From: an uncultured Prevotella sp.
Lineage (GTDB): Bacteria > Bacteroidota > Bacteroidia > Bacteroidales > Bacteroidaceae
Direction: 5' to 3'
Assembly: GCA_900542795.1 (NCBI GenBank)
Contig: UQPD01000001.1
Coordinates: 1 to 35,744 of the forward strand
Length of the DNA: 35,744 nt
Shown: positions 1 to 35,744 of the stretch, piece by piece
Layout of the letters: each line of letters opens with the position of its first letter
Numbering within the stretch: the stretch's first letter is position 1
The notes under the pieces: model-generated
The model's database searches: none
What the model was told of the DNA's origin: nothing
What the model saw: the letters and a program-made list of their open reading frames with translations, nothing else
Position numbers and translations under genes: made by a program

Positions 1-97
1 AGTTATCTGTATATAAGAGAATGGGTATAGTTTCAACTGCATCCCATTCTATTTTATATTTTGACAGCGTCCACTTATTTCTCGTCTCTTCCATCAT
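1..97 (-). CDS. 5' part of a gene running off the left edge (MMEETRNKWTLSKYKIEWDAVETIPILLYTDN...), function unknown
   Basis: Translated by hand: ATGATG at 97-92 on the minus strand, preceded by an A-rich stretch, and open to the window edge. It is absent from the ORF track because it is truncated. Confidence 0.45.
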   Translation of the reverse strand, partial: MMEETRNKWTLSKYKIEWDAVETIPILLYTDN

Positions 98-287
98 TTT
101 GTCATCCAAACCTCACATTTGTGCAAATAATACCGTTCAAAGTGCAAAAAACAAAAGATATTCTACTTTCAAAGTGCAAAAATTGCACTTTGGAGAATTT
201 TGTATTCTTGCCTTTTTTTTTTTGGGGGGGGGGCGGAATACGGGTTCTAAATTTATATTTTTCTGCACGACATGTAATAGATTTATC

Positions 288-340
288 AAAAAAAAAATCA
301 CGCGCCAGCCTTACCCATTAAGGGTGAGACTGGCGCGTGA
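288..340 (-). terminator. Rho-independent terminator downstream of the TlpA-family gene
   Basis: Hairpin TCACGCGCCAGCCTTACCC-attaa-GGGTGAGACTGGCGCGTGA (298-340) with an A10 run at 288-297, which is a U-tract on the minus strand. Confidence 0.75.
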
Positions 341-431
341 AATATAGATGATGATTCAACCGCACAAGATTTGGCGTTTCTTCAACATAAAACTATGCTG
401 AATTATTTTGCTGATTTTTGAACGCCTTAGC

Positions 432-1502
432 TTATTTGATAACCTCAGCCAATTTATTAGCCAAGTCATCTGCGTGCAGACCACTTGCTACGATTGTGCC
501 ATCAGGACCAATGAGCAAGGTGGCAGGGATGGCATTGATGCCATAAATGCTACCTGCTGCACACTCCCAACCCTTAAGGTCGGAGATGTGATGCCAAGGC
601 AAATCGAGCTTCTTAACTGCACCTGTCCAAGCTGCCTTGTCACTGTCGAACGATACGCCTACAATGTCAAAGCCTTTGTCCTTATATTGGTCGTAAACTT
701 TCTTGAGTGCTGGCATGGATGCACGACAAGGACCACACCATGAAGCCCAAAAGTCTACAAGAATGTATTTGCCCTTACCTACGTAGTCGGAGAGTTTGCT
801 TGCCTTGCCATTCATGTCGAACATTTCAAGGTCGGTGAACTTTGTGCCGGGCAGCTGACGCTTCCAACCAGCTAAACTGCTCTTGATGCGCTCTGTAATG
901 TTGGTGTTCATGTAAGCGGGGTTGCCCTCTTCTGCCAATGCTATCACTTCTTTGCGTTGCATGCTCGATGCTAACTGTGCAAAGTAATAGCCTGGGAACT
1001 TCATGTTTTTGTTCTCTTTGCAGCACTGACGGGTGAGTTCTACCATTCGATCGTAACATGCTTGTTGCACATCGCCCACATGCTGCTTTACGCTATCGGG
1101 CACTTCAAGGTTCTTGTTTTTGTAAGCATAGTATTCGTCAGCTGCTGCACGCAATTTGTCTTGCTCTTTTGAGAAGAGTGCTTCCCATTTGCTCAAGCCT
1201 TCGGTTTCTGCCGAACCTGTAGATGTTTCTTTGTCGAAATCGACTGTTACGTTTCCTTCAAGAAACACGACTACGGCTTTTTGGGCGTCGGTGATGGCAT
1301 AGGCAAATGGTGCTCCCTTTGCATCGCCACTAAAACTGAACTTTCCGTTTGCTACAACCACGCTGTCGGGAGCTGTGCGGGTGCCAAGATGCTGCAAATA
1401 CACCTTTTTTGTTCCCGTAGGAACTGCTCCGCTAACTGTATACTTTTGCGCCATTGCGGGCATGGCCATTAAGGCACAAAGTGCCAAAGTCAACTTTTTC
1501 AT
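432..1502 (-). CDS. TlpA/ResA-like thiol-disulfide oxidoreductase (AhpC/TSA-redoxin domain, N-terminal DUF4369-like domain), secreted
   Basis: Signal peptide MKKLTLALCALMAMPAMA; C-terminal thioredoxin fold with the LVDFWASWCGPC motif and the cis-Pro motif AIPAT. Confidence 0.9.
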   Translation of the reverse strand: MKKLTLALCALMAMPAMAQKYTVSGAVPTGTKKVYLQHLGTRTAPDSVVVANGKFSFSGDAKGAPFAYAITDAQKAVVVFLEGNVTVDFDKETSTGSAETEGLSKWEALFSKEQDKLRAAADEYYAYKNKNLEVPDSVKQHVGDVQQACYDRMVELTRQCCKENKNMKFPGYYFAQLASSMQRKEVIALAEEGNPAYMNTNITERIKSSLAGWKRQLPGTKFTDLEMFDMNGKASKLSDYVGKGKYILVDFWASWCGPCRASMPALKKVYDQYKDKGFDIVGVSFDSDKAAWTGAVKKLDLPWHHISDLKGWECAAGSIYGINAIPATLLIGPDGTIVASGLHADDLANKLAEVIK

Positions 1503-1539
1503 AGGAGTTTTTATGAGTTAAATTCTTCTTTTCAGCGCA

Positions 1540-1576
1540 CAAAGTTAATCAATGTCGAGCAAAATGCTTACTTTTG
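1540..1576. promoter_or_regulatory. Back-to-back divergent Bacteroidetes primary-sigma -7 boxes
   Basis: TAACTTTG on the minus strand (1547-1540) ahead of the TlpA gene and TACTTTTG on the plus strand (1569-1576) ahead of the GT2 gene. Both match the TAnnTTTG consensus. Confidence 0.7.
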
Positions 1577-1608
1577 CACCATAAAATAAATATTTAAACT
1601 CACTAAGA

Positions 1609-2358
1609 ATGGAAAAAAGTGACAGCGTTGTAATTATTCCAACCTACAACGAAAAAGAAAACATAGAAAATATTATCCGTGCCGTACTCGGTTTGGAAGA
1701 GCATGCTTTTCACATTTTGGTAATTGACGATGGGTCGCCCGACGGCACTGCTGACATTGTGAAGGGCTTGATTGCTAACGAATTTAAGAACGAACTTCAC
1801 CTTGTGCAGCGCACTGGTAAGTTGGGTCTTGGCACTGCCTATATTGCAGGTTTTAAGTGGGCTTTGGAACATGGTTACGAATATGTCTTTGAGATGGACG
1901 CTGACTTTAGTCATGCTCCTAAAGATTTGCCACGCCTTTACAACGCTTGTGCTAAAGAGGGTTACGATGTTTCGGTAGGCTCGCGCTATGTGAGCGGTGT
2001 GAATGTTGTGAACTGGCCCATGGGACGTGTGTTGATGAGCTACTATGCCTCGAAATATGTGCGTATGGTTACGGGTGTGCCTCTTCACGACACTACTGCT
2101 GGGTTTGTTTGCTACCGTCGTAAGGTGCTCGAAACAATTAACCTCGATGCCATCCGCTTTAAGGGTTACGCCTTCCAAATTGAAATGAAGTTTACCTCGT
2201 ATAAACTTGGTTTTAAGATTAAGGAGGTACCCGTTGTGTTTGTTAACCGCGAATTGGGCACGAGCAAGATGAGTGGTGGCATTTTCAGCGAAGCACTCTT
2301 TGGCGTTATGCGTTTGCGTTGGGCTGCTATGACTGGTGGCATTAAACCTCGCAAATAA
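1609..2358 (+). CDS. Polyprenol monophosphomannose synthase (DPM1-like GT2 glycosyltransferase)
   Basis: Motifs IIPTYNEKEN, IDDGSPDGT, GLGTAY, EMDADFSH, GSRY and GYAFQIE. Confidence 0.9.
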   Translation: MEKSDSVVIIPTYNEKENIENIIRAVLGLEEHAFHILVIDDGSPDGTADIVKGLIANEFKNELHLVQRTGKLGLGTAYIAGFKWALEHGYEYVFEMDADFSHAPKDLPRLYNACAKEGYDVSVGSRYVSGVNVVNWPMGRVLMSYYASKYVRMVTGVPLHDTTAGFVCYRRKVLETINLDAIRFKGYAFQIEMKFTSYKLGFKIKEVPVVFVNRELGTSKMSGGIFSEALFGVMRLRWAAMTGGIKPRK

Positions 2359-2415
2359 GCAGATGCTATAAAACACTCCACCCCCAAAAACACAGCATAC
2401 ACATAAGAACTCGAC

Positions 2416-3756
2416 ATGCACTTTCGTACACAAATAAAAAACGCTACTATTGTTAACGAGGGACGCCGTTTTATTGGTACTCTTGTTATTGACGATGATC
2501 GCATTGATGAAATAATTGAAGGAGCTGATAGCGAACCTGTTATCCCAGTTGATGAGACGATTGACGGAACGGGTTGCTACCTTTTTCCAGGTGTTATTGA
2601 TGACCACGTTCACTTTCGCGATCCTGGGCTTACGCAAAAAGGTGACTTTAACACTGAAAGCCGTGCAGCTGCTGCTGGCGGTGTGACCACCGTGTTCGAC
2701 ATGCCTAATTGTAACCCACAAACCACCACGATGGAGGCTTTTAAGGAGAAATGGATGATTGCCGCATCGAAAAGCGTGGTGAACTATGGCTTATTCTTTG
2801 GGGCTACAGCGGGCAATGCTTATGAGTTGGGCAAACTTGACTCGCGCAAGGTGGCTGGCATTAAGCTATTTATGGGTTCGTCGACAGGCAACATGTTGGT
2901 TGACAATGAGGTGGCATTGCGTGCCATTTTTGAAAGTGCCAAGTTGCCCATTATGACGCATTGCGAAAATACGCAACTCATTAACGAGAACATGGCTAAG
3001 GCACAAGCTGCCTATGGGAATGACCCCGCTGTGGAACACCATCCTGAAATTCGTAGCGAAGAGGCTTGTTACCAATCAACGGCTTTGGCTGTTAAGTTGG
3101 CGCAGGAGACTGGAGCACGCTTACACGTGGCACACATCTCTACGGCACGCGAACTTGAGTTGATTGATGCTAACAATCCGCGCATCACGGCTGAAGCTTG
3201 TGTGGGGCACCTTGTGTTCTGCGATAAGGACTATGCTAAATTGGGTACACGCATTAAGGTTAACCCGGCTATCAAGACTGAAGCTGACTGCCATGCACTG
3301 CGCGAGGCTTTGAATAATGACAAAATATATACCATTGGTACTGACCATGCTCCACACAAATTGAGCGAAAAGATGGGTGGATGTGCTAAAGCTGCATCGG
3401 GCATGCCTATTATTCAGTTCTCGCTGATTTCAATGCTCGAACTGGTTGACAAAGGTGTGTTGTCGCTCGAACGCATGGTGCAACTGATGTGTCATAATCC
3501 TGCCGAACTCTTGCAAATTGAAAATCGTGGTTACTTGCGCGAGGGTTATAAGGCAGACATTGTGATGGTGCGTCCGCATGTGCCTTGGACGCTTACTCCC
3601 AATCGCATTCAAAGCAAATGTAATTGGAGTCCGCTTGAGGGACATGTGTTCCATTGGCGTGTTGAACGTACTTTCTGCAATGGTTTCCCCATATTTAACC
3701 GTGGGCACGTTACCGACGAGAAGTTCCGTGGACAGGCCGTTTGCTATAACCGCTAA
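2416..3756 (+). CDS. pyrC: Dihydroorotase (amidohydrolase superfamily, long type)
   Basis: Metal-binding motif PGVIDDHVHFRDPG, plus DMPN, KLFMGSSTG, HVAHIST and TDHAPH. Confidence 0.88.
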   Translation: MHFRTQIKNATIVNEGRRFIGTLVIDDDRIDEIIEGADSEPVIPVDETIDGTGCYLFPGVIDDHVHFRDPGLTQKGDFNTESRAAAAGGVTTVFDMPNCNPQTTTMEAFKEKWMIAASKSVVNYGLFFGATAGNAYELGKLDSRKVAGIKLFMGSSTGNMLVDNEVALRAIFESAKLPIMTHCENTQLINENMAKAQAAYGNDPAVEHHPEIRSEEACYQSTALAVKLAQETGARLHVAHISTARELELIDANNPRITAEACVGHLVFCDKDYAKLGTRIKVNPAIKTEADCHALREALNNDKIYTIGTDHAPHKLSEKMGGCAKAASGMPIIQFSLISMLELVDKGVLSLERMVQLMCHNPAELLQIENRGYLREGYKADIVMVRPHVPWTLTPNRIQSKCNWSPLEGHVFHWRVERTFCNGFPIFNRGHVTDEKFRGQAVCYNR

Positions 3757-3769
3757 AAAGACATTTCGC

Positions 3770-4519
3770 ATGATTTACAAAATCTATCAGCTATTCATAG
3801 CCTTGCCCATTGTTTTGGTATCTACCATTCTCACGGCTTTGATTACCAGCATTGGTGGTCTCTTTAACGCGCACATATTTGGCTACTATCCTGGCAAAAT
3901 ATGGTCGCGCATTGTGTGCCGTGTTTTGCTGCTCCCTATTAAGGTGGAAGGTCGCGAAAATATCGACAAGCACCAAAGTTATGTATTTGTGGCAAACCAT
4001 CAAGGTCCGATGGACATCTTCTTGATTTATGGTTATTTGAACCGCAACTTTAAGTGGATGATGAAGAAGGCGCTGCGTAAGATGCCTTTGGTGGGTTATG
4101 CTTGCGAAAAGGCTCGCCATATTTTTGTAGATAAGTCGGGACCTAAGGCTATTAAGGAGACTATTGAAAAGGCGCGTGCTACGCTTCAAGGTGGTACTTC
4201 GTTAGTGGTTTTTCCTGAGGGTTCACGTACTTTTACAGGACACATGGGATTGTTCCGCAAAGGTGCTTTCCAGTTGGCAGATGACTTGCAGTTGCCTGTT
4301 GTGCCTGTAACCATTGATGGTTCGTTTGATGTGCTCACGCGCATGGCTGGACTTAACTTTGTGAACCGCCATCCGATGCGTTTGATTATTCACAAGCCCA
4401 TCTACCCCACTTCGCATAGTCCTGAAGATATTAAACAGACGATGGAGGAGTCGTATCGAGTAATTATGTCGGCTCTGCCCGAAAAGTATCAAGGATATGT
4501 AAAGAACGAAGATCAATAA
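3770..4519 (+). CDS. 1-acyl-sn-glycerol-3-phosphate acyltransferase (PlsC/LPLAT family)
   Basis: NHQGPMD (HX4D) and FPEGSRT motifs. The start is moved to ATG 3770 (MIYKIYQ), just after the pyrC stop. Confidence 0.88.
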
Positions 4520-4528
4520 CTTTAATTT

Positions 4529-4625
4529 GGTTTGGAGTTTTTAGATTTAAGGTTATAAAGCTACATTTATACATTCGCACAATGCATAAACTTTATAATC
4601 TCATAAACCTAAGAACTCCAAAACC
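4529..4625. repeat. Long imperfect inverted repeat between the plsC-like gene and engB
   Basis: GGTTTGGAGTTTTTAGATTTAAGGTTATAAAG (4529-4560) pairs imperfectly with CTTTATAATCTCATAAACCTAAGAACTCCAAAACC (4591-4625). Confidence 0.6.
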
Positions 4626-4671
4626 GATTTATACCCCACCTTATAACCTATTAGCCCCTTATATAGAAAGC

Positions 4672-5271
4672 ATGCAAATCCAAAAAGCCGAATTTGTTGT
4701 GAGCAATAGTCGTGCTGACCAATGCCCACAAACCGATAAGCCCGAATACGCCTTTATTGGCAGAAGTAATGTGGGCAAAAGTAGTCTTATCAATATGCTT
4801 ACGGGACGTAAGGCTTTGGCTATGACCTCGTCTACGCCAGGTAAGACAATGCTTATTAACCACTTTGTTATCAACGACGAATGGTATCTTGTTGACCTTC
4901 CTGGTTATGGTTATGCCAAGCGTGGTAAGCGCGAGGTTGAGGCCTTACAAAAGTTGATTAGCTACTATGTGCTTAATCGCGAACAGCTCACTTGTTTGTT
5001 CGTGCTTATTGACTCTCGTCTTAAACCCCAAAAAATAGATCTTGACTTTATTCGTTTCTTAGGTGAGAATGGTGTTCCTTTTGGCATTATCTTTACCAAA
5101 GCCGACAAATCAAAACGCGGTGAATTGAAAAAGAATGTCGATACCTTTATGAACACGCTTGCCGAGGAATGGGAAGAACTTCCGCCCCACTTTATAACCA
5201 GTAGCGACTCTGGTTTAGGACGCGACACATTCCTTAACTACATAGAAGAAATAAATTCAAGCTTTAAATAA
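4672..5271 (+). CDS. engB: Ribosome biogenesis GTPase EngB/YihA/YsxC
   Basis: G1 [10 protein letters not shown]2 PGKT, G3 DLPGYG and G4 TKAD. The start is moved to ATG 4672 (MQIQKAEF). Confidence 0.93.
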
Positions 5272-5274
5272 GGA

Positions 5275-5305
5275 AGACTACCCAGGCTGTTGCCATGGGT
5301 AGTCT
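5275..5305 (+). terminator. Hairpin directly after engB, built around a REP-like core
   Basis: AGACTACCCA / TGGGTAGTCT 10-bp stem. The core CCCAGGCTGTTGCCATGGG resembles CCCAGGGCGTTGCCATGGG at 5355. There is no U-tract. Confidence 0.5.
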
Positions 5306-5353
5306 GTAAAGTCTAAAAGTTCAGTAAAACAATATTTATTTTATTTGCGCTTC

Positions 5354-5473
5354 GCCCAGGGCGTTGCCATGGGCTATGCGCTGTTGCCCTTTCAGGGCGC
5401 ATTATAGTTTGTATTACTTATTACCTATTACTTGTTTCCACTTAGTTTGTAATACTTAATACTTAATACTTAA
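5354..5473 (-). repeat. Composite repeat: REP-like palindromes plus heptamer arrays; inverted copy of 31455-31585
   Basis: GCCCAGGGCGTTGCCATGGGC and GCCCTTTCAGGGC palindromes, then TTACTTA/TTACCTA/TTACTTG (5414-5434) and (TACTTAA)x3 (5453-5473). Positions 5384-5417 match the reverse complement of 31512-31545 at 33/34 nt. Confidence 0.85.
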
Positions 5474-5483
5474 ATTCTTTCTT

Positions 5484-6653
5484 GTGTTTAGGTCTCTTCT
5501 CATCACATCAGCACTCATACTGTCGGCTGCCTCACTCATATACTCGCATAGTTTAACACGTGCGTTGTATGCAGAAGAGGTGGCTAAGATGGATGTGTGG
5601 TCTGAAGCCATGCGATCGCTAACAACAGCAAACGAAACTACTGACCTAAACCTTGTGTTAAAGGTGATAAACAGCAACCACACCATACCTGTGGTTGTAA
5701 CCGACTCGCATGGAAACATCCTTACACAGCGTAACCTTTCGCCCGAACCCTGCGGTATTGACTCTTTACAAGAGTTACAAAAAGCTACTGAACGCATGCG
5801 CAAAAATGGAGAAATGATGCGCATGAATTTGACAACAACGAACCAACAAACACACGACTACCTATATATATACTACGAAGAGTCGGTTTTATTACGACAA
5901 CTCACCATTTATCCGTACATCCAGCTCATCGTTGTAGCCATATTCTTTATTGTAGCTATCATGGCTTTGTTGGCTTCGAAGCGTGCCGAACAAAACCGAG
6001 TGTGGGTTGGTTTGTCACGTGAAACGGCTCACCAATTGGGTACACCGATTTCATCGCTTATGGCTTGGAGCGAAGTGTTGCACGAAACATATCCTGATGA
6101 TGAGCTATTGCCCGAGATGGACAAAGACATACGACGTTTGCAACTTATAGCCGAACGTTTTTCTAAAATTGGCTCTGCACCTGAACTCAAGTTGCAAGAC
6201 GTGCGCCCCATCATTGCACAAGTGGCAGGATATTTTGACCGTCGCACTTCATCGCGTGTTCACATCACTGTAAACCTTCCCGAAGAACCTGTTGAAACGA
6301 AACTCAATGCACCACTTTTTGAATGGGTGATAGAGAATCTGTGTAAGAATGCCATTGATGCGATGCAGGGCATTGGGACTCTAACACTTACTGTATTGCC
6401 ACAAGCCACAACCCGATATGGACGCAGTTGCTTACAAATTCAAATTACGGACACGGGGAAGGGAATTGCACACAAACATTTTAAAACGGTGTTTAAACCA
6501 GGCTTTACAACCAAGAAACGAGGTTGGGGCTTGGGACTTTCGTTAGCTAAGCGCATTGTGGAGGAATACCACCATGCCCACATCTATGTGCTCAACAGTC
6601 AGGTGGGACAAGGAACTACCTTTGCCATTGAAATGGAACAGCAAATGGAATAA
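5484..6653 (+). CDS. Orphan membrane sensor histidine kinase (HisKA + HATPase_c), possibly PorY-like
   Basis: Two TM segments; H-box ETAHQLGTPISSL, N-box ENLCKNAIDA, DTGKGI, and FTTKKRGWGLGL. No response regulator is adjacent. The GTG start is uncertain. Confidence 0.85.
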   Translation: MFRSLLITSALILSAASLIYSHSLTRALYAEEVAKMDVWSEAMRSLTTANETTDLNLVLKVINSNHTIPVVVTDSHGNILTQRNLSPEPCGIDSLQELQKATERMRKNGEMMRMNLTTTNQQTHDYLYIYYEESVLLRQLTIYPYIQLIVVAIFFIVAIMALLASKRAEQNRVWVGLSRETAHQLGTPISSLMAWSEVLHETYPDDELLPEMDKDIRRLQLIAERFSKIGSAPELKLQDVRPIIAQVAGYFDRRTSSRVHITVNLPEEPVETKLNAPLFEWVIENLCKNAIDAMQGIGTLTLTVLPQATTRYGRSCLQIQITDTGKGIAHKHFKTVFKPGFTTKKRGWGLGLSLAKRIVEEYHHAHIYVLNSQVGQGTTFAIEMEQQME

Positions 6654-6815
6654 AGGAAACTGTGCCTTAGCCCACACTACACCTTTTGTATTATACGTAC
6701 ACAAAACTGCTAAATGCAGTTACTAATACTTGTCTATAAGGGTTGAAGATTGGATATTTTTTCGGTACTGCCCTATTCTGTACCGCTTTTTCCGTCCATT
6801 TGCACAAGAAATATG

Positions 6816-6823
6816 TAATTTTG
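6816..6823 (+). promoter_or_regulatory. Primary-sigma -7 box
   Basis: TAATTTTG(C) about 65 nt upstream of ATG 6887. Confidence 0.6.
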
Positions 6824-6886
6824 CGCTCGAATTGCTTGAGAGTGGTTCTAAAAATTCTGATTTTAAAATTCTACAAAAAGATTGCA

Positions 6887-8116
6887 ATGCTCCATAACCA
6901 TACATTCAAAGGTGCTTGCCGATGGATAACCATTGCTACTTGTTGCATGTTCAGTTTGTATGCCCAAGCTGATGTCACTCACGAATGCACCGACACCACT
7001 GACATTGACTCTGCAAAAGTTGCATGGGTTAACGACAGTGTGCCTGCTAAAGCACACAACGGAATCTTTAAGAAAATAGTAAACTACTTTCGCGATTCAA
7101 ATAAGCAAAAACCTAACAAGAAAATAGACTTTGGCTTTATTCCTGGTCCTAACTATTCTGCTACCACAGGTTTAGGACTCGGACTGCTTGGCACTGCTAC
7201 TTACTCTGCCGACCACACCGACCCTACTCTACCCCGTTCGAATGCTTCAGTATATAGCAACATGACTACGGCAGGTTTCTTTGTGGTTGGATTGCGTGGT
7301 AATCATATCTTTCCGCATGAAAGCTTTCAGCTTGACTATAAGGTAAATCTCTCTACCTTTAGTACCAGCTATTGGGGTATGGGTTATGCCAACGCGGATA
7401 ACGATGATAACGAAACCGATTATCGACGCAATCGCATCAACGCAATGGCACGCTTTATGGTGAAGTTAGCTCCCAACACTTATATCGGTCCGTTTGTTAA
7501 TTATCGCGTTACGCAAGCAAGCGATGTAAATGAGGATTTTTCATACTTGTGGCAAGGACAAGACAAAACGATACATACCTACACTGCCGGATTGTCGTTT
7601 ACCTACGACTCGCGCGACTTTATGCTTAATGCAAGTAAAGGTGTGTTTGTGCAAATTGACCAAACTTTCACGCCACGCTGCTTTGGCAATGGCAAGTATA
7701 ACTTCTCAACTACCGAAGCTACCTTTGCTACTTATGGCAAATTGTGGAAAGGGGCTATTTTGGCTGGCGAACTCCACGGACAGTTTAACTATGGACATAT
7801 TCCTTGGTCGCAACTTGCCACTGTGGGTTCGAACGATCGTATGCGTGGTTACTACGAAGGACGATATAACGATAAAAACGTGATTGAAGGACAAGTGGAA
7901 TTACGCCAACACATCAAAGGTCGCAATGGTGTGGTTGCTTGGGTAGCATTGGCAAATGCCTTCCCCAACTTCAAAAACATTGCTTGGCGATATACCTTGC
8001 CTAATGCAGGTGTAGGATATCGTTGGGAATTCAAGAAACGCATCAACATACGCGTTGACTATGGATTTACAAGAAATGGCGGAGGGCTTATCTTCAACAT
8101 TAACGAGGCTTTCTAA
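6887..8116 (+). CDS. Omp85 (BamA/TamA-family) outer-membrane beta-barrel without evident POTRA domains
   Basis: Signal peptide, YDSRD, MRGYYEGRY (VRGF-like loop 6 motif), GVGYRW, RVDYG and C-terminal EAF. The start is moved to ATG 6887. Confidence 0.8.
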   Translation: MLHNHTFKGACRWITIATCCMFSLYAQADVTHECTDTTDIDSAKVAWVNDSVPAKAHNGIFKKIVNYFRDSNKQKPNKKIDFGFIPGPNYSATTGLGLGLLGTATYSADHTDPTLPRSNASVYSNMTTAGFFVVGLRGNHIFPHESFQLDYKVNLSTFSTSYWGMGYANADNDDNETDYRRNRINAMARFMVKLAPNTYIGPFVNYRVTQASDVNEDFSYLWQGQDKTIHTYTAGLSFTYDSRDFMLNASKGVFVQIDQTFTPRCFGNGKYNFSTTEATFATYGKLWKGAILAGELHGQFNYGHIPWSQLATVGSNDRMRGYYEGRYNDKNVIEGQVELRQHIKGRNGVVAWVALANAFPNFKNIAWRYTLPNAGVGYRWEFKKRINIRVDYGFTRNGGGLIFNINEAF

Positions 8117-8193
8117 ACAGAGGTTTCTCTCAATATAGAAATAGAGCCTCAACACGCTCAAAGTAAAAAATTAAATAAACATTCATATACATC

Positions 8194-9156
8194 ATGAATT
8201 TCAAATCATTCGCATTGAGTGCACTATTACTTTTTGCTGGTAGTGCTACAAGCAAAGCACTTCCTTACGCTCCCGAATATTGGGCTGTGGAACAAGCCGA
8301 AGAGCAAACTGGAAGCATGCAATTTATTCCGAGAGGAAACTTTGAATCGTGGTCTGCACAAACCATTAAGGAAAGTGGCATCATCGGTGGTAACACCGTT
8401 ACATTGATGCACATTGGTGGTCCTTGGGGGTCATCGAACGTATGGGCTAAGGTTAGCGGTGTAACCAAGACTAATACTAGTGTTTATCGCGATAATCACC
8501 CTGGTCATGGTCATTGTGCAAAGCTCTACACACACATTGTTGAGGCTAAGGTGCTTGGCATCATCAACATCAAGGTATTGGCTGCAGGTTCTATTTTCTT
8601 GGGTAACACGATTCAGCCTATTACCGATACCAAGAATCCTATGGCTAAGTTGAATGCAGGTATCAGATTTAGAAAGCGTCCGAAAGCTATTGTCTTCGAC
8701 TATAAAACACATATTGTAAGAGGCAACCGCATTCGTCAGAATGGTATTACCAAAGGTTCTGCCGTAGCAGGACAAGACATGGCAGACTGCATCCTTTATT
8801 TGCAAAAGCGTTGGGAAGATGCCAAAGGTAACATCTATGCAAAGCGCGTAGGTACGATGGTTCACCGTTTTAGCAGCTCTACGAATTGGAGAAACAATCA
8901 GTCGTTTACTATTCACTATGGTGACATCCGTAAGCAAGGTTTCTACAACTCTGCATGGGCACTCACCTCGGGTGCTGTTACTAAATATGCCCGCAACTCT
9001 AAAGGTCGCATGGTACCTGTTAGAGAAGTAGGATGGGCAGCAGCCAACGAAACTCCTACTCACATCGTTCTTCAGTTCGACTCAAGTCATGGTGGTGCCT
9101 ATGTAGGTACAGTTGGCAACACACTTTGGGTAGACAATGTGAGATTAGCCTACTAA
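8194..9156 (+). CDS. Secreted PCMD (putative carbohydrate metabolism domain) protein
   Basis: Signal peptide; GNFESW, WGSSN, AAGSIFLG, F-x-KRPKAI, PTHIVLQFDSSHGG and C-terminal GNTLWVDNVRLAY. Confidence 0.75.
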   Translation: MNFKSFALSALLLFAGSATSKALPYAPEYWAVEQAEEQTGSMQFIPRGNFESWSAQTIKESGIIGGNTVTLMHIGGPWGSSNVWAKVSGVTKTNTSVYRDNHPGHGHCAKLYTHIVEAKVLGIINIKVLAAGSIFLGNTIQPITDTKNPMAKLNAGIRFRKRPKAIVFDYKTHIVRGNRIRQNGITKGSAVAGQDMADCILYLQKRWEDAKGNIYAKRVGTMVHRFSSSTNWRNNQSFTIHYGDIRKQGFYNSAWALTSGAVTKYARNSKGRMVPVREVGWAAANETPTHIVLQFDSSHGGAYVGTVGNTLWVDNVRLAY

Positions 9157-9189
9157 ACAACACGCTCATCTAAATATAAAGAAGCAAAC

Positions 9190-9228
9190 TCCTCGCAACA
9201 TACGTTTATGTTGTGAGGATTTTTTTTT
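9190..9228 (+). terminator. Rho-independent terminator
   Basis: TCCTCGCAACATA-cgtt-TATGTTGTGAGGA followed by a T-tract. Confidence 0.85.
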
Positions 9229-9454
9229 ATAATTATGAGTCCACTTGAAAAAGTCAAAAATCGAGTTCCAATATACAAAACAAAGAAATAAAAGTAAAAC
9301 ACGCACTTTTTACCATTATAAACAACAATACTACAGAGCAACATTGCCAACTAAAACATACAATTCACCTCATTACACGTTCCCTCACCTATAAAAAATA
9401 CTAATAGTACCACTTTCAAGGAAAACTAACACACCTCGTTTAGTTTTTTTGCCG

Positions 9455-9462
9455 TAACTTTG
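9455..9462 (+). promoter_or_regulatory. Primary-sigma -7 box of the RND operon
   Basis: TAACTTTG(CA) about 95 nt upstream of the MFP start. Confidence 0.7.
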
Positions 9463-9556
9463 CACCTAGTTTATATTAGGGTGTAGTGTGCACTAATGGC
9501 AAGACGACCCCTATAAACATAGAAACGAAACAAAAAATTTATATAACTTACAACAC

Positions 9557-10729
9557 ATGAAGAAAATCGCTTTATGGGTGCTTACCGCAGTGGTGTTGAC
9601 CAGTTGCGGCAGCAAATCAAAACAAATGGGCGAAGCCAGCAATGACTTCGCAGTTGAAACAGTTCAAGCCACAACGGCTGACTTAAAGACTTCGTATCCC
9701 GCAACTATTAAAGGTATGCAGGACATCGAAATCCGTCCGAAAGTTTCAGGCTACTTGGTTAAGCTGCTTGTTGATGAGGGTTCTACCGTTCATAAAGGTC
9801 AACCCCTGTTCTTGATTGATTCTGAGCAATATCGTGCTTCTGTAAAGGCTGCTCAGGCTCAGATTCGTGATTGCAAGGCAAACATTGCTACACAGAAACT
9901 CACTGTTGAAAACAAGCGCATGCTCTTCAAGCAGAACATCATCTCGAACTATGACTTGCAGATGGCTGTAAACACCTTGGCTTCGTACGAGGCTCAGTTG
10001 GCTGCTGCACAAGCTCAATTACAGAGCGCTGAAGACAACTTGCGTTGGTGTACGGTTACCAGCCCTGCCGATGGTGTTGTAGGTTCTATTCCCTACCGCG
10101 TTGGTAGCTTGGTTAGCGCACAGTCTGCTGAAGCTTTGACTACGGTGTCTAACATCTCTAAGATGTATGTTTACTTCTCAATGACTGAAAAGCAGCTTTT
10201 GGCACTTACTCGTGAAGCTGGTGGCGTTAATGCTGCTATCAAGAAGATGCCTGCAGTAAGTTTGGTTCTCTCTGATGGTTCTACTTACAGCCAAAATGGT
10301 ACAATCAGCACAGTTAGCGGTGTGATTGACCCTTCTACGGGTTCTGTACAGATGCGTGCGACTTTTGATAATGCACAACACATTCTTCGTTCTGGTGGTA
10401 CGGGTTCTATCCTCGTTCCGACTCATGCTAACGATGCTATTATAGTTCCGCAGAGTGCTACCTTTGATGTGCAGGACAAGAAGTTTGTTTACGTTGTTAA
10501 CAACGACAAGTCGGTTGCTACTCGCGAAATCACCGTTCTCCCACAAAACGATGGTCAAACTTATGTTGTTGCCTCGGGGCTCCGCTCAGGCGAACGCATC
10601 GTTGTTGACGGTGTTAACCAACTAAAGAATGGTCAGAAGATTAACCCCATCTCTCGCGCACAACTCCAAGCCAACCAAAAGAAGGAACAACAGGCTATGA
10701 AAGATGGCAAGATGCCGGGGGAAAAATAA
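9557..10729 (+). CDS. RND efflux periplasmic adaptor (membrane fusion lipoprotein)
   Basis: Lipobox LTSC, EIRPKVSG, lipoyl half-motif V-x-EG-xx-V-x-KGQ-x-LF-x-ID, coiled-coil hairpin, SPADGVVG and SGL-xx-GERIVVDG. Confidence 0.93.
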   Translation: MKKIALWVLTAVVLTSCGSKSKQMGEASNDFAVETVQATTADLKTSYPATIKGMQDIEIRPKVSGYLVKLLVDEGSTVHKGQPLFLIDSEQYRASVKAAQAQIRDCKANIATQKLTVENKRMLFKQNIISNYDLQMAVNTLASYEAQLAAAQAQLQSAEDNLRWCTVTSPADGVVGSIPYRVGSLVSAQSAEALTTVSNISKMYVYFSMTEKQLLALTREAGGVNAAIKKMPAVSLVLSDGSTYSQNGTISTVSGVIDPSTGSVQMRATFDNAQHILRSGGTGSILVPTHANDAIIVPQSATFDVQDKKFVYVVNNDKSVATREITVLPQNDGQTYVVASGLRSGERIVVDGVNQLKNGQKINPISRAQLQANQKKEQQAMKDGKMPGEK

Positions 10730-10737
10730 GATGTAAT

Positions 10738-11302
10738 TAAGTAATAAGTAACAAGTAATAAGTAATACATTCTTGCTTATCTCTCATATATACCTTGGGA
10801 AATGCAATAAATAACGAGAAGTAAGAAGTTGCAAGTGAGAAATAACAGGTAATACATTCTTGCTTATATCTTGTACATAACTTCTGAAACTCTTTATGAA
10901 AAAAGATGATGACATAAAGTATAAAAAAGCAAAGAAATTTGCAATACGAATTATTAAGTTTAGCAGATTCTTAAAACGTGAAAAGCGTGAATTCGAAATT
11001 GCTAAACAAATAATACGTTCTGGCACTTCGATTGGAGCAAACATAGCTGAAGCCCAATATGCTGAAAGTAATTCAGACTTTGTACATAAACTGAGACTTG
11101 CTCTTAAAGAATCAAGTGAAACGCATTATTGGTTAGAATTGCTTTACGAATCTGAAACGATTGATAAAAAGATTTATCTTTCTTTAGAAGCAGATTGTCA
11201 AGAACTAATCAAAATGCTTACCTTTATTGTCAACAAGAAAAAAGAATAGATTTCAATTTTCATTAGTAAAGCTATTACTTATTACTTTTTACTTATTACT
11301 TC
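10738..11302. mobile_element. Putative heptamer-inverted-repeat-bounded element carrying a four-helix-bundle gene
   Basis: Left arm TAAGTAA TAAGTAA CAAGTAA TAAGTAA TACATTCTTG (10738-10775); right arm TTACTTA TTACTTT TTACTTA TTACTTC (11275-11302), the reverse complement of the left arm. It interrupts the normally adjacent MFP-permease pair. Mobility is inferred. Confidence 0.6.
10896..11249 (+). CDS. Four-helix-bundle protein (23S rRNA intervening-sequence protein family, TIGR02436-like)
   Basis: Signature KQIIRSGTSIGANIAEA...S-xx-DFVHKL-x-LALKE-xx-ET-x-YWLELL; 117 aa; visibly more AT-rich than its neighbours. Confidence 0.9.
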   Translation: MKKDDDIKYKKAKKFAIRIIKFSRFLKREKREFEIAKQIIRSGTSIGANIAEAQYAESNSDFVHKLRLALKESSETHYWLELLYESETIDKKIYLSLEADCQELIKMLTFIVNKKKE

Positions 11303-11315
11303 AAAAAAATAAACT

Positions 11316-14300
11316 ATGACTCTAGATAGATTTATAAATCGTCCGGTACTTTCTACCGTGATTTCTATTGTGATTGTCATATTGGGTGTATTGGGTTTAA
11401 CTTCACTCCCTATCGTCCAATATCCTGACATCGCACCACCTACAGTGCAGGTGAGCACCACTTATACGGGTGCAAATGCACAAACCGTGTTGAACTCTGT
11501 GATTGCTCCTCTTGAAGAGCAAATCAATGGTGTAGAAAACATGGACTACATGACATCTACCGCAACCAATACAGGTTCGGCTTCTATCCAAATTACCTTT
11601 AAGATGGGTACCAACCCCGATATGGCTGCCGTGAACGTACAAAACCGTGTGGCAAAAGCACAAGGTTTGTTGCCCTCGGAAGTTACTCAGGTAGGTGTGA
11701 TTACACAAAAGCGTCAGAACTCAATGTTGCTCATCTTCTCAGTAGCTGATGCTGAGGACCGTTACGATGAGGCGTTTATTGAGAACTATGCCAAGATTAA
11801 CATCATTCCGCAAATTCAGCGTGTAAAGGGTGTGGGTGATGCTCAGGTTATGGGTGCCGACTACTCTATGCGTATTTGGCTTAATCCTGAAAAGATGGCT
11901 GAATACCACTTGATGCCTACTGACATTAGCGGTGTTTTGGCAGAACAAAATATTGAAGCTGCTCCAGGTAATATTGGTGAACGCGAAAACCAAACCTTCC
12001 AGTATACTTTGCGTTACAAAGGTCGTTTAAGCCAAGTTCCTGAATTTGAGAATATAGTTATTAAGGCTAACGACGATGGTACAATCATCCGCTTAAAGGA
12101 TGTGGCTCGCGTTGAATTGGGCCGTATGACCTACTCGTTTGCTGGTAAGGTTAATGGCCATAAGGCTGTTACCTGTATGGTATCGCAGATGGCAGGATCA
12201 AATGCTACTGAAATTATTCAGGACTGCGAAAAGTTGCTCGACGAAACACAGAAGACATTGCCCCAAGGTATGAAGATTACCGTGGCACAAAATGTCAACG
12301 ACTTCCTCTTTGCCTCTATCCACGAGGTTATTAAGACCCTTATCGAGGCATTTATCCTCGTGTTTATTGTGGTGTATATCTTCTTGCAGGATATGCGAAG
12401 CACCATTATCCCATCGGTTGCTATCCCCGTAGCATTGATTGGTACTTTCTTTGCGCTCTACATTATTGGCTTCTCAATTAACTTGCTCACCCTCTCGGCT
12501 ATGGTGCTTGCCATTGCGATTGTAGTGGACGATGCCATTGTGGTGGTTGAAGGTGTACATGCCAAGTTGGACCAAGGCTATACTTCGGCACGTAAGGCTT
12601 CAATCGATGCCATGCGCGAATTAGGCTCGGCTATCGTTTCAATTACCTTGGTTATGATGGCAGTGTTCGTGCCCGTAAGCTTTATGTCGGGTACCTCGGG
12701 TGTGTTCTACCGTCAGTTTGGTTTGACCATGGCAATTGCCATTGGTTTCTCTGCATTGAACGCCCTTACCCTCTCTCCTGCCCTTTGTGCCATTTTGCTG
12801 AAGCCACACAAGGCTCATGGCGAGGAAGAAGAATCGCTCAAAGAACGTATGGGCAAGGCTTACAAGGCTGCTGGCAGAACCATGTATCAGCGCTATGCTG
12901 AGAGCATCGGTCGCATTCTGCACCCCAGCCTCACTCTCATCTTGGTCATCATCTCTATCATTGGTTTGATTTTTGGTGGTTTCAACTTCAGTTCCCACCC
13001 CGTAATCACCATTATCCTCTCTATCGTAGCCATCATGGCATTCATTGGTTTGACTACGAAGAAGTTCCAAAACGCATTCGAGAATTCGTTTGAAAACATC
13101 TTGAAGTCGTACAAGAAGAAGGTGCTCATCTTCATTCAGCGTCCTTGGCTCTCACTCGGTTTGGTAACGGGTAGTATTGCCTTGCTTATTTGGATGATGA
13201 ACATTACACCTACAGCCATGGTGCCTGCCGAAGATACGGGTACGATTATGGGTGTTGTGACTATGCCTCCTGGTACCTCGCAAGACCGCACTGAAGCTTA
13301 CCTTAACAAGGTTGACAGCTTGGTACGTTCATGTCCTTCTGTCGAAATTAGCACCATCGTCTCGGGTTACTCATTCATTGGTGGTCAAGGTCCTTCTTAC
13401 GGTTCATTCATCATCAAGTTGAAAGATTGGGAAGAACGTTCGATGAAGGAAAGTTCAACTGTTATCTTTGCCAACCTCTACCTTCGCTCACGCGATGTGT
13501 TTAAGGATGCTCAGGTACTCTTCTTCCAGCCGCCTATGATTACAGGTTATGGTGTAACCAATGGTTTCACCCTCAATTTGCAAGACCGTACGGGTGGCGA
13601 CTTGAACAAGTTCTACCAAGTAGCTCAAACCTTCTTGGCAGACTTGCAGAAGCGTCCTGAAATTGAATCGGCACAGACAACCTTCAACACCAACTTCCCG
13701 CAATACACCATCGATATTGATGCAGCCAAGTGTAAGCGTGCAGGTCTTTCGCCCCGAGACATCTTGACTACATTGCAGGGTTATTATGGTGGTCTTTACG
13801 CATCAAACTTCAACCGTTTCGGTAAGATTTATCGTGTAATGATTCAGGGTGAACAAGCTGATCGTGCTAACCTCGAAAGTCTTTACAAGATTAAGGTGCG
13901 CAACGGCTCAGAAATGGCTCCTATCACAGAGTTCATGACGATTACCCCAACTTATGGTCCTGACAACATCAACCGTTTCAACATGTACACCTCTATGGCT
14001 GTGAATGGTAACCCTGCAAGTGGTTACACCTCTGGTCAGGCCATTAAGGCGATTGAAGAAGTTGCAGAAAAGAGTTTGCCCACGGGTTACTCATTTGAGT
14101 TCTCAGGTCAGACACGCGAAGAACAACAAAACTCTGGTAGCACCACGGCTATTGTGTTTGTACTCTGCTTCGTCTTCATCTACCTCTTGTTGGCTGCACA
14201 GTACGAGAGCTACATGCTTCCGTTTGCCGTATTGCTTTCAGTACCCTTCGGTCTTGCAGGTTCGTTCCTCTTCATTCAGGGCGTAGGTGCTATCAATAGC

Positions 14301-14735
14301 ATTGTACCTATCTTTGGTGAAGCCGCTAATAACATCTACGTGCAGATTGCATTGATTATGTTGATGGGTCTGTTGGCTAAGAATGCCATCCTTATTGTAG
14401 AGTTCGCTCTCGAACGTCGCAAGATGGGTATGAGCATCTCTTGGGCTGCCGTGTTGGGTGCTGGTGCTCGTTTGCGTCCTATCTTGATGACTTCTTTGGC
14501 AATGATTATTGGTTTGTTACCTTTGATGTTCTCATTTGGTGTAGGTGCTAACGCAAACCGCTCACTCGGTACTTCTGCTATCGGCGGTATGTTGATTGGT
14601 ATGATTTTCCAGATCTTCATCGTTCCTTCATTGTTCGTTATCTTTGAATATCTACAAGAAAAGATTAAGCCCATCACTTGGGAAGATATGGACAATAGCG
14701 AAGCAAGCTCTGATATTGAACAGTATACTAAATAA
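11316..14735 (+). CDS. RND efflux permease (HAE1/AcrB family), with an extra internal segment
   Basis: FINRPV, QYPDIAPP, AIAIVVDDAIVVVE, LAKNAILIVEFA and RLRPILMTS; 1139 aa. Confidence 0.95.
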   Translation: MTLDRFINRPVLSTVISIVIVILGVLGLTSLPIVQYPDIAPPTVQVSTTYTGANAQTVLNSVIAPLEEQINGVENMDYMTSTATNTGSASIQITFKMGTNPDMAAVNVQNRVAKAQGLLPSEVTQVGVITQKRQNSMLLIFSVADAEDRYDEAFIENYAKINIIPQIQRVKGVGDAQVMGADYSMRIWLNPEKMAEYHLMPTDISGVLAEQNIEAAPGNIGERENQTFQYTLRYKGRLSQVPEFENIVIKANDDGTIIRLKDVARVELGRMTYSFAGKVNGHKAVTCMVSQMAGSNATEIIQDCEKLLDETQKTLPQGMKITVAQNVNDFLFASIHEVIKTLIEAFILVFIVVYIFLQDMRSTIIPSVAIPVALIGTFFALYIIGFSINLLTLSAMVLAIAIVVDDAIVVVEGVHAKLDQGYTSARKASIDAMRELGSAIVSITLVMMAVFVPVSFMSGTSGVFYRQFGLTMAIAIGFSALNALTLSPALCAILLKPHKAHGEEEESLKERMGKAYKAAGRTMYQRYAESIGRILHPSLTLILVIISIIGLIFGGFNFSSHPVITIILSIVAIMAFIGLTTKKFQNAFENSFENILKSYKKKVLIFIQRPWLSLGLVTGSIALLIWMMNITPTAMVPAEDTGTIMGVVTMPPGTSQDRTEAYLNKVDSLVRSCPSVEISTIVSGYSFIGGQGPSYGSFIIKLKDWEERSMKESSTVIFANLYLRSRDVFKDAQVLFFQPPMITGYGVTNGFTLNLQDRTGGDLNKFYQVAQTFLADLQKRPEIESAQTTFNTNFPQYTIDIDAAKCKRAGLSPRDILTTLQGYYGGLYASNFNRFGKIYRVMIQGEQADRANLESLYKIKVRNGSEMAPITEFMTITPTYGPDNINRFNMYTSMAVNGNPASGYTSGQAIKAIEEVAEKSLPTGYSFEFSGQTREEQQNSGSTTAIVFVLCFVFIYLLLAAQYESYMLPFAVLLSVPFGLAGSFLFIQGVGAINSIVPIFGEAANNIYVQIALIMLMGLLAKNAILIVEFALERRKMGMSISWAAVLGAGARLRPILMTSLAMIIGLLPLMFSFGVGANANRSLGTSAIGGMLIGMIFQIFIVPSLFVIFEYLQEKIKPITWEDMDNSEASSDIEQYTK

Positions 14736-14736
14736 T

Positions 14737-14942
14737 TTAAGTATTAAGTATTAAGTATTAAGTATTACATTCTTATGAGATGCTTATGAGATGCTTATGA
14801 GAAGCTTAGGAGATGCTTAGGAGATGCTTAATGTAATATAAGTAAATGAGGTTCTTTTGAAGAACTTCGGTATTAAGTATTATATCACAACGAGGTACAC
14901 ACCTTGCAATGTAATACTTAATACTTATTACTTAATACTTAA
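14737..14942. mobile_element. MITE-like 206-bp element with 35-bp heptamer terminal inverted repeats and an internal 11-mer tandem array
   Basis: (TTAAGTA)x4 TTACATT (14737-14771) versus AATGTAA TACTTAA TACTTAT TACTTAA TACTTAA (14908-14942), 34/35 complementary. Inside is CTTA(T/G)GAGA(T/A)G x5 (14772-14826). Confidence 0.75.
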
Positions 14943-14960
14943 TATTTTACCCTTGTTATT

Positions 14961-16364
14961 ATGAACAAATTATTTCCTATTATAGGTTGCACACTTCTGA
15001 TGGCAAGCTGCACGGGAATCTATAAAAACTATGAGCGCCCGCAGAACTTGACTCAGAACATTGACAGTCTCTACCGCAACACTACCGAAAATGTGGTGAA
15101 AGCAGACACTGCCAATTATGGCAACACACCTTGGCAACAGGTGTTTACCGACCCGCAACTGCAAACGCTCATCAATAAGGCTCTTGCCAACAACACCAAC
15201 TTGCTTAATGCCGACCTTAACATTCAGCAAATTCAAGCTGGACTGAAAATGGAACGCTTGGCTTACTACCCAAGCATTGCCTTCCAACCCCAAGGTAGTA
15301 TGACAAGCTGGGACTTTAACAAGGCAAGCAAAACTTACGCATTCCCCATTGCAGCAAGTTGGCAATTCGGTTCTATGGGTACAATTCGCAACACCAAGAA
15401 GCAGTACGAAATGAACCTCGAAATGACGAAAGCTGCAAAACAGGCTACACGCACTGCTATTATTGCAAACGTTGCGAACCTCTACTACACCTTGCAGATG
15501 CTCGATGAACAGCTCAAGACTACACAAGCTACTATCAAAATCTGGGCTGAGAACGTACGTGCTATGGAGGCTATGAAAGAAGGTGGCATGACAACGCAAG
15601 CTGCTGTGTCACAAGCAAAGGCTAACTACTATAACTTGCAAGGCACGGTTCCCACACTGAAGAATAGCATTACGCAAACTGAGAATGCACTTTGCACATT
15701 ACTTTGCGAAGCTCCCCACAACATCAGCCGTGGTGCATTCAATGCCGACAACTTCCCTGCACAATATGCCATTGGCATGCCTGTTCAACTCTTGGCTAAC
15801 CGCCCCGACGTACATGCTGCCGAAATGAAGATTGCCGCTGCATTCTATGGCGTAAACATTGCTAAATCTGCCTTCTACCCCTCGCTCAACATCACAGCAC
15901 AAGGTAGCTGGACTAACAATGCGGGTATGATTGTTAATCCAGGTAAGATTTTAGCAACATTGCTCGGTTCTATTACGCAACCCTTGTTTACAAATGGCAA
16001 ATTAAAGGCAAACTTAAAGATTACGCAGTTGCAATATGAAGCTGCGCAGAACGACTTTAAGTCTACCCTTCTTAATGCAGGACAAGAGGTAAGCAATGCC
16101 TTGGCACAATATCAAGCTGCTGCTCAAAAGGAAGAAGCTTGCAAACTGCAAGTGGCTGAACTTACCACGGCACTCGACAACACCAAGATGCTCTTCCAAC
16201 ACAGCACAGGTACCTCATATCTTGAGACACTTACTGCCCAGCAGAGCCTTATCCAAGTTCAGTTGTCGCTCATCTCTGACAAATTCGACAAGGTGCAAGC
16301 TGCCATTAACCTCTATCAGGCTCTTGGCGGTGGACGCGAAGTTGAAACAAACAATAATAACTAA
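14961..16364 (+). CDS. TolC/OprM-family outer-membrane efflux lipoprotein
   Basis: Lipobox MASC, W-xx-F-x-DP-x-L, LLANRPDV, AFYPSL and LYQALGGG. Confidence 0.93.
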   Translation: MNKLFPIIGCTLLMASCTGIYKNYERPQNLTQNIDSLYRNTTENVVKADTANYGNTPWQQVFTDPQLQTLINKALANNTNLLNADLNIQQIQAGLKMERLAYYPSIAFQPQGSMTSWDFNKASKTYAFPIAASWQFGSMGTIRNTKKQYEMNLEMTKAAKQATRTAIIANVANLYYTLQMLDEQLKTTQATIKIWAENVRAMEAMKEGGMTTQAAVSQAKANYYNLQGTVPTLKNSITQTENALCTLLCEAPHNISRGAFNADNFPAQYAIGMPVQLLANRPDVHAAEMKIAAAFYGVNIAKSAFYPSLNITAQGSWTNNAGMIVNPGKILATLLGSITQPLFTNGKLKANLKITQLQYEAAQNDFKSTLLNAGQEVSNALAQYQAAAQKEEACKLQVAELTTALDNTKMLFQHSTGTSYLETLTAQQSLIQVQLSLISDKFDKVQAAINLYQALGGGREVETNNNN

Positions 16365-16503
16365 CCGGCTAGAACTAAGTTAAAAGGTTATACGCTTGTT
16401 TTGAGTTTTAGGGGTAGACTTTTATAACTAAAAGTTTAAAGTTTAAACTTGAAAATTCAAAACAAGTAAATAATACTTAGTGATAAGCTCAAAAAACAAT
16501 TCC

Positions 16504-17289
16504 ATGATCAGTCCATTAGCATACGTTGACCCTGCTGCTCAACTGGGTCAGAACGTTGAAGTAGGTCCTTTTGCCTACATCGAAAAAGGCGTAATCATTG
16601 GCGACAACTGTGTTATCAAGGCACACGCCAGCATCTTAGAAGGTACCACTATGGGTACAGGTAACACAGTTTACCAAAATGCTGTAATTGGTGCAACCCC
16701 TCAGGATTTCCATTACGTTAAGGGTACACCCTCGAAGGTAATTATTGGCAACGACAACCATATCCGCGAGAATGTTGTGATTGCTGGTAGCACCTACGAT
16801 GATAAAGCTACCATCATTGGCGATGGCAACTTTATTATGGATCGCGTACACATCTGCCACGATGTACACATCTTTAATAAGTGTGTAGTTGGCATTGGTG
16901 CCTGCATTGCAGGTGAAAGCGAAATTCACGATTGCTCTATTCAGAGTACAGGTGTTGTGGTGCAACAACATGTTCGTGTAGGTCGCTACTCACTCATTCA
17001 GAGTGGTTGCCGCGTACAAAAGGATGTTCCACCCTACGTTATTCTTGGTGGCAACCCTGCTGCATACAATGGCGTGAACGCTGTGGTTTTAAAGCATGTC
17101 AACACAACTGACCGCATCATTCGTCACATTGCCAATACTTACCGCATCATTTACACAGGCAACTTTAGCCTTGAAGATGCTGTACTGAAAATTCCCGAAC
17201 AAATTCCCATGAGCGATGAAATTCATAACATCCTCAACTTTGTTAAGGGTGCTAAGCATGGTATTGTGCGCCACATTAAGGAAGACTAA
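16504..17289 (+). CDS. LpxA-like left-handed beta-helix acyltransferase (divergent LpxA paralog)
   Basis: Hexapeptide repeats, MISPLAYVDP, PQDF, IREN, HICHD and KDVPPY, with a C-terminal helical domain. ATG 16504 is preferred over GTG 16480. Confidence 0.8.
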   Translation: MISPLAYVDPAAQLGQNVEVGPFAYIEKGVIIGDNCVIKAHASILEGTTMGTGNTVYQNAVIGATPQDFHYVKGTPSKVIIGNDNHIRENVVIAGSTYDDKATIIGDGNFIMDRVHICHDVHIFNKCVVGIGACIAGESEIHDCSIQSTGVVVQQHVRVGRYSLIQSGCRVQKDVPPYVILGGNPAAYNGVNAVVLKHVNTTDRIIRHIANTYRIIYTGNFSLEDAVLKIPEQIPMSDEIHNILNFVKGAKHGIVRHIKED

Positions 17290-17306
17290 TTCTGTCTTTT
17301 ACAATC

Positions 17307-17349
17307 ATAACGGATACAATCCTCACAAAGGTTTGTATCCGTTATTTTT
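17307..17349 (+). terminator. Rho-independent terminator ending the RND-lpxA-like operon
   Basis: ATAACGGATACAA ... TTGTATCCGTTAT followed by a T-rich tail. Confidence 0.8.
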
Positions 17350-17387
17350 ATTTCTCAATGAAAAAGCATTTGAAGAAAAGCCTTACT

Positions 17388-17657
17388 CTATTCGTCTAAA
17401 AAATGAGAGAGCGTGGGCAATGGAAAATGTTCTTTACTCACATCAATTTGCAAGCAATCCTTCAGTTCTTTATAAGGAACCAGAACATGGAATTCACCAT
17501 CTGCAAAACAACCTGCTTGGTAAGGATGAAGTGTACTAACAATTCCTTGAGGCATCACTGCCATGTGTTGAAACAGTGTGGCAGAATCATATTTATTGGA
17601 TGACTTCTCGCAAGTGCCACTCCAAGAAGCACAAACAGAATATAAAATCAGGAACAA
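17388..17657 (-). pseudogene. Probable remnant of a DUF3298/RsiV-like gene (C-terminal part only)
   Basis: The peptide AVMPQGIVSTLHPYQAGCFADGEFHVLVPYKELKDCL resembles the DUF3298 C-terminal pattern (G-h-x-h-x-Y-x-PY-x-h-x-x-(Y/F)-A-x-G...h-PY-xx-L). There is no credible N-terminus or signal peptide. Confidence 0.5.
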
Positions 17658-17797
17658 ACCCCAAGTTTAACTCAGAAAATATCGTTTTTGCCACATTTTG
17701 TTTGCATAATTCAACAAAAAGCTCTACCTTAGTCCCCATCATGCAAGAGTTTATTAAGAAATGACAACATTTGCATAACAGAAAAAGATCAATACAC

Positions 17798-18412
17798 ATG
17801 TCTGACATGCTAAAACTCGGCATTCTCGTAGCAGGACTTTGCATTACACTTGCTGCGTGCAACACGCGGAATAAGTCGGCTTGCAACATCCATCCAACTG
17901 ACTTGCGCGAAGGGGATGTGATATTCAGACGAGGCACTTCAGCCAATAGCAGAATGGTAACTCTGCTACAAGGCTTTTACTCACACGTGGGCATTGTGGC
18001 AGACTGTAGTGGCAAAGGAGATTTACGCATTCTGCATGCTGTGCCCGATGAACCTGACTTTCCAGGCGACTACGACCGCATAAAGATGGATAGACTCGAA
18101 ACATATCTCTCGCCCAAACGTGCCGAAGCTGCTTGCTTGATGCGACAAAACAATGCACAAGCAGCACACCAAGCAGCCTGTCATGCCCTGCGACTTTGGA
18201 AAAAAGGTATTCGTTTTGACGCACAATACAACGAGCAAGACACCACCGAAATGTATTGCACCGAATTTGTGGCATACGTTTACAAGCAAGCGGGCATTGA
18301 CATTGCTGGTAACAAACGAGACACAATTCAAACCCCATGGTTCAGTGCAAAATGCCTTATGCCTTACCATTTGCAACAGTGCAAAAAACTTAAGCGTGTT
18401 TTAAGCTACTAA
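17798..18412 (+). CDS. Permuted papain-like NlpC/P60 amidase (YiiX/YaeF family) lipoprotein
   Basis: Lipobox LAAC; GDVIFR, YSHVGI (catalytic His first) and later MYCTEFV (catalytic Cys), which is the circularly permuted order. Confidence 0.8.
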   Translation: MSDMLKLGILVAGLCITLAACNTRNKSACNIHPTDLREGDVIFRRGTSANSRMVTLLQGFYSHVGIVADCSGKGDLRILHAVPDEPDFPGDYDRIKMDRLETYLSPKRAEAACLMRQNNAQAAHQAACHALRLWKKGIRFDAQYNEQDTTEMYCTEFVAYVYKQAGIDIAGNKRDTIQTPWFSAKCLMPYHLQQCKKLKRVLSY

Positions 18413-18463
18413 GGTCATAATAATCATAACACATAAATTACAAACTCCTAAAATACCAACATC

Positions 18464-18880
18464 ATGAAAACAATTCTCAGAATGCTGGCTGTTGTCAGCG
18501 CAGTGGTATGCATGGTGCTTTTTGCAGCCTCATGTAGTTCACAATCTTCACCCAAAGACGTGGCAAACCAAGCTATGGAATACATGAAGAAGGGTGACAT
18601 CGACAAGTTTCTTGACTTGCTCTACGTTACAGAAGACACAAGTGCCGAAGAAGTAGAACGTGGCAAAGCTCTAATTAAGGCGATGTTCGAAGGCAAAGCT
18701 AAAGCCCAATTGGAAAAGAAACAGGGCATTAAGAGCTACGAGGTTACCGATGAAAAAATGAATGAAGAAGGTGACCAATGCAAGGTTTACTACAAGGTGG
18801 TTTATGGTGATGGTTCTGAAAACGAAAAGACCGTTTCCACCCAAAAAGACAAAAACGGAAAATGGTGGATTAAACTATAA
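18464..18880 (+). CDS. DUF4878-like (NTF2-like) lipoprotein
   Basis: Lipobox AASC, SP-xx-VA, GIKSYEV, Y-G-D-G and K-xx-GKW near the C-terminus. Confidence 0.7.
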   Translation: MKTILRMLAVVSAVVCMVLFAASCSSQSSPKDVANQAMEYMKKGDIDKFLDLLYVTEDTSAEEVERGKALIKAMFEGKAKAQLEKKQGIKSYEVTDEKMNEEGDQCKVYYKVVYGDGSENEKTVSTQKDKNGKWWIKL

Positions 18881-18920
18881 AGAAGCCACTCCGTTAGTTT
18901 GCTAACATGAAACAAGGATG

Positions 18921-18957
18921 AAGCGGACATTTCTCTGTATTTGAGAAATGTCCGCTT
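18921..18957. terminator. Strong hairpin after the DUF4878-like gene
   Basis: Perfect 15-bp stem AAGCGGACATTTCTC / GAGAAATGTCCGCTT with a weak U-tract. Confidence 0.7.
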
Positions 18958-19029
18958 ATCATAAAAATGTTGTGTTCAATTTAATTTTATTTTGAACACC
19001 TACTTATTCTTAATAACTTTTCAATCATA

Positions 19030-19132
19030 CCAGTACCACTTTAATACCACCCTAATTGGTACTGGAGTTTCAGTTAGGTGGTACTGGAGTTTCTATCAAA
19101 TGATACTGGAGTGTTACTTAGATGGTACTGGG
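19030..19132. repeat. 22-bp-period direct repeat array with one inverted copy
   Basis: TGGTACTGGAGTTTC at 19057 and 19079, TGATACTGGAGTGTT at 19101, TGGTACTGGG at 19123, and inverted CCAGTACCA at 19030-19038. Confidence 0.8.
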
Positions 19133-19325
19133 ACAGCAATTAAATAAGATTATTGCAACACTTATATCATACGAATTAGGCAATCTAATTGATTACCGGT
19201 GTTGTTTTTATTAAAGTTCATCGAAAAACAAAGTTCCTTAAACTATTTCTATACAATATCTTGTAACATTTCAAACATTCTTTGTAATATTGCAATTGAA
19301 TAATCACAAAAACAAATAAAAAACG

Positions 19326-20288
19326 ATGAAGGATAATCTTGCTTATCGCGCTGCCGATAATCGTTACGATTTGGCAGATAAAATATATGCACGATGTGGA
19401 CGCAGTGGTGTGTTACTGCCACGCATTTCGTTAGGACTGTGGAAAGGATTTGGAGCTACACGTCCCCTAAACGAAAGTATGCGCATGATTCATTATGCCT
19501 TCGACCACGGCATTACACACTTTGACTTAGCTAATAATTACGGACCTCCGTATGGCTCGGCAGAGGAAACTTTCGGGGTTATTATGGAACAAAGCATGCG
19601 CCCTTATCGCGATGAAATGTTTATAGCAACCAAGGCTGGCTATGACATGTGGCCTGGACCTTACGGAAATTGGGGATCACGCAAATACCTAATGGCAAGT
19701 CTCGACCAAAGTTTGCAACGTATGAAACTTGACTATGTAGACTTGTTTTACTCACACCGCTACGACCCCAACACCCCACTCGATGAAACACTGCAAGCAC
19801 TGGTTGATGTGGTGCGACAAGGCAAGGCATTGTATGTGGGTATTTCGCGTTGGCCTTTAAAGGCTTTGCAATATGCAGCACAATACTTAAAGGCACACGA
19901 CGTGCCATTGCTTACCTACCAAGGACGTTTCAACTTATTGGACCGTGCGGTAGAAGACGAAGGTATTTTGCAAGAGGTAGAAAATATAGGTTGCGGATTT
20001 GTAAGTTTTTCACCGCTGGCACAAGGCTTACTAACCGAACGCTATCTACACGGAATTCCTGCCGACTCGCGCATGCGCACAGATGTTACCCTAAAGGAGT
20101 CTGCGCTCACGCCCCAACTTTTTGAACAACTCAACCAACTCAAAGCAGAGGCCGAAGCAGTAGGTCTTACTTTGCCACAATATGCCTTGCAATGGATACT
20201 CAACCACCCCACCGTTACAAGCGTAATTGTTGGAGTGAGCAAGGTTGAACAGTTAAAGGAAAATCTTGCATTGTTAACAGATAATTAG
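19326..20288 (+). CDS. Aldo/keto reductase (YghZ/Gpr-like)
   Basis: CGRSGVLLPRISLGLW, GITHFDLANNYGPP-x-GSAE, TKAGYDMWPGPYG and FSPLAQGLLT. Confidence 0.9.
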   Translation: MKDNLAYRAADNRYDLADKIYARCGRSGVLLPRISLGLWKGFGATRPLNESMRMIHYAFDHGITHFDLANNYGPPYGSAEETFGVIMEQSMRPYRDEMFIATKAGYDMWPGPYGNWGSRKYLMASLDQSLQRMKLDYVDLFYSHRYDPNTPLDETLQALVDVVRQGKALYVGISRWPLKALQYAAQYLKAHDVPLLTYQGRFNLLDRAVEDEGILQEVENIGCGFVSFSPLAQGLLTERYLHGIPADSRMRTDVTLKESALTPQLFEQLNQLKAEAEAVGLTLPQYALQWILNHPTVTSVIVGVSKVEQLKENLALLTDN

Positions 20289-20293
20289 GTTAG

Positions 20294-20338
20294 CGCACGA
20301 AACATTGATAATTCAATCAATGTTTCGTGCGAAAAAAA
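20294..20338. terminator. Perfect 16-bp hairpin after the AKR gene
   Basis: CGCACGAAACATTGAT / ATCAATGTTTCGTGCG, followed by A7 rather than a U-tract, so it is atypical as a terminator. Confidence 0.6.
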
Positions 20339-20438
20339 GTGGATTTTGAACACCCTAACAAATAATCCCCAATAACAAACTTTCTTACTTAAACCATGTT
20401 TTGTCGCAGAAAGCACGTAGTATTCACAAAAAAATTAC

Positions 20439-20446
20439 TACTTTTG
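20439..20446 (+). promoter_or_regulatory. Primary-sigma -7 box of serS
   Basis: TACTTTTG(C) about 30 nt upstream of the serS ATG. Confidence 0.7.
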
Positions 20447-20477
20447 CGGTCAAACAACGAAAAAAAGAAAGAAAGCT

Positions 20478-21752
20478 ATGCTTACTATCAAACAAATCAC
20501 TGACGATAAAGAAGCCGTAATTCGCGGCTTAGAGAAGAAACATTTTAAGGGAGCACGCGAGGCTATCGACCAAGTGCTCGCCTACGACAATAAGCGCAAA
20601 GAGGCTCAGGGTGAGCTCGACAGCCTCAATGCTCAAGTTAAGGTGCTCTCAAAGAGCATTGGTGGCTTGATGAAAGAAGGCAAAAAGGAAGAGGCTGAAG
20701 AAGCTAAGAAACAAGTTGCTGACATCAAGGTAAGAAGCAAGGAACTTGAAGAAATCATGAAGCAGGCTGACGAGGACAAGCGCAATTTGCTCTACACCAT
20801 TCCTAACGTCCCCTACGACATTGTTCCCGAAGGTACTTGTGCTGAAGACAACTTGGTGGTAAAAACTGGCGGTCATGACACAGTATTGCCTAAAGACGCT
20901 CTTCCCCACTGGGAATTGGCAAAGAAATATAACCTCATCGACTTCGACTTAGGTGTGAAAATCTCAGGTGCCGGTTTCCCCGTTTATATTGGCATGGGTG
21001 CTCGTTTGCAGCGTGCTTTAATCAACTTCTTCCTCGATGAAGCTCGCAAGGCTGGCTACACTGAAATTATGCCTCCCACCGTGGTTAACGCAGCTTCAGG
21101 TTTTGGCACAGGTCAGTTGCCCGATAAGGAAGGTCAGATGTATCACTGCGAGGTAGACGATCTCTATCTTATCCCCACAGCTGAGGTTCCTGTAACCAAC
21201 ATCTACCGCGATGTTATTTTGAACGAGGATCAACTCCCCATCAAGAACTGCGCTTACACACAGTGTTTCCGTCGTGAAGCTGGTAGCTATGGTAAAGATG
21301 TTCGCGGTTTGAACCGTTTACACGAGTTTTCAAAGATTGAAATTGTACGCATTGACACACCCGAACACTCCGAGCAATCACACCAAGAGATGTTGGCTCA
21401 CGTAGAAGGTTTGTTGCAGAAGCTTGAATTGCCCTACCGCATTCTTCGCCTTTGCGGTGGCGACATGAGCTTTACTTCTTCAATTTGCTACGACTTTGAG
21501 GTTTACAGCGAAGCACAAAAGCGTTGGTTGGAAGTAAGTTCAGTTTCAAACTTCGACACCTACCAAGCCAATCGTTTACAATGCCGCTATCGTGGTGCTG
21601 ACAAGAAGATACAGCTTTGCCACACACTCAATGGTTCAGCACTTGCATTGCCCCGCATCGTTGCAGCCTTGCTCGAAGACTTCCAAACTCCTGAAGGTAT
21701 CCGCATTCCTAAGGCTCTTCAACCTTACATGGGTTGCGACATGATTAAGTAA
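20478..21752 (+). CDS. serS: Serine--tRNA ligase
   Basis: N-terminal coiled coil, YLIPTAEVP, CFRREAGSYGKDVRGL-x-R-x-HEF-x-K-x-E, EVSSVSN and HTLNGSALA. Confidence 0.97.
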   Translation: MLTIKQITDDKEAVIRGLEKKHFKGAREAIDQVLAYDNKRKEAQGELDSLNAQVKVLSKSIGGLMKEGKKEEAEEAKKQVADIKVRSKELEEIMKQADEDKRNLLYTIPNVPYDIVPEGTCAEDNLVVKTGGHDTVLPKDALPHWELAKKYNLIDFDLGVKISGAGFPVYIGMGARLQRALINFFLDEARKAGYTEIMPPTVVNAASGFGTGQLPDKEGQMYHCEVDDLYLIPTAEVPVTNIYRDVILNEDQLPIKNCAYTQCFRREAGSYGKDVRGLNRLHEFSKIEIVRIDTPEHSEQSHQEMLAHVEGLLQKLELPYRILRLCGGDMSFTSSICYDFEVYSEAQKRWLEVSSVSNFDTYQANRLQCRYRGADKKIQLCHTLNGSALALPRIVAALLEDFQTPEGIRIPKALQPYMGCDMIK

Positions 21753-21774
21753 ACTACTACTAAAACATGAGAAT

Positions 21775-21841
21775 GTGCTAATGCGCTGCGGCAATCTAAC
21801 GTTTTTAACAGACAAACTTATTGCCGCAGCGTCATTAGCAC
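21775..21841. other. Long stem-loop between serS and ruvX
   Basis: GTGCTAATG-CGCTGCGGCAAT (21775-21795) pairs with ATTGCCGCAGCG-T-CATTAGCAC (21820-21841); 24-nt loop, no clear U-tract. Confidence 0.65.
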
Positions 21842-21873
21842 ACTCGTATTTTAGCACATAAAAAGAAAACACT

Positions 21874-22329
21874 ATGCGCCTTCTATCCATTGACTACGGA
21901 AAAAAACGAACGGGCATTGCAGTGACAGATCCAGCGCAAATCATTGCCAACGGACTAACTACGGTAGACACGCAAGACTTGCTAAAATTCTTGATTGACT
22001 ACGTGGAACGCGAGCCAGTGGAAAGGTTTGTGGTGGGACTACCCACTCAACCCAATGGTCAACCAAGCGAAAACCAAGCGCGTGTACTGAAATTTACAGA
22101 AAAGCTCAAAAAGGCTTTGCCTCAAATACCTATTGAGTTTTACGACGAACGCTTTACTTCTGTTCTTGCTCATCGTGCCATTATGGATAGTGGCATTGGC
22201 AAAAAACGCCGACAAAACGATAAAGGATTGGTTGACGAAATTAGCGCTTGCATTATTCTGCAAAACTATATGGAAGGACATTCGGCACAAAATAATATGC
22301 CCGACCTCCCTCCCATGCCTAATTGGTAA
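21874..22329 (+). CDS. ruvX: YqgF/RuvX family nuclease (pre-16S rRNA processing)
   Basis: IDYGKKRTGIAVTD, VVGLP, DERFTS and VDEISA-x-IILQ. Confidence 0.92.
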   Translation: MRLLSIDYGKKRTGIAVTDPAQIIANGLTTVDTQDLLKFLIDYVEREPVERFVVGLPTQPNGQPSENQARVLKFTEKLKKALPQIPIEFYDERFTSVLAHRAIMDSGIGKKRRQNDKGLVDEISACIILQNYMEGHSAQNNMPDLPPMPNW

Positions 22330-22472
22330 TTTTTTTTGGAATGCCTTTCTCTATATATAATAGGTTGCAATTTTAAAATACACTCCTATATATATAGGTA
22401 GCTAATTCAAAAAATTCTCCCAAAGATAGTTTAGTGTGCAAATTCAAAACCTCCGCAACAACAATTAAATAA

Positions 22473-23033
22473 ATGATTCTCCCCATCTATACTTACGGTA
22501 TGCCCGTTCTTCGTAAAGAAGCAGAAGACATTACCCCCGACTATCCCGAACTGAAGGAACTAATTGCCAACATGTTCGAAACCATGTACCACAGCGATGG
22601 TGTTGGATTAGCAGCACCACAAATTGGCAAAGCCATCCGCGTGGTAGTAATTACGCTCGATCCCCTAAAGGAAGATTTTCCTGAATACGCCGACTTTAAC
22701 AAGGCATATATCAATCCACACATTTTGGAATTTGACGACTCAAAAACCGAGTCAATGGACGAAGGTTGCTTGAGTTTGCCTGGTATCAACGAACCCGTAC
22801 GCCGTCCCACACGCATCCACGTAAAATATATGGATGAAGACTTCAACGAACACGACGAATGGGTTGAAGGTTTCTTGGCTCGCGTAATGCAACATGAGTT
22901 CGACCACTTAGATGGTCATCTCTTTATTGACCGCATATCGCCCCTTCGCAAACAAATGATTCGCAGCAAATTGGGTCAAATGCTGAAAGGCAAATTCCGT
23001 TGCGCTTACAAAGTGAAAAGCCCTAAGAAGTAA
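22473..23033 (+). CDS. def: Peptide deformylase
   Basis: [15 protein letters not shown] and QHEFDHLDG. Confidence 0.97.
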
Positions 23034-23044
23034 TCTTCACAAAA

Positions 23045-25033
23045 ATGTCCTTTAAACTCCCCCTACATATTACGGCACAAAGGCATTGCTTTAAACTCAA
23101 AGCAAGCCTCTGTGCCGTAGTCTGTTTTTTAGCCCTACTACCCCTACGTGTGTCAGCACAGATTGATGCTGAGACTGTTACCAACATGGGGCGTAATGCC
23201 TTGAGTGTGGACGACTACCTCACCGCCATTCATTATTTTAACCAGGCCATTGAGAGCAAGCCCTATTTGGCATCGCCCTACTACTACCGAGCATATGCCA
23301 AATTTACACTCGAGGACTACCGCGGTGCCGAAACTGACTGTAACAAAAGCATTGAACTCAATCCCTTCATTGCTGAGGTTTATCAGTTGCGTGGACTTTG
23401 CCGCGTACACACCGAGGACTTTAAAGGTGCCATTGCCGACTACACAAAAACGCTTAAAGAGAAACCCGACGACCAAGCCTCGCGCTACAACCGCGCCCTG
23501 TGCTACATGCAACTCAAGCAATACGACAATGCCGACAAAGACTTACAGTTTATACTCAAAAAATGGCCCAAAAACTACCGTACCTATTTGGTAAAAGCAC
23601 AAAGTTTGCTCGAACAAAAAGATACCCTAAAAGCCATGGAATGGGTTGACCAACTGCTCAGTAAAAATCCACGCGAGGGCAGTGCTTGGAGTTTTAAAGG
23701 ACGCTACGAACTGAGCAAAGAACACTACGCATTAGCAGACTCGTGCTTAACACAAGCCATTCTCTACCAGCCCAACGACTTTGAACTCTACATAGCTCGT
23801 GCGCAAGCTCGCCACGCTCTGGGCAAATTTGGATTAGCCATTAACGACTACGACCAAACCATCACCTTGCAGCCCAATCACTTTGTGGCACACTACAATC
23901 GTGGTTTGCTACGTTCGTTTGTAGGTGATTTAAACCGAGCCATTGAGGACTTTGACTTTGTTATAAAAACAGAGCCCAACAACACATTAGCACGCTACAA
24001 CCGCGCCCAACTACGTCAGCAAGTAGGCAACTACAAAGGTGCCATTGCCGACTACACCAAGCTTATTAAAGCTTATCCCAACTTTATGTACGGCTACTTG
24101 CAACGTGCTGAATTGCGCCGCAAAATTGGAGACATACGTGGTGCACAAAACGATGAAACAGTAGTGGCACGTCGCAACCTCGACCTTACCTTTGGTCGTG
24201 CACGTCCACTGCAACGCACCAAGGTACGTCTACGCTCCGACCATGAGTTAGATAAATACCAACAACTTGTGCAAGAAAATGCAGACACAGCACGCAATGT
24301 GTTTGGCAACTTCTACGGCAAAGTGCAAAATGAGAAAGTAGAAGCCGACTTGTTACCCATGTACGCCCCAGCCTTTGCCAACATTCAGTTGCACGGATAC
24401 CGTTCGGTAGGTTTTATGACAGAAATGAACCGCTACAAGCATGCCAACACCTCGTATAGAGCTTACATGCTCACAGCCAACATTGAAACAGGCAGTGCAC
24501 AGAATGCTGAAAGCGATGCACGACAATACGAACGTACCGAGCAACAATGTTCCGTTCTGGAGCGATTACTCATTCAGTCATCTATAGCCTTGGCAAAATA
24601 CGACTACACCTCAGCACTCAACGAGGCAAACCAAGCTGTGCAGACCGACTCCACCTCGGTAGTAGCACTGCTGCAACGCAGCAACGTGTTAATGCGTAAG
24701 GCGAATGCCACGAACACCGAGGCTACCATGCGCGATGCCTACTTACAAATGGCTATTGCAGGACTCAAAACGGCAGAGCGCTTAGCACCCACCAACGCCT
24801 ATGTAGCTTACAACATGGGCTGCGCTTTAGCAAGCAAGCATAGTACGCAAGCAGCCATCGATGCCTTTACACAAGCCCTTCAGCTTGACGAGCGTTTGCC
24901 CGAAGCCTACTACAACCGTGCCTTGCTCTACGTCCAACTCAACCAAAAGGAAAAGGCTTATGCCGACTTGAGCCGCGCAGGTCAATTAGGACTTTACAAG
25001 GCTTATGCCCTTATTAAACAAATAAAACAATAA
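23045..25033 (+). CDS. Secreted tetratricopeptide-repeat protein
   Basis: Many TPR units (A-xx-DY-xx-AI-x-L-x-P, YYNRA) after a hydrophobic signal-like segment. The start is uncertain. Confidence 0.85.
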   Translation: MSFKLPLHITAQRHCFKLKASLCAVVCFLALLPLRVSAQIDAETVTNMGRNALSVDDYLTAIHYFNQAIESKPYLASPYYYRAYAKFTLEDYRGAETDCNKSIELNPFIAEVYQLRGLCRVHTEDFKGAIADYTKTLKEKPDDQASRYNRALCYMQLKQYDNADKDLQFILKKWPKNYRTYLVKAQSLLEQKDTLKAMEWVDQLLSKNPREGSAWSFKGRYELSKEHYALADSCLTQAILYQPNDFELYIARAQARHALGKFGLAINDYDQTITLQPNHFVAHYNRGLLRSFVGDLNRAIEDFDFVIKTEPNNTLARYNRAQLRQQVGNYKGAIADYTKLIKAYPNFMYGYLQRAELRRKIGDIRGAQNDETVVARRNLDLTFGRARPLQRTKVRLRSDHELDKYQQLVQENADTARNVFGNFYGKVQNEKVEADLLPMYAPAFANIQLHGYRSVGFMTEMNRYKHANTSYRAYMLTANIETGSAQNAESDARQYERTEQQCSVLERLLIQSSIALAKYDYTSALNEANQAVQTDSTSVVALLQRSNVLMRKANATNTEATMRDAYLQMAIAGLKTAERLAPTNAYVAYNMGCALASKHSTQAAIDAFTQALQLDERLPEAYYNRALLYVQLNQKEKAYADLSRAGQLGLYKAYALIKQIKQ

Positions 25034-25128
25034 GTTGGAGTAGGTTTTTAAATTATCATATCAATACAGAAAAGCCTCTGTTTATTTGAACACCTACTCA
25101 AAACATCCTAATAATCAATTCCTAATAA

Positions 25129-28290
<3,162 letters not shown>

Positions 28291-28302
28291 TTTAGACCCC
28301 AT

Positions 28303-28348
28303 AAAAAATAATTGGATAGCGTTTCACTGCGCTATCCAATTATTTTTT
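28303..28348. terminator. Bidirectional Rho-independent terminator after lacZ
   Basis: AAAAAATAATTGGATAGCG / CGCTATCCAATTATTTTTT. Confidence 0.85.
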
Positions 28349-28412
28349 TATACCCCCATTTTGTCCTCTATAATCAAACACCCGGGTTTACGGGTGACTT
28401 CTATTTACCAAC

Positions 28413-28455
28413 AAAAAAGCACTTGAAACTCTTGTAAAGTTCCAAGTGCTTTTTT
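28413..28455 (-). terminator. Terminator of the ffs-tRNA operon
   Basis: AAAAAAGCACTTG...CAAGTGCTTTTTT directly 3' of tRNA-Thr(CGT). Confidence 0.8.
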
Positions 28456-28456
28456 G

Positions 28457-28529
28457 AGCCGAAAGCGGGACTCGAACCCGCGACCTATTCATTACGAATG
28501 AATTGCTCTACCAACTGAGCTATTTCGGC
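28457..28529 (-). tRNA. tRNA-Thr (anticodon CGT)
   Basis: Reverse complement GCCGAAATAGCTCAGTTGGTAGAGCAATTCATTCGTAATGAATAGGTCGCGGGTTCGAGTCCCGCTTTCGGCT folds as a cloverleaf; CCA is not encoded. Confidence 0.95.
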
Positions 28530-28543
28530 TGAGCATTTTTGAG

Positions 28544-28617
28544 AGCCTCTTGTCGGATTCGAACCAACGACCCCGAGATTACAAATCACGTGCTCTGGCC
28601 AACTGAGCTAAAGAGGC
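28544..28617 (-). tRNA. tRNA-Thr (anticodon TGT)
   Basis: Reverse complement GCCTCTTTAGCTCAGTTGGCCAGAGCACGTGATTTGTAATCTCGGGGTCGTTGGTTCGAATCCGACAAGAGGCT. Confidence 0.95.
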
Positions 28618-28618
28618 G

Positions 28619-28719
28619 GGTGGGTAAGCTAACTGCATCGCGTCGCTACAACCTGTTACCTTTGCTGCGGTCAAGCCCTGGAGGATTCACAGGGAGCTGA
28701 CCGTGCAGCACTTACCCAT
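28619..28719 (-). ncRNA. ffs: Signal recognition particle RNA (small bacterial SRP RNA)
   Basis: About 100-nt rod with paired ends TGGGTAAG / CTTACCCA and a helix-8-like core CAGG-GCTTGACCGC-AGCAAAGGTAA. Confidence 0.82.
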
Positions 28720-28783
28720 GTAATAAATAGCAAATCGGAAACGTTTCCTTATTTAAAAGGCATCCCTTTCGTTTTTGCGAGTG

Positions 28784-28791
28784 CAAAGATA
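28784..28791 (-). promoter_or_regulatory. Primary-sigma -7 box of the ffs-tRNA operon
   Basis: TATCTTTG(CA) on the minus strand. Confidence 0.75.
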
Positions 28792-28853
28792 GTTTTTTAT
28801 TTTTACCGCACCAAATAAAAGTACGTTTTTTTACCATCTTCATTACAAATTCA

Positions 28854-30335
28854 TCAGAAGTCTACTTTCAAGCCCAATGAGAGGAGTTCGTTAAACTCAA
28901 AGTTCGACTGATCTTTGTTACGTTTGCGGCTATCATCAAAGCGCGGATAAAGGAAGATGCGTGCCGAAAGATAGCGGTTGATAGAGAAGTTAAAGGTATT
29001 TTCCCACTCCACTTGTGTCGACGAGTAGTCAGTAAAGTAGTAAATACGTCCCGACCATCGCACATTTTTAAAGATATCCCAAGTGTAGTTAGCGGTAATA
29101 TTCGAACCATATTCCCACTTAGTATGTTTTCCCTCGTCCAAACCAAACGAAGTGACGAGTGAAGAACGCCCCACATATTTAAGTTTCACAGCAACGGGCG
29201 AAAGTGTTGCATTCACGTTAAATCGATTATTCTTGGTGCGATACTGATAGTCCATACCAACAGAGAGCAACGACTCAAAAGGCGACATAAAGTCGGAGTA
29301 AACCTTTTTATCGTTCGCTTTATAACCTTTGTAAAACTGCGTCCAGCTTTGCAACATCACCGTGTAATACCAATGTTTCACGGCTCGCAAACCCAATTTA
29401 TTGGTTAAACGCAACAAGTCGGAGTTGGTTTTATATTTATGTTCATCATCGTTATGTGAAGTTTGAAAACCAAGCTTCATTTCAAGTTTATTGTCAAAGG
29501 TTATCTTTTGGCGATTATTAAAGTTCGCCTGCAAAATGGTTTCAGCCAAGAGCGCATTGTGACTTTCACCGCCTTTATACCAGTTATCTGAAACATAGTT
29601 CTGAGTAAACTGCAGCGAAAAATTGGTTTTGAAAGTCCAAAAATTTGGTTTTGTGGCTACAATATTCCAATCGCCTTCGTTCCCCATTATAATAGGAGTA
29701 ACCTCTTCGGTTTGAGCAATGGGACCTGGAGTAAATTCAGACTTGGGAGAATCGAGTTTTTTTTCGAGATTGCGCTGACTAACATTACTCAAGTTAAGAG
29801 CTTGCGCTGGATGTTGCAAACAAGCAGTGGCAAGCAACACATCGGTTATCGACTGCATGGTGCGCAAGTAAGAGTAAGACCCTGAAGCACTGAAAAGAGA
29901 GGCAAAAGCAGGCGAAAGCGCAAAGTCACTGCCTACGTAAGGAGCATGCGAGACTGCTGAGGGCAACACAAAAAGGCGATGTGTAAGCGCAGGATAAAGC
30001 GCTGGATTACCCACTATGGTAGCAAAATAAGGATCGTCCAAGGCAGAGGGCGTGGCTGACGAAATCATCAAATCACCCTGCGCAACAGAATCCAAAGGGG
30101 CTTGCTGGCGAGCAAGGCGTCCCAATAAGTCGAGCTTAGCTAAAGTACTGTCGCACAAAATTTGTTGTGGTGTGAGGGAAACATGTTCTTGTTCCACCGC
30201 AACGGTGTGGCGCACCTTGGCTGTGCGCGATCGATGAGACTGCGCCATCGCAGACAATCCCATCATAGATAGCACGAGCATAAGTAGCTGAAAGCAACTT
30301 ACCAAGTTATATTTGTTATGAAATATATGTTTCAT
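28854..30335 (-). CDS. DUF3078-domain outer-membrane beta-barrel protein
   Basis: Signal peptide, Q-xx-SDNWYKGG, alternating beta-strand pattern, WENTFNF-x-IN-x-YLS and terminal Phe. Confidence 0.75.
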   Translation of the reverse strand: MKHIFHNKYNLVSCFQLLMLVLSMMGLSAMAQSHRSRTAKVRHTVAVEQEHVSLTPQQILCDSTLAKLDLLGRLARQQAPLDSVAQGDLMISSATPSALDDPYFATIVGNPALYPALTHRLFVLPSAVSHAPYVGSDFALSPAFASLFSASGSYSYLRTMQSITDVLLATACLQHPAQALNLSNVSQRNLEKKLDSPKSEFTPGPIAQTEEVTPIIMGNEGDWNIVATKPNFWTFKTNFSLQFTQNYVSDNWYKGGESHNALLAETILQANFNNRQKITFDNKLEMKLGFQTSHNDDEHKYKTNSDLLRLTNKLGLRAVKHWYYTVMLQSWTQFYKGYKANDKKVYSDFMSPFESLLSVGMDYQYRTKNNRFNVNATLSPVAVKLKYVGRSSLVTSFGLDEGKHTKWEYGSNITANYTWDIFKNVRWSGRIYYFTDYSSTQVEWENTFNFSINRYLSARIFLYPRFDDSRKRNKDQSNFEFNELLSLGLKVDF

Positions 30336-30360
30336 CCAATAAAAAGCATTTGTTTTGGCG

Positions 30361-30368
30361 CGAAGTTA
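30361..30368 (-). promoter_or_regulatory. Near-consensus -7 box of the DUF3078 gene
   Basis: TAACTTCG(CG) on the minus strand, about 25 nt upstream of the ATG. Confidence 0.5.
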
Positions 30369-30593
30369 CGCATTTATTCTGCAAATTCCTTGGTCAAGTC
30401 AATATAATACCATATTTTTGAGCGATTTTTTGCGAAAACTAAGCATTATTCCTTGCTTACGCGCCTAATAGATAGGCTTGAAGGGGCTTTTTCAGCAAAA
30501 CGTCACTCCTATACTTATCAAACAAATCACACCTATATATAATAAGGGCATTCAACAAATAAAAAGCGATTGCCCACATAAATCACTGATACG

Positions 30594-31451
30594 ATGAGAC
30601 AGTTAAAAGTTTCAGTCACCATTACCGAACGTAGTGGCGAAGCTATTGAAAGATATTTACAAGACATTAACCGTGAAGAATTAATTACTCCCGACGAAGA
30701 AACTGAATTAGCACGCCGCATTCACAAGGGCGATGAACAAGCACTCGAAAAGTTGGTTAAAGCTAATTTACGTTTTGTGGTGAGTGTAGCCAAACAATAT
30801 TTAGGACAGGGCATAGGACTGATTGACCTTATTAATGAAGGGAATATTGGACTCATTACAGCTGCTCGCAAATATGATGAAACGCGCGGTTTTAAGTTTA
30901 TTTCGTATGCAGTGTGGTGGATTAGACAGAGCATTTTACAAGCCTTGGCAGAGAATAGCCGTTTGGTACGCCTTCCACTCAACCAAGTGGGTAATGTAAG
31001 CAAGGTTAATCGATTTCTCAACAAATTTGTGCAAGAAAATGAGCGTCGTCCGTCGCCCGAAGAAGTTGCCGAAGCCTTAGGTGTGGAAGATGGCAAGATG
31101 AACAGTGTGCTATTTTCGGCTGGTCGCCACATCTCTATGGACGCTCCTTTGGTTGAGGACGAGGATAGTTGTTTACTCGACTTAATGACGAACCAAGATA
31201 GCGATGTAACTGACTCTGCCTTAATTTCAGAGTCGATGAAGGAAGAAATTCATCGTGCCCTTGATGCGCTCCCCGAACGCGAAGCTGAGGTTATCAAAAT
31301 GTATTTTGGTATCAATACTCCCGAAATGGGACTTGAAGAAATTGGCCAACACCTCAACCTTAGCCGCGAACGTGTAAGACAAATCAAAGAGAAAGCTTTG
31401 ATGCTGTTAAGAAATGCACAAATTGGAACGGTGTTGAAAGAATACCTTTAA
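30594..31451 (+). CDS. RpoD/SigA-family RNA polymerase sigma factor (short Bacteroidetes type, lacking region 1.1), probably a paralog
   Basis: NLRFVVSVAKQY, DLINEGNIGL, DETRGFKFISYAVWWIRQSI and region 4 LEEIG-xx-L-x-LSRERVRQIKEKAL. Confidence 0.92.
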   Translation: MRQLKVSVTITERSGEAIERYLQDINREELITPDEETELARRIHKGDEQALEKLVKANLRFVVSVAKQYLGQGIGLIDLINEGNIGLITAARKYDETRGFKFISYAVWWIRQSILQALAENSRLVRLPLNQVGNVSKVNRFLNKFVQENERRPSPEEVAEALGVEDGKMNSVLFSAGRHISMDAPLVEDEDSCLLDLMTNQDSDVTDSALISESMKEEIHRALDALPEREAEVIKMYFGINTPEMGLEEIGQHLNLSRERVRQIKEKALMLLRNAQIGTVLKEYL

Positions 31452-31454
31452 TAA

Positions 31455-31810
31455 TTAAGTATTAAGTGTTAAGTATTAAGTATTACATTCTTGATGAGTT
31501 CTAAGTAATAGGTAATACAAACTATAATGCGCCTTGAAAGGGCAAACTGTGCATAGCCCCAGGGCAAGCGAAGCGACACCCTGGGATAAGTAATACATTC
31601 TTGACAAGTACTAAGTAATAAGTAACTCAAGTTTCGGATTTAGTCAAGACGGGCTGAATTATCGTGCAAACCGAATACAATCAAGCTTGCTTGAATTGTT
31701 GAGGTGCAGCCGATAATGCATAGCAAAGCCCAAAAGCGCCCAGGGCAAGCGAAGCGACACCCTGGGGTTACGGATTGCCATAGCATTGAGCCCTGTAAGG
31801 GCAAAAGCAT
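31455..31810 (+). repeat. Mosaic intergenic repeat cluster (heptamer arrays, REP-like palindromes, long hairpin)
   Basis: (TTAAGTR)x4 TTACATTCTTG (31455-31493); further TAAGTAA-type units at 31502, 31587 and 31612; identical 28-mers CCCAGGGCAAGCGAAGCGACACCCTGGG at 31558 and 31739; GCCTTGAAAGGGC and GCCCTGTAAGGGC; hairpin 31658-31717. Confidence 0.85.
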
Positions 31811-31908
31811 TCAATGTTGGAAAGAGGTATAAAGCACAATGACCATGTTGAAGCATGGTCATTAGCATATTAACACATAAAAAGTGACTTTTATCAATAA
31901 AAATTGAC

Positions 31909-31916
31909 TAACTTTG
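31909..31916 (+). promoter_or_regulatory. Primary-sigma -7 box of the kinase/peptidase/PqqD operon
   Basis: TAACTTTG(CA) about 40 nt upstream of ATG 31959. Confidence 0.7.
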
Positions 31917-31958
31917 CAGTGCAAAAAAATACGCTACAAACAAGTTAAAAGCAACAAT

Positions 31959-32387
31959 ATGAAACAGTATATAAAACTCGTAATGGCCCTATTGCTATTG
32001 GCAGTTTCGGCTACACAAGTGACAGAAGCTAAGAGCAATACGCCTAAAAAGACCATTTACGCCTTTGCATACGGCACAAACTTTAATGACTCAACGGCTT
32101 ACATTTCAGCCATTACAGCACTGCCCAATGTGCAACTCGAACCCAAAACAAAATTTCTGCTATCGCGTAGCCAATACGCTTTGCAACTAAAACAATATTT
32201 AGAGAAAAACTATGGCGGACACTTTATGTGTGCCGTGCTTTTCAATACCAAAAAAGATAAACTCGAAAAGCGCTACGTTAAAATGCGCCGAAGTGCTGCT
32301 AACAAAAAGGCGAATGTACGCCTTGTGGAAATTCCCGTAACGGACTTTACACTAAAACCCGTAATTGAAACAGAACCCCAACAATAA
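31959..32387 (+). CDS. Secreted hypothetical protein
   Basis: Signal peptide MKQYIKLVMALLLLAVSATQVTEA. The start is moved to ATG 31959 because the TTG of the ORF track lies inside the promoter box. Confidence 0.75.
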   Translation: MKQYIKLVMALLLLAVSATQVTEAKSNTPKKTIYAFAYGTNFNDSTAYISAITALPNVQLEPKTKFLLSRSQYALQLKQYLEKNYGGHFMCAVLFNTKKDKLEKRYVKMRRSAANKKANVRLVEIPVTDFTLKPVIETEPQQ

Positions 32388-32401
32388 GCCCACACATACA
32401 C

Positions 32402-33277
32402 ATGGAAACACTTTTCTTTAAAGTTGCCGACATCCTCTTTACCATTCAAGGCAAAAGTGCAGACGAACTTAAAAAGTTGCTGCCCTCATACGCCCCCTTT
32501 AATATTGCAGCTACCGATGCAAAACCTGCATTAAGCTTAACTGTGGAGGATGGAGCTATTGACACAAGTGCAGTGGGCGAAGAACTCGGACAATTTGACT
32601 GCGGTGGAAGCAACCACGGCATTTATCGCACTGAGCAAGGCTACAAAATTATTATCAGCACCGTTGAGGGCAACGTAGCAAGTGCCATGCTCACGAATGC
32701 TGATTTTTCGGTATGCAAAGTTTCATTATTTGGCAACGATGCCGACCGCCTTTTTGGCATAGGCAACGCCATGATGATAGCCTTTGCCTTTGCTGCAGCC
32801 TATTACGACACCATTTTGATGCACGCCTCGGTCACTATGAACGAGGGACGTGGCTACTTGTTCTTAGGCAAGAGTGGCACAGGCAAAAGCACACATTCAA
32901 GACTATGGATGAAGCATATTGCTGGTAGCGACTTGCTTAACGACGACAACCCTGCCGTACGCTTCACACCTCAAGGAGCTATTGTTTATGGCACACCATG
33001 GAGTGGCAAAACCCCTTGCTACCGCAATTTGCAAGTACCTATTGGTGCCTATGTGCGCCTTGAGCAACACCCCGAAAACATTATCTGTCGCGAAACGCCA
33101 TTACAGGCATTTGCCTCAATTCTCTCATCGTGCTCAACCATGATGTGGGACAAACCCTCATACCAACACATCACACGCACTGTTGAAAAAGTGGTAACAC
33201 ACGTACCTGTGTTCTACCTTAAATGCCGTGCCGATGCCGAAGCTGCACAACTCAGCCACGACACCATCACTGCATAA
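32402..33277 (+). CDS. HPr-kinase/PEPCK-like P-loop kinase (HprK-related, ScmC/PadeK-like)
   Basis: ILMHAS, Walker A FLGKSGTGKST, LLNDD and YGTPWSGK. Confidence 0.8.
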   Translation: METLFFKVADILFTIQGKSADELKKLLPSYAPFNIAATDAKPALSLTVEDGAIDTSAVGEELGQFDCGGSNHGIYRTEQGYKIIISTVEGNVASAMLTNADFSVCKVSLFGNDADRLFGIGNAMMIAFAFAAAYYDTILMHASVTMNEGRGYLFLGKSGTGKSTHSRLWMKHIAGSDLLNDDNPAVRFTPQGAIVYGTPWSGKTPCYRNLQVPIGAYVRLEQHPENIICRETPLQAFASILSSCSTMMWDKPSYQHITRTVEKVVTHVPVFYLKCRADAEAAQLSHDTITA

Positions 33278-33300
33278 CCCCATTCATGACGCGAAAGAAA

Positions 33301-33768
33301 ATGGAAAAGCGTATATTACAAGTACCCAACCACATCTTAATTACCGAAATTAAACGCTCTATTGACAACGGACAAAGTGCCACCTTCAGAGTTAAAGGCT
33401 TCAGCATGCGTCCGTTTCTTGAAAACGAGCGCGATGTGGTGAAGGTAGAACAAATCGATCCACAACTCATTAAGAAAGGAGATGTGGTGTTGGCTGAAAT
33501 TCAACCACAAACCTACGTGCTACACCGTGTAGCAGACCGCACAGACAACCAACTGACACTGCGAGGCGATGGCAATGCCTATGGAGTGGAACATTGCACC
33601 GACACTGACGTTGTGGGCATCATTACCGCCTTTTATCGCAAAGGGCGCAAAAATGCTGACCTTGTGAGCGGATTGAAATGGAAAATCTACTCTTTGCTCT
33701 GGCCCTCTAACTGCTTGATACGACGCGTGTTGTTAGGCATTTATCGCCGACAACCCTTTAGACTGTAA
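33301..33768 (+). CDS. S24/S26-family (signal-peptidase-like) peptidase
   Basis: V-x-GFSMRPFL (catalytic Ser), GDVVL, VLHRV and RGDGN. Alternative start ATG 33286. No N-terminal TM anchor. Confidence 0.8.
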   Translation: MEKRILQVPNHILITEIKRSIDNGQSATFRVKGFSMRPFLENERDVVKVEQIDPQLIKKGDVVLAEIQPQTYVLHRVADRTDNQLTLRGDGNAYGVEHCTDTDVVGIITAFYRKGRKNADLVSGLKWKIYSLLWPSNCLIRRVLLGIYRRQPFRL

Positions 33769-33804
33769 AAGCCTTTTGTAAATAACAAACCCCTCTTTAT
33801 AACA

Positions 33805-34074
33805 ATGAAACTTAAACCCGGATTTGAACTTCGCGATATCTGTGGCGAAAAAGTGATTATTGCCACAGGTATTGAAAATGTAGACTTTAACCAAATGATT
33901 GCACTCAACGAAAGTGCTGCCGAATTATGGCAAGCCGTTGAAGGCAAAGAATTTGATGCACAGACCTTGGCTGATTGGCTCTGCGAGAATTACGAAGTGG
34001 AGAGCGCACAAGCACTTGCCGATGCACAGAAATTGATTAGCGACTGGACTGCTCAAGGCATTATCGAAGCCTAA
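33805..34074 (+). CDS. PqqD-family protein (stand-alone RiPP recognition element)
   Basis: 89 aa with the pattern F-x-LR-x-I-x-GE...LNESAA-x-LW...L-xxx-YEV...A-xx-D...GII. Confidence 0.85.
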   Translation: MKLKPGFELRDICGEKVIIATGIENVDFNQMIALNESAAELWQAVEGKEFDAQTLADWLCENYEVESAQALADAQKLISDWTAQGIIEA

Positions 34075-34132
34075 TCCCACCTCTCCTCACACACTAAGCA
34101 AAAAAATTCTCTTAAAATATTCTTCAAAAAAA

Positions 34133-35314
34133 ATGAAAGAGTTATCCTTGAAGTATGGTTGCAACCCCAACCAAAAGCCAGCACGCATCTATATGGAAGA
34201 AGGCGAACTGCCTATTGAGGTGCTTGGCGGACGTCCTGGTTACATCAACTTTCTTGATGCACTGAACGGTTGGCAACTTGTACGCGAACTGTATGCCGCA
34301 ACAGGTTTACCCGCTGCAGCATCGTTCAAACACGTATCGCCTGCTGGTGCAGCCGTAGGTTTGCCCATGAGCGACACACTTAAAAAGATTTACTTTGTCG
34401 ACGACATTACCGAGCCCCTCTCACCCATAGCTACAGCCTATGCACGTGCACGTGGTGCCGACCGCATGTCATCATATGGTGACTTCATCTCACTTTCACA
34501 CACATGCGACAAAGCCACTGCCCTGCTCATTAAGCGCGAGGTGAGCGATGGTATTATTGCTCCCGACTACACCGAAGAAGCGCTCGAAATATTGCGTGCT
34601 AAGCGCAAAGGTACATACGTTATCTTGAAGATGGACGTAAACTATCGTCCTGCTCCCATCGAGCACAAGCAAGTGTTTGGTGTTACCTTCGAACAAGGTC
34701 GCAACGAAATTGACTTGTCGGGCGACAACCTCTTCGAGAACATCCCTACCGAAAACAAAAACTTCACTGAAGAAGCTAAGCGTGACTTAAAAATTGCACT
34801 AATCACACTGAAGTACACACAGTCTAACTCTGTGTGCTACGTAAAGGATGGTCAAGCCATTGGTATCGGTGCTGGTCAGCAGAGCCGCATCCACTGCACG
34901 CGTTTGGCAGGTAACAAGGCTGACATTTGGTGGTTACGCCAGCACCCCAAAGTAATGAATTTGCCTTGGGTCGAAAAAATTCGTCGTGCCGATCGCGACA
35001 ACACCATCGACATTTACATCTCTGAAGATCACGACGATGTGCTTGCTGATGGTGCTTGGCAACAGTTCTTCACCGAGAAGCCCGAAGTACTCACACTCGA
35101 AGAAAAGAAGGCTTGGATAGCACAGAACACTAACGTATGCTTAGGTTCAGATGCATTCTTCCCCTTCGGCGATAACATTGAACGCGCTCACAAAAGCGGT
35201 GTGCAATATGTAGCACAGGCTGGCGGCAGCGTACGCGACGACCATGTTATTTCAACTTGCAACAAGTATGAAATGGCTATGGCATTCACTGGCATCCGTT
35301 TGTTCCACCACTAA
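34133..35314 (+). CDS. purH: AICAR formyltransferase (stand-alone PurH transformylase domain)
   Basis: LKYGCNPNQ, GYINFLDA, SFKHVSPAG, SNSV, GIGAGQQSRI, SDAFFPF-x-D, GGSVRD and RLFHH. It lacks the N-terminal IMP-cyclohydrolase (MGS-like) domain. Confidence 0.88.
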   Translation: MKELSLKYGCNPNQKPARIYMEEGELPIEVLGGRPGYINFLDALNGWQLVRELYAATGLPAAASFKHVSPAGAAVGLPMSDTLKKIYFVDDITEPLSPIATAYARARGADRMSSYGDFISLSHTCDKATALLIKREVSDGIIAPDYTEEALEILRAKRKGTYVILKMDVNYRPAPIEHKQVFGVTFEQGRNEIDLSGDNLFENIPTENKNFTEEAKRDLKIALITLKYTQSNSVCYVKDGQAIGIGAGQQSRIHCTRLAGNKADIWWLRQHPKVMNLPWVEKIRRADRDNTIDIYISEDHDDVLADGAWQQFFTEKPEVLTLEEKKAWIAQNTNVCLGSDAFFPFGDNIERAHKSGVQYVAQAGGSVRDDHVISTCNKYEMAMAFTGIRLFHH

Positions 35315-35325
35315 TTCCTTGCCCC

Positions 35326-35535
35326 ATGCGCAAAGCCTCCGACGATGAAATTACGCAGGCAATGACCGTGGGCATTACCTTTAAAAAGGCAAAGCTCAAA
35401 CCTGCAACAAACGAGAATAAGGTTAAGACGAAGGCAAAGAAGAAAACGTATATCACCGGACTGCATGGTTCGGGTGCTGCTAAAAAGAAAGCCGACATTA
35501 GACAGCGCCGCGCCAATCGTCATAAAAACAAATAG
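35326..35535 (+). CDS. Small highly basic hypothetical protein
   Basis: 69-aa ORF 11 nt after the purH stop and directly before a terminator; K/R-rich. Confidence 0.65.
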   Translation: MRKASDDEITQAMTVGITFKKAKLKPATNENKVKTKAKKKTYITGLHGSGAAKKKADIRQRRANRHKNK

Positions 35536-35541
35536 TTTCAT

Positions 35542-35585
35542 AAAACAGTTCATGCCCTACGTTGGGTGTGAACTGTTTTTGTTTT
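35542..35585 (+). terminator. Rho-independent terminator
   Basis: AAAACAGTTCATGCCC-tacgtt-GGGTGTGAACTGTTTT followed by T's. Confidence 0.85.
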
Positions 35586-35744
35586 ACTGCATAAAATGTT
35601 TGCTTTTCAGCACAAAGTTGAGGCTTAAGTAATGTTCAAAAAACAACTCCCGCAGAAATAGGGTCATATTTTTCATTAGAATCTTTCATGCGCCAGCCTC
35701 ACCCCATTCGGGGTGATATATGGTAGCCAGGTATGTGAATGAGG

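Follow-up and report, generated by a model that had tools for sequence, protein, structure and literature searches.

A PF05635 gene between inverted heptamer arrays in the spacer of an RND efflux operon shares its design with the intervening sequences of 23S rRNA

The window analyzed here, a 35,744-nt stretch of DNA from an uncultured Prevotella species, was found to carry a cassette design known from the intervening sequences (IVS) of 23S rRNA in a different setting, the mRNA spacer of an RND efflux operon. A gene of the PF05635 (S23p) family is enclosed there by inverted arrays of tandem heptamers, and the 565-bp insert (10738-11302) is probably an IVS-type gene cassette that rides on the host transcript, a reading to which a probability of about 0.6 was assigned. 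The inverted-array layout is the rule for PF05635 genes, both in the genus and across phyla, and the arms of this cassette are copies of a dispersed, mostly gene-less family of 155 arrays. In the literature searched, the link between PF05635 and such arrays was found in no paper beyond that on Coxiella.

Profile matches identified the upstream host as an RND membrane-fusion protein (MFP) gene of the HlyD family (9557-10729), the downstream host as an RND permease gene of the AcrB family (11316-14735), and the third gene of the operon as that of an outer-membrane efflux protein (OEP; 14961-16364), all on the + strand. The PF05635 gene and its arms, on the same strand, occupy the spacer between the MFP and permease genes. 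The MFP reading frame ends in a natural TAA that is kept in relatives, and the first heptamer starts at 10738, 8 nt past this stop. The 5′ arm (10738-10767; TAAGTAA TAAGTAA CAAGTAA TAAGTAA) contains stop codons in all three frames and pairs with 11273-11301. The 3′ arm, mapped by repeat search to 11273-11302, comprises four ATTACTT-type (TTACTTA-type) heptamers in reverse complement to the 5′ arm, and ends at 11301/11302, 13 nt ahead of the permease ATG (11316). As delimited by the repeat search, the arms (10739-10767 and 11273-11301) are 29 nt each, 97% complementary, and separated by 505 nt; Tandem Repeats Finder placed period-7 arrays at 10733-10767 and 11273-11301. Sequence inspection located the junction motif GTAATACATTCTTGCTTAT twice, at 10762 (10762-10780) and at 10849. 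The second copy belongs to a degenerate second array (10818-10867, repeat search), which forms the inner repeat of a tandem duplication of 87 nt (10739-10802 versus 10826-10889, 77%); its pairing with the 3′ arm reaches just 73-74%. The earlier note on this DNA, made from its letters, had placed the reading frames, heptamers, arms, and GTAATACATTCTTGCTTAT correctly. The cassette lies at the MFP/permease junction, and not in helix 9, 25, or 45 of a 23S rRNA gene; no rRNA was found in the window, and no Rfam family matched the arrays or the cassette. By the features used to recognize a MITE, the cassette has inverted arms and no transposase, and a target-site duplication is unreadable, because filled and empty spacers fail to align between species.

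The gene itself (10896-11249, sense with the operon) encodes a predicted four-helix-bundle protein of 117 aa that matched PF05635 with an E-value of 1e-28 (100.1 bits, cut-off 33.8) and TIGR02436 with an E-value of 1.4e-31 (108.9 bits, cut-off 24). A sequence match to the solved chain 2rld_A (E 3.9e-30) covered residues 3-114. Values of dN/dS between species were 0.12, 0.19, and 0.08, and the cassette gene is under purifying selection. It is the one PF05635 gene of the genome that carries it (G000; 2.36 Mb, 209 contigs, 87.5% complete). Another candidate in this genome, the C18 ORF of 245 aa, scored a sub-threshold 27.3 bits, is bracketed by no inverted array, and was rejected as a paralog.

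The earlier note had asked whether paralogs possess inverted flanks, and most of them do. With a gene counted as armed at a flanking inverted repeat score of at least 15, arms are present at 53 of the 83 PF05635 genes of the genus (64%), with tandem arrays in 44 of the 53, and at 59 of 75 relatives drawn from many phyla (79%), the latter survey being confined to the subfamily nearest to this protein. A locus of a Segatella copri strain, a cultivable carrier, has arms with a score of 27. The best period was 7 in 33 and 8 in 15 of the 53 armed genes of the genus, and 7 in 57 of the 59 armed relatives. Among 216 control small ORFs of G000, a score of at least 15 was reached once, by the cassette gene itself. 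Clear arms are absent at 30 of 83 and 16 of 75 PF05635 genes in the two surveys, which counts against the IVS-type reading. The PF05635 ORF is co-directional with its upstream neighbor at 144 of 154 loci, compared to a baseline of 1104/1395 (79%) for adjacent pseudo-genes. The two arms differ in character: stops in all three frames occur in the 5′ arm at 59 of 112 loci versus 21 of 112 for the 3′ arm, and the 5′ arm is purine-rich at 97 of 112.

A regular-expression search for at least three AAGTAWT-like units returned 155 arrays in G000, compared to 1, 0, and 0 in three shuffles. That the arrays belong to a genome-wide family is invisible from the letters of the window. ACATTCT- forms the inner junction in 50 of the 155 arrays (ACATTCTA in 36, ACATTCTT in 14). 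The window holds four further arrays, besides those around the cassette and the element at 14739-14947. Two of them (5413-5433 and 5451-5471, − strand) lie directly upstream of an ORF starting at 5484; the other two (31457-31484 and 31606-31626, + strand) both carry a TACATTCTTG junction, and the array at 31457 begins 5 nt past the stop of the ORF 30594-31451. The element at 14739-14947 (+ strand) is a gene-less inverted pair at the permease/OMP junction of the same operon, and consists of (AAGTATT)4 plus ACATTCTT, 5.4 copies of the 11-mer CTTATGAGATG, and an inverted array (14913-14947). The element is separated by 3 nt from the permease stop on one side and by 13 nt from the OMP ATG on the other. 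An array of the AATGTGCA type is non-cognate for the protein of this locus.

Much of this distribution would also be expected if the arrays were independent dispersed DNA repeats (MITE-, REP-, or Correia-like foldbacks, or slippage-prone simple repeats) that colonize gene junctions, with the PF05635 gene as a functionally untied passenger, and with hairpins that serve only as intercistronic stabilizers, terminators, or processing sites of host messages. G000 has 13 convergent array pairs with an inner part of 34-507 nt and one more of 2835 nt, of which only one encloses a gene, and the outer ends of the arrays adjoin gene ends (median 7 nt after a co-directional stop; 42 of 76 within 15 nt). 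The variant pattern AAGTATT AAGTGTT AAGTATT AAGTATT ACATTCT is common across the family, as expected of copies of a master sequence, and sister species have unrelated hairpins at the same permease-OMP junction. In the array-rich genomes G001 and G139 (AATGTGNN type) and G094 (TTAGAGT type), no PF05635 gene was found. The excess of gene-less arrays (155 arrays and one PF05635 gene in G000) is likewise a point against the IVS-type reading, as is the prospect that junction hairpins are a host feature merely filled by repeats. On the other side, PF05635 is the sole protein-coding cargo between inverted arrays in G000, and the armed fractions of 64% and 79% stand against 1/216 control ORFs. Arm units vary between cassettes within one genome, since the four cassettes of G012 each have a different arm type, and the similarity of arm units tracks that of the proteins (Spearman -0.30; 0 of 500 permutations as low). 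All three array families examined in the genus are, moreover, abundant in every carrier of the cognate cassette (4/4, 5/5, and 3/3). Arrays unconnected with the gene are judged unlikely as the full account of the locus.

Operon comparison for empty sites bore out the claim of an insertion. The cassette was found at the MFP/permease junction in four of 20 same-genus operons (G000, G007, G012, and G017) and was absent from 16. None of the three contrary outcomes named in the earlier note, among them stable synteny regardless of repeats, was observed. In the operon tree, the cassette-less G022 is sister to G012 (support 97/96) and lies within the carrier clade, which requires at least two changes of cassette state; its junction holds a mini-hairpin remnant alone, AAGTATTAAGTAA...TTACTTATTA. 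The two arms of each cassette agree in type, which is AAGTAAT in G000 and G012 and AAGTATT in G017 and G007. The insertion is limited to a small clade and was lost once. The cassette at this site looks like one old insertion that was inherited, with one loss, and not like a recently mobile element, which qualifies the mobile cassette proposed earlier. Chance or faulty assembly is a negligible alternative. The assembly is fragmented into 209 contigs, and arrays are frequently located at contig ends, but 155 arrays were counted against 0-1 in shuffles, orthologous cassettes occupy the same site in three other genomes, and independent metagenome contigs overlap one another across the filled site (X1, 10538-10865 and 10842-11396; X3, 10806-11151 and 11126-11311). 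Contigs of four runs (X1, X3, X4, and X17) contained no joint skipping 10767-11273 and no empty-site allele.

The earlier note had also proposed that the arms form a stem, and the predicted RNA fold of 10725-11320 closes on them in both the MFE and the centroid structure (-133.9 kcal/mol, z -5.88), with none of 100 shuffles folding as well. Mismatches within the arms, scored at 51 loci, comprised 53 G.U and 46 A.C (p 0.55). This absence of a G.U excess, and with it of a sense-strand RNA signature, leaves an RNA stem indistinguishable from an inverted repeat at the DNA level, and is a further point for independent repeats. RNAduplex energies of the sense and antisense flanks were large at all loci and uninformative. 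A promoter and terminator scan, which covered sigma-70-type sites and not Bacteroidota promoters, returned none inside the cassette, and G000 encodes an RNase III domain.

If the insert is an IVS-type cassette, it would have no promoter of its own and would be transcribed together with the operon. Its arms would then zip in the RNA into a stem of about 28 bp, while the stop-rich and purine-rich 5′ arm would terminate translation arriving from upstream. By analogy with the rRNA element of Coxiella, RNase III may cut this stem, which would free a stem-capped mRNA encoding the small protein and separate the MFP message from that of the permease. Gene-less hairpins elsewhere might belong to the same element, as deletion products or as copies without a gene. 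One part of the earlier proposal was not upheld, namely that the upstream stop is re-joined to the downstream start. Since bacterial RNase III cleaves RNA but performs no re-joining, the phrase can refer to spatial proximity alone.

The abundance of arrays was found to follow the presence of matching cassettes in a scan of 121 genomes of the genus for three array families. AAGTAWT x3 gave 259, 253, 50, and 426 matches in four carriers and 0-2 in the other 117 genomes; TTAGANN x3 gave 489, 230, and 196 in three carriers, 34 in one other genome, and at most 9 in the rest; and AATGTGNN x3 gave 19-658 in five carriers. Array-rich genomes in which no cassette was found numbered 0, 1, and 4 across the three families. 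In the sister pair, AAGTAWT x3 matched 50 times in G012, which has the cassette, and once in G022, which lost it. Such co-occurrence would suit a two-part selfish or regulatory system, in which a PF05635 oligomer recognizes its cognate array and then either spreads or maintains arrays, the gene-bearing copy being autonomous and gene-less copies non-autonomous, or controls the transcripts that carry them. The correlation of protein with unit similarity points the same way, as does the modal array length of four units (72 of 155 arrays). The single solved entry with the 2rld sequence has five chains, and Xanthomonas S23p was reported to be a homopentamer (PMC4990558). Neither reverse transcriptase (PF00078, RVT_1) nor Y1 transposase (PF01797, Y1_Tnp), the two transposition-type enzyme families searched for, was found in the 87.5%-complete G000, which also fits a two-part system.

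Several observations weigh against such a system. Carriers of the same type are probably close kin, so that the perfect co-occurrence scores rest on few independent events, and the protein-unit correlation is explicable by co-inheritance alone. Arrays were found without a cognate cassette in G001 (212 matches), G139 (265), G010 (31), G124 (30), and G094 (34), and the GTTAACNN hairpin of G022 is not accompanied by a cassette of that type. No catalytic motif was observed in the 117-aa protein, and no recombinase is known to be a helical bundle of this kind. A two-part system is regarded as rather improbable. A related and broader proposal, which is possible but doubtful, is that PF05635 is the missing partner of bacterial heptamer repeats: a ring oligomer might recognize a 7-nt unit specific to it, with each subunit reading one unit. 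The gene-bearing hairpin would be the autonomous form of a selfish element that lacks a transposase, and gene-less hairpins would spread or persist only where the cognate protein is produced. Were this so, the IVS of 23S rRNA would be those elements that ended up in rRNA, and the reported over-representation of bacterial heptamer repeats would be explained.

The IVS-type cassette brings together three old loose ends, namely the origin and spread of rRNA IVS, the function of PF05635/S23p, and the excess of heptamers in bacteria. The cassette design in mRNA operons provides a natural experiment, in which sister species show the site filled, empty, or reduced to a remnant, and three repeat families rise and fall in genome-wide abundance with the presence of the matching gene. 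The idea that the ORF is a mobility or binding component becomes directly testable with one protein, one defined 28-nt array, and one stem. For annotation, small 'hypothetical' genes within operons may be inserts rather than operon members, and the breakage of these genomes into contigs at such arrays is accounted for.

Among known systems, ERIC and REP/BIME are short foldback repeats that lie at gene junctions and are co-transcribed with their neighbors. REP/REPIN elements with a RAYT were rejected as a match, given that PF01797 was not found in G000 and that the flanked gene is PF05635. PF05635 resembles Avd, the accessory protein of diversity-generating retroelements (DGR), and both are placed in one CDD family (PMC10053308). 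A DGR was rejected as well: no reverse transcriptase was found in G000 or beside the gene, the neighbors are efflux genes, and there is no template/variable repeat pair. The Correia repeat enclosed elements (CREE) of Neisseria were reported to control adjacent genes through RNase III, which they bind and which either cleaves or protects them (PMC2649163). Like the cassette, they are short foldback repeats at gene junctions that are co-transcribed with neighbors; unlike it, they have fixed inverted repeats, a conserved core, and no tandem heptamers, and no gene-bearing version is described in the accessible part of that paper (PMC2649163).

Dispersed heptamer arrays were described in Xanthomonas, with the unit GGGAATC, and in Nostoc, with the unit GGGGA(C/T)T (PMC4692102), and TAACTGA arrays that adjoin start codons were reported in Beggiatoaceae, Cyanobacteria, and Bacteroidetes (PMC4679880). 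In G000, 145 of the 155 arrays lie outside pseudo-genes, and 13 pairs are convergent. This family resembles the published ones in its intergenic tandem heptamers, its tens to hundreds of sites, and its variable copy number, and differs in its AAGTAWT unit and in sharing its arms with a PF05635 cassette (PMC4692102, PMC4679880). Xanthomonas has 70-75 convergent pairs capable of forming stem-loops, and no link to a gene is described for them in the available text (PMC4692102), which again agrees with independent repeats. None of S23, a four-helix-bundle gene, and an intervening sequence is mentioned in the available main texts of the two papers (PMC4692102, PMC4679880).

The closest counterpart is the IVS of Coxiella burnetii, which substantiated the rRNA connection drawn in the earlier note: it carries an ORF of the same family, RNase III cleaves the stem formed by its inverted repeats, and the S23p ATG is preceded by three tandem GACAGAT heptamers, whose copy number varies among strains (PMC4990558). 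ORF-bearing IVS of 23S rRNA were also reported in Leptospira, Xanthomonas, and Brucella (PMC4990558). The cassette differs from the Coxiella element in that its host is an mRNA operon spacer and not helix 45 of 23S rRNA, in that both of its arms are whole heptamer arrays, and in that these arms are part of a genome-wide family of 155 arrays (PMC4990558). Cutting by RNase III was demonstrated for the Coxiella IVS and would only by extension apply to the cassette (PMC4990558). The cassette gene is under purifying selection, whereas the Coxiella ORF was reported to be decaying and its protein probably not made, the latter being a point against the IVS-type reading (PMC4990558). In both, an S23p/PF05635 gene in the orientation of the host transcript occupies the loop of a stem built from terminal inverted repeats; both have tandem heptamers in the 5′ part; and both combine a sporadic distribution, suggestive of horizontal spread, with no recognizable mobility enzyme (PMC4990558).

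The RND efflux operon of the window consists of an MFP gene (9557-10729), a permease gene (11316-14735), and an outer-membrane protein (OMP) gene (14961-16364). Between the first two lies a four-helix-bundle ORF of 117 aa (10896-11249), which matches PF05635 (E 1e-28), TIGR02436 (E 1.4e-31), and the solved chain 2rld_A (E 3.9e-30). The earlier note had placed this ORF between inverted heptamer arrays, and all of its cassette coordinates proved correct on re-check against the sequence: four TAAGTAA-type units begin 8 nt past the MFP stop, the last of four TTACTTA-type units finishes 13 nt ahead of the permease ATG, and GTAATACATTCTTGCTTAT is present twice, at 10762 and 10849. Each arm spans 29 nt (10739-10767; 11273-11301), at 97% complementarity, and the left side of the cassette carries an 87-nt tandem duplication, the inner copy of which is a decayed array. 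In the predicted RNA fold of 10725-11320, the MFE and centroid structures both close on the arms (z -5.88), and none of 100 shuffles was as stable. The genome (G000) encodes an RNase III domain, and neither a reverse transcriptase nor a Y1 transposase was found in its assembly (completeness 87.5%). The element is best read as a four-helix-bundle cassette of the type found in intervening sequences (IVSs) of 23S rRNA, riding an mRNA operon; processing of its RNA, binding of the repeats by its protein, and any means of spread are inferences. Elsewhere in the window, 28457-28724 holds two tRNA genes and a Bacteroidales small SRP RNA (Rfam RF04183, 117.8 bits), and is ordinary.

The history of the insertion site was examined by using the MFP-permease junction to search G000 and 60 relatives (61 genomes in all) and reading the spacers of the 20 loci returned. 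The gene and inverted heptamer arms were found in four (G000, G012, G017, and G007), with AAGTAAT arms in both G000 and G012 and AAGTATT arms in both G017 and G007; the other 16 spacers are gene-less and span about 60-240 nt. The G022 spacer has no more than AAGTATTAAGTAA and TTACTTATTA around a short loop. A maximum-likelihood tree of the MFP C-terminus and permease N-terminus, which describes one operon and is not a species tree, gave (G015,(G000,(G017,G007),(G012,G022))), with support of 97/96 for G012 and G022, and requires at least two changes of the character "cassette". The simplest history, on this one operon's tree, would be a single old insertion, followed by one loss that left the mini-hairpin in G022. 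Purifying selection acts on the four operon-site proteins, with dN/dS values of 0.12, 0.19, and 0.08 for the three pairs with estimable dS, the three others being saturated. In two more distant genomes (G026 and G005; loci L021 and L022), another period-7 array (GTAAAGA TAAAAGA ...) directly follows the MFP stop, with no gene within.

Across the genus, a PF05635 match at E <=1e-5 was found in 64 of 121 genomes. In G000, the Pfam model detected a single clear copy and, below threshold, a match (27.3 bits) to the N-terminal part of a 245-aa ORF on contig C18 (L002:1054-1791); the flanks of this ORF carry two separate local hairpins, and no inverted array brackets it. Similar ORFs that share this partial match, 210-310 aa long, are present in many genomes across the genus. 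The survey comprised 88 loci: the four operon cassettes, 30 from a first listing, and 54 more taken from listed matches with E of about 1e-19 or better; excluded were three matches lying no more than about 230 nt from a contig end, two interrupted by internal stop codons, and everything weaker. The family ORF was recovered in 85 of the 88, and flanks of at least 150 nt were available in 83. The arm score, that of the best ungapped inverted repeat formed by the two 250-nt flanks of the gene, was at least 15 in 53 of these 83 loci and exceeded the maximum of 30 shuffles in 62. Among control ORFs of 90-170 aa in G000, this score was reached by 1 of 216, namely the cassette's own gene; the contrast is large but informal, the controls all coming from G000 and the loci being related. 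The arm itself is a tandem array in 44 of the 53 scoring loci; over all 53, the best period is 7 in 33 and 8 in 15, and the units vary widely (TTAGACG, GTTAACAG, GGTTATAA, GAGAAAK, AATTAGG, CAACAGA, AATGTGCA, and others).

A wider search, whose query was an alignment built from the 13 closest proteins, confirmed 598 relatives, of which the best 80 (L110-L189) were kept. Their records are labelled as at least 10 phyla, including Bacteroidota, Clostridia, Planctomycetota, a cyanobacterium, Campylobacterota, Myxococcota, Acidobacteria, Verrucomicrobia, Treponema, and Ignavibacteriota, among others. Identity to the 117-aa protein is about 46-58% (74% in one Alloprevotella sp. MAG), which, across so many phyla, suggests that the cassette has often been transferred horizontally. 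Among these best 80, the arm score was at least 15 in 59 of the 75 loci with enough flank, with period 7 in 57 of the 59; an AAT core is common to many units (AATTGAC, AATTCGG, AATGCAC, AATTCAT). Protein identity fell as unit distance rose among the 86 loci with period-7 arms (Spearman -0.30; 0 of 500 permutations as low), indicating that gene and arms travel or change together.

Where a neighbor was available, the ORF was co-directional with the gene upstream in 78 of the 81 loci of the genus survey and 66 of the 73 of the wider one, compared with a baseline of 79% for adjacent pseudo-genes of G000. The 5′ arm is purine-rich in 97 of 112 cases, and stops in all three frames are present in 59 of 112 5′ arms versus 21 of 112 3′ arms. 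Since an inverted repeat reads alike on both strands, a transcript from either side would meet the stop-rich arm first. An RNA-specific reading of the arms is spoken against by their mismatches, of which 53 are G.U and 46 A.C.

The arms are not private to the PF05635 gene. Tandem Repeats Finder located the same period-7 arrays at 5412, 5450, 14737, 14912, 31454, and 31606 of the window, and a search for at least three AAGTAWT-like units returned 155 arrays in G000 (2.36 Mb, 209 contigs), compared with 1, 0, and 0 in three shuffles. Units number three in 54 arrays, four in 72, five in 18, and six to eight in 11; the variant pattern AAGTATT AAGTGTT AAGTATT AAGTATT is common to many, as expected for copies of a master sequence, and inner junction words occur in 98 (ACAAACTA in 48, ACATTCTA in 36, and ACATTCTT in 14). 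Most arrays (145/155) lie outside pseudo-genes, and their outer ends adjoin those of genes: a co-directional stop precedes 76 of them (median distance 7 nt; within 15 nt in 42), and a start lies ahead of 58 (median 91 nt; within 15 nt in 17). Convergent pairs number 13; their inner parts span 34-507 nt, with one of 2835 nt. The sole pair enclosing a gene is the cassette at 10738-11302. A GC-rich, roughly 60-nt repeat (GCGCC.TGAAAGGGCAA...CCCTGGG...) lies directly beside heptamer arrays, in opposite orientations, at 5340-5410 and 31525-31585 of the window, and its words also follow arrays on contigs C11, C21, and C44. Nested mosaics of two direct and two inverted arrays, at C8:8629-9084 and C27:8165-8667, hold within them copies of a further repeat (GGTCAAAAATG.TCATCAATGAGCCATAAAT...) as well as a GC-rich hairpin; neither contains a PF05635-family ORF. 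Many contig ends (C5, C11, C12, C22, C23, C31, C47, C50) have an array no more than about 180 nt away. The array family is probably a main cause of fragmentation of the G000 assembly, and binned genomes may contain too few of the gene-bearing copies.

The permease-OMP spacer of the RND operon is occupied by a gene-less inverted array pair (14739-14947), within which 14772-14830 holds 5.4 tandem copies of the 11-mer CTTATGAGATG (93% matches). On metagenome contigs, the same arrays adjoin different inner sequences, indicating other copies of the family, differently filled. At this permease-OMP junction, a hairpin is constant across the species compared and its sequence is replaced: AAGTATT in G000, AAGTAAT in G012, a GC-rich palindrome in G017 and G007, GTTAACNN octamers in G022 (L193), and a GC-rich hairpin in G015. 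Either the operon needs an intercistronic hairpin here, or existing hairpins are preferred landing sites. Octamers of the GTTAACNN type also make up the arms of PF05635 cassettes from G007 and G012 (L026 and L028); G022 has the GTTAACNN hairpin, yet the only PF05635 gene found there has AATGTGCA arms.

Three array patterns were counted in the same 121 genomes. Three AAGTAWT units (at most one mismatch) gave 259, 253, 50, and 426 matches in the four carriers of the cognate cassette (G000, G007, G012, and G017) and 0-2 in the other 117 genomes. Three TTAGANN units gave 489, 230, and 196 in all three carriers (G131, G135, and G069), 34 in G094, and at most 9 elsewhere. Three AATGTGNN units (at most one mismatch) gave 658, 642, 458, 41, and 19 in all five carriers (G012, G031, G022, G017, and G129), and 265, 212, 31, and 30 in four further genomes (G139, G001, G010, and G124), with at most 8 in the rest. 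A small-type PF05635 gene was not found in G139, G001, or G010 (family at 1e-5; cognate protein at 0.01), nor was a cassette with AATGTG arms seen in G124. With such array-rich genomes lacking a detected cognate cassette, the association is strong, not absolute. Carriers of one cassette type are probably kin, and binned assemblies can miss a short gene that is bounded by high-copy repeats. One sister pair differs in the expected direction (AAGTAWT: 50 matches in G012, 1 in G022). G012 carries four cassettes with four arm types, which argues against simple homogenization of arms to a genome's dominant repeat.

The PF05635/TIGR02436 literature found concerned diversity-generating retroelements (reviewed in PMC10053308) or insertion sequences in CPR rRNA genes; no paper connecting these genes with flanking arrays of repeats in a non-rRNA context was found in a search reaching few subscription journals and no supplements, and the cassette is best read as a member of a widespread, apparently undescribed class. 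In the available text on the Coxiella IVS, an inverted-repeat stem is cut by RNase III, the ORF of its PF05635 protein (S23p) lies in sense, and GACAGAT heptamers, three in tandem, precede the ATG in copy numbers that differ by strain; a 1993 idea that the IVS ORF is possibly a mobility component is also cited there (PMC4990558). Dispersed arrays were described by Rehm et al. for Xanthomonas (GGGAATC, 70-75 convergent pairs; PMC4692102) and by MacGregor (TAACTGA; PMC4679880), and the available text of both papers makes no mention of the PF05635 family. The present locus contributes a dated gain and a dated loss at a single site, copies with and without the gene within one operon, and, across the genus, the co-occurrence of each family of repeats with the gene that belongs to it.
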